From positions 128,962,001-129,026,000 of the forward strand of contig NC_086097.1 of assembly GCF_963921235.1 (NCBI RefSeq): 64,000 bases of DNA. Reading direction: 5' to 3'. The notes under the pieces were generated by a model. That model worked only from the letters and a program-made list of their open reading frames with translations, made no database searches and was not told the origin of the DNA. This document shows, piece by piece, positions 1 through 64,000 of this stretch (the stretch's first letter is position 1; the number at the start of each line of letters is the position of its first letter). Source of the DNA: Mobula hypostoma. Taxonomy: Eukaryota. The position numbers were made by a program, and so were the translations under genes.

Positions 1-99
1 TAGTGAGAGGCACTTCCTATTTTCTTCCTAGAGATGCTGTCTGGCCTGCTGCATTCACCAGCAACTTTTATCTAATTATTCCTAATCTCTTTTGCCTGC

Positions 100-1330
100 A
101 AATGGTCCGTGGTCCATGGTCCGTTCTCTACACATTCATGTGCCTACCTAAACAACTCTATCATTTCTTCCTTCACCGCCACCACTGGCAGGGCATTACA
201 GGCACCCACCACTGTCTGTGCAAAACAAATCTTCTTTAATCTCTCCCTCTCCGACCTTAAATGCATGCCTTTTGGTTTTAGACATTTTGAAGCTGTCAAC
301 TCTGTCTGTGCTTCTCATAATGTTATAAACCTCTATCAGTTGTCCCCTCATCCATTAGCACTCCAGATAAAACAACCATAGTTTGTCCAGCCTCTCCACA
401 TAACAAATGCTTTCTGATTCAAGCAGCATCCAGGTGAACCTCTTCTGGACCCTCTCCAAAGTCTCAACATCCTTCCTATAATGGGGCGACCGGAATTGAA
501 TGCAATACTCTAGATCCTGCTTAAAGAAAGTTTTATCAAGCTGCAAGATAACTTCCTAACTCTTGAACTCAATGTCTTAATTAATAAAGGAAAGCACGCC
601 ATATGCCTTTACCACCCTACTGACTTGTGTGAACACCTTTCGGGACCATGCACTTGGACCAGATCCCTCTGTACATCAATGTTGTTCAAGAGTCCTGCCA
701 TTACTTTCCCTTGATATTTAATCTCCCGAAGTGCAGCACAACACATTTGGCCAGATTAAACTCCATCTGCCTATAACTGCAACTGACCTATATCCCGCTG
801 TATCCTATGACAGTCTTCCACGTTATCTACTACACCACCAATTTTCATATCATCTGCAAACCTACCAACCCATCCAAACAAGAGAAAATCTGTAGATGCT
901 GGAAATCCAAGCAACACAGAAAAATTGCTGGAGGAACTCAGCAGGCCAGGCAGCATCTATGGGGAAGAGTACAGTTGACATTTTGGGCCAAGACCCTTCA
1001 GCACCTATGTTTTTGTCCAGGTCATTTACTTATACTTCAAACAGCAGAGGTCCTTGTATGGATTCCTGCAGAACACTACGGTCACAGATCTCCAGCCAGA
1101 AAGCCATCGATCACTGCCCCCTATCTTCTACGGACAAGCCAATTCTGAATCTAATGTCACATTGGATCTCGTGAATCTTAATCTCCAGGAGAAGCCTACC
1201 ATGAGGAACTTCATCAAATGTCTTAGTAATATCCATGTAGATAACACCCACTATTCTATCTTCATCAATCACTTTAGTCACTTCCTTGAAAAACTCAGTC
1301 AAGCTAGTAACACTTGATCTGCCCTGCATA
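100..1330 (-). mobile_element. CR1-clade LINE ORF2 3' fragment (degenerate), interrupted by a Penelope terminal piece at ~876-1000
   Basis: Peptides LTEFFKEVTKVIDEDRIVGVIYMDITKTFDEVPHGRLL, FADDMKIGGVVD and LEYCIQFRSPHYRKDVETLERVQKRF. Confidence 0.9.
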
Positions 1331-1574
1331 ATATAAAGGAAAGAAAATAACTTACAATTTTTAACTGTGATTGCTCTAATTTGTTTCAATTTTTAAAATC
1401 ATTTGCCTTCTTTTAGTAATTTAAATGGTTCTAATTGTATTTTTTTTATTTTAATAGATGTTTCAAAATGTTAGGGAAATGAGGAGCATTGAACAAACTT
1501 GGCAGCTTCAGAGGTAGGTACGTGGGGTGTGGCTTAGCCAACTGTTAGAGCATTCCTGAGTAGTTTAAAGGGTA

Positions 1575-2165
1575 ACACACACAAAATCCTGGAGGAACTC
1601 AGCAGATCAGGCAGCATCTGTGGAAATCAATAAATAAATGACATTTCAAACCGAGACCCTTCATCAGGACTGAGGAGAAAGGGAGAAGACACCAGAAAAA
1701 AAAAGGTAGGGGAATGGGAAGGATGCTGGCTGGGAGGTGATAGGTGATGCAATTGGGTGGGAAAGTTACAAGGGCTGGAGAAGAAGGAATCTGACAGGAG
1801 AGGAGAGTGGACCATAGGAGAAAGGGAAGGAGGAGAGGATCCAGGGGGAAGTGATATGCAGGTGAGAAGAGGTAAAAGGCCAGAGTGAGGAACAGAGGAA
1901 GAGGATAGGGGGAGAGAAATTGATATTCATGCCATCAGGTTGGAGGCTAACCAGACGGAATATAAGGTGTTGCTCCTCCACCCTGAGGGTAGCCTCATCT
2001 TGTCAGTACTGGAATGGGAACTGGAATTAAAATGTTTGGCTACCAGGAAGTTCTGCTTTTCACAATGGAGCAGAGATGCTCGAGGAAGTGGTCCCCCAAT
2101 CTACGATGGGTCTTGTCGAAGGAGAGGAGGCCACATCAAGTGCACTGGACACAATAGAAAACCAC
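1575..2165 (-). mobile_element. Penelope-like element 3' fragment (GIY-YIG C-terminus, 3' UTR, hammerhead-like terminus)
   Basis: EEQHLIFRLVSLQPDGMNINFS is shared with the GIY-YIG copy at 9055-10985; CTGATGA..GAAA motif on the minus strand at ~1640-1672. Confidence 0.85.
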
Positions 2166-2514
2166 AGCAGTTTAATGGGTGCTGCTTGTTCCAGTACCCC
2201 CATACCAGCTGATAACAGCACTCAAAGCCCGTGTGCTAATTGTGGCCAAAATACACAGCTTCAGGGTAGTTTCAGCCAGGATCCAAATCATTGAAGTTTG
2301 GGTTGATGGCGACAGGGCTGAGTAAGTATGGATGTAACATAGCCAGATCCGGGTTAGTGCTTCCTGCCTCGGAGATGTTGATCTTCCACCTATTGATAAA
2401 ATGTTAATCATTTGTAACAATTTCCTCACAGTACAGCTAGCATTCAATTTTTCTTTTGAGATACACAGAATTATATTTTAAGTCTGTACATAGGAGTTAT
2501 TTTAACTGACTTAC

Positions 2515-2767
2515 CCCGAGGATACCATCCACAATAAATGTTGCCAGGGGGTCAAGCACTGTCCAAAATCCCATTGCTGTGATAAACCTTGACAAGCAGG
2601 ATGGGAATGAGCCAAATTGTCGATGACAGACCCATCTGATTATAGCCATAATAAGCAGCACAGCGTTCAAGGACAGGGGTCCCAGGGCTACGATGGTCAA
2701 CTCCGCACACGTCTCCAGCAGAGAACTCTGGTAGCTAAGTTCGACTGTGTGTGGATAAAAGTGGAAT
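2515..2767 (-). CDS. ofcc1: Internal coding exon (253 nt, phase 2 to 0) of OFCC1/ojoplano-like transmembrane protein
   Basis: Acceptor ttttctttttaAG at 2769-2768, donor GGG|GTAAGT at 2514. Encodes (K)FHFYPHTVELSYQSSLLETCAELTIVALGPLSLNAVLLIMAIIRWVCHRQFGSFPSCLSRFITAMGFWTVLDPLATFIVDGILG and splices in frame to the 5881-6096 exon (AA|A = Lys). Similarity to the OFCC1 TM region is recalled from memory. Confidence 0.8.
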
Positions 2768-2849
2768 CTTAAAAAGAAAACAGACAACCGATATACATAT
2801 GATTATGCCTCTGTGTATAATTTCATTTATCGAGAACTTAAGGGTACAT

Positions 2850-3245
2850 TCACAGAGCGAGGAAACAGGCCCTTTGTCCCAACTAGTCTATGCTGACAAG
2901 ATTCTCAACTACACTATTTCCTTTGGCTTTTGGCCCAAATTCCTCCAAACAAGGAGCTCCCAACCTTTTTACTGCCATGGATCCCTACTATTAACTGAGG
3001 GGTCCGTGGACCCCAGATTGGGAACCCCTGCTCTAAACCTGTCCAATCTATATACCTGCCCGGAAATATTTTAATGTACCTGCCTCAGACACTTCCCATA
3101 GCAACTCATTGCATATAAGGACTACCCCCCGGATGAAAAAGTTGCCGTTCAGATTCCTATTAAATATTTCCCCTTTTAAAGTACACCTATGTCCTCTAGT
3201 TCTTGATTATCGAACCTGGGGAGAAAGATTGCGTGCATTCACCCT
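2850..3245 (-). mobile_element. CR1 LINE 3' tail fragment
   Basis: Similar to the other CR1 3' ends in the window (e.g. 36221-36500, 57020-57350). Confidence 0.7.
2951..3030. mobile_element. 80-bp hAT (Charlie-type) MITE
   Basis: Imperfect TIRs aaggagctcccaacc / gattgggaacccctg; 8-bp TSD ctccaaac (2943-2950) / ctctaaac (3031-3038). Confidence 0.8.
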
Positions 3246-5094
3246 GAGAACATATATAACAATCTTTGAATCAGCTTAAATGCTTTGATGGTTAATTGTA
3301 GAGTCCTCATAAATGGCAAGATGGTTGATTTGCCAAGGTAAGCTCACTGCCATGCTGTCCCCATGGGGCAACCGGCTGCATCATCAGGAAAGCAACATCT
3401 TTCCACATGAAGGAAGATTTTAATGGGTGGGTGGAGTCACCTCAGCCCACCTGACATTTCCAAGAGGACAGTTACGTAGCATCATTAAAAGCAGTTTGGT
3501 AGCAGATGGTCCACCAGTGAGAGAAACCCCGGGGAAGGGAGACATGAGGAATTGGTTAAAGAAAAAAACAGGTACAAATATAAATAAAAACGATCCATTT
3601 AGTTGAAATGTTTTAGGTTTTGATCTTATATTTCTGACACAGCTCTGGGTCAGCTGCCCTGCAATATACACAATTCCAGATCTCCTTTCCAATACATAAA
3701 GTATTGGCATATTCAGATTACAGATCTGTGTCAATCTTTAGCTGAAGTTTTGCTGTGTCTGCAGTGTTCATTTTAAGTAGTATTTATTTGCAACACTCCT
3801 GTTTACTCTATAAATATCCAAAACTACTTACTTAATGTATTTACAAAATGGGATTCAGAGAACAGTACTTGAAAATGCAAGCAATGACATTTGGAAAGTC
3901 TTTTTTTCAGGAACCCACAAGTGCAAGCATTTAGATTTTGGATCTGTTTGAACTATTATTATTCAGACTGGAGGTCTTCATCCACTTACATATAAACGTT
4001 TGGCACAGCAAACTCATTAGAAAAGCAATGACCATACACATATTTTGCAAGACCTCACCAGAAACAACATTCCTCTACACTGTAAGGAAAGAAGACATTT
4101 CGTATACCATTGAAATAAATGTTGCCAGGTTCCCAGTCAAAATGTTTTCCTTCCTTTTTATTCCAATCATCGGATAAATTGTGATTAGAAAAGATTTCAA
4201 GGAATCCAAAAATGTTCATTTCTACTTTGGATGATTACATTTAATGTAAGCATTAGGAATAGCACTAGAGCAGTAATTAATTCAAAAGTAGTAATCAAAA
4301 GCATTTAATGCATCAGAAAGCATCAATATTTTGGATGCAACTCCTCCTAGAACAGCCTCCTGCACTACTGTCTTTGCACCTTTCTACTGCTTTGCCCTTT
4401 TGCTTATATTTATTGTTGTATTTATATTTTAAAATGTTAACTCTGTGAGCCTCGTGTGAGCAAGGAATTCCATTGCACACTGGCATATATGATAATAAAC
4501 TAAACTAACAACAGGAGATACCTCAACATAGTTACATAGAATTTTAAAATTCAGTTAAATGTTCTCTGAATTAAATGTAACAGTTGACAAGAAATCCTTT
4601 GGATTCACTAATGTCCTTTCTTGAAGGAAATAGCTTCACCCACTTTGACTCCAGAGTTGAAACAATAGGTTGGCTCTTGAGTGCCACCTGAAGTGATTTG
4701 GCAGTGCACAGATGTACCAATCCCTACATCGAAAGGATAAAACACCATCGAGGCTTCACCTTCTCAAGGGTAAGTAGGGATAGGCAATAAATCTCGGCTG
4801 TCCACGTTCCATAAAGTCAAATTGAATCTGTAAACTATCAAGGCTTAAAATTACCATGTGAAGGATTTGCCATAGGCTCCTCTCTCTGCGCTGTCCCAAT
4901 GAAGGCATTATCTTATTTAATTTAAACAGATTACTGGCTCTGGTCAAACAGTGTATATGTGAACATCAAATGAATGTCTGAAGCATTCCCTTTGTCGCAC
5001 ACCACAGTGTAATTCTGAGCTTGTTTATACATATTGTTTTTTAATTGGAGGAGAAATTGTTGTGTGGCAGTATGTTTCAGAAATGGAGACAGAC

Positions 5095-5155
5095 AGAGAG
5101 AGGAGAGAGGAGAGAGGAGAGAGGAGAGAGGAGAGAGGAGAGAGGAGAGAGAGAG

Positions 5156-5187
<32 letters not shown>

Positions 5188-5216
5188 GAGAGAGAGAGAG
5201 AGAGAGGAGAGAGGAG

Positions 5217-5250
<34 letters not shown>
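5095..5250. repeat. Compound (GA)n/(GGAGA)n purine microsatellite
   Basis: Read directly from the sequence. Confidence 0.97.
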
Positions 5251-5254
<4 letters not shown>

Positions 5255-5880
5255 AAAAATACAGAAGCAGAATGAGCTGAGCATGATTTGTGTTCCAATC
5301 TCACGTGCCAGTTACGGGATGTAGCATTTCAATGGGATTGATGCCATAGGTTTGAAAAGAAATGAAGACACTTTTTCATGAAGACAGTTCCCTTTTGCAG
5401 TGACTGTTCTAAGTCTTGAATGCTAAATTCTGCAAAGGCAGAGAAGGGATGTAAGGTGTGCACTTGATGGATGAAAATCGCGCTTTCAAGCAATTTTAAA
5501 TGAAGGCAGAATGGCGCACACCATCTGGGATTGATGGTGTAGCATTAATTAGGTGGCATTGTCACAAGAAAAGCAAGTCTCTGTCAACTTTAAAATTCTA
5601 ACCAGCCTGTGGTTACTTTGCAAACTTTATCCTACAACTGCCACCCAGCGGGTTATGAACAATGTTTCAAAAATAAATAAGAATTCTCAGTATAAACACT
5701 TCCAGAGGTCAATGTGGTATAATAAATACATAAAATTGATACCTTGTGTCTTTTTTCTACACAAATACATTCGTCATGTCATTTTGATTCCTCCGATGAA
5801 GAGCAATAAACTAGTTACTGTGGCTGCAAAAGTTTGCTTTAAGCAGATCCCTAGCATCATACATAAACATTAGGACCCAC

Positions 5881-6096
5881 TTGTTGACGGTGACACCGAT
5901 CGCCTGAAGGTAGATCCACTGACTGCAGTGATGCAGGTAGAGCCGCACAAACCAGACCAAGGCCACGAGCAGCAGAAGCAGACAGGTCTCCGACGAACAC
6001 CACTGCGAAGCTCTGAGCTGATCCAGGAATATTTGGCTCACGAACCGAGCATGCCAGGCGAGAGTTTCCATGGTCTTGTCGGGGCAAGAATCTGAC
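5881..6096 (-). CDS. ofcc1: Internal coding exon (216 nt, phase 2 to 2) of OFCC1/ojoplano-like protein
   Basis: Acceptor aactttccAG at 6098-6097, donor AA|GTGGGT at 5880. Encodes SDSCPDKTMETLAWHARFVSQIFLDQLRASQWCSSETCLLLLLVALVWFVRLYLHHCSQWIYLQAIGVTVNK; the WFxRLYLHxxxQWxxLQAIxxxVxKF pattern matches OFCC1 as recalled. Confidence 0.8.
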
Positions 6097-6172
6097 CTGG
6101 AAAGTTACAATGACATTGTATTCCAAAATAAAATCAAAAAACGTGCCTAGAAATTCATGCCATTTGATACTG

Positions 6173-6173
<1 letters not shown>

Positions 6174-6203
<30 letters not shown>
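6174..6203. repeat. (TG)15 microsatellite
   Basis: Read directly from the sequence. Confidence 0.97.
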
Positions 6204-6206
<3 letters not shown>

Positions 6207-6489
6207 TAATTAGCAATTGGACCTCTCAATGCAACTGACAGTACTACGTGGCTGCCCTTACTGCAAACAAACAGGGATGCATTTCAAGGCATTTAAAATG
6301 GAAATCATGGTTCTAGATTTTAATTAGGCATCCCTCTTTCCATAAATATGGTGCACTGAAATGACTTCAAGCGTATCCTGAACTGATGGAATGATGTGGG
6401 CAGTTATCAGGCCCAATGAGAGAGAAAAACACTTCGTAAAACTTACATATGTTAAGGTCTCCCTCATATTTTCTCTCAAAAGATGCTCA

Positions 6490-6810
6490 CAGAGGTAGAG
6501 TGGCACAACTAGAACCAGTGTCTCCGACAGCAGACATTCCGGTTCAATCCCGACCTCTGGTGCTGTTTGCCCATTCTCCCTCTGACCTGTGAGATTTTCC
6601 TGGCTACTCCAATTTCCTCTCACATCCCTAAGCAGTGCCACTTGGTAGTTTAATTTGCTGCCTTAAATTTGTTCTTAGTCTGTTATGTGAGGAGTAGGCT
6701 CTGAGAGGAGCTGAGGAGTATAAAATACAGGATTAATGTAGGAAGTAGGTTGATGGTTGGCATGGAGTTGATGCGCTGAAAGACCTGTTTTCATCCTATG
6801 TCTCTTGATA
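6490..6810 (+). mobile_element. tRNA-derived V-SINE (HE1-like), degenerate
   Basis: B-box-like ggttcaatcc followed by V-domain-like ttctccctctgacctgtgagattttcc...tttcctctcacatccc and a CR1-like tail. Confidence 0.7.
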
Positions 6811-7166
6811 CTGCAATTCCTACACACTGCCAGCAGACAAATAAACTGGGACAGAAATTGGATATTCTTTGAGCATAATACAGAAGCAATCTGTGGCACT
6901 TGTGAGGGGAAGATGCTTGAAAGCAATTGGATGTTGGTTTGAGTTATTCATTTGTTAATGATAGGGACTGGCAAAACTGGCTCCTGCCTCTCCCTCTTCT
7001 GCTGCTAATGCTGCTGCACAGAATGTGAGCCACGCCAGTTCCGATCAACCAGCTGCCTGACCTTCGCCAAAAGCTGTTGCTGTAAAGTTAACAAGGATGC
7101 TGCCTCCAGACTTGAATTCACCCTTACCTTGACTGGCTAGACCTTCCCTGAAGGAAGACACATATT

Positions 7167-7450
7167 GGCCATGTGGTGGTTCGCACAATGCTTTACCGTA
7201 CAGGCCACCGGGGTTCAATTCCTGCTGCTGTCTGTAAGGATTTTGTACGTTCTCCCTGTGACCGTGTGAGGGTTTTCTCTGGGTGCTCCAGTCTCCTCCC
7301 ACAGTCCAAAGACGCACCAGTTGGTGGGTTAATTGTCATTGTAAATTGTCCCGTGGTTAGGCTAGCATTAAATCAGGGGACTTCTGGGCGGCATGGCTCA
7401 AAGAGCCAGAAGGGCCTATCTGTATCTGAATCAATCAATCAATCAATAGA
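7167..7450 (+). mobile_element. tRNA-derived V-SINE (HE1-like) with (AATC)n tail
   Basis: ggttcaattcc B-box; gtacgttctccctgtgaccgtgtgagggttttctctgggtgctccagtctcctcccacagtccaaagacg. Related copies at ~17260-17450(+), ~32130-32350(-), ~32450-32770(-), ~58860-59170(-). Confidence 0.8.
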
Positions 7451-7729
7451 AATATCACAGCAGCATATTACGGAAACAAGCCTCCTCTCCTTTGACACCG
7501 TCTATACTCCCTACTGTCTCGGGAACAATTAACATAATGCCTCTCCCACCCCAGTCGTTCTTGCTCCTCCCTCCTTCCATCGGGCAGAAGATACAAAAGC
7601 TGGAAATCATAAATGCCCATCCTCAAGGACAGGTTCTACCTTGCTGTTCGAAGACTATTTAACTGACCTCATGCAATAAAGATTAACTCTTGTTTTCTCA
7701 GTCCACCTCATCATGGCACTTGTTACTTT

Positions 7730-8411
7730 TGTAAGGGGGTTTCTTTTTCTTATGTCACTGTGTAGTCTAATTAAAATGGCTTCTTTGTTATGATATAATT
7801 GAAAGGGCTTCTTTGTTATGTTAACTGCTGAGAAAGTCCTCCCGCTAGCAGTTCATTTGGATCACGTTACTGATAAGAAGATGTTACGAACCAACTGCAA
7901 TAGTTGTTATGCTTTTGGTGTGTCTGTAAGATATTGTGTGCGCGGGGTTTGGGGGGAGAAAGTGGGAGAGAGAGACAGAGGATGGACCAGGTGCTGTGAG
8001 TCCGCTAACGGGGTCGGACCCCAAGCGGGGCGTTCGGCGAGGAGAGATGGACTCATGAAGAGCGTCTGGTCGACCACCATTGTTGGTCCCAGGCGGCCAG
8101 TCGAGGTGGTCCGAGGGGTCGCAGGGTGAAGAACAAGGGTCCTCAGCTCCAGCTATTCGTGCACGAAGAGATTGAACTTTGATAAGTGTGGCGCCTTTTT
8201 TTTCCCTTTTATATTTTATTCTCTATTAATTATATAGTTCCAGTAATATCTATAAACTGTAAATCATTTAATCGTATCTGGTGTATTGTCTGTTATTTGG
8301 GCGGGGTGGGGTACATCACACAGCATCCACACAAACTGATTACCCAGTTTGGCGGGCTGAGGGCTGTTTCCCTAGATGACAGCGACCCTGAGACTGGCCA
8401 GGGGGGCTACA
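7730..8411 (+). mobile_element. Probable solo LTR inserted in a Rex1-type 3' fragment
   Basis: TGTAAG...GCTACA termini and CpG-rich interior; the Rex1-type sequence resumes on both sides. No clean TSD. Confidence 0.55.
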
Positions 8412-8460
8412 CAACACTCTCTCTGTAACCGCAACACTGTATTTGGTACTTTGATATTGC

Positions 8461-8890
8461 TGTGTCAATGAGGCCACCCTCAGGGTGGAGAAGCAACACC
8501 TTATATTCCATCTGATTACCTTCCAATCTGAAGGCATGAATATCGATTTCTTCTTCTGCTAAGCAAATCCCCCACGCTTCCTCTATTCCCCACTCTGACC
8601 TTTTACTTCTTCACACTTGCCTATTACTTCCCCTTGGATCCCCTCCTATGGTCCACTCTCCTCTCCAATCAGATTCTTTCTTCTCCAGCCCCTTGACCTT
8701 TCCCACCCACCTGACTTCACCTAACACCTTCCAGCTAGCCAATTTCCCCTCACTCCACTTTTTCATTCTGGCATCTTCTTCCTACTTTCTCAGCCCTGAA
8801 GGAGGGTCTCGGCCCAAAATGCTGACTGTTTATTCTTTTCCATAGATGCTGTCTGACCTGTTGAATTCCTCCAGCATTTTGTGTGGGTTG
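8461..8890 (+). mobile_element. Penelope-like element 3' fragment
   Basis: gaggccaccctcagggtggagaagcaacaccttatattc (EATLRVEKQHLIF) plus the family terminal sequence. Confidence 0.85.
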
Positions 8891-9054
8891 ATAATGATAT
8901 TGTTTTCCCTCAATTTACTTATCATCTATGTATGGAATGATCTGTCTAGATGGCATACATACAAAAGCTTTTCACTGTGTCTTGGTACTTGTGAGAATAC
9001 TAAACCAATAAGCACGTTGCAGGCAGGGAGGTGTACAAGAAACTATACAAATGC

Positions 9055-10985
9055 AAGCAACACACTCAAAATGCTGGAGGAACTCAGCAGGCCAGGCAGC
9101 ACCTATAGAAAAGAGTACAGTCGACATATAGGGCCAAAACCTTACGTCAGGACTGGAGAAAAATGCTGAGGAGTAGATTTGAAAGGTGGGGGGAGGGGAA
9201 AGAGAAACACCAGGCGATAGGTGAAACTTGGAGAGGGACGGATGAAGCAAAGAGTTCGGAAGTTGATTGGTGAAAGGGACAGAAGGCCATTGAAGAAAGA
9301 AGAAAGTGTGGGGGGGAGCACCAGAGGGAGGTGATGGGCAGGCAAGGAGATAACGTGACAGAGGGACAAGGGGATGGGAAGTGGTGAAGGGGGGGAGGCG
9401 TGGTGGAGGCATTACTGAAAGTTTGAGAAATCGATGTTCATGCCATCAGGTTGGAGGCTACCCAAAAGGACACTCGTCTGAGTGCTAATGGTACCATGTA
9501 AACCAGTACTACCTGTCGCATGGTCGGGTGGTCGGCGACTAAACCGGCTCCCCCACCAGGCTTGCCTGGTGGGGAGGGTGGCTAGACACCCCGAAGGACG
9601 AAAAACAAGACCTGTCAAAGGGCGGATGAACCCTCTCGTAGGGTCAACGGCCATCTAGCAAACACGTGCCGTGAAGCGCGGAAAGGGCATCCCTTGCATC
9701 GAAGTTTGGTCTGGCCATTCACTGCAACAGAACTTCCCCCAGCTGTCTTGGACCCCACCATGCCGCTGGATCCGGGAGGGGATGTCGAGAGGGTGGGTCT
9801 GGACCTGTGCAACCCCTTACTCGCCTAAAATCCATTCACGCTCACACTGTTCCTTTCTGAGGAGTGGGGTACCACCCCACTAACTGACTGAAAGGAACCA
9901 TCATCATCCTATGGGATGGATAGTCAGATACAGAGAGACCCAAAAGGAACATAAGGTGTTGTTCCTTCAACCTAAGTGTGGCCTCATCCCAACAGTGGAG
10001 GAGGCAATGGATGGACATATCGGAATGGGAAGGAAGTGGAATTAAAATGGATGGCCACTGGAAGATCCCGCTTGTTCTGGTGGACAGAGCGTAGATGCTC
10101 AGCAAAGCGGTCTCCCAATCTACGCTGGGCTTTACCGATATACAAAAGACCACACCGGGAGCACTGAACACAGTATATGACCCCAACAAACTCACAGGTG
10201 AAGTATTGCCTCACCTGGAAGGACTGTTTGGGGTCCTGAATGGTAGTGAGGGAGGAGATGTAGGGGCAGGTGAACACATGTTCCGCTTGCAAGGATAAGT
10301 GCCAGGAGGGAGATCAGTGGAGAGGGATGAATGGACAAGGGAGTCATGTTGGGAACGATCCCTGTGGAAAGCAGAAAGTAAGGGGGAGGGAAAGATGTGC
10401 TTGGTGGTGGAATCCAGTTGAAGGTGGCAGAAGTTTCAGAGAATTATATGCTGAATGCGGAGGCTGGTGGGTGGTAGGTGTGGACAAGAGAAACCCTATC
10501 CTTGGTAGCGTGGCAGGAGGATGGGGTAAGAGCAGACGTGTGTGAAATGAAAGAGATGTGGTTGAGGGCAGCATTGATGGTGGAGGAAGGGAAGTCCCTT
10601 TCTTTGAAAAAGAAGGATTGCTCCTTTTTACAAGAACAAAAAGCCTCATCCCGAGAACAGATGCGGTGGAGATGGAGGAACTGAGAGAAGGGGATGGTGG
10701 TTTTATAAATAGCAGGGTGGGATGAGGTAGAGTCCGGGTAGCTGTGAGAGTCCTTTGGTTTATAATAGACATTGGTGGATAAGCTGTCTCCAGAGATAGA
10801 GACAGTGAGATCGAGAAAGGGAAGTGTCGGAAATGGACCAGGTGAACTTCAGGGCTGGGTGGAAGTTGGAGGCAAAGTGGATGAATCAATGAGTTCAGCA
10901 TGGGTGCAGGAAGCAGCACCAATGCAGTCATTGATGTAGCATAGGAAAAGTGCAGGACTGTCACCAGTGTAGGCTTGCAACATAG
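9055..10985 (-). mobile_element. Penelope-like element (RT 3' part and GIY-YIG endonuclease), degenerate, interrupted at 9471-9937
   Basis: FTCEFVGVIYCVQCSRCGLLYIGKAQRRLGDRFAEHLRSV (GIY-YIG with CxxC) and an RT-like ..YINDCIG.. remnant. Confidence 0.9.
9471..9937 (+). mobile_element. 467-bp non-coding structured insertion, probably a non-autonomous retroelement
   Basis: 11-bp TSD acccaaaagga (9460-9470, 9938-9948); several GC-rich hairpins; short (AG)n 3' end. Confidence 0.75.
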
Positions 10986-13519
10986 CTGACAAACAGGCAA
11001 CAAATGCAAGATGTTCTTTATATCCCAAGGCCTCCCAAAATGTTTGACTTAAAATTTGCCCAGATGGCTTACACAATCAGTTGACTTAACAATGGCAGGA
11101 AAATAACATTAACCTCTTATTAGTTTAGGACCACAGAACTTCTGCTGAAATCTCATTGGGGAATTCTGCAAAGGAAATTCCACATGCTGTAGTCTATCAC
11201 TGAAAGGGTACAAACCATTTCACAATGAACTGCTGTTTCTCCTTAGTTGTAAAATGTCTAATATATTGATGCTAATTCTTATCCATAGGTAAGTGGATGA
11301 AGATTTAAAAAGAATATATGCTGGCAATCTAGAAGCAGAAAATGATGGAAACACTCAGCAGGTCATACAGCATCTGTGGACAAATGTCTGATTGCAGACC
11401 CGTCATTGTACAGGTGCTTCTTTGTGCGGTAACACTAATAATGCAGAATAATATGTAAAGTCTACCAAGAAAAGTGTTGTGCAGGCGAACGATAAAGTGC
11501 AAGATCATGATGATGTCAACTGTGGGGTCAAGAGTCTGTCTTATCATACAAGACGTCAGTTTTAGAATCTGATAACGTTGGGATAGAAGCAGACCTTGAG
11601 CCTGATGGTGCATGCTTTCAGTGTGCAAGTCTAGTATAATGATAAAATTCTAGTGTGGTAGTGAAGTCATGGATGCATTGAAACTACATTGAAGTCAATG
11701 GAACCAAACTGCAGTGATGAGTGCATCTAACAGCTGTCATCTTGCGACACTTAACCCTGATTAGTACAGACAAATGTCTCTTATTGTGACCTAAACCCAT
11801 AAGCACAGAAGAATAATTGGCAACAATATTCAAGGGATTCATTGGCCTGTTTTTTCCTTGTACTTAACTGGTACACATTCTGTTGTACACATTCTGCTCA
11901 GCAAGAGGTCATCATCAATCTTGACCAACATGGAACAGAAGTTCTCCAACTCTCCAGGACTGTCCTGGAATCACTAGGATCTACAGCCACAGAAACATAG
12001 ATCAGGGATAAGCCTGCACCACCATTCAACATCATCACAGCTGATCATCCAAATTCTTTGCATTATTCATATATGATCCTCATGTTCTTTATGTTCTAGC
12101 CCTAAGAACGATATCTAACTCCACTGTGAATATAGCTGGCTGCAACTGCTTTCTGTTGTAGAGTGTTCTGTGAGTTCACCACCCGAGAAGAGAAGACATT
12201 ACTTCTTATCTTAGTCTAAGATTGCTCTTATCTTTATCCGTAGAGGTCTAATAACCTATGATCTTGGACTTCCAAGCCACCCGGGGCATCTTTCTATATT
12301 TACTTTATCCAGTCCTGTTAAAATTTTAAGGGTTTTAATGAGATCCCCTTTCATTATACTTAACTGTGGCGAATATTGTCCTTATCAACCCAATCTCACT
12401 TTGTACGTCAGTTTTTCCAGGTCACAGATCAGTCCAGGAACTCCACAGAGAAAAAAAACTGTCGAAGCATGAAAGAGGTGGCATGGCATTTTTTTTCTCA
12501 TTTGAGAACATGTCTACTGACCAGTTATAGAAATATTGGAAATGGGAAAAGGAGGTCTGTTTGACTGGGAGAGGTGATGTGAAACTGAAGGGGGAAGGGT
12601 CAAGATACCTCTTGGAAAGTATCCAACAAAAGTTGGCAAGCAAAACTCCAGCCTATTGCTGCAGCATCTTTACTGGAAAGTTGATTTATTTCCCTGCCAT
12701 CCAGTACAATCACCTTGAATTAAGCAGGAAATATTTTGGGCAACGTCTTGCTCATGCCTAATTTTTAAGCTGCTGATAAGTTCCTTGAAGGTTGGAGGGC
12801 ACATTGGTTCACAAAGACAGGAGCATTCTAGCTCACAGCTCACAATGTAGTCGTGTACAACTTGCTCTGTCCCTGTGAGCCAGCAAGGTGTAATTGCTGT
12901 TCCGTGTTCAGGTTAATTAGTGGCTAATTAGTTATAGCAGATGCTCAGGTCAATGTTGCACTCAGAGTTACTTTCCTTTTAGTACTGATCAAGGTGAGGG
13001 CATCAGTGGTGAAAAGGAAAATACTTTCCATTTTCAGGGCCTCTTATGAGGGCTGTCATTCAGGCTAAGTGCGCTGTAACACATTACAGTGGTTACTCCA
13101 CAAGATGAGGCAATATGGCATCTAAATACGTGGATAGAAGATTGGTAAACCAAAAAACTATTTAGTTGGGATAACACTTTTCTAGTTAGCTGGTTATGTT
13201 TAAGTACAGGTACAGGAAGTAATTATAAAGACAACTGTAATGAAAGATCAAAAATAAAATTAAAGATGCTAGAGACAGAAAATGCAAGAAATACTTAACA
13301 GGTTAGTCAGTGTCTGTGGAGGGAGAAACAATTAATATTTCTGGTTCTATCCAAAACTGAGAAAGTTCCAAAACTGACTTGTTTTCTCTTTTCTCATTCT
13401 GACAAAAGGTCTCTGACCTGAAATGTCAACTGCTTCTCCTTCCAGATACTGTCTGACCTGCTGACTGTTTCCAACACTTTCTGATTTAATGAGAGGCAAA
13501 AAAAAAACAGCTTTTACTG

Positions 13520-14710
13520 CAAGAAGAGTAGAGTAAAAATACCTAGTCTTGCTAAGCCTGTACTGGTCAGACCACACCTCGAACACTGCATTTGATTTTA
13601 GTCTCCTTTGGCTCAGAAATAACATAGAGTATATTTTATGCAGAATGACTGAGCAGGTTAGGCCTATGTTTACTGACATTTAGAAGAATAAGCAGTGGCT
13701 TTATTGAAAAATAAAGGATTCTTCAAAGGCTTGACAGGGTAGATATTCAGGCTATGTCCATTGCTTTCTGAATGTGGCCATGCAATTAGATAGGTCATTA
13801 AAGAAGGTGCATGCATGCTTACTTTCATTGGTAGAGACATTAAATATCTGTCACATTGCAGCTATTTAAAACGTTGGTTGGGCTGCATTTGGCGTATGCT
13901 GTGCAGGAAGGATGTGGAGGATTTGAAAGGGTGCAGAAGAGATTTAGCAGGATGCTGCCTGGATTAGAGGGTATGAGTGATAAGGAGAGATTGTACAAAC
14001 TGGTGTTTGTTTTCTCTGGATTGTCAGCAGCTGAGGGGAGCCCTGATAGAAATCTATTAAATTATGAAAGGCAGAAATAGTGCAGACAGAATCTTCTTCC
14101 CTAAGGATAGAAATGTCAAGTAATAGAGGACATGCAATTAAGGGGAGAGAGGGGTAAGTTTAAAGAAGATGTGCAAGGCAAGTATTTTTACACGCGAAGG
14201 TGCCTGGAACAGACTGCCAGAGGAGACGGTTTGTGGTGAAAGCAAATATGATATTGATGTCAGGAGTCTGCCAGGTAGACTCATAAATATGCGGGGATTC
14301 TGGGGATATGGATCATGTTCAGGCAGAACAGATTTAGTTTAATTCGGCATTGGATTCAGCACACACATCATGGACTGAAGGACCTGCTCCTGTGTTGTTC
14401 TATTTAAGAAGGAACGTAGACCTAGGGCAGGCTCTCGGGATAGAGGTTTGCTGATGTAAGAGTGATATGAGGAGGAATATATTTTTTTTTCCCAAAGCAG
14501 AAGACTGTAATTCTTTGGACTTCTCTACTCCCAGAGAGCTGAGGAACAGTTAATGAGTATGTCACTGCACACGTCCTTAGCTGAGAGAGATTTGGACTGT
14601 AATTGTTATGGATATCTTACAGCAATGTGGAGTTGAGATCAAAAATTGAAACAGCCATAATCTTCATGAATGACAGCACCGATTCAAGTGGCTTACATCT
14701 ATTCTTTATG
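13520..14710 (+). mobile_element. Cluster of CR1 ORF2 3' fragments
   Basis: QLFKTLVGLHL..FERVQKRFSRMLPGLEGMSDKERLYKL plus CR1 3' tail. Confidence 0.8.
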
Positions 14711-15319
14711 TGCCGGTGTTCTCCGTTCAGCCCCCACCGTTTTCCATCATTCTTGCAATAATCTTACATCATATACTTGGACGTGTAGTGAAATGTGGAA
14801 TAGAGCACAGAGCTTGAGTTGAGACAAAGGGTTGATCATTAAGTCATTATTAGGTTCTTAATCGGCAAAACTAGTTTGAAGAGCCTTAGGCTGCTCGAGA
14901 TATGCTCAGCATGCCTGAGCTTACTGCTTGATGTTGGAGCCTGGTTAAGCAATGACTCTGTTTGGAAGTTGCTATCACATCCCACCATGGCCTCGTTCCC
15001 TCCCTGTCACCACACCACATGTGTATGCACTTCTCCAATCCTTGAATTAAATCATTCTACCGCGGGCAGCAAAGGGCTGGCCAACCCCTAAACACTCAAA
15101 CTGTTTTCTTAAGCATTTTTGCGTCTCATGCCTCTCTGAAAAGGCATCTTAGAGCTCAGCTCTCCAGGCAAGCAATCTGCCACCTGCCCAAATATCTCCT
15201 TTTATGACCCAGTGTTAGATTTGACTCATAAAGCTCCCGCAAAAATTCCAAGGTCTGTTTCACTTCCCTTCTGATTCCAAACACTTTGCACATTCCATCA
15301 TTTTCATAATGTCTACTGA

Positions 15320-16340
15320 GCAAACACGTCTGGAATATTGTATCCAGTTCTGGTCACCCCATTGTAGAAAGGATGTGGAGGCATTGGAGAGAATGCAGAA
15401 GAATTTTACCGGGATGCTGCCTGGATTAGAGGGCATGTGCTATAAGGAAAGATTAAACAATTTCTGGTTATTTTCTGAGAGTGTCAGAGGCTCAGGGAAG
15501 ATCTTACAGGGTATTACAACCATAAGCCCAGAAGACACAGGAGCAGAATTAGGCCATTTGGCCCATAGAGTCTGCTCCACCATTCCATAATTTATTATCT
15601 CTCTCAACCCCATTCTCATGCCTTCCCCCTATAACATTTACTGCCCTTACGCTACTCTAAACAGTGTTATATGAGGTCATTCTTACCCTTGGCAATTAGG
15701 CTCTATATTGAGTCAACCTATAGCGGGGAAATGATGATCCCCATCTGTTAGACTGTTTGAGGTAACTTATTTTTTACTCTTTCTACTTCTCTTTTAATAT
15801 TTATATCTGTGCACTTGTAATGCTACTGTGACACTGCAAATCTCTTTGAATCAATAAAGTATCTATCTATCTACAAACGTATGTACCTAATCAAGAAGCT
15901 ATCAACTGATTTAAATATACCCAGTGACTTGGGTTTTACAGCCTTCTATGGTAATGAACTCCAAAGATCCACCACCTTCTGGCTAAAGAAATTCTCCCTC
16001 ATCTCTTTTCTAAAGGGACTTCCTTATATTGTGATGCAGTGCCCCTCGTCCTAGACTCTTCCACTATTGGAAACATCCTCTCCACGTCCACTTTATCTAG
16101 GTCTTTCAATATTGGGTATGTTTCAATGAGATCCACCCTCATTCTTGTGAACTCCAGCAATAAAGTACCAGACCTATCAAATACTCATCATACGTTAACC
16201 GTTTCATTCCTGGGATCATTCTCATGAACCTCCTCTGGACTCTCTCCAATGCCAACACATCCTTTCGTAGATAAGGAGCCCAATACCGCTCACAGTACTC
16301 CAAACTGGTCTGACTAATACCTTATAAAGCCTCAGCAGTA
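15320..16340. mobile_element. CR1 fragments (+ at ~15320-15500, - at ~15520-16340) with a Rex1-type 3' end at ~15650-15873
   Basis: LEYCIQFWSPHCRKDVEALERMQK; caataaagtatctatctatct tail. Confidence 0.75.
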
Positions 16341-16508
16341 ACTGAAACTTGCTTCTCTCAAATTATTATCATGTGGTGATGCAATATTTCACATCAATAC
16401 ATGCTGCGTGGTGGTTAACTCAGAACTGATCCCGCTCACACCTCCTGAAGGCATAGAAGGAGACCGTATCGTCCATCAAGTTGTGTTATCTTTCAATCTA
16501 ATCCCATC

Positions 16509-16954
16509 CAGGGGTGCAGTGGTAGCCGGAGCGCTCTGAAATGCATTTGGCACCTCTTTAAGGAAAAAGCCAAAATAAACAAGCTAATTAATTAGGTGCC
16601 GCCTAGGGTGATTTGAGTCTGTCAGAAACTGCTGATCTCCTGGGATTTTTATGCACAACATACTCTGGAGTTTACAAAGAATGGTGCCAAAAACAAAAAA
16701 AAAATCCAGCAAATGGATTTAACAAGATGTTTTCGCTCACCGAACAGCCACTCACTGGATTTTTTTTTTGTTTTTAGCACATTCTTTGTAAACTCCAGAG
16801 TATGTTGTGCGTAAAAATTCCAGGAGATCAGCAGTTTCTGAGAGACCCACATCACCCTGGGTGGCACTTAATTAATTAGCTTGTTTATTTCAGCTTTTTT
16901 CTAAAAGAGGTGCCGAACGCATTTCAGAGTGCTCCGGCTACCACTGCACCCCTG
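16509..16954. mobile_element. hAT-ended foldback element with ~200-bp arms containing Tc1 transposase sequence
   Basis: Termini CAGGGGTGCAGTGGTAGCCGGAGC / GCTCCGGCTACCACTGCACCCCTG; perfect 8-bp TSD atcccatc (16501-16508, 16955-16962). Confidence 0.92.
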
Positions 16955-18309
16955 ATCCCATCAATATTATTGCCACAATTATTTCCCTGTAACCAATTTT
17001 TGCACACAATTGTAATATTTGCCCTTCCCAGTCTCATAACACACATCTACACTAGAGACAATTTATGGTAGTTAATTAACCTGGCAACCCATGCAGTCAC
17101 ACAAAAAAACATGTAAAAAGCGTGCAGAGGTGGCAGAATCAAACCCAGGTCACTGTAGCTGTGACAGCAGCATGAACTATACTGCCCCTTCCACTTAACC
17201 TACTCCCTAACATCCATTCCCATGAATCCTTTCAGTTTTTGCTTTTCTCAGTTTAAATATACCTCAGTGTGACGTTACTGCAGCTCGGGGCATCAGAGTT
17301 CGGAGTTCCATTTCCACTGGAAGGCGTCTCCCTGTGGAATGCATGGCTTTTCTTTGGGTGCTCTTTTTTTCTCCCACAGTCCAACATGGCTTGAGTGGCC
17401 AGAAACGCCTATTCTGCGTTGTTTCTCAATTAATTAATCGATCAATAAAATGCTTCCCGGACACGATTTCCTCCAATAACTTCAACTTATATTTTTTCTT
17501 ATTTGAATTTTAAACAATTTAATGTTAGAGGTCAATCATCTCTTTGCTAACTACAAAAAAATCACTGGAATTTTGATGCAGATGGCTGCAAGTCTCGACC
17601 CGAACTGGTCTTTTACCAGGCAATGATACTGAAACAGCACAAGAACTTTGAAACAATAACTCTTCATTTTTTTAAGAAGCATCATTACAAACATTCTGCA
17701 AGTCTAGGTCAATGTTACAAATGCTGTGTTCTAAATTTATTTGGGCCTATTGAAGCATGCATTATAATGACCTCAGATGGAAAACTAGTCTGAATGTATG
17801 CACTTCTGCCATGCAGAAAGCTTGCTTAGGATATGCTATTGCACTAGAACTTTCAATATTACTGCAAGGCCTTCCAATTCCTTACTGGAAGAATCATTAA
17901 ATCAAACAGAATTAGAGCTTTTAAGAACTAAAATGTTTGTTCTTCCTAACGACGTGATGCTACGCCTGGCAAGAATAATTATGAAGCAGCATGGATACTA
18001 GATACACTTCGTGAAAAAGCAATAACATAAAAAGCACATAAGACTGCACAGCAGTGAATAATAATATCATATGAATAACTGTGCCTTTTGCTATCACAGG
18101 AGAATTGAGTAGTCTGTGAAATTCTGACACTGATTGAACAGTGCAAACCGGGAAATAGGTAATTTGCTTAAGCAGTTGTCAGGTGAATAAACCACATTGA
18201 AATCTTCCTCTCAATATGATCACCAATGATCTCTTTCATTCCCAAACGTCCATCTTCACCTTCCACCCTCGCACTTAATAGGAAAAAGATGCAGAACTGT
18301 AACCAGGTA

Positions 18310-20177
18310 TGATTTGCGGAGGGCTACTTCAAGGGCAAAGAGACAAATTTGAATGAAGTTGCAGGCGACATCAGATGTACAACAACTCTGGCAGGGTTTG
18401 CAAGACATTACTTCCTACATAGCAAAACCAAATAGCATGAATGGCAGCGATACTTCACTACCAGATGAACTCACGCCTTATATGTCTGCTTTGAAAGGGA
18501 GAATACAGCTACAGCTGTGAAGATCCCTGCTGCACCCAATGACCCTGTGATCTCTGTCTTAAAGGTGATGTTAGGTTGTCTTTAAAGAGAGTGAACCCTC
18601 GCAAGGTGGAAGGTCCCTGGTAAGGCTCTGAAAACCTGTATCATCCAACTGGTGGGAGTATTCAAGGACATTTTCAACCTCTCACTGCTATGGGTGGAAG
18701 TTCCCACTTGCTTCAAAAAGGCAACAATTATACCAATGCCTAAGAAGAATAATGTGAGCTGCCTTAATGACTATCGCCTGTTAGCACTCACATCTACAGT
18801 GATGAAATGCTTTGAGAGGTTGGTCATGACTGGACTGAACTCCTGCCTCAGCAAGGACCTGGACCCATTGCAATTTGCCTCATGCCACAATAGGTCAAAG
18901 GCAGACACAATCTCAATGGCTCTTCACACGGCTTGAGAGCACCTGGGCAACACAAACACCTATGTCAGGATGCTGTTCATCGACTGTAGCTCAGCATTTA
19001 ATACAATCATTCCTACAATCCTGATTGAGAAGTTACAGAACCTGGGCCTCTGTACTTCCCTCTGCAACTGGATCCTTGACTTCCTAACCGGAAGACCACA
19101 GTCTGTGTGGATTGGTGATAACATCTCCTCCTCACTGACGATCAATACTGGTGCACCTCAGGGGTGTGTCCTTAGCCCACTGCTCTACCCTCTCTATACC
19201 CATGACTGCATGAGTCGCCATGGCTCAAATACCATCTATAAATCTGCTGACGATACAACCATCATTGGTAGAATATCTGGTGGTGACAAGAGGGCATAGA
19301 GGAGTGAGATATGCCAACTAGTGGAGTGGTATCACAGCAACAACCTGACAACCTGGCGCACAATGTCAGTAAGACAAAAGAGCTGATTGTGGACTTCAGG
19401 AAGGGTAAGATGAAGGAACACATACCAATCCTCATAGAGGGATTAGAAATGGAGAGAGTGAGCAGTTTCAAATTCCTGGGTGTCAAGATCTCTGAGGACC
19501 TAACCTGGTCCCAACATATCGATGCAGTTATAAAGAAGGCAAGACAGTGGCCATACTTTATTAGGAGTTTGAAGAGATTTGGTATGTCAACAAATACACT
19601 CAAAAACTTCTATAGATGTACCCTGGAGAGCATTATGGCAGGCTGCATCACTGTCTGGTACGAGGGTGGGGGCGGGGGGGGGGCGTGGTGCTACTGCGCA
19701 GGACTGAAAGAAGCTGCAGAGGGTTGTAAATTTAGTCTGTTCCATCTTGGGTACTAGCTTACAAAGTACCCAGGACATTTTCAGGCAGTGTCTCAGAAAG
19801 GCAGCGTCCATTATTAAGGACCTCCAGCACCAAGGGCATGCCCTTTTCTCACTGTTAACCATTAGGTAGGAGGTACAGAAGCCTTAAGGCACACACTCAG
19901 CGATTCAGGAACAGCTTCTTCCCCTCTGCCATCCGATTCCTAAATGGACATTGAACCCTTGGACACTACCTCACTTTTTTAATATATATTATTTCTGTTT
20001 TAGCATGATTTTTAATCTATTCAATATATGTATACTGTAATTGATTTACTTATTTATTATTATTATTTTTACAATTATTATTGCATTTTTTTTCTTCTAT
20101 ATTATGTATTGCATTGAACTGCTGCTAAGTTAACAAATTTCATGACACATGCCGGTGATAATAAACCTGATTCTGAA
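18310..20177 (+). mobile_element. Rex1/Babar non-LTR retrotransposon, 5'-truncated and frameshifted
   Basis: [46 protein letters not shown]; ends aataaacctgattctga. Confidence 0.9.
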
Positions 20178-20269
20178 TACCGAATTCTGAATAAAGGGGT
20201 AAAGGTAATTCAGGTATTTACATTGTTGAGAGTTTGCGTTGCATATCTTAAGTATTACAGGTAACATAG

Positions 20270-20620
20270 ATTAAGGCAATGAATGTGCATTATGCACACC
20301 TTCCCAAATCACTTTACAGTGAAGTACTTTTAAAGTTCAATAACTGCAATGATTAAAAGAAAACACATCAGCCAATATGCATTCAGCAGACTCCCACAAA
20401 CAACAGTGGGATAGATCCAAGGGTCATCTGCTGTTTGCGATCTAAATTCAGTGATACGATTTGGCTAAGGGACTATATTGTGTCAGGGGACCTTGAGAGA
20501 GTATATGAGGCATTAGTCTATTGTCCTCTCCAAAAAAAAATAGCACTCACGTGGTATCACATATCTGGATTCTCTGTCCAAGTCTCAAATGTAGGATGAA
20601 AACATGTAGCATACTTGTAC
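20270..20620 (-). mobile_element. DeuSINE-like (SacSINE1-type) SINE, degenerate
   Basis: Reverse-complement similarity to 29001-29385 (cagccaatatgcattcagcagactcccacaaacaacagtg). Confidence 0.6.
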
Positions 20621-21031
20621 AGCTATTCCACACGTGGCCACTGCTACTCTGAAACACCCTATAAATACAGGTGAACCATAGGGTAATAGTCCAGGTATCC
20701 CTTTCCTCTTCCTTGTCCATCACCTGTAAACTCCATCTTGCAGCACAAACAGATGGGCCACATTTGTACACAAAGATGAAATGCTAACTTACAGAGATTG
20801 TAATAGTTCCCAACTTATGTATGTGCCAAGCCTGATGAACCCCATAAAATATCTGTGCAAGAGAATCTTCTCCTAACAGCAACATATTTCTTCCTGGGAT
20901 GTCTCTATCAGACATCGTTGAAAGTATTTTTGATCTTCATTCAGCAATGTCCACCTTCTTTCTGTAAACCATCTCCAGCTCCAAGCAGAATTGCCAACAT
21001 GTGGGCAATATGGAAAGTTAACTCACTCAAA

Positions 21032-21655
21032 TAGTCGGGAGGAGAATGGGAGCAGCACACCGCGTGCGTGCGCAGCCCTCCAGTGAAAAATGATATCGTA
21101 TCTGTTAAATAGAGGCCGTGGACAATTCTGATTTGATGGAGAATGGAAGTGAAAGCACAGAGGAACATCTGGAGAAATTTCTGAAATGCTCGTTCGGTGC
21201 TGTCGTTACTGCATGGTCAGGAATCTTTCACAGGGTAGGCCTCAAAATCCCCGGCTTTGCCTGCTGTTGGCGACCAAGGCTGAGGCTGAATCGTTCGGAC
21301 AGAGATGGCGCTCAGTACTCGGTGTCGGAGAGCTGATCAGAGCTCGAAGTTTTCAGATGACTCGGAGTCGGACTGTGGTCGGCATGGCAGGGAGAGTTCT
21401 TCATTCTCCCGTCTGCGTGAGATGTGGGACATTTGAGAGACTTTGAACTTTTACTGTGCTCATGGACTTCTTCATCAAGTTATGGTATTGTTGCACTGTT
21501 GTAACTATATGTTATAATTATGTGGTTTTGTCAGTTTTTTCAGTCTTGGTCTGTCCTGTGTTTTGTGATATCACACCGGAGGAAATATTGTATCATTTCT
21601 TAATGCATGCATTACTAAGTGACAATAAAAGAGGACTACGTGTCTTCATAATCTA
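21032..21655 (+). mobile_element. Unclassified CpG-rich interspersed element with a retroposon-like 3' end
   Basis: Abrupt CpG-rich block, then a T-rich tail and tgacaataaaa as in the Rex1-type ends of this window; no credible ORF. Confidence 0.5.
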
Positions 21656-23289
21656 AATATTCCCCCTGCAATGGTTAACATCAGCCCTTCTAATTACTAC
21701 ACACCATAGCTGCATCAGGAATCTCTGTATTTATGCTTTTTGCTCTACACAACTCAACCTCACAGTGATCCAGGTCGAATGACTGCCCAAGAGGCAAATT
21801 TGTAACTAGGAGAGTCTATGAATGCCAGCTTCAGTATGATTTGACATCTACATCAGAATTTTCTGCACGAGTTGACAACACTCCATCATAGTGCCCTCAC
21901 TGACCATGAGAAGACAGTGGTGAGCTATCTCTGGACCAGCTCTGATGAAGGAGTTCCCACTGTGCTATTGGCGAGGGGATCACAGAAGTTAGACCCAGTG
22001 ACAAGGAAAGAAGATACTTCCAAGATAGAATGTTGTGAGTGGCAGAGGAGGGAAAATTTGTATATAATTCTGAATGAGCACAACTCAACAAATAATTCAA
22101 AGTTTAATATCAACAATAAAGAACTGTCAAAGTAATAATTGTGTCAGTAAAAATCCCAAAGTGTACGTACCCTTGCATCCAACAGTTCCTGCTGTTTTCT
22201 CTCAAAATGAAATATTTATTTAGTTCTAATGAGATTTGCCAATAGTTACGGAGAACTACATGTACAAGAAAACTTGTCAAACTGGAGTGTTACTCAACTG
22301 ATTAAATTCACCAATTTGGTTTGCTTAAGTAATAAATCATATTCCAGAACTATTCCAGTTGTCTAAAAATGTATTACAGCTTCAACAAAGAATGCAATCA
22401 GGTGATTATAGTTTCAAGACCAGTATGAAATGGCAAGCTCTAGTTGCAAAAGTTAAGCCTTTACCCCATTGACTGGGTGTCACTCATGATAAGATCACAC
22501 AAACCCCACAAACAGCAAAAGCCAAGTATTCGGCCTTGCACCAAATACATCTGACCTGCACCCTCAAGGCTGTAACTCTTAAGCAGAAATGAACAAGTTT
22601 TCAGTTTGTGACCCAGAAATTCTATCATGTTGTGCAAAGTGTATATGTACTACGTGATATAATTTTGATCAGGAAAAACTACCAGGAAAAAGGATTGGGA
22701 ATTCACTGTGGATCGAGATTTTTCTTCTTATTTGCTCTATGGCTAATATGCAAAGTTAGTGGTCCCCAGCATCACATACTGCAAGCCTGGATCCCAATCC
22801 CAATCTCTCTCCAGCCTTCTATATCACAAACATTGCCTGAAAGAAGTTTGAAAAACAGCACCTCACCTTTGGTCTAGTATGTCAAAGTCATTAGTACTTA
22901 ATAATGAATTTAATAATTTTTGGTAATCACTGTTTCTGAATCTCTCTCTCTGCAGATGGCTCTATCTCCATGTTACAAGTTGTTTCCTTTTTTGGTCCTT
23001 CCTGTCTCCGACTGCCCACTTTTTTAACTGTTACCTTGACAACTTTCACCTGCATCTCATCACAGACTTCCCTTCTGCTTTCTCCATAACATCCCCCACA
23101 CTACCTATCCATTCAAAAGCACCCTTACTGTGAAACATCGATCCAGTTTCCCTGTAGACATCTCATGAACTGCTGAGTACTTTTAGCAACCTTTGCTTGA
23201 CAAACTCTTAATGTCGGGTCCTCTCAAGGTTATGCCAGGGCTACCTTCATGTGTACGGTTTGGTAACTGAACATTTGGGGTAGGCACTT

Positions 23290-23871
23290 ACATTTCCAAC
23301 TTGCCAAATGATTTACGGCTCTGCAATATTCTTTCAATTTCTTGATGATTGTTTCAACTGTACTGCAAGGGATATTCAGTGATTTGGAAATTTTCTCGTA
23401 TCCATCGCCAGACTTGTGCTTTTCAATAACATTTTCGCGGAGTTGCTTGGAGTGTTCTTTTCTCTTCATGGCGTAGTTTTTTGGCAAGATACTGACTCGC
23501 CAGCAGTTGGACTTTCCAGATACAGGTGTATATTTATGACAATCATTTGTAACACCTTGAGTGCACATAGGTCTCTGAAAACAGATCTCTATTTAACTAA
23601 TTATCTGACTTCTAAAACCAATTGGCTGCACCAGAGATGATTTGGTGTGTCATATTAAAGGGGGGTTAAATATTTACGTCATGATGTTTTATATTTGCAA
23701 TTTAATTTAGATCACAGTCGAGGTCTGTTTTCACTTTGACATGAAAGAGTCTTTTTCAGTTGATCAGTGTAAAAACAAGCCAAACTAAATCTACTGTGGC
23801 TCAATGTTGTAAACCAATAAAATATGAGAACTTCCAAGGGCGGGGGGGGGTGAATACTTTTTATCGGACTG
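23290..23871 (-). mobile_element. Tc1-family transposon, 5' part (TIR plus transposase N-terminal HTH)
   Basis: TA|CAGTCCGATAAAAAGTATTCACCCCC terminus; MKRKEHSKQLRENVIEKHKSGDGYEKISKSLNIPCSTVETIIKKLKEY from ATG at 23469. Confidence 0.9.
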
Positions 23872-25149
23872 TAGTTCTAAATTTCCACACCATACCCAAT
23901 ATAATTGTCTGCTTATGGCCCTGAAGGAGTTCTCCAGTAGGGATAAATTAACAACTTTAGTTTTGGCTTATAAATGTAAAAATAGTTCATAACTGGAGGT
24001 AAGTTGACTCCATGACACATCGGTATTGCACAACTCATCCTTTTCTTGGTATGCACCTTTCTGAAGTTATTGCCTAAGCTGTCAATGCTGACAAAACATT
24101 AATTCCTGCTCTAACATTCATAATTAGCATTTTAAATTATTTGCATTCTGTGTAAAAGTAAAAAAATAAAACAACAAATGCAGGAAATTCTCAGCAAATC
24201 AGACAGTTGGCTCTGGAAGAAGAAACAGTGGTAATGTTTCAGCTCAGTCTCCATAAAACTTTCTCAGGCTTTTTATGGCCATCTCAGTACTTTGCTACAA
24301 TACAGATAAGAGTGCAGACAATTTCTACAAATTAAGTTCCTGCAAACAGCAATGGACTAATGACTAAGTAATTAATTGATGTGATGTATACTGAGGGACA
24401 AATACAGACATCAACACCAGGGATAATCCCAAATTATCCATCAAAATTGTAGCATGGAATGTCTTAACTCCACATTTGTGACCGTCCTGAAGTTAAGGGT
24501 GACACTCCAATGATTAACACTGATTCCAAATTGCACCGACCTGCAACGCCCAATGTTGAAAAATTTGACTTCGGAATATATTTGCCTCAACTTCCAATAA
24601 TATTGTCATGTTTATTTTTGCATTTTAATACAAGTTATGTATAATTTATGTTAATTTAAGTTTGAGTAATTTATGTTTGTCATACTTATAATATACTGTC
24701 CTGCTGATGCAAAAACCTAATTTCCGTGATGTTTATACTGAGGATATGTATGCCCATGACAATAAACTTGAATTATATTAACACTTCCAAATGTTTTCAA
24801 ATACACTATACATAGACATTAGCATTCTCTCTAAAATTATCATTATTTCTCTATTTTTAATAAATACCCTTCTAACTTTGCTCTCACTTGCTTCCACTAT
24901 GGACCCAGTCATGGCCCAAGTGAGGACTTTGTCTTTGCCTCTTGCAATGCCCCAGTTGTTCAGTTCTATCAGCTTCTCAAAGTTTTTCGTGAATGCTTCA
25001 CCAGAGATGAAGAATGCATGACTGATGCATAATCCCATTGACCTTTAGGTTTGTATTTTGTGGGCATGGCGTAAGTTGAATATTTTAATTTATAACATTA
25101 TTGTAATGGCAAAATAGAGAGAGAGAGACAAAGAGAGAAAGAATAAGAA

Positions 25150-25940
25150 CTCAGCTGGGCTGAAAAATGGCAGATAGAATTTAATCTGGAAAAGTGTGAA
25201 GCAATTCACTTTGAAAGGTCAAGCTTAGAGGTAGAATACAGGGTTAACAGCAGGATTCTTAGCAGTGTGAAGGAACAGAGGGATCTTGGGGTTCTTATCT
25301 GTAGATTCCTCAAAGTTGCAGTGATAGTTGATAGGGTGGTTAAGAAGGTGTATGGTGTGTTGGTCTTCATTAGTCAGTGGACTGAATTCAAAACCCACAA
25401 GGTAACATTGCAGTTCTATTAAACTCTGGTTAGAACACACTTGGAGTATTACGTTCTGTTCTGGTCACTTCAGTTTGAAAGGAAGCTTTAGAGAGAACGC
25501 AGAGGAAATTTAGTAGGGTGCTGTCTGGATTAGAAAGTATGTCTTGTGAGGATAGTTTGACTGAGCTGGTGGTTTTCTCCTTGGAGAGAATGAGGACGTG
25601 ATAGAGGTGACTTGATAGAAGAGTACAAGATGATAAGAGGCAAAGATAGAGTGGACAGCCAGACTTTTCCCCAGAGCAGAAAGGTATAACTTTAAAGTGT
25701 TTGGAGGAAAGCATAGAGGAGATGCCAGAGGTAGGTATTTTACATGGAGAGTGGTATAAGTGCATGGAATGCACAGCTAGGGACGTGCAGAGACACATAC
25801 AGTAGCGACTTTTGAGATGCTCTTAGACAAATTGAGGGCTATTTGGGAGGGAAGGTTTAGATTAATCGTGGAATAGGTTAAAGAGTTGGCACAACATTGA
25901 GGGCTGATGGGCCAGTACTGTGCTATATTCTATGTTTTCA
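25150..25940 (+). mobile_element. CR1 ORF2 3' fragment with tail
   Basis: tgggctgaaaaatggcagatagaatttaat (WAEKWQIEFN) through to the CR1 3' tail. Confidence 0.85.
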
Positions 25941-28129
25941 ACATAGTACCATGCCATACCACCTAGATCAATTGCCTAAGATAGAACAATATTGAAAAGT
26001 TAATTAAAGTAAAACAATTGTGTACTGTCTTTAGCATTCAGTTGTTCCCCATAAACAAGATGCTGAATAGAAAATGCCAGTTCATGGCATCCACATATGA
26101 AATGAACAATGGCACTGAGATCATCTAGGACAGAGTTTGAAGAGCCATCTACCATAGGACACTAAAAAGACACTTGTATCAACTGTTCTCAGAGTTTGAA
26201 ACTTCCAAGAGTAACCAAAAGCCATGCAAAGTAAGTGAGAAACCTGGTAATACATCAAAAGTCCTAGCATGAAGAAAATATTTCTGTTTAATGAATTCTC
26301 CAAAGCTGGGCTGAGCCCAAACTTGGTGAGAAACAGCCAGATATAAATTGTCTTACTTCACAATGAATAGGCAGCACTATAGCTTGGACCAGCCGAGTTA
26401 ATTCAACCAGTTTCTCATAACCGGAGCACACCGCCCATCATTCCTAACCTTATATGATTTAATAGTGTCTGCCTGTTGTTTCCTTCACTCTAATTTTCTT
26501 ACTAACTTGCTCTTTGATTGGGTTGAGTCATTCATTTTCAAATACCTCTTCATGGGAGGATATGTCTTGTATCGCCATATTCAGATCAAGTAAAAGAGAC
26601 CACTTGTCTTTTGGCTAACACAATATACTCAGGACTAGTGGAAAGATGAACAATAGTAGCTAAATCCTTTGTAGTTCCATGCCGGTGGAGTCACAGTTTC
26701 AATGTGACCCCATGTTCTTGTCAGATTAATGGCAGAAAGACACCCATTATGGAAATGGTCACTAAAAACTTTTGATAATTCAAAGAGCAGCTTCTATCCT
26801 GCAGCTGTTCTTCCAGTCTACCTCACTGTGGTACTTGCACTACATTTATTTACCTGCACTACACTTTCTCTGTAGCTGCTACACAGTCTTCTGCATTGTC
26901 TATCCTTTAACTATCCTGATGTATTTGCATGATTTGACTGGCATGCAAACAAAAGTGCAAACACCTTGGTACATGTGGCAATAGTAAAACCAATGCCAAT
27001 AACCACTGCCTGCTAAATATGGGGAAAAATCAATACTTGTGCAATGGCTAACTAGAGCCAGAATTAGAGGTAAAAGTATAAGCAGATAATGTTTAATCTT
27101 TCTAATGTAAAACATCTGAGGACTCAGATTCCTAACCACTGATTTCTCTAACTCTACTGTATACCTTAGTGTTTCTATCCAAGTATATAAATTTAGTCTA
27201 TTGTTTCAGAATTCTGCTGATTACATCAATATCTTGCCAAGTGATCTAACCTGTATGCATTCCATTTGTTCCCCACAAGGATTAATTTTAATGATTGCTT
27301 TTGCATGCTAAGGAGAGAGGCAAAGTATAGCAGATGTTCAGGTGCAAATTACAGATGTGCTGTGTACCTGGTCCCTGCTTGGTTTGAGGGGCCAATGAAC
27401 TATCAAGCCACAGAACCATGAGTCCATGAGACAAGTTTGTGAACAGCAGAGGACCTGGCACACATCTAAAATCTGTCCCATGACCAGCTGCTGTCCTGTT
27501 CCAAATACACAAGTATACCTTCCTGCATGTGACCAGAGTCTGGTCCGAATGAGTGAAATACACAAGAGATGAGGCTGTTGGGAATGAAGGAGGACTGAGT
27601 GAAGGCATGTATACCATACAATCACCAAAAAAATAAACATTGATCATGAAAGGCAGTTAACAAAGAAATTACTTTAAAGAACATGTCGGCATTAAACAGC
27701 AAAGAAGGTTAGAGGGTAAATGAAGAAAGGTCCTTGCAATTATGAAGGGGTTGACAGGTATGCATTCAGTATATATAGTTGAAAGAAATGCAAATCTGTG
27801 TGTCAGAAATATTAAATAGATGCTAATAAATTCAATAAAGAACTAAATCAGAATTCACCCAATCAAACCGTATCTGCAGAAAGAGAAAGCAGTTAATGCT
27901 TTCAGTGAATGACCCTTCCTCAGATCGTGTGGAAAGTGGATGGTTTACCAAATGACTTTAAATATCGATTGGTTTCACATTTCATAGATGTGCTTGACTG
28001 GATGAGTTCTTCCAACACTTGTTTATGTTGCAAGTTCCAGGATCAGTGGTGTTACTTGTTGTCCAAGAAGGAATTAAGGATAAATTTCTTCAACTTGGGA
28101 ATGGTAAGAATGTGGACATTGCTATGAGA

Positions 28130-28715
28130 AGGGGGGAAAATGTGTGGTAGTTCGGGAAAGCGTTCAATCCCTATAGGAACCCAAAAGGAAATCTATCTGA
28201 GGAGCCAGGGGACATAAGAGAAATCCTAAATGAGTACTTTTTCACGGTATTCAACAGGAGGAAAAATGCGGAGGATTGAGAGACTGTGCTGATATTCTGG
28301 AACATCTCTATGTCATGAAGAAGGAAGTGTGAGAGATATCGGTACATATTTAGGTGGTTCAATTCCAGGGCAGAATGGGACCAATCCCAGTATGCTACGG
28401 GAAGCAAGGGGGGACATTTTTCAGACTCTAACGGATTTCATTACCCAAAGGTGAGGTACCAGTGAGTGGCAAATTGTCAGTGGTTTTCCCTTATTCAAAA
28501 AAATCAATAGCGATAAGCCAAGAAACTGCAGGGCAGTGAGCCTTACATCAATAGGAGAGAAATGACTAGAAAAAAAACATTCTAAGGGATAGGTCTTAAG
28601 TTCACTTGGAAAGGTGGGGATTAGTTAGGAAGAGTCAACTAGAAGACACAGATGACATGGATGAGTTGAGCTGAAGGATTCATTTCTGTGTTGTACAATT
28701 CTGACTCTATCTACA
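28130..28715 (+). mobile_element. CR1 ORF2 internal fragment with tail
   Basis: EILNEYFFTVF-like and KPRNCRAVSLTS-like remnants. Confidence 0.7.
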
Positions 28716-29000
28716 GGCAAGAAATGATGACAGAGAAAATAATGAAATGATTTGCTAATGGTTTGATGTATGTGTGGTGGGAGCAGGCTTCTTTGGAAAT
28801 GCTGTAGACCAACTGGTCTGAATGAGCTGCCTCTGCAGTTCAATGTAAATAAAGACTGACCCAACAGACTTGTTCAGACTGAAGTTACTACTGAGTTGTG
28901 AAAGCTAAGAAGTTCAAATCAAGCCAGCTATCATAAAGTTAAAGCTGATGATGCTGTAACAAAGGGTGTGATCATTGCACAATTATTAAGCCATCACCAG

Positions 29001-29385
29001 TCATCTGGTAGCTTCTCCGCCTCCACGTCTGAAGGTTGAGAGTTCACATCCCACTCCCGAAACAAAGAATGAGGCTGATACTGAGGGAGTGCTGCATCGT
29101 TGCTTCTGGCTCCAACGCTGACTGAAGCCCTTACTGCACTCAAAGGGTGACACAGATAAGGTTTTCTGAAGAGGCGAAGGAGAATTACATCCTTTAAATC
29201 CTTTACGTTTCACCAAAAGCAAACTAGTTGATCCTGCTCATATCACTGCAGCTGGGAGCTTGTTGTGTGCAAATTGATTGCTACATTTCCCATACTACAT
29301 CAGTGACTACAATTCAACAGTATGTCCTTTATGCACTTTGAAGATGTGGAGGCCGCTGATAAATAAAAGGCTTTCTTTGTCTTTG
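29001..29385 (+). mobile_element. DeuSINE-like (SacSINE1-type) tRNA-derived SINE
   Basis: tRNA-like head, tactgagggagtgctgca, tgggagcttgttgtgtgcaaattgattgc and (CTTT)-like tail, matching the family as recalled. Confidence 0.65.
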
Positions 29386-31099
29386 CAGAGCATGCCAGCT
29401 AAAGTTATGAATTAAGTGGACTTCTTTGCAACAGACTGGTCATTTATAATATAGTATAATAAACAAATTTGAAAATCATGAGTCAAGTTCTGTAAAGGGT
29501 GCACACCTGTGTGGATTAACTGCATGCCCCAAGGTGTTGTAATGAATACCAATAAGTGAGTAAGAGACATTGTGCGACTTTCTTGACAGGCAGAAAAAAT
29601 TAATTATGCCAACAATACTTTACCAATTTTCTTATATTTTCTTTGCACATAAGATTTATTCATGCATTTGCAAAACACAGCCTGGAAAATAGTGTGTCTC
29701 ATATTAATCAAACACTGCAGACAAATAACTAATCCCTTCGCCAAAGGGCCTGGCTTCAGTTTTGATATTATTACAATTGCAATGGAATTCAAATAAAGCT
29801 AAGCAGCAAAATGCAGATTAGACAAGACGCAGTCACTACCCACAGATGTTTTTTTTTGCCTTACAATACATGTAAATTGTGAACATCAAAACCTCACAAT
29901 GTGTTAATTTTCCTTCATGAAACTTTTAGCAAGTGCACTTAACTTCTGCAATTGAATGTTGAAGAAGAAAGGAAAAAGGAATCATAGCCTTTTGATCCGT
30001 TAAACAGTGCATCACAGATTTGTCGAAAGGCCTGTAAGAGCAGCTTTATTATGGAGGGCCTGCATAATTAGATTATTTGGATTTAACCAAATTATACAGT
30101 TGTTAGGTTCGAGCAAGCACTCTCGTGGATTAAGAGTTAAGCAAATGGTTTTGTAACTTCACAAGTAGGTCATTATTATTAAACCAATGATGAGAAGTGG
30201 CAACTAAGTTATCCCGTGCTGTTTTGTCAACTGAACACCTGGATGCAGTCTTCAACCAATAGTTCTCAAGTTGCTTGTATGTTAAAAAGGTAAGAATTGG
30301 TAATATATTTTGAGTCATGGAGTCATACAACAAGGAAAGAGGCAATTCAGCCCAATATTTTAAAAACAAGTTTACGAAGCAGGTGAAATAACTTTCATTA
30401 CACTGTTATGTATTTTACTTCTCTTTTGGAAATGTATTCGAATGCACCTTTTGCAAAAGTAGCAGGCTAATTTTGGCCTATGTTACCTCAGACCTAGTGC
30501 CATTATTATGACAAAGAAGAAATCTTCCGAGGCTGGAAGTCTGAAATAAAAGCAGGTCAGACAGCATCTGTGGAGAGAAGAAGAGAATTAATGTTTCAGG
30601 TCCAAGATTCTTTATCAGATCTTCATCCTGAAACATTAGCTGTCTTTTTCTCCAAATGCTGCATGAGTTGTTGACTGTTTCTGGTTTTATTTCACAATAA
30701 TTAATCCATTAAACTAGTAACAATTTCTGTATTTAATCACGTGGGATTAAGACAGAAAATCTGAAAATTGCTATCAGTAATTTAATGCTCTTCTGTAGCT
30801 TATACCTTTTGCAGTTTTTCTAGAACATTCCACCAAATTAAACATGCAAGTTCCTCCAGCATTTTGTGTGTGTTGCTCGGATTTCCAGCATCTGCAGATT
30901 TTCACTTGTATGTAAACGCCAGATTCATTTGAAAAAAACACATTAAAATATCCTGAAACTCTTACTCAATATTAGACGATGGTCAAATGTCCTTGAAGTA
31001 TAGTTAGTCAGAAATGCTGCTCAGCAAACTATCTGGTCCTAAATAGCAATTTCAACAGTGTACTGCAATTCCCCGACAGGTTTTGCAAAATAAAAATTG

Positions 31100-31545
31100 G
31101 TCATTGGTAATTGAGTCATTATTATCACTTGCGCCGAAACACACCATCGAGGTTTTGTTAGCATGCTATCCAGACAGGTCATCGCAAACAGAAGTACATC
31201 AAGGAGATACAAAAGGGGAACCAGTAAAAGAATGCAGAATATAGGATTAGGGTTTCATTTACAGAGGAAGTGCAGCACACGTAGACAAATAAGTCGCAAA
31301 AGTCACGATGAGGTAGAATGAGAAATCAGGAGATCATCATTGCGAAACAAGAGATTTGTTCAAGAGTCTTGTATCAGCAGGATAGAAGCTGTCCAAGCTG
31401 GTGGTATGTGTTTCCTAAGCTTTTGTATCTTCTGCCTGATGAAATGGGGGAGAAGAGGGAATGACTGAGATAGGAGGGGTCTTTGATTATGCTGGCTGGT
31501 TTGCCAAGTACGGACAGTGTCAATAGGGGGGAGGCTGGCTTTCAA
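31100..31545 (-). mobile_element. Rex1-type 3' fragment
   Basis: Similar to 33410-34015 and 46730-47270. Confidence 0.65.
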
Positions 31546-32806
31546 AACAATGTAAAGATTTTTTAGTTTTTTTCATAGTTTATTTCCAAGATCTTATCTT
31601 GATTGAATTTGGCAATGACATAATTAACAATTGGGCTTTTAGTTTCCTGCCTTTGTGAGTATTTCTGTTGTTTAACATGATTGCAAATTTGATGACGGCA
31701 TGGCTGCAGATCACCAGAGATCATTTTGATGTGGTGCCTGACAGTAGCAGGTATCTCACCAGTGGAAGTTCAGTCTGCAGAGACCTTTTCATAGTTGCAA
31801 GGGCAGTGGTGAGGTCCGCTGTCCTACCACTGACTACAAGTTCTCATCGACTGATTTACATCATCTTTCATGTGTGCAGCTTGTTTCTTTTTGCTTCAGA
31901 TGAATAAAACCTGAACAAGACAGCATATTTTTAGTTCACCAGTAAGACATCGGTAAAATTCAATCCAGCTGAAAATAGGTGTTCACAGGGCTAGCCCGCA
32001 CATCGGCTGTGCAGCGAATCGCCAGTGGGGTACAAAGCATGAGTGACTTTGTTCCTGAGCTCTGCGCATTGCAATGCAGAAGTGAAGAACTATCTGGAGA
32101 TCAGATTCCAGAATATCGGCTTTATTATTTATTTACTTACCAGGATGCAGTGCAGAATAGGCCCTTCCAGTCCTTCAAGCTGCGCCGCCCAGCAAACCCC
32201 AATTTACCCGTAGCCTAAACACAGGACAATTTACAATGACCAATTAACCTACCAGCTGGTACGTCTTTGGAGTGTGGGAGGAAACCGGAGCACTCGGAGG
32301 AAACCCACGCTACCACGGGGAGAATGTACATATAGACAGCAGCAGGAATCCAAATTCCTACTCCCAAACTGGAATCAGCACCGAGTCCAAGTGCAAGTAG
32401 GTGTATTTTTATAAATTAGTTAGCATCATAACGTTAGAGTTAAAGACATTCAGAACTAATAAAGACCCTTCAGCTCATTAAGTCTGTCCCAACCATCCAC
32501 AACCCATTTACACTCATATCAACTCCATTTCTTATTCACCGCACTTTCTCATAAGCCACCTTCAGATTCCCATCACTCTACAGAACACAAGGTCAGTCCA
32601 CAGTGGTCAATCAACTTACCAACCTGCTTGTCTTTGGGATGTGGCAGAAAACTGGATAAACCAGAGGAAACACATGTGGTCACAGAGAGAACATGCAAAC
32701 TTCATACAAATAGCACTGAAGGTCAGGGTTGAGCCTTGGTCATCAATGCTCCGAGGCAGTGGCTCTACTCATTAAGGATATTTAAGGGCAACGTAATGTT
32801 TTAAGT

Positions 32807-33349
32807 CAGGGGTCCCCAACCTTTTTTGCACCACGGACTGGTTTAATATTGGCAATATTCTTGTGGCCCGGCCGACGGAGGCGCGGGGGGGTTCAAGTAG
32901 GGTTGCCAACTTTCTCACTCCCAAATAAGGGACAAAAGTAGCAGTCAAATACAGGACATTTGTGTTTGCCCCGAGAAAGACTACCATGACCATGAAGCTT
33001 TGTGCGGGCCCCTGTGTGCGCATGCGTGTACGTGCCGATTTTTTTTTACAAATCTGTTTTGGCTTAATCTTCCTGATTCTGTTAAGTGAAACTACACTGT
33101 ACATACATTATTTCCACTTTATATAGGCTGTGTATTCATCATATCATTCCTGCTTTTACTATATGTTAGTGTTATTTTAGGTTATATGTGTTATTCGGTA
33201 TGATTTGGTAGGTTATTTCAAGTTCAACAGTGCGTGACAGGGAATGAGGAAAGGTGCAGCTGACTCGTATTGTTTCTTATCGCCAAATCATATCGTTTCC
33301 TCGTGGCCCGGTAGCACATGCTTTGCTGCCCGGTGGTTGGAGACCACTG
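32807..33349. mobile_element. hAT (Charlie-type) non-autonomous element with a nested second hAT-like fragment
   Basis: TIRs caggggtccccaacc / ggttggagaccactg; perfect 8-bp TSD ttttaagt (32799-32806, 33350-33357); internal tagggttgcca terminus at 32898. Confidence 0.85.
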
Positions 33350-33409
33350 TTTTAAGTTAACCATGGGCTCAAATACGCTTTGAAATATTTTTAATAATTT
33401 AAATCTGTT

Positions 33410-34015
33410 CCAACCATTGCAGCTGAAGTTTGCTTATTATTGTCACATATACCAAGACACAATGAAAAACCTTGGTTTACATGCCGTCCATACAGATGAT
33501 CTCAAAGTAGGAGTACATTCAGGGAAAGCAATTACTGGACGTAGAATATTGTGTTATAGTTACAAGGAAAGGGCAGTGCAGGTAGACAATATGGGGCTGG
33601 AGCTGTGATGAGTCAGACTATGAGGTCAAGAGTTCATATTTAACATGCAAGAGGTACGTTGAAGAGTTTTATAGCAGTGGGATAGAAGCTGCCCTTGTGC
33701 CTGGTGGCTCATGTTTTCAAGCCTTTGGATCTTCTGCCTAATGGAATGAGAAGAAAGAGAATGGCTGAGGTGGATGCTTTTCTGAGATAGTGAGAAATGT
33801 GGACAGGCTCAATGGAAGGGAGGCTGGTTTGCATGATAGACTGGGCCATGTTCACAACTCTCTGCAGTTTACTGCCGTCTTGGACAGAGCAGTTGCCATA
33901 CCAAGGTGTGGTGCATCTGGATAGAATGCCTTCTCTGATGTATCTGTAAAAATCAGTGATGCATCTGTAAAAACTGGTGAGGATCAACAGAGGCACGCTG
34001 AATTTCCTTTGTTTA
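33410..34015 (-). mobile_element. Rex1-type 3' fragment
   Basis: FYRYIREGILSRCTTPWYGNCSVQDGSKLQRVVNMAQSI. Confidence 0.8.
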
Positions 34016-35014
34016 AATATCTCATCAGAAGCATTTAAGGACAGGTGAGAAGGAGTTTCGGAGAACAAGCTGAAAGGGAGGTCTGAGGATTTGCCATCTG
34101 AAGCCTAGTCATTCCTTCAGCTCTGTAGGAGGCCATAACTGCAAGGTGAGAAGGAAGCTTCCATCAGCACAGTCACCTGAGCGCCAGAAAGCACACACAG
34201 CAAGCAGAACGACCCATCCACATCCAGTACAATTAGGCCCATTTGTTTTGCTTTATGAATGTCATATGTGTTTTTGAAAATCCTCATAGGGACTACCAAA
34301 CAATAGATGGTGTAAAAAGGCGGAAGCCTTACACTGTGAGTGGTGACAGGGGAAAAACTAAGAAGTCTTAGCGAAACACAAAAGGAAGGTTATGTTATCA
34401 CTAAAGAAGTAACTTGGGTAATGTCCGAACTGGCCTATAATTGATATCATTTGAACAGTTTCAACTGTTGTTGAACTTTAAATAGTTTGACTATTGATCC
34501 TTTGGAAATATTTTTGATAACAAAAAATAATTAATTTTTTTGCAAACACATTTAGAAAATTACAAAGCATCCCAGAAATGAAACAAAAGAAAACTAAAAA
34601 TTTCAGACCTTATCAAACCAGAATCAGGAATTGATTCAGTCTCTCTCTCTCTCTCTCTCAGTCTCTTGACAGCAAGACATTGAGGTCACTTCTATAGCAA
34701 GGAGATGAAATTCCATTTCAGCACAGCTATTCTGCTACACAATACACTGTAGCGTGCTGACACCACATTGATAGACAGGAGACCATGGTGTTCATTGGTA
34801 TTATTTAGTACATACAAAAACCTGACTATATCAATTAGCAATTAAAATATGCTAGAATAAAATGGATCAAATTTCTAATGGATTTCTCCATGAGGTTGGT
34901 GACTTCCACACATTTCTATGTGGAGTAAACAAAGAATATTATAACATAGTGCTGTAGATCCTTTCTCCATTGAATTGCTAAAGGCCACATTGTAATACAA
35001 TAGCATCAAGCTAT

Positions 35015-36220
35015 AGAATAATACAACACAAAAACACACTCTTCAACCCAACTCATCCATGCTGATCAAGATGCCCATCTAAGCTAGCCCCATTCTCCTC
35101 AGTTAGGGCCCATATCTTTCCCTGTCTCTTACTTCTATAAACCTTTCCTATCTATATCAACCCACACAAAACGCTGAAGGAACTCAGCAGGTCAGGCAGC
35201 ATCTATAGAAATGAATAAACAGTCGACATTTCAGGCCGAGACGCTTTTTCAGGGCTGAGAAGGAACGGGGAAGATGCCAGAGCAAAAAGGTGGTGGGAGG
35301 GGAAGGAGGCTAACTGGAAGGTGTTAGGTGAAGGCAGGTGGCTGAGTAAGATCAAGGGCTGGAGAAGAAGGAGTCTGATTTTTGGCGGATGGAGCCAAAA
35401 ATGTTCCTATCCATACACCTGTCTAAATAACCTTTAAATATTGTCATTGTATCTGCCTCAACCACTTCTTACGGCGGTTCATTTCAGTTATACCATCCTC
35501 TGCATGAAGGAGTTAACACCCTCTTTTCCAGTTCCTTTTACATCTTCCCCATCTTACATTAAACTTTTGCCAAATCATTTTTCTTTCCCTTTCCCTGGGA
35601 AAAAAAGACTGTGTCCATTCACCCTATGTTCCTCATGATTTTAAATCACTCCTCTGTCTCATATGTTCTAAGGAATAAAGTCCTCACCAGCCAACCTGCC
35701 CCTATAACTCAGGCCCTTGAGACCTGGCAACATTCTTGTAAATCATCTTTACACTCTTTGCAACTTAGTGATGTCCATTCCATTACAGGGTAACATAAAA
35801 CTGTATATAAAATTCCAGGAGACACCGGAGACTGCAGATGCTGGAATCTGGAGCTACACACAAAGCACTGGAGAAACTCATTGTGGGTCTGATAGCACCC
35901 AGATGAAGAATCACAACCTGAAACATTAACTGACCATTTCCCCACAGGGACGCTGCCTGGCACAATGAGTTCCTCTAGTGCTATGTATGTTGTTGCAATA
36001 CTCCCAAGTGTGGCATTACCAACGTTGGCAATATAAACAAAGTCTAAGTACATAATGCTCTGGTTGATAAAGGCCTCTGTGGCAATTGCCTTCTGCAGCA
36101 CACTGTCTACCTGTGCTGCCATTTTCAGGGAACTAAGAAAATGTACTCCTAAGTCCCACTGCATCCTATCAATGTCCCTTTGTAACCTACGACAACATTC
36201 TACACTATCCACAACAACCC
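35015..36220 (-). mobile_element. CR1 3' fragment interrupted by Penelope pieces (~35160-35380 and ~35815-36000)
   Basis: VVDSVECCRRLQRDIDRMQ remnant; Penelope terminal motifs. Confidence 0.75.
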
Positions 36221-37826
36221 ATAAAATCATAGAACACTACAGCACAGAAACAGGCCCTTTGCCCATCTAGTCCATACTGAACCATTAATCTGTCTTGTCC
36301 CATGGACCTGCACCCGGAGCATGACCGTCCATAACCCCTTCACATCCACATACCTATCCAAATTTCTCTTAAGTGTTGAAATTGAACCCGCATCCACCAC
36401 TTACGTTGGCAGGTCGTTCCATACTCACACCACCATCTGATTGAAGTATTTTTCCTCACATGTTCCCCTTAAACATTTTATCTTTCACCCTTAACCCATG
36501 GTCTCTGGTTCAAGTCTCACCCAACTTCAGAGGAAATGGTCTGCTTGCATTTATCCTATCTATACCTCTCATAATTTCGTATAGCCCAATCAAATCTCCC
36601 CTCAATCTTCCACGTTCTAGAGAATAAAGTCCGAATCTATTCAACCTTTCCATATAATTCAGGTCCTCAAGTCCCAGCAACATCTTTGCAGATTTTCTCT
36701 GCACTCTTTCAATCTTATTTACATCTTTCCTGTAGTTAGGTGACCAAAACTGCACACGATACTCCAAATTAGGCCCCAACAATGTCTTATACAACTTCAT
36801 GAAGGCCAATATGCCAAAGGCTTTTTTTACGGCCCCAACTACCTGTGGAGCCATTTTCGAGAAATTATGGATCTGTATTCCCAGTTCCCTCTGTTCTACT
36901 GCACTCCTCAAAGCCCTACTGCTTTCCATATAAGACCTACCCTGGTTACTCCTCCCACAGTGCAACATCTCACATTTGTCTGCATTAAATTCCATCTGCC
37001 ATTTTTCAGCCCATTTGTCTAGCTGGTCCACATCACTCTGCAAGCTCTGATAGTCTTCCTCACTGTTCACGACAGCCACAGTCTGGGTGCCATCTGCAAA
37101 TTTGCTGATCCAGTTAGCATATTACCGTCCTGATCGTTGAGATGAATGATAAATATCTGACCCAGCACCGATCCCTACAGCACACCATTAGTCACAGGAC
37201 TCCAGTCACAAAGGCAACCATCTACTGCCACTCTCTGGTTTCTCCCATAAAGCCAATGTCTAATCCAATTGACTATCTGATTTTGAGTGCCAAGCACTGA
37301 ACCTTCTTGATCAACCTCCCATCCATGACCTTGTCAAATGCCTCGCTGAAGTCCATGTAGATAACATCCACTGCTTTGTCTTCATCAACTTTCTTGGTAG
37401 CTTCCTCAAAACTCTATAAGATTGGTTAGACACAACCTACCATACACAAAGCCATGTTGACAAACCCTTCAGTCCTTATCTATCCAAATACATATACTAG
37501 TCCCTTAGAATATCTTCCAATAACTTTCTCACTACCGATGCCAGGCTCACTGGCCTATAATTTCAAGCTTAATGTTAGAGTCTTTCTTAAACAATGGGAC
37601 AACATTATCTATCCTCCAGTCATCCGGCACCTCAGCCATGGCTAAAGATGTTTTAAATATCTCTGCTAGTGCCCCTGCAAATTCTGCACTAGATTCCCAC
37701 ATGGTCCAATGGAACACTTTGTTGAGCTCTAGGGATTTATCCACCCAACTTTGCCTCGAGACAGCAAACATTTCCTGCTCTCTAACCATGACCTTTCTGC
37801 TGCTTTCACTTCCCTCAATTCTATGG

Positions 37827-39556
37827 ACAGTGATGAAATGTTTTGAGAGGTTGGTCATGACTAGACTGAACTCCTGCCACAGCAAGGACCTTGGCACATT
37901 GCGTTTTGCCTATTGCCACAATAGGCCAATGGCAGACGCAATCTCAGTGGCTCTCCACACAGCTTTAGACCACCTATACAACACAAACACCTATGTCAGG
38001 ATGTTGTTCATCTACTATAACTCAGCATTTAATACCATCACTCCTACAATCCTGATTAAGAAGTTGCAGAACCTGGGCCTCAGTACCTCCTTCTGCAATT
38101 GGATCCTCGACTTCCTAAATGGAAGACCTCAGTCTGTGTGGATTAGTAATAACATATCCTCCTCGCTGACTATCAACGCTGGCGCACCTCAGGGGTGTGT
38201 GCTTAGCCCACTGCTCTACTCTGTATATACACATGACTGTGTGGCTAGACATAGCTCAAATACCATCTATAAATTTGCTGATGATACAACCATTGTTGGT
38301 AGAATCTTAGGTGGTGACGAGAGGGCGTACAGGAGTGAGATATGCCAACTAGTGGAATGGTGCCACAGCAACAACCTGGCACTCAACGTCAGAAAGACAA
38401 AAGAGCTGATTGTGGACTTCTGGAAGGGTAAGACGAAGGAACACATACCAATCCTCATAGAGGGATCAGAAGTGGAGAGAGTGAGCAGCTTCAAGTTCCT
38501 GGGTGTCAAGATCTCTGAGGATCTAATCTGGTCCCAACATATTGATCAAGGACACGACCCACCCAGCCAACAAACTTTTCATCCCTCTCTCGGGGAGAAG
38601 GCTCAGGAGCTTGAAGACTCACATGGCCAGATTTAGGAACAGCAACTTTCCAACTGTGATAAGACTGCTGAACGGATCCTGACCCAGATCTGGGCCGTAC
38701 CCTCCAAATATCCGGACCTGCCTCTCGGTTTCTTTTGCACTATCTTACTTTCCCTTTTCTATTTTCTATTTACGATTTATAATTTAAATTTTTAATATTT
38801 ACTATCAATTTGTACTCCAGGGAACACGAAGCGCAGAATCAAATATCGGTGTGATGATTGCATGTTCTAGTATCAACTGTTTGGCGACAATAAAGTATAA
38901 AGTAAAGTTGATGTAGTCATAAAGAAGGCAACACAGTGACTATAATTCATTAGGAGCTTGAAGAGATTTGGCATGTCAACAAACACACTCGAAAACTTCT
39001 ATAGTTGTACTGTGGAGAGCATTCTGACAGGCTGCATCACTGTCTGGTATGGAGGGGCTACTGCACAGGACCAAAAGAAGCTGCAGAAGGTTGTAAATCT
39101 AGTCAGCCCCATCTTGGGCACTAGCCTACAAAGTACCCAGACATCTTAAGGGAGTGGTGTCTCAGAAAGGCAGCGTCCATTATTAAGGACCTCCAGCACC
39201 CAGGGCATGCCCTTTCTCACTGTTACCATCAGGTAGGAGGTACTGAAGCCTGAAGGCACACACTCAGCAATTCAGGAACAGCTTCTTCCCCTCTGCCATC
39301 TGATTCCTGAATGGACATTGAGGCTTTGGACACCTCCTCACTTTTTTTAATATACAGTATTTCTGTCTTTGCACATTTTTAAAATCTATCCGATATACGT
39401 AATTGATTTACTTGTTTATTTATTATTATGTTTTATTTCATTTATTATTATGATTTTTTTCTCTCTGCTGGATTTTGTATTGCATTGAACTGCTGCTGCT
39501 AAGTTAATAAATTTCACGTCACATGCTGGTGATAATAAACTTGATTCTGATTCTGA
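37827..39556 (+). mobile_element. Rex1/Babar RT fragment inserted in CR1
   Basis: [30 protein letters not shown]; closely similar to 18310-20177; gattctgattctga tail. Confidence 0.9.
38547..38907 (+). mobile_element. 3' end of a second Rex1-type family inserted in the Rex1 copy
   Basis: 5-bp duplication ttgat (38542-38546, 38908-38912); [21 protein letters not shown]; (TAAAG)-like tail. Confidence 0.75.
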
Positions 39557-40789
39557 CTTTGTGCCCATCTCCTGAGTAAATACAGATGCAAAAATATCTA
39601 TTCAACTTCTCCCCCCAGCTCTCTCAACTCCACACATAGATTACCACTCTGATCTTCCAGATGACCAATTTTGGCCCTTGCTATCCTTTTGCTCTTAATA
39701 TATCTGTAGAAGCTCCTTCACCTCATCTCCTTGCCTTCTTTTAGCCTTCCTGATTTCCATCTTAAATGTTCTCTTGCATTCCTTATACACCTCAAGTACC
39801 TAATTTGTTCCTACCTGCCTTTTTCTGCTACGTTCTTCCTTCTTTTTATTAACCAGGATCTCAATACCTCTCGAAAACCAAGGTTCCCTTAAACTGTTAT
39901 CCTTGCCTTTCATTCTGACAGGAACATACAGACTCCATACTCAGAAAATTTTACTTTTGAAGGCCTCCCATTTACCAAGTACGCCTTTGCTAGAAAACAA
40001 CCTGTCCCAATCCACACTTGCCAGATACTTTCTGATACCATCAAAATTGGCCTTTCTCCAATTTAGAATCTCAACCCAATGACCAGCACTGCCCTTTCCC
40101 ATAATTACCTTGAAACTAATGGCATTATGATCACTAGATACAAAGTATTCCCCTACACAAAACTCTGTCACCTGCCCTGTCTCATTCCCCAATAGATCTA
40201 GTATCACACTCTCTCTAGTTGGGACTTCTATGTACTGATCAAGGAAATTTTTCTGAATACATTTGACAAACTCTTTCCCATCCAATCCTATTACAGTATG
40301 GGAGTCCCAGTCAATTTGTGGAAAATTAAAATCACCTCCTATCAAAACCTTATGTTTCTTGTAACAGCCTGAAATCTCTCTACAAATTTCCTCTAAATCC
40401 TGCCAATTGTTGTCTGTCCTGTTTGAACACTGCTGCGATATTTTCACTGACTACTAATGCCACCCCTCCCCCTTTCATCCCTCTCACTCTAAGACAACAG
40501 AACCACATAACATTGAGTCCTGCCCCTTCTGCAAACAAGTCTCACTAATGGCTACAATATCATAATTCCACCTGCTGATCCATACTCCTTGTGTTGAAAC
40601 ATATACAGCTCAGAATATTAGTCCCGCCGTGCTCAACTTTTTGATTCCTGACTTAGTATGTAGGCTGAACAACATCATTCTCCACAGCCATTCCACTGTC
40701 TGTTCTGGCGCTCTGATTCCCAGCCCCCTGCAACTCTATTTTAAACCCCATCCTCAACCTTGGTGTAATCTACAAAGTTACGAACCCAC

Positions 40790-41490
40790 CCTTCCCCCTT
40801 TCTCATGCAAGTGATTTATAAAAATCACGAAGAGCAGGGTCCCAGAACAGATCCCTGTGGAACATCATTGGTCACCAAGCAGAATATACTTCATCTGCTT
40901 TCCACCTTCTGCCTTCTGTGGGCAAGCCAAATCTGAATCAACGCAGCCAAGTTTCCCAAAACCCCATGCTTCCTGACTCTCTGAATGAGCCTACCATACA
41001 CCTTATCAAATGCCTTACTAAAATCAATATACACCACATCCACTGCTCTGCCTTTATCAATATGTTTTGCCAGTTCCTCAAAGTATTCAATTAGGCTGAT
41101 GAAGCACGACCTGCAGCTCACAAACCAATGTTGACTATCCCTAATCAGACTTTGCGTTGCCAATTACTCGTAAATCTTGTGTCTGATCATTCTCTCCAAG
41201 AGTTTTCTCACCATTGACGTAAATCTCAATGGTCCATAATTCCCATACTTATCCCTATTACCTTTCATTAACAAAAAAATTGCATTTCATACCCTCCTAT
41301 CCTGTGATACCACTCCTGTAGTCAGCAAGGACACAAAGATCATCACCAAGGGTACTGCAATTTCTTCACTCACTTCCTGCAGTAACCTGGTAGATATTTT
41401 GTATAATCCTGAGGACTTTATCTATTCTAATGTTTTTCATAGGCTCCAACACATCCTCTTTCTTGATGTCGACATGTTCCAGCATATTAC
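40790..41490 (-). mobile_element. CR1 RT fragment
   Basis: SQHWFVSCRSCFISLIEYFEE..AVDVVYIDFSKAFDKV. Confidence 0.85.
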
Positions 41491-42134
41491 AAAGTAGAAT
41501 GCCTAGAAGATGTACTTTTAGAACAACTTGTGCTTGAACCCACTTGGGGAATGATGTGTAATTAACCAGATTTTATTAGGGAGCTTAAGGCAAAGGAATC
41601 CTTAGGTGTCAGTAATCATAATATGACAGAATTCACCCTGCAGGGGAGGGAGAAGCTAAATTTGGATGCATCACTTTACAGTGGAGTAAAGGGAATTATA
41701 AAGGGATGAGAGAGGAGCTGGCCAAAGTTGATCGGAAGGGAACACTGACAGATGCAGGAAGTTTCTGGGAGCAATTTTTAAGGTTGAGGATCGATACATT
41801 TCAAAGATGAAGAGGTATTCTAAAAGGCAAATGACACAACCGTGGCTGACAAGGGAAGTTAAAGACAGCCTAATGCAAAAGAGAAGTAATATGATATATT
41901 AAAAATTGGTGGGAAGTTAGAAGATTGGAAAGCTTTTAAAAATCAACAGAAGACAACTAAAAAGAAATAAGGAGAAAAAAGATGAAATGTGAAGAGGGAG
42001 CCAATAATACATAAGAGGATACCAAAGGTTTTCTCAGATATATAAAGAGTAAGATAAAGACAAGGGTGGATATCAGACTACTGGAAAATGACGCTGGAGA
42101 AGTAATAATGGAGGCAAAGAAATGGTGGATGGAA

Positions 42135-42705
42135 TTCCCATTCCCATTCTGAATCTCCCAGTGGCCACACATTTTAATTCCACGTCCCATTCCCATACTG
42201 ATATGTCTATCCACGGCCTCCTCTACTGTAAAATGAAGCACCTCATATTCTGTCTGGGTAGTCTCCAATCTGATGGCATGAAAATTGACTTCTCAAACTT
42301 CCGCTAATGCCCCACCTCCCCCTCGTACCCCATCCGTTATTTATTTATATACACACCACCTTTCTCTCACTCTCCTTTTTCTCCCTCTGTCCCTCTGAAT
42401 ATACCCCTTGCCCATCCTCTGGGATTTCCCCCCCCCCCCACCTTTTCTTTGTCCCTGGTCCTCCTGTCCCATGATCCTCTCATATCTCTTTTGCCAATCA
42501 CCTGTCCAGCTCTTGGCTCCATCCATCCCCCTCCTGTCTTCTCCTATCATTTTGGATCTCCCCCTCCCCCTCCCATTTTCAAATCTCTTACTAGCTCTTC
42601 TTTCAGTTCGTCCTGACGAAGGGTCTCGGCCCGAAACGTCAACTGTACCTCTTCCTAGAGATGCTGCCTGGCCTGTTGCATTCACCAGCAACTTTTATGT
42701 GTGTT
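42135..42705 (+). mobile_element. Penelope-like 3' fragment carrying the best-preserved hammerhead motif
   Basis: LPVATHFNSTSHSHTDMSIHGL..HLIFCLGSLQSDGMKIDFSNF. Confidence 0.88.
42610..42645 (+). ncRNA. Minimal type I hammerhead ribozyme-like motif of the Penelope terminus
   Basis: CTGACGA (42613-42619), stem II ggg/ccc, GAAA (42633-42636), CGTC. The first stem I pair is disrupted (aac instead of gac). Confidence 0.65.
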
Positions 42706-43741
42706 GATGAAATTAATAGGTATTTTGTGTGAGTCTTCACTGTGGAAGACACCAGCAATATGCCAGAAACTCAAGAGTGTCAGGTGGCAGGAGTGAGTGG
42801 AGTTGTTATTACTAAGGAGAAGGTGCTTGGGAAGCTGAAAGGTCGGAAGGTAGTTAAGTCACCTGGACCAGATGGACTACACCCCAGGGTTCAGAAAAAG
42901 GTAGCTGAAGAGATTGTGGAGGCATTAGTAATGATCTTTAAATTTACTAGAATCACTAGATTCTGGAAAGCTTCCAGGGGACTGAAAAATTACAAATGTC
43001 ACTCCACTCTTTAAGAAGAAGGGAGGCAGAAGAAAGGAAATTATAGGCCAGTTAGCCTGACTTCAGTGGTTGGGAAGATGTTGGAGTCCATTATCAAGGA
43101 TGAGGTTTCAGAGTGCTTGGTGTCACGATAAAAAATGACCAAAATCAGCATGGTTTCTTTCAGAGGAACTCTTGCCTGACAAATCTGTTGGAATTCTTTG
43201 AGAAAATAACAATCAGGATTGACAAAGGATAGTCAGTGGATTTTGCTCACTTAGATTTTCAGAAGGCCTTTGACAAGCTGCTTCACAAGATAAGAACCTG
43301 GGGTGTTACAGGGGAAAAAACTAGCATGGATAGAAAATCAGCTGACTGGCAGAAGGCTAAGAGTGGGATTACAGGAGACTTTTTCTAGTTAGCTGCCGTT
43401 AACTAGTGGTGTTCCACCAGGGTTGCTGTTGGAAACACTTATCACGTAATATGTCAATGATTTAGATAACGGAATTGATGATTTTCAGGGCACATTTGCA
43501 GATGATATGAGGATAGGTGGAGAGACAAGTAGTGTTGAGGAAGCAGAGAGTCTGGAGAAGGGCAGGCAGATTGGGAGAATGGGCAAAAAAGTGGCAGATG
43601 GAATGTATTGTAGGGAAGTGTTTGGTGATGCACTTTGGTAGAAGGAACAAAGGCGTATACTATTTTCTAAATGGGGAGAAAATTCAAAAATCAGAGGTGC
43701 AAAGGAACTTCGAAGTCCTCGTGCAGTTTTCCATAAAGGTT

Positions 43742-45091
43742 GACACACACAAAATGCTGGAGGAACTCAGCAAGTCAGGTAGGATCTATGGAAATGAATA
43801 GATAGTTGACATTTCGGGCCGAGGCCCTTCTTTAGGACTGAGACTGAAGTGTGAAGGTGCCAAAATACAAAGATGGGGGGGGGAGGAGGTGGAGGAAAGG
43901 CTACCTAGAAAGGTGATAGGTACAGGTGGGTGGGAAACATTAAGGGTTGGAGAAGAAGGAATCTGATACAAAAGAGAGTGGGCCATAGGAGAACGGGAAA
44001 GAGGAGGCGACCCGGGGGAAGTAAAAGGCAGGTGAGAAAAGGTAAAAACATCAGAGTAGGGAATAGAGGAAGGTTGGGGGGGGGGGTGTGGGTGGGCAGA
44101 ATTTGTTTACCAGAAGAAGAAATCGATATTCATGCTATTAGGTTGGGAGCTACCCAGACGGAATATAAGGTATTGCTCCTCACCTTGAGGGTGGCCTCCT
44201 CATGGACTGACAGGTCAGATCAAGAATGGGAATTGGAATTAAGATGTTTAGCCACCAGGGTGGCACACTTGTGGTGGATGGTGCGGAGGTGTTCGACGAA
44301 GTGGTCCCCCGATGCAGAGGAGGCCATATCGTGAGAACAATAAACGACACCAGCTGATTCACTGGTAAGGTGTTGCCTCACCTGGAAGGACTGCCTGCAG
44401 ATCTGAATGGAGGTGAGGGAGCAGGTGTGGCACGTAGGCTGACTGCAGGGTTAAGTGCCCGGGAAGGAGATCAATGGGGAGGGACGAATGGACAAGGGAA
44501 TTTTGGAGGGAGTGATCCCTGCGGAAAGCAGTTGGGGGTGAGGTAAAGATATGTTTAGTGGTGGGATCCCTTTGGATATGGTTAAACTTGTGGTGGATAA
44601 ACTGTTGGGTGCAGAGGATGATGGGGTGGTAGGTAAGGACAGGGGGAACTCTATCACTGTTAAAGCAGTGGGAAGATGGGATGAATGCTTGTAACGAGAA
44701 ATGGAGGAGATACAGGTGAGGAAATCATCAATAGCAGAGGGAGGGAGACCCTGTAATTTAAAGAAGGTGGACATCTTTGGTGCCCTGGAATGGAAAACTA
44801 TGTCCTGGGAACAGGTGCGGTGGAGGTGAAAAAACTGAGAAAAGGGAATAGTATTTTTACAGGAGATAGGGTGGGAAGAGATATGGTCAAGGTAACCATA
44901 GGAATCAACAGGTTTATAAAAGATGTTGGCTGACATTTTGTCTCCAGAGATGGAAAAGGAGAGATCGAGAACAGGGAAAGAGGTGTCAGAGATGGACCAA
45001 GTGAATTTAAGGGCAGGGTGGAAGCCAGAGGGAAAGTTGATAAACTGAACAAGCTCAGCACGGGTGCATGATGCAGTGCTATGTAATAATG
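43742..45091 (-). mobile_element. Penelope-like element fragment
   Basis: IFYKPVDSYGYLDHISSHPISCKNTIPFSQFFHLHRTCS; candidate 9-bp TSD ataaaggtt (43733-43741, 45092-45100). Confidence 0.85.
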
Positions 45092-45885
45092 ATAAAGGTT
45101 AATGGCTAAAGATTAATTTGCAGGTTGAGTCAGTGGTAAGGAAGGAAATTGCAATGTTAGCATTCACTTCAAGAGAACTAGAATATAAAAGCAAGAATGT
45201 AATGCTGAGGCTTTATAAGACATTGGTCAGTCTACATATGGAATATTGTGAGTAATTTTGGGCCCCTTATCTAAGAAAAACTGTGGTGGCATTGGCAAGG
45301 GTCCAGAGGAGGTTCACGTGAATGATTCTGGGATGAGAAGGTTAATGTATAAGGAATGCTTGATGGCTCAGGCCCTATACTCACTGGAGTTTAGAAGAAT
45401 GAAGGGAGATCTCACTGAAGCCTATCAAATATTGAAAGGCCTAGACAGAGTGGATATGGAGAGAATGTCTCCTATAGTGGAGGAGTCTAGGACCAAAAGG
45501 CACAGCCACAGAATAGAGGGAGACCCATTTAGAACAGAGATCAGAATGAATTTCTTTAGGCAGACGGTAGTATATCTGTGGAATTTATTGCCACAGCCAG
45601 CCATGAAGGCCAAGTCATTGAGTATATTTAAAATAGAGGTTGATAGGTTCTTGATTAGTCAGGCTGTCGAAAGTTAGAGGGAAAAGGCAGGTGAATGGGA
45701 TTGAGAGGGATAATAAATCAGCTATGATATAATGGTGGAGCAGACTCAATGGGCTGAATGGCTTAATTCTGCTCTTATGTCTTATGGTCTATGTTCCATA
45801 TCAGCCTGACCTATGCTGTCTTCACATTCGTCAAGTTCTCTCTCATTGGTGGATACTGAAGCAAAGTAATATTGTTATAAAACAT

Positions 45886-46505
45886 TTTATCTCAGCTCAG
45901 GCTGTTAAAACCTGAGGTACAGGGATAGTCAAGCATGCTCATTTCTCAATTGCTGGGAACTTTCAGACTCTTCCAGTGGTGTTTAGTATTATGGCTTTCT
46001 AAAAACTTATATAGATATTGCTGTGTAGCCTTATTTGTTTAACGGTACTGTGTGGTGTCTTTGAAATGATACCACTTGTAGATATTACTGTTGGGATAAT
46101 GTATACCCTGTTCATGTTCCAAAGTCTTTCAATTTCCTCTTTTAATTCAGCATTTTTCTGGTATTTTTCACTTGTTGATTTGGAATGGCTATATCTATTA
46201 AGTAAGTTGTTCTTGCTTGTTTATCCTGAATTATTATATCCGAATAGTTATTATGGTTTGTCCTATCTATAATAATGGATCAGTCATAATATAATATGTG
46301 GGATTCTGAATCTAAAACTGGACCAGGCTTGTATTTACAGTAAGGTATGAATTCTTTTATGAGTTTGTATTTTAAAGCAAGATTTTGGTGAATGATGTTT
46401 GCCACTTGATTGTGCTGTGTAAGTAATCATATTGAGTTAAACTGTTACAGGATCCTGTAATGTGTTGGACTGTTTCTGTTTTCCTCTTGACATTTTCTGC
46501 ATTTA
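45886..46505 (-). mobile_element. R4/Dong-clade non-LTR retrotransposon 3' fragment (CCHC knuckle and restriction-like endonuclease)
   Basis: Manual translation with frameshifts: KCRKCQE.ETVQHITGSC..(R)HNQVANIIHQ..LYYD*SIIIDRTNHNNYSDIIIQDKQARTTYLIDIAIP..KNAELKEEIERLW. Confidence 0.8.
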
Positions 46506-46729
46506 TTATTATTATTAAAATTTATTAAATACAAAAATGTATCTCACCAAACTCCTCCGTCTCCAACCACATATTCCAACTTCTACTTCTATTCAGTCCT
46601 ACACTCACTCGACATTTTGGGTCAAAAACACTGTACCAATCCTCTCACTGCACAGATCACTGCTTAACACACTGAGTTCCTCCAGCAAATTGCTTGTGCA
46701 AAATACTAAATCGATGTGGGATTAATATT

Positions 46730-47270
46730 GTATTGGAATTTGTTAAATCATTATCACATGTACAGAGGTACAGTGATACGTTTTGTTTTGCATGTCACCT
46801 ATGTAGATCATTTCAAAACAAAATCGCATTGAAGTAATACAAGGGAAAAACTAACATAATGCAGTATACGCTGTTGGGTACAAAGAACGTGTAGTGCAGA
46901 TTGACAATAACGTAGAAAGGCTACAATGAGGTCAAATTTTCATCTTCGCTATGCAAGGTCCATTCAAGAGTCTAACAGCACACAGTAGAAGCTATCCTTG
47001 AGGCTGTTGTGCATGTATGTTCAAGCTTTTGTACCCTCTGCTCGTTGGAAGAGTGAAGAAGTGAGAATGTCCAGGATAGGATTATATTGGCTGCTTTTCT
47101 AAGGCAGTGAGAGTCCATGGAGAAGAGATTGGTTTTCATGTCTGTGTCCACAACTTTCTACAATTTTTTTCGGTATCTTGGGCAGAGTAGTTGCCATACC
47201 TAACTGTGATATATCAGCATAGGATGCTTTCAATAGTGCATCTGTAAAAATTAGTGAGGATCTTTCTGAA
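46730..47270 (-). mobile_element. Rex1-type 3' fragment, degenerate
   Basis: Similar to 33410-34015. Confidence 0.65.
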
Positions 47271-48042
47271 GTCTGGGCTGCCAGTCGTCATTAAGGCAAG
47301 TTATCTTATTTTTCTTTGGCACCAGGATAATAGTATATTTCTTAAAGCAACTGGGAACCTCCAATTGACCAGAGACGGCCGAGAACACCATGCAGGTTTT
47401 CATATAAAGCAAATGGATTGTTCATGAACGAGTGAGTGCGAAGATGGAGCCTCAGTTCAACGTTTGATATGAAAGATAACTCTCTCAGCATATCCGCACC
47501 TCATCGGTTTCAGCCTAAGTGTTGCACTCAGCTCTCTGAAATCAACAATTAATGCACAATCTAGAAATTTAAATTTGAGGATGCAAACACCCATTGTCCT
47601 CACCACATTGGAACAGGTGACTAAAAGTCAGGTCAGAAAGATAAGTTTTTGCGAGCATCATGAAGGAAAGAAAAATGTGAGCCAAGATGGTTGAAGGAAT
47701 CTATAGTTCCAGGAGAAGGGCTGTATTTCAGTGGTTATCGACCTGGATCTGAACACAGTTGGGGGTGAAGCTGGACGTTTCAAATCAGAATTTCTTTGTC
47801 ATTATTACACTTCTAAGGTCAATGGCCATGTAGGGGAACATCAGGGCAATAAGCAAATTAAAAAATGCAGCTTATGATCCATCTAGATCAGGGACAAACT
47901 TTGGTTCACTCTGCTATACTGGTGTTAAACTACTGGCAGGAATCCAGGAGTTAAATTCTATTGGTGTCCAGAGGCTAATTTTATTTCAGGATCAAACTGT
48001 TGAACAAAATCATATACAGTACTGCATTAAAAGCAGAAATTA

Positions 48043-48680
48043 GGACTCCGCCTTCCGCCTGTGGACATGTAAAACACAGTTTCTTTATGTCCGCCTTTAA
48101 TTTCTCCCTTTTCCGACTCAAACTTTGAAATTTTAACTTTATTCAGTCGGATTTTGTAGAGTGACAGTTATAATTATGTCTAACACAAGAAGCACCAAAT
48201 GAAATCCTGAGGCAGCCAAAGGTAAGCCTAAAAAGTTGCCAAGACTTCGGAGGAGCCACCCTGGGTAAATAGATTAGAGTCTCCAATCAGCTATATCGTT
48301 ACTGGATTAACTGAACTGAAAGAAAGATTTCCCCCTTTGGAGGAAAAAATTGACTCTTTGAGCCTTGATCTTAAAGAGGTGAGTCGAAATGTGGGTGATA
48401 CTTCTTCCCCTCTGGAAAAGGCTCAACAATGGATCGTGGATTTGGAGGCTCGCTCTCGTCAGAACAATATTCGAATTGTTGGATTAAAAGAGAAATTGGA
48501 ATCCGCCAACACACTGGACTATTTTGCTAAAATGTTTCAATCTTTATTTCCAGAGGCTTGCGTGGAACTGCCGGAGATTGAAATGGCTCATAGGGTTGGT
48601 GCTCTAAAATCCTCGGATCAAAGTAAAAACAGGCATGTCGTTGTGAGTTTTCTTCGTTTCAGAGACAAAAAGCAGGAATT
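48043..48680 (+). mobile_element. L1-clade LINE 5' fragment (5' UTR and ORF1 RRM region)
   Basis: IVDLEARSRQNNIRIVGLKE..IEMAHRV..RHVVVSFLRFRDK, typical of L1 ORF1p; a stop follows soon after the ATG at 48177. Confidence 0.8.
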
Positions 48681-49184
48681 AAACAGAATGCTCAACATGA
48701 CACACAACAAATGCGGAGAGAGAAAATGTGAAGGGGTGTTGGCACAATTTAGAGGATAGGTTATTGGAGAGGTAAAAAAACAAAAGAATAATCCGGAAGA
48801 GGTGTAAATAGGAGTAACAGGATCACTTTCTGAAATTGCTAAATCAATATCTGAGTCTGAAGGCCAACAGTGATGAGATGTTTAATTAACTGTACTTGTT
48901 ATAAATGCACATCGAGTGTTGGTCTTTTATTTTTATTTTTATTCTTTTTATTTCTTTAAATTGGGTTCCTTTAGGTTTCTTGCTTTATGGCTACCTGTGA
49001 GCAAGCAAATCTCAAGGTTGTATAATTTATACATTCTTTTGTGATAAATGTACTTGAACTTGAAGTTTCCTTTGTTCAATTTATGGACAAATATGGTGCA
49101 CCTGGCCCAGGGAACATAATCATGCCCTCCCAGAAGAACTCTTCATGCTGTAAAACAAAAGGTTTTTCATCAAGACTGGAGATT

Positions 49185-50800
49185 CAGTGATCGGTGACTT
49201 TGGACAGCTCCCAGCGGATTGGAAGACAGCAAATGTCACGCCACTGTTTAAAGAAGGATATAGGCAAAAGGTGGGTAACTATAATTAGCTATAGTTACCC
49301 GCCTTTTATGTTAGCTGCCTGTTATGTTATGTTAGCCTGTAGTTGGGAAAATGCTTAAACCTATCATTAAGGAAGAAATAATGAGACATCTGGATAGCAG
49401 TGCTCACACAGGCAGACACGGTACGGATTCATGAAGGGTGGCTTATATTTGATAAACTTACTGAAGATCTTGAAGGAAACAATGAGTGCAAAGGATAGGG
49501 GGGAACAGGAGGATGTTGTACTCAGTGGCCACTTTAAAAGGTACACCTGCTGGTTAATGCAAAAATGTAATCCGCGGCCAATCATGTGGCAGTAACACAA
49601 TGCTTAAAAGCATGCAGACATGGTCAAGAGGTTCAGCAGTTGTTCAGACCAAACATCAGAATGGGGAAGAAATGTGATCTCAGTGACTTTGACCGTGGAA
49701 TGATTGTTGGTTCCAGACAGAGTAGCTTGAATATTTCAGAAACTGCTGATCTCCTAGGATTTTCGCACACAGCGGTCTCTAGAGTTTACAGAGAATGGTC
49801 CAATAAACAAAAAGTCATCCAGTGAGCAGCAGTTCTGTAGGTGAAAATGCTTTGTTCATTAAGGAGGTCACAGGGGAATGGCCAGACTGGTTCAAGCTGG
49901 TAGGAAGGTGACAGTAACCGAAAGAATCGTGTGTTACAAGTGATCTGCAGAAGAGCATTTCTGAATGCACAACACATTGAACATTGAAGTGGATGGGCTA
50001 CAGCAGCAGAAGACCATGAACAATCACTCAGTGGCCATATTAATAGGTACAGGAAGTACAGAGGCATTTGATAAGGTGGCGCATAAAAGACTTAATCATA
50101 AGCCTAGAGGATTGGTTTACCAATATGAGGCAGAGAGTTGGGAAAAATGGGTGTTTCTCTGGTTGATTGTCAGTGGTGGGTGGAATGCTGAACGGATCGG
50201 TACTGGGTGCGCAACTGTACACAATTTGCATTAACAATTTGGAAGAGGGGCCAGAGTGTAGCGAATTTGAGTATGCCAATGACACTAAATCAAATGTTAA
50301 AGCAAATTGTGGAGAGTCTGCAGAAAGTTATAGACAGGTTAAGTAAGTGAGCAAGCTTCTGGCAAATGGAGTACAGTGTTGGTAAAGGAAAGGTTCTCAC
50401 TTTGGGAGGAAAATAGATCAGATTATTATTTAAATGGTGAAAGATTGCAGCATGCTGTTGTGCAGAGGGACTTGGGAGTACTTGTGCATGAAATTCAAAT
50501 GCTTGTTTGCAGCTGCAACAGTTAACAAGAAGGTAAATGGAACGTTGGTCTTCATTGTTGAATTTAACAGCAGGGAGGTCTAGCTGCAACTGTACAAGGT
50601 ACTGGTGAGACCACATCTGGTGTACTGCGTACAGCTCTGATCTCCTTACTTGAGGAAAGATATACTGGCTTTGGAGGTGGTACAGAGGAGGTTCACAGGG
50701 TTGATTCTGGAAAAGAGAGGGTTAGTTTAAGAGGAGAGATTGAGTCACCTGGGACTACACTCACTGGAATTCAGAGAGGGATCTTATAGAAACATGAAAA
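49185..50800 (+). mobile_element. CR1 RT fragment interrupted by a Tc1 derivative
   Basis: AFDKVAHKRL remnant; tggcaaatggagtac; ctggtgagaccacatctgg. Confidence 0.8.
49519..50060 (+). mobile_element. Non-autonomous Tc1-family element
   Basis: TIR ctcagtggccacttt..ggtaca; MGKKCDLSDFDRGMIVGSRQSSLNISETADLLGFSHTAVSRVYREW. Confidence 0.88.
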
Positions 50801-51849
50801 AAGGGACAAACAGAAAGTAAAAATGTTGACTCTTGTGTCCCCTGCTTCATATATTTGTGCTTTCTTTATGCTTACATAACAGACAACCAGTGACTGGGTG
50901 TGAGAACCACATGCAACAAAGAATGTGATTCTGTTAAGCCATTTAATGGCTCTTATGGTCATTCTGTCTGCCACACACTCCTTCCAAGACCCATGTAATG
51001 ACTGGTGTAAGTACAAAAAAAATGTTCAAACTGGCAGGCTTTGTTTCCTTGAAGAATGTGGACGACTTCTGTACACAAAATGATGTCCAGATTCCTCAGC
51101 TGTGTAAAAGTCACTCATGGGATCTCTGACTATGCTCTTCCCCATGTAATTTTTACTAACACTATATGTAACCAACAAACAAATGTCCAACTATCCAGGC
51201 ATGGAGACTACAGATGACCTGGTATTCATTCTACTTTATTTCATTAAACCCATGTTAATGTAGCAGGTCCAGATTACAAAGAAGTGTTCATAGCTTTTTT
51301 AATCAGTGTCTTTAATCTTCTTTGCAATCAACCATGTCACGATCGCAATGTACACATGTGGCTTGGCAGAATCAGTGTCAAATGGTGCAAATGAAACTTT
51401 GCAAATCTTTACTACTGATATTCGCAACTGTGGTACATATTTACGCATCCGAATAATGAAACTGCAGCACTAAGGTCTCAGTGCAACAGGAAGTAAGAAT
51501 TCAGGAGCATATTATATTAGTCGATAATTTGCCCTCACAGCAGAGTAATTTTTCAAATTGGTGTGTAAATATCACTTAAATGTTATGAACCAACATAGTT
51601 GCCTGAAGGAAACCACCATCTCATTAATCCAGTGGTCCTCTCAAGGTGGGCATAAAATACACCATGAAAATATAGAATTGTAACTTGCCCTTATTTTTTG
51701 TGGCACACAGGGATGTTTTGTAAAGTGTCTACTGCTATGCAAAATAAACTCAATTTGCATTACAAAAATAATGCAAGAAACCACAGCCACAGCAGGAAAC
51801 ACTTGCATGCCAGGGTTAAAGGAGAAAGAATGAGTAGAAGTATTTTACT

Positions 51850-52225
51850 ACACCACCCCCACACCCACTCTCCTTCACCATTCCCCATTCCTGTTTCTCT
51901 CTCTCGACTTACCTCCTCACCTCCCCATCACTCCCCTCAGGCACTCCTCCTCCTTCCCTTTCTTCCATGGTCCTATCAGATTCTCCGTCCTCCAGTCCTT
52001 TATCTCTTTCACTGATCAACTTCCCAGTTCTTTACTTCACCCCCCTCCCCTGGTTTCACCTATCACCTACCACCTTGCACTTTTTCCTCCCCTACCCCCA
52101 TCTTCTTACTCCTCATTTTTTCCCCAGACCTGATGAAGGGTTAAGCCCAAAATATTGACCGTTTACACTTTTCTGTAGATGCTGCCTAGCCTACTGAGTT
52201 CCTCCAGCATTTTGTGTGTGCTGCA
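51850..52225 (+). mobile_element. Penelope-like 3' UTR and terminus
   Basis: Pyrimidine-rich UTR, cctgatgaaggg, gagttcctccagcattttgtgtgtg. Confidence 0.8.
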
Positions 52226-52345
52226 AAGTGTTTTAATGTAGTCCCTTCCAGATCCTATTTAGGACATTACAAAACTTATCACAGTCAATTAACTGTAGTC
52301 ACCTCTGTAACATCAGTAATGCTACCACCAATTTATGCATTACAG

Positions 52346-55300
52346 TGTAGGTTAATGTAAGTGGTGGAAACACACGCATCATTCACAACCACCAACACTG
52401 AGCTGGAGTTCACTTTAGGAGGCTGTGTCTGACGTGTTGATGTAACGACGATAAGTCTTTTACCACGCTTTATGTTCTGTGTTTGGTTGAAAATAACATG
52501 AGTTGATACAGTTTCCCTTAAACTTAAAAAGCCTCTGTTGTTTTATTTAAGAAAACCTACGTTGGTAATGTGGATGTTCTAGGATATTTCCTAGGATAGT
52601 TACTCAACATATCGGCCAATGCAGTTGCTTTGAAACTGCTGGAGTTTTGGGAGCAAAATGCCGTGGTTCGGTTTGTACAAGCAAGGTCCAATTCGCACTG
52701 CGAGAAATCTCCACAGATGGCACCAGATATTACTACGTGATCGTGTCGCTCAGTAGTTCCACGACAGTGAGAATGGTGAGTCTGCTTGAACACTCACCTG
52801 AATGCAAAAAGTATGGCACGTCAAAAACTCGCCTATTACAGACTTCCGGACTATCAGAATCTGAGCACGCCAAACAGTTGCTCCCCTCACTCTGCCTGGG
52901 GATGCTCGGCCTTCAGAGCTAATGGACCATGTGTTGCCTCTCCTGCTAATCACCGTCCTTTTTTTATTTTTAAAGAACTCTTCATGCAGCAAATGCCTGA
53001 TCATGTTCACACTGCCCTCGCTGATGCACCCATAAAGAACTACAGGGAGCTTTGCTAAAATGGCTGCTAGTCTACACTCAGCCAGGCAGAGGTGCATAAT
53101 TCCTCCTCCTTTCCCTACCTCAATAAGCCCAGTCAGTAGGGCTCTCCAACACACGCATGCCCACAGCAGCAGAATAGACGTCAGGTCTGTGCTTTTACCA
53201 AACTCCTTTTGGTACGAACGCCAGGAAGTGCTGACCCTCTTACAGCTCCAAAAGTGCCAGCACATCAGGACATCAGAAGTCTGTGAATACCGTGGATTCC
53301 ATCTGCCAGGGTCATCTACTGTTCATTATGGAGACCCTTTCAAGGCCACATTTCTTATGGGACCCAGCTGCTCAGATGAGCGTGCTACCAGGTAAAGAGC
53401 ACAAAACCTCACTGGAAGCTGCCAACAGCAACAGGATCCAGACTTACAGGACACGATGGGTGACGCTCTGCTTCAGTGGGCGACATTATACAAGGGACTT
53501 TGTCCTGGCTAGACCTCAGCTCGGCACAGATTTCCTGTGTGCCCAAGGACTGTTGGTTGATCTTAAGAACTGCCGGCTTGTGGATGTCAAGGAGTTTGGG
53601 TCATTATCCTGCTTCCCCAGTAAGTTCCCACAACAACTCTGTCAAGTGCATGCACCACCGCATATGCGTTTCCTCGACTGCTGGGCAAAATCCAAAACCT
53701 CATCAAGCCCACATTCAACATTACAGTCACAAAACATGGGGTCGAGCACCACATTTCCACAACTGGCCCACCAGTCCGTGCCCCTGCGCACAGAATGGAC
53801 CCAGAAAAGCAGGCAACCGTGAAGGCTGAGTTTGCCAATGTGGAAAGGCTTGGTATTGTACGCAGGTTGAATACTCCCTGGGCTTCAGCACTCCACAATG
53901 GTCCCAAAGTCTGATGGTGGTTGCCACCCATGTGGTCATTAGCTTAACAAGGCCACACCTCTGCCTGTTACCCTGTCCCACACATCCTAGACTTTTCAAC
54001 ACGTTTGGCTGGAAAGTCATTCTTTTCTTAAGTTGATTTAGACAGGGGCTACCATCAGATGCCTGCGTGCTCGGAGGACATCCCCAAAGTGGGGGTGATA
54101 TCCCTATTTGACCTCTGAATTTCTGCACATGCCGTTTGGGCTGAAAACTGTAGCACAGACTTTCCAACGACTGGTAATGACTTAAGATTTTCCTTTTGTT
54201 TACCTGGATGACGTATTTGTCGTCAGTGCATCCAAATCCAAACATTTATCCACACACTTTGAGCACTTAAGCCAACACAGGTTGATCAGAAACCCTGCTA
54301 AATGCCAGGTTCGGTTGTTAGCTATTCAATTTCCTGGCCATCACATTTCCACAGAAGGTGAGAAACTCCTCCCAGCAAAAATCACCGCTATTATGGATTT
54401 CCCACCGCCCCGCACTACAAAAAAATTGCAGAGTTTTTTAGGTATGGTGAATTTCTATCACCGTTTCATTCCATAAACTGCTGAACTTGTGCTCCCCTTG
54501 TGTGTTGCCTTTAAAGGCAATGCCCCAAATCGTGTACTTGACTGGTCAATGGACAAGACCAGAGTACTTGATGACACCAAACGAGCTCTCTCCAAAGCAA
54601 CCCTACTGGCACAGTCACTCCCAAATGCACCCATTGCCATTACGACCGATGCTTCAGACTAAGCTGTGGGTGCTGTGCAGGAACAGCAGGTCAGAGTCAT
54701 GTGGCAGTTGCTCGCCTTCTTCAGCTGGCAGCTCCGATTCCTGAAAGGAAGTACACCACCTTCAACCGTGAGCTTCTCGACTCTATCTGGCTGTCCACCA
54801 TTTTCATTTTCTACTACAGGGTCGCTATTGAACAGTGTTCATTGACCACAAATCCCTCATGCACGTGACAGCCAAAATATTAGACCCTTGGTCTGCATGG
54901 CAGCAACACCACCTGGCCGACATATCTGAGTTCACGAGTGACATCAAGGGGAAAAATAACGCCCTGGCTGATTGCCTCTCACGGCCAGCTATTGAGGCCA
55001 TACACGTAGGCGTTGACTATGCCGGTGTGGCAGCTGACCAAGCTACTGACCCAGAGGTCCAGGCTAACCAAAGAGCAGTCACAGCCGTGCCATCAGCTGA
55101 CAGTAAGTTTGGGGAAGCTGGGGTTTCTCTCCTGTTCGATGTCTCAACTGGTCATCCTCACACCCTGGTGCCCGCAAACTGGAGGGGTACCATTTTTAGC
55201 TCCATTCATGACCTCTCACATCCTGGCCCAAAGGCCTCACAGAAACTGGTTCAACTAAAGATTGTGTGGTACAGCCTTAGAAAGGACCTGCGTGACTGGA

Positions 55301-56560
55301 GTGCAGCCTGTGTTGAGTGCCTGCGGACAAAAACTAACCATCATGTTTGGGCACCATTGATTCCTTTCGAGATCCCTGAGCGATGGTTTGACCATGTGAA
55401 TGTGGATCTTGTTGGTCCTTTTTTCCCCCACCCACAGTTTCATGCACCTCCTTACCACGGTGGACATTATCAGCAGGTGGCCAGAGGTCGTCCCTCTACC
55501 ATCGACAAAGGCCACTGACATGGCCCGGGCGTTCAACAACACTTGGGTTGCCCAGTTTGGCACACCATCTGATAATTCCTCTGACTGCAGTCTCCAATTC
55601 ACATCAGAACTCTGGGATGCAATGGCCCAGAACCTCAGCGTTAGGCTACATCACACCACGGCATATCACCCACAGTCCAAAGGCCTGTGTGGTTTCACCA
55701 CTACTTAAAGGCTGCTCTGAGGGCTTCCCTAATGATGAGTATTGGCATGTCATCTCCAGCAGGTGCTGCTGGGGCTCTAAATGGCTTCAAAGGAGGACCT
55801 GCAGTAGAACCTGGTTGAGTTGGTATACGGGCAGCCGTTACAAGTTCCAGCTGATTTTATTCCTGACACCACGACCGCCAGGTCGGCCTTTCAGCAGTAT
55901 TCCACCCTCCCCAGTAAACTCAATTCCTCTGTATCTATTCCTACCTCCCATCAGAGCGTATAGCACTCTTGTGTTCCTGTTGACCTACACACCGCGTTAT
56001 TCATTCTCCTCTGCCACAATGCACACCTGCATCCCCTTAGGCCCCCTTACAATGGCCCGTTCTGTGTTTTGGATCAGAAAGAAAAGACTTTTATCATAGA
56101 TAGGAAGGGTACATCTGAAGGTATTTTGGTAGATCGCCTTAAACCAGCCCACCAAGAGTTGGAGGATTCCACTACCATGCCCTTGGCATTACAACAGGAC
56201 CATAAGAGTGTCAACACACCTCTGGATTAGCCAGAGGCACCTGCTGTTATTCCACCCATGGAATACAAGATCCAAGCCAGGCGCCTTGTCTGAAATCTGG
56301 ACGGGCTCACAATGCTAGCTTTGGTTAATTCTGGTGGGAGCCTGTTTAGGGTAATGTAGGGGTGAAACCATATGCATAATTTACAACCGCTATTCTTAAA
56401 CTAGGGTTCATTTAAGAGACTGGTCTGACACGATAATGTAATGATATGAAGTTTTTTTTTACCACGCTTTATGTTTTGTGTTTGGACGACATTAAAGCGA
56501 GGTGTTACAGTTTCCCTTAAACTTAAAACGCCTCTGCTTTTTTATTTACAAAATCCTACA
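52346..56560 (+). mobile_element. Full-length degenerate Ty3/Gypsy LTR retrotransposon (CsRn1-type)
   Basis: 216-bp LTRs (52346-52561, 56345-56560); TSD acag (52342-52345, 56561-56564); PBS-like tggt and PPT-like tract; gag KLLEFW..; CFYQTPFGTNARKC; protease remnant FLWDPAAQMSVLP; FVYLDDVFV; TDASD; HDLSHPG..CVEC; HVNVDLVGP; PPYNGPF; domain order RT-RH-IN. Confidence 0.93.
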
Positions 56561-57019
56561 ACAGAATTAGAACTAGATAAGTTGATTTCAAGTGCAAGTG
56601 CTAAGCAGGACTCAAGGTATAACATCTTTCCTCCTTTAAGTAACTGATATTGCACCTATAAATTTGACCAGGAAGCTAGAGGAGCCCTTGTATTATTTTC
56701 TCATCAAAAGACAGCACTTCCTCAGTTCTGTCCTGCCAAGTCTCAGAGGTGGAATTTGAATCCAAAGCCTCCTTTTCTCAGAGATGAGAGCACTGCCAGT
56801 GCAGAGATGGGAGCCTCACACAGAAATCAAGAACTTGGAGCAATTAATTCACATTCTTTTTCTGCATCAATCACATTAAAATCCATTTGACTTGCAGGAG
56901 ATCATTCCAGCAATCATTTCCAAGTAAAATCCTACATATCACAAAATTCGACTGGACACATACAGGTATAGCGATGTCACTATGTGTATAATACTCATAT
57001 CCACATTTCCCAACAAATA

Positions 57020-57885
57020 TCGGAGTCATACAGGATGGAAAAGGGCCCATCGGTCCACTGGTCAATGCCAACCAACTTGCCTATCTAAGCAAGTCCCATC
57101 TGCTTGAATTTGGCCCATAAGCCTCAAAACCTCTCCCTATCCACATATTTATCCAAGTGTCTTTTAAATGTTGTTATGGTGCCTGCCTCAACCACTTCCT
57201 CTGACAGCTTATTTCATATACACACCATCCTCTGGTTGAAAAAGTTGCCCCTCAGATTCTTATTAAATCTCTTTCCTCACACCTTAAACCTTTGCCCTCT
57301 AGGTTTTGATTCTCCAAAGCTGGGAAAATGACTATATGCATTCATTCGATCTATGCACTCATGATTTTATACATAAGATCACCCTTTATTCTCCCACATC
57401 CAAGGAATGAAGCCTCATCCTGCACAACCTTTCCCTGAAACTCATTCCTTAAGTCTTGGGGATATCCCCCATAAATCTTTTCTGCACTCCTTCCAACTCA
57501 ATGGCACCTACGCTGCAGCAGAGTGACCAGAACTGAACACAATATTGCAAATGCGGCCTCACTATTGTCTTACACAATTGCATCCCAACTTCTATGCTCA
57601 ATATACATCAAAGTTGCTGGTGAACGTAGCAGGCCAGGCAGCATCTATAGGAAGAGGCGCAGTCGACGTTTCAGGAAGGGTCTCGGCCTGAAACGTCGAC
57701 TGCGCCTCTTCCTATAGATGCTGCCTGGCCTGCTGCGTTCACCAGCAACTTTGATGTATGTTGCTTGAATTTCCAGCATCTGCAGAATTCCTGTTGTTCT
57801 ATGCTCAATGCTCAGTCCCTTGACGGATGACATTTGGCCAGTGTGCCAAAAGTCTTTCTAACCATCCTATCTGCCTGTGAATCTT
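57020..57885 (-). mobile_element. CR1 3' fragment hosting the 57603-57796 hairpin
   Basis: CR1 tail and ORF2 C-terminal similarity to other copies. Confidence 0.8.
57603..57796. mobile_element. 194-bp Penelope-terminus-derived hairpin insertion
   Basis: 73-bp arms (57603-57675, 57687-57759) with one mismatch; 13-bp TSD ttctatgctcaat (57590-57602, 57797-57809). Confidence 0.92.
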
Positions 57886-58183
57886 TAGAAAGCAAATTGC
57901 AATCACAGTAGAACAGTATCATCAGTGCATCTAGGAGCAGAGGGCACTATCTCGATGCTTTACTTATTTTTTTCTTGTTATTTATGTTATTTATTGGCCT
58001 GAGTGCGCAGTTTCAGAACCCACTGAATGCCTGCTCCAACAGCTCCCAAGCTTCACATAGGCACTGCAACTGACAATGGGTTCTTCGGTCACCAGTTAGC
58101 TGCTGTTGTATTCAGCCAAAAGGTGGCTGAGTGGAGGCACTCTATTAGCAGCCATCAGCAGCTGCCACACCAGCGTCACTTAC

Positions 58184-58258
58184 CTCTGCAAAATGATGTT
58201 ATTTGCCCAGAAGGAAGGTGCCTTTGAACAGTGTTCATGTGCTCAGAATCATTTATAA
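58184..58258 (-). CDS. Candidate upstream exon (75 nt, phase 1 to 1), possibly ofcc1
   Basis: Good acceptor gattttttgtAG and strong donor GAG|GTAAGTG; open frame xINDSEHMNTVQRHLPSGQITSFCR in non-repeat sequence. No recognised homology. Confidence 0.35.
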
Positions 58259-59178
58259 CTACAAAAAATCAATTATGACAAAAGTCAAAACTTATAATGG
58301 TTGGATCTAAACCTTCGTAGCCTTGTGCCTTTTATATGGGTTTTGAAAGAATATAACTGTGCTTGGCTGCTGTAAAGATGATCCCATCATCTTTGAGTGT
58401 AGAAAGACATCCTTAATCAATCACAGCATCACAGAATGATTACAGCATGGAAGGCTATTCTGCCAAAAAGTTAGTATTGGCCCTACAGCAATCCAGCTAA
58501 TCCACTCCCTCGCTGTTTCCCCACAGCCCTGCAACTTCTGTCCTTTCAGATACTTGCCCAGCTCTCCAGTCCAACTCGTTTCTACTACAACCTCCGGTAG
58601 TGCTGCATCGTAGACGCTCTCCAGTTATAAGTGGCACCTTTCTGCTCAATCAACTCATCAAACAGCCCCATGGTGGCACATCGCTATTCATTTACAGCTA
58701 CAATCTGCTCCATGGGTGGCAGGTACCAGAACCCCACTTGGATCAGGATGAGACTGCACAGAGTAGAAAGATGTGTGGCCTTTCTCTGAGTCTTCATAAC
58801 TGCTGCCAGTTGAACCCGTAGGCATTGTGGGGCAGGACGACCCACATCCTATTATCTAATCATAGTCATACTGTGATACAGCATGCAAACAGGTCCTTCC
58901 ATCCACCGGCTCCACATCAGCCATCCATTTACATTAACCCTGTATTTTTACTCACCCCACATTTTCATCAGCTCTCCATGGATTTCACCACTCACCTGCA
59001 TACCAGGGGAAGCTATCATTGTGTTATAGTGTAGGAGGAAACTGGAGCACCTGGATAAAATCCACATGGTCACAAGGAGAGCGTGCAAGTTCCCCGCAGA
59101 CAGCACCCAAGGTCAGAGCTGAGCCCAGGCCGCTGTCAGTAAGATACCAGCTCCACTACTTGCCTACAGATGATACTA

Positions 59179-59710
59179 CAGTCCGCCCTCCTTATCCACG
59201 GGTTCCGCATGTCCGGATTCAACCAACCGTCGATCGGGAAAACCCGGAGGTTCTCTCTCCAGCACTCGTTGTTTGAGCATTGTTCGCGTCGCGTCCCATT
59301 CGGTCGCTACTTTGGAAGGAGTTTAAGGCTAGTAAGGGATGGCTGGCTAGCTCTGTAAAGTGCTACAGCCTCAAAAACTTAAAGATCACGGGAGAATCAG
59401 CATTGGCTGTTGCCGAGGCAGCATCAGTGTTTCCAGAAGACCTATGATGGTTGTGTCTGTACTGAACACGTACAGACTTTTTTTTCTTGTCATTATTCCC
59501 TAAACAATACAGTATAACAACTATCTCCATAGAATTTACATTGTATTAAGTATTATAACTAATCTAGAGATGATTTAAAGTATACGGGAGGATGTGCATA
59601 GGTTATATGCAAATACCACACCATTCTATATAAGGGACTTGAGCATCCGCGTTTTTTGGTATCCGCGGGGGATCCCGGAACTAATCCCCACAGATAAGGA
59701 GGGCCAACTG
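59179..59710 (+). mobile_element. Tigger/pogo non-autonomous element (Tigger3-like)
   Basis: TA TSD; TIRs cagtccgccctccttatc / gataaggagggccaactg; internal EFKASKGWLASSVKCYSLKNLKITGESA (CENP-B/Tigger HTH). Confidence 0.88.
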
Positions 59711-59774
59711 TATTCTTAGTACCAAAAGGAAGCCTTTGCTGGACATGATCCAGAGCTAGAAGTGATCTAAAATA

Positions 59775-60256
59775 CAGTTCTGTGCAAAAGTCTTAGAGAT
59801 ATATAAATAAACCAGGGTGCCTAAGACTTTTGCACAGTACTGTATTTGTCAATGTGGAGCAGAGCGAGTTTGTAAATCTGGCAGGAGCAAATAAGGTTGG
59901 GAATGGTGAGGAGGGAGTGCCGTGGGAGGGGTGTGGAACTGGTGGTAGAGAAGGAGTGTCAGGAGTAGTGGCAAGGGGTGGTGTGGGTGCAGACACATCC
60001 AGTCCTGAGACTCCAGGCAAGGTCATTTGATTCCAAGCACTTGGTTTATTGATCATTGCAGAATGTCTCTCAGGTGCTTCCAGCCCTCTCCGTTCTCCTT
60101 TCCCCACCACACTCTCAGTCCACAATAGAGACTCATATCAGAATCGGGTTTATATCACTCACATATGTCATGAAATTTGTTTGCTATTTGTGGCAGTAGT
60201 ACAGTGCAATACATAAATCGCTACAGTACTAGACCTAAGACTTTTGCAGAATACTG
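59775..60256. mobile_element. Tc1/mariner-type composite element bounded by two mini-MITEs
   Basis: TA-flanked; cagt(t/a)ctgtgcaaaagtcttag TIR; mini hairpins at 59775-59842 and 60224-60256. Confidence 0.75.
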
Positions 60257-60258
60257 TA

Positions 60259-60890
60259 CATAGTTCCCTGAAGTGGTGGCAAAGTCAGACAGAGGCGAAG
60301 AAGGTGTATTGCATACTTGCAATGAATACAGGAGCTGGGATATCATATGACAGCCCTATGAGACATTGGCGATGCAACACCGAGTATATTGTGTGCAGAT
60401 CTGGTCATAATACTATGGGAAATGCATAAGCCGAAGAAGGTAGAGTAAAAATTCATAAGGCGATTGCAGAGACTGGAGGGCTTGAGGAGAAACTGGACAA
60501 GCTTAGACTTTTTTCCACAAACAGAAGAAGGATGAAGGGTTTCTTTATAGATGCTTATACAATCATGAGTGGTGATGGGCACAATCTTTTTCCAGGGCAG
60601 GGGAACCTGAAAACAACAGGGTACTGGTTTAAGGTGAGAGAAAAATGTTTTTATGGTGATCTAAGGAGCAGGATTTGTGCACAGATGATGGGGGTTACAT
60701 GGAACAAGCTTCCAGAGGATCTTGCAGAGGTGAGAACAATCACAGCATTTAAAATGCATGTACATAAATTAAAAAAAAAAGGTTTAGAGACACATGGGCC
60801 AAATGTAGGCAAATGGATCCAGCTTAGTTATGAATCTTCATTACCATGGACAGGTTGGGCCAAAAGGCCCCTTTTCAATCCTGTATAACT
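60259..60890 (+). mobile_element. CR1 ORF2 3' fragment with tail
   Basis: TWNKLPEDLAEVRTITAFK remnant and CR1 tail. Confidence 0.8.
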
Positions 60891-60892
60891 AA

Positions 60893-61806
60893 AATTCAAA
60901 GAGGAGTAAGACAGGGATGCATTGCCTCACTGGAATTATTTAATATCTATAGCGAAATGATTCTCAGAGAAATAGAAGACCTAGATGGGATAAAAATTGG
61001 AGGTGTTAACATCAACAATATAAGATATGCAGGCAATACCACCCTAATAGCAAGTGCTGCAGAAGACCTACAAATCCTCCTAGACAAAGTAGTACAAACA
61101 AGTGCAGATTTTGGTCTAACCGTCAACTGTGAAAAAAACAAATGTACAGTAATATCAAAACAGCAGGATACTCCCAACTGCCAATTGTACATCGGTAACC
61201 AAGAGATTGAACAAAACACCAGCTTTAATTACCTTGGTAGCTTTATATCACAAGATGCTAGAAGTAAAGTAGAAATAAAAAGAAGAATTGCCATTGCCAA
61301 AACCAACTTCCAAAAAATGAAACCCATTTTTACCAACAGACACATTTCTATGACAACAAGGCTTAGGCTACTAAAATGTTACATCTGGTCAATCTTGCTG
61401 TATGCTTCTGAAACATGGACTATAACACCAGAACTCCAAAGAAACTTAGAAGCAACAGAAATGTGGTTTCTTAGAAGAATGCTGAAAATATCATATAGAG
61501 ATAGGGTAACTAATGAGACAGTACTCCAACGTCCCATACAAAAAGATCTTCAATGAGAACATTAAATGAGAGGAAACTTAAGTTCCTGGACCATGTCATC
61601 AGGAAGGGAGAAATAGAATGCCTTACATTACAAGGCCATATGCCTGGGAAACACGGAAGAGGAAGGCAAAGAAGAAAATATATGGACACTGTGAAAGAAC
61701 TAACAGATCTAAGAGTGCGAGATATCATTGACGCTGCAAGGGATTGTTCGATGTGGAGAGTCATGATCGCCCAGGCGTGTAGCGCGCACGGCACATGAAG
61801 AAGAAG
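60893..61806 (+). mobile_element. RTE-clade (BovB-like) LINE, 5'-truncated
   Basis: GVRQGCIASLELFNIYSE..NINNIRYAGNTTL..FNYLGS..EIKRRI..LLYASETW; (GAA)n tail; 8-bp TSD ataactaa (60885-60892, 61807-61814). Confidence 0.92.
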
Positions 61807-61940
61807 ATAACTAACTATAACCACAGTTCAATAAAGTTACAGTCAACGAGTAAGGAAACTAGCACAGAGATTCAATTCACTCGATTCGACAAGTACTGGA
61901 AGGCAGTACGATTTTGCAGCTTCATACAATAGAAGATTTA

Positions 61941-62340
61941 CGCTCAGGGACCACTTCAGGTACCTCCCGTATCTAATAAATTGGCCATTGAGTACGTGTT
62001 TATAGTCTTCTGCTGCTGTAGCCCATTCATTTCGAGGTTCAACATGTTGTGCATTCAGAGATGCTCTTCTGCACTCCACTGTTGTAATGTGTGGCTATTT
62101 GAATTACTGTCACCCTCCTGTCAGCTTGAACCATTCTGGCCATTCTCCTCTAACCTCTCTCATTAACAAGGTACTTGCGGCAACGGAACTATTGCTCACT
62201 GGATTTCTTTGTACTATTCTCTATAAACTCTAGAGACTGCCGTGTGTGAATCGTCCAGGAGATCAGCACTTTTTGAGATACTCAAACCACCCCATCTGAC
62301 ACCAACATTCATTCTACGGTCAAAGTCACTTAGATCACCA
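61941..62340 (-). mobile_element. Non-autonomous Tc1 element of the same family as 49519-50060
   Basis: Reverse-complement similarity to 49670-50060; terminal TIR next to TA at 61939-61940. Confidence 0.85.
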
Positions 62341-62533
62341 TAAATTGAAATACATTCACTAGTGGGTAAGGAGCTCCACTAAATACCAGTGCACAGATAT
62401 GCTCCAGTGATCTGTCTGCACATTACTAGAGAAGATTTCCAAGCACACATTATGTCAGGCTTTTAGGGAGGAAGCAGAGCAACAACTTCTTGTTTGCTCA
62501 CTGCTGCTAACAAAACTACACTACTTGGCATAC

Positions 62534-62641
62534 CATCTGGACCTCTTAAAATAGTAGCATCCTGGAAGAGCTGGAAGTCTCTCGGTGAACTGTCACTGAG
62601 AAATACCAGAAGCAGGTTCCCCACCCTGCTGGTAATATATC
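62534..62641 (-). CDS. Candidate upstream exon (108 nt, phase 1 to 1)
   Basis: Acceptor ctttcttgtcacaatttcAG, donor ATG|GTATGC. Only phase 1 is open (xYITSRVGNLLLVFLSDSSPRDFQLFQDATILRGPD), which is compatible with 58184-58258. No recognised homology. Confidence 0.22.
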
Positions 62642-63384
62642 CTGAAATTGTGACAAGAAAGCTGTATAATTGGAGAGAGGATCTGAACACTTGCACACCT
62701 GCACTAATATAGAACTCAAAAGATGGTTTCAGATTTTCAGAATTGACCCTATGAGTGGTTGCTTTAATTGCACCCCCATCAAAGATGCAAGTTAAGGCTG
62801 GGTCCCTTTAAGAGGAGACACAAGAGATTGAAGATGCTGCAATCTGGAGCAACACACGAACTGATGGATGTACTCAGTGGGTGAGACAGCATCTGTGGCG
62901 GGAAATGGACTTCCAATGTTTTGGGTCAACATGTTCATCTGGACCCTGAATTCCTCCAGCAGTTTGCGTGCTGTGCTAAATTTGTTAAAGCCTGCCTCTC
63001 TGTTTGTGGTCCATACTGTTTCCATTCTGCACGTGCAAACCAGAGGCAGCAGCAGAATGAAATGTGCAATGTTTGACATGGGATGGTAATCCAGGTCCCA
63101 GAATGCTTTCTATACGAATGATACACAAGAACACTTACAACCAAACAACTGAATAGTCACAAGCAATTGGGTTTCGCTGTTAATTCAGTACCGCAAGTCA
63201 ATCCCTTAGATGTTAACAATAAGACACTATGATCGTGATTGCACTGGGGAGATTCACCAGAGGTGGCCTGAAGTAGAGTGTTTCTGTTATCAGGAGAGAC
63301 TGGAGAAGCTGGCTTGGCTGAGGGAGTATCCGAATGAGGTGAACAAAATTCGGAGGGGTATAGATAGGACTGATAATGGGAAAC

Positions 63385-63715
63385 CACTGTTCAATCTTTG
63401 AATCTAATCAAGACTTTCAAACATTGTAGGGACAATTTCTGAATTATTTTCAAAACCTTTGATTTGCTGTTAAAGCACAGATGATGACTAACAATCTTTT
63501 TTCTTTTTTTTCTCTTATTCAGCTTCGGTCTTGGTAGTGGGTTAGATTTTTTTAATATAAAAAAATTATTATTTTTCAATCTTACAAACTAATTAATTTG
63601 TACGAATATAGGGTAAGGAGTCTTTATATGGGATTTAGTTTAATGTATTGACATATATGTTTTTTATCCTGTACTCTGTATTCTTATATATAAATTAATA
63701 AAAATATTGGAAAGA
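63385..63715 (+). mobile_element. Possible L1-clade 3' end
   Basis: FQTL*GQFLNYFQNL-like ORF2 end, T-rich UTR, aataaaaata. Confidence 0.4.
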
Positions 63716-63747
63716 GATCATGGGAAACCAGGATAAGATTTAAGATA

Positions 63748-64000
63748 ACACACACCAAATGCTAGAGGAACTCAGCAAGTCAGGCAGCATCTATGGAAAT
63801 GAATAGATAATCAATGTTTAGGGCCAAGACCCTTCTTCAGGATTGAGAAGGAAGAGGGAAGATGCCAAAATAAAAAGGTGAGGGAGTAGGGGAAAGAGGC
63901 TAGCTGGAAGGTGATAGGTGAATAAAGGTGGGTGGGAAAGGCAGGAGAAGAAGGAATCTGATAGGAGAGGAGAGTAAACCATAGGAGAAAGGGAAGGAGG
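63748..64000 (-). mobile_element. Penelope-like terminus and 3' UTR, running off the window
   Basis: Similar to 1575-1850 and 43742-44000. Confidence 0.85.

Follow-up and report, generated by a model that had tools for sequence, protein, structure and literature searches.

How does a short inverted repeat come to carry, in each of its arms, a piece of the transposase sequence of another superfamily? We addressed this question for an element lying in a 64,000-nucleotide stretch of the Mobula hypostoma genome (contig NC_086097.1, hereafter the window), the features of which are given in Table 1. A sequence-only reading had described inverted arms of ~200 bp, CAGGGG termini and a perfect 8-bp TSD. 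All three were found, the arms proving slightly longer than had been claimed (16509-16716 and 16748-16954). The TSD, ATCCCATC, is a perfect 8-bp match at the two sides of the element (16501-16508 and 16955-16962), and the probability of this 8-mer recurring by chance at the far end is 1.3e-5; a 9-bp TSD was also tried at the flanks and the bases do not fit. The arms align over 208 bp with ~90% identity, and each consists of a hAT-type end of ~96 bp followed by ~112 bp of Tc1 transposase sequence. Repeat analysis found neither a direct-repeat family nor tandem sub-repeats within an arm. The arms differ in 20 of the 208 columns (16 transitions, 3 transversions and 1 gap, 9 of the differences being CpG-type), which corresponds to a K2P distance of 0.10, or 0.053 without the CpG-type sites. 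These differences represent drift after insertion, which has by now taken the arms ~10% apart. Elasmobranch substitution rates are slow, and at such rates a divergence of ~5% per arm suggests an old insertion.

Table 1. Positions in the window of the element, its parts, related Tc1 copies and host exons.
Feature	Position	Strand	Remarks
Whole element	16509-16954		446 bp; ends CAGGGG/CCCCTG
TSD, left copy	16501..16508	.	8 bp, ATCCCATC
TSD, right copy	16955..16962	.	8 bp
Left outer arm	16509..16604	+	hAT-type end, first bases CAGGGG
Left inner arm	16605..16716	+	Tc1 transposase 5' coding sequence from ~codon 20, no start codon; sense on +
Spacer	16717..16747	-	31 bp; 16719-16747 continue the right-arm Tc1 sequence
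Right inner arm	16748..16858	-	mirrored Tc1 piece
Right outer arm	16859..16954	-	hAT-type end
Outer junction	16595..16604	+	GGTGCC-nnn-C, in register with the same Tc1 word
Micro inverted repeat across the turn	16702-16708/16714-16720	.	7 bp; 5-nt loop
Tc1 derivative of the donor family	49521..50058	+	short, decayed; not the donor itself
Second copy of the donor Tc1 family	61935..62338	-	5'-truncated
ofcc1 exon next downstream of the element	5881..6096	-	element ~10.4 kb upstream of its acceptor
Following ofcc1 exon	2515..2767	-	

The termini and the TSD had together been called the hAT signature. As regards the ends and the length of the duplication this was upheld: CAGGG at both ends agrees with the terminal motif YARNG (PMC3014272), and a TSD of 8 bp, as for hAT, is present at one locus. 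As to the target sequence, ATCCCATC, a single site, fits neither the central TA nor the NTRNNYAN pattern tabulated for anole hATs in the accessible text of PMC3014272. The 208-bp arms also lie outside the 10-25 bp that the accessible text of PMC3942097 gives for the TIRs of autonomous hATs; in the same portion of PMC3014272, one anole hAT MITE has 57-bp TIRs, so that a hAT MITE may have long arms. The same history could have been driven by a different mover from a superfamily with 8-bp TSDs and long TIRs (Mutator/Foldback-like, P/Galileo-like or Merlin), and the length of the arms, the off-pattern target site and ends without a link to a transposase would all accord with this; we nevertheless consider it unlikely. 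Most MULE TSDs are 9 bp long, and GG opens the ends of Merlin elements. Moreover, the ends fit YARNG, several anole hAT TIRs begin with the same CAGGGG (PMC3014272, accessible text), the arms are free of tandem sub-repeats, and the duplication is exactly 8 bp where Galileo makes 7 bp, as far as PMC3573991 was accessible. Membership in hAT itself would rest on the terminal motif and one TSD, and the element is most aptly classed as a MITE with hAT-type ends.

The inner arms were said to match the HTH-coding segment of a Tc1 transposase, and alignment of the arm interior bears this out with two window copies. The inner arm matches Tc1 remnants at 49727-49847 (E 1e-17) and 62205-62292 (E 5e-11 to 6e-10) and reaches a local score of 92; the outer 85 bp score 18-23 at best and have no Tc1 match to the window remnants. 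Over an ungapped core of 77 bp, the arms are 93.5% identical to each other and 74-77% identical to either window Tc1 copy, and both arms share nine substitutions against both copies. Since the arms resemble each other more than they resemble Tc1 and have these nine sites in common, they stem from the duplication of one already diverged piece, not from two Tc1 insertions. The spacer continues the Tc1 sequence on one side only, as the sequence-only reading had also proposed. Read on the minus strand, 19 of 29 bases agree with the Tc1 continuation against each window copy (p 1.6e-5), compared with 1/31 and 5/31 in the control reading from the left arm. Of the 31 spacer bases, 29 continue Tc1 from one side, and 16717-16718 are the sole non-Tc1 bases. 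The captured piece is without its first 19 codons and its start codon and is preceded by an in-frame stop, and is therefore non-coding.

The peptide of the Tc1 remnant at 49661-49822 has 484 relatives among 495 candidates, with a best identity of 82%; many of these carry PF01498 and some PF13358, and the named ones are called 'Tc1-like' or 'Tcb2'. This remnant thus encodes the N-terminus of a Tc1-type transposase. With Pfam alone, the Tc1 peptide had only HTH matches below threshold, and the arm peptide had no relevant match. A further 25-bp match, at 39397-39421, falls within the AT-rich tail of a LINE and is attributed to chance. In the derivative of the donor family, the left terminal sequence is found again, in direct orientation, at the right-hand end; in the 62-kb copy, a decayed inverted copy comes next. 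The derivative resembles the left half of a Tc1 that ends in a tiny TIR-TIR element from its own family. Elsewhere in the window, a second Tc1 family, of Sleeping Beauty type, is represented by a remnant (23233-23592, minus strand; PF25787, E 1.5e-18), and a 165-bp palindrome (57599-57763; 93%) consists of a repeat end with further occurrences in the window. There are also broken LTR-retrotransposon-like frames (~52500-56100, plus strand; DUF7041, E 1.6e-6, with integrase-like words recognized by eye) and a 175-aa frame that is LINE ORF1-like by eye (48232-48756, plus strand), for which Pfam gave only a weak coiled-coil match.

Twenty-four public runs matched, 20 of them with the stretch or part of it. 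Contigs from 4 of the 24 were aligned at 80% likeness to 16330-16770, which covers flank, left arm, spacer and 23 right-arm bases: X1 (organism A), X5 (organism B), X9 (organism C) and X22 (organism A, guessed to be RNA). A single X1 contig, at depth 6.46, covers the left flank, which has no cover in X5, X9 or X22. Summed over contigs, the depth of Tc1-like sequence peaks at ~117,000 times the flank. Such filler is therefore expected from its abundance. A decayed genomic copy from this extremely abundant Tc1 family is the most likely donor. The ends are related to an abundant repeat as well. Summed depth rises to 0.3-1.0 million over 16555-16599 and then falls from 233,623 at 16600 to 16,611 at 16604, ahead of the Tc1 contigs, which begin aligning at 16605-16606. 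Consequently, a separate and very abundant repeat possesses 16550-16603 without the Tc1 interior. Its peak summed depth is ~155,000 times the flank in X1 and is high also in X5, X9 and X22, and in X9 only, 18 loose ends (agreement 0.82) carry it on into a shorter version of the same terminus. We take this Tc1-free repeat to be a sister or parent family of the element's ends. The repeat is itself likely to be a major MITE family of these rays. One X1 record (r3, 16508-16618) has 10 gaps, the number by which the short-ended family differs in length, yet extends 14 letters into Tc1; it may be a short-ended copy, and possibly represents a second chimeric subfamily.

The junction between end and Tc1 piece retains traces of how the two were joined. 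Loose ends of Tc1 contigs upstream of 16605 carry GGTGCC in register with the GGTGCC of the arm (16595-16600); after this shared word come three unlike bases and then a common C, and the junction base is identical in both arms. The microhomology is thus homeology beside the switch point and not a perfect overlap at it, and it is a fair inference that GGTGCC-nnn-C is what a homeology-guided template switch leaves. In animal Pack-TIRs, microhomology at capture breakpoints is the rule according to the accessible text of PMC8277862. At the turn, loose ends of Tc1 contigs align on the spacer from 16719 (142 in X1, 107 in X9), and the two non-Tc1 bases 16717-16718 fall within the 7-bp micro inverted repeat. 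This repeat fits a snap-back, suggestively only, since 3 of its 7 pairs are native to the Tc1 piece; in yeast, template switching at short inverted repeats gives inverted junctions (PMC11790251, accessible text).

These observations bear on the proposal that a hAT MITE captured part of a Tc1 and was then symmetrized by template switching. Capture followed by symmetrizing, in a mobile element with hAT-type ends, is supported by the shared sites and by the same junction base in both arms. For the template switching itself, the marks at the junctions make it a fair inference; a choice of replication fold-back over arm-templated gap repair does not follow, the data fitting both alike. A different order of events is distinctly improbable. 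It would have a free Tc1 fold-back palindrome form first and be taken up whole between the ends of a palindromic parent, and GGTGCC, being present at both junctions, could indeed have guided two switches. However, this would require two independent switches at the same base in addition to a separate Tc1 palindrome, while one junction, subsequently mirrored, accounts for the same data with fewer events.

The element had been placed in a host intron, and this position is supported by two exons of ofcc1. The exon at 5881-6096 was found by a splice-site scan of the minus strand, and all 71 residues that it encodes agree with the annotated ofcc1 proteins of two Mobula species (100% identity). The exon at 2515-2767 was found by TBLASTN with four ofcc1 proteins, and within both exons the sequence agrees fully with the Mobula hypostoma protein. 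TBLASTN with the same four proteins gave no convincing earlier exon between 6097 and 64000; if the ofcc1 annotations are right, these positions place the element inside an intron longer than 58 kb. No host exon emerged when 291 of the 348 candidate ORFs were scanned with Pfam, the wrong frame of the 5881-6096 exon has no relatives, and a candidate exon at 12715-12870 was dropped as it has no relative either. Transcription of ofcc1 would thus be predicted to read through the element on the minus strand. Among the runs listed, none of RNA holds 14500-18700, which tells in neither direction.

Such a transcript would contain a long hairpin, as the earlier reading had anticipated. Both strands fold as one long hairpin (-336.1 and -328.7 kcal/mol; 0/100 shuffles as good), the second value being that of the transcribed strand (z -34), and the duplex includes five perfect runs of 21-30 bp. 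If the intron RNA folds, the hairpin could, we presume, be a substrate for ADAR or Dicer. Rfam gave no match at E<=0.1 in 15500-18000. We asked whether the family could have acted as a mobile silencer across superfamilies, in which intronic Tc1 hairpins distributed by hAT transposition would be diced to siRNA, would have helped to extinguish a Tc1 burst in rays and would have favoured retention of the copies. Like a killer locus, the element is an inverted duplication of transposase sequence inside a host transcription unit. The stability of the hairpin, its perfect runs and its intronic position would suit this role, as would a contig across the chimeric junction in the RNA-guessed run (X22 r9) and the stretch 16622-16649, which shows no difference from other contigs among the matches listed (40 of 44 rows). 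Nevertheless, near-identity to an active target is lacking. The captured piece is 74-77% like the two window Tc1 copies, which are themselves decayed, and its longest exact word in common with a window Tc1 copy is 20 nt, whereas Mu killer, which shuts down MuDR, carries kilobases of its own active target (PMC3440606). Family-specific depth is tiny relative to the Tc1 peak, by a rough estimate 0.07-0.13% in X1 DNA and 0.015% in X22, and the decay of the arms looks neutral: most changes are transitions, in part CpG-type, and nothing points to conservation. In the RNA-guessed run, thousands of copies are superimposed, so that editing cannot be read from its letter differences. We therefore hold both the silencer role and its part in ending a Tc1 burst to be very improbable; if true, one transposon superfamily would distribute an RNAi trigger against another.

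Since all of the above describes one locus, we examined whether other copies of the chimera exist. In X1, summed depth is 896-993 at the terminus and ~530 at 16545, that is, 82-154 times the flank, a measure that is not a copy number and in which non-chimeric elements with the same end are also counted. One variant at 16545 is common to 35 contigs in X1, 23 in X5 and 12 in X9. The family probably comprises tens of elements, as an upper bound. Records bridging the junctions were drawn from the 32 listed of 31,194 pieces, with at least 31 letters required on each side of the outer junction; joints marked 'opposite strands', which arise as the aligned stretch has Tc1 in both directions, were left out. 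The outer junction is bridged by at least 7 of the 32 (X1 r4; X5 r17, r18, r20 and r21; X9 r26; X22 r9), with 14-25 differences from the window element, and the turn by at least 3 of the 32 (X1 r4, X5 r24 and X9 r32). X1 r4 bridges both junctions, has 25 letter differences and carries 178 unrelated letters upstream, and this divergence and unrelated sequence show that it comes from a different locus of that organism. X5 r19 and X9 r25 fall below the bridging rule and could represent the orthologous right arm, as possibly could X5 r21. Diverged copies with the same two junctions mean that the chimera formed once and then spread, so that the junctions predate the amplification. Most contigs depart from the left arm at 8 positions, 2 of them dominated by Tc1 contigs, and at 7 of the 8 the right arm has the majority letter. 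The founder was thus near-symmetric and the differences between the arms arose after insertion. That the window element is a one-off rearrangement of an ordinary MITE after insertion, as most single-copy animal Pack-TIRs arise according to the accessible text of PMC8277862, or else an assembly artefact, as might be suspected given that none of the contigs listed spans the whole aligned stretch 16330-16770, is largely refuted by the diverged records that share both junctions in three organisms, X1 r4 included, and, for an assembly fold-back, by the 10% arm divergence with its CpG signature. Pattern scans of metagenome, viral and prokaryote data gave 3, 1, 0 and 5 loci, and none of these nine matches further than ~35 bases about the pattern, as expected of chance.

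The element therefore has the features of a MITE: it is 446 bp long, non-coding, bounded by terminal inverted repeats and multi-copy with the same structure. We consider it likely to be a dead copy of a non-autonomous, MITE-type family with hAT-type ends, in which a Tc1 piece was captured, mirrored and then spread. Its formation may be pictured in three steps. In the first, DNA synthesis at a parent element's end, in the course of break repair or replication, would have switched into one of the numerous decayed Tc1 copies at the shared in-register GGTGCC and copied ~140 bp of Tc1 coding sequence. In the second, the single arm together with its junction would have been copied inverted by a second switch, in an order that the data show and by a mechanism that we infer from them; this would have left 29 bp of Tc1 without a mirror copy, and an insert of 2 bp inside the micro inverted repeat. 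In the third, a hAT transposase acting in trans would have carried the product, which had two intact ends, to some tens of sites. Here the multi-copy state is observed and the enzyme is a supposition, and the spread would have preceded the split of organisms A, B and C. The window copy would have landed in the ofcc1 intron and its arms would have drifted ~10% apart since. According to this scheme, the Tc1 piece would be passenger filler and the intronic hairpin a by-product.

Each of these steps has counterparts in known systems, described here as in the accessible portions of the sources. The hobo-N families of Anolis carolinensis (PMC3014272) are likewise hAT families carrying fragments of other superfamilies, but they are 1.3-3.4 kb long with 11-bp TIRs and contain the filler once, in the middle, whereas in the 446-bp Mobula element the foreign piece is mirrored and occupies over half of each arm. 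MER6/MER6A (PMC6887750) is also an amplified vertebrate MITE made from two unrelated elements, Mariner ends and a V-SINE domain; it differs in its 24-bp TIRs, its TA TSD and a V domain present once (bases 60-240), and its cargo is a SINE domain where that of the Mobula element is transposase coding sequence. In Galileo '2RT' copies (PMC3573991), internal sequence has been copied inverted beside the other end, so that both TIRs are longer, and for non-autonomous copies repair templated on the other TIR has been proposed. Galileo, however, is of the P superfamily, with a 7-bp TSD and tandem-repeat TIRs, and recruits its own sequence; with its 8-bp TSD and arms free of internal direct repeats, the Mobula element does not conform to Galileo or Foldback. 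Multicopy Pack-TIRs such as Pack-hAT-N8_XT, and the FoSTeST model for them (PMC8277862), involve microhomology-guided capture followed by transposition, and are rare (4 of 281 vertebrate cases, 1.4%). The Mobula element resembles them in its breakpoint microhomology, but Pack-TIR cargo is non-TE host sequence and is not mirrored, while here it is Tc1. Mu killer (PMC3440606) and the Ac/Ds inverted-duplication silencers (10.1101/2020.01.07.897926) are inverted transposase duplications in host transcription units as well; those are single loci of kilobases, derived from and directed against their own active family, with silencing demonstrated, whereas the Mobula element is short, diverged, cross-superfamily and mobile, and its hairpin is known from sequence alone. 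Finally, Made1-derived miR-548 (PMC1784062) illustrates palindromic MITE hairpins as sources of vertebrate small RNAs; the Mobula element differs in having no Rfam match within the interval and threshold given above.

The single steps are thus known, and their combination is unusual. We found no report of this family, or of a MITE with foreign transposase sequence mirrored in both arms, in the literature searched, which lay mostly outside subscription papers, supplements, Repbase and Dfam. The palindromic fish and frog MITEs in Repbase and Dfam may include like cases. Since the element belongs to a multi-copy family, it is more than a single oddity. It amounts to a fossil of the birth of a MITE in which three steps, capture, mirroring and spread, are still readable, and both junctions, both parents and three organisms are available to date them. 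Repeat libraries may label such elements as Tc1 from their interior. If the hairpin yields small RNAs, the family would represent a vertebrate counterpart of Mu killer that is mobile and acts across superfamilies.
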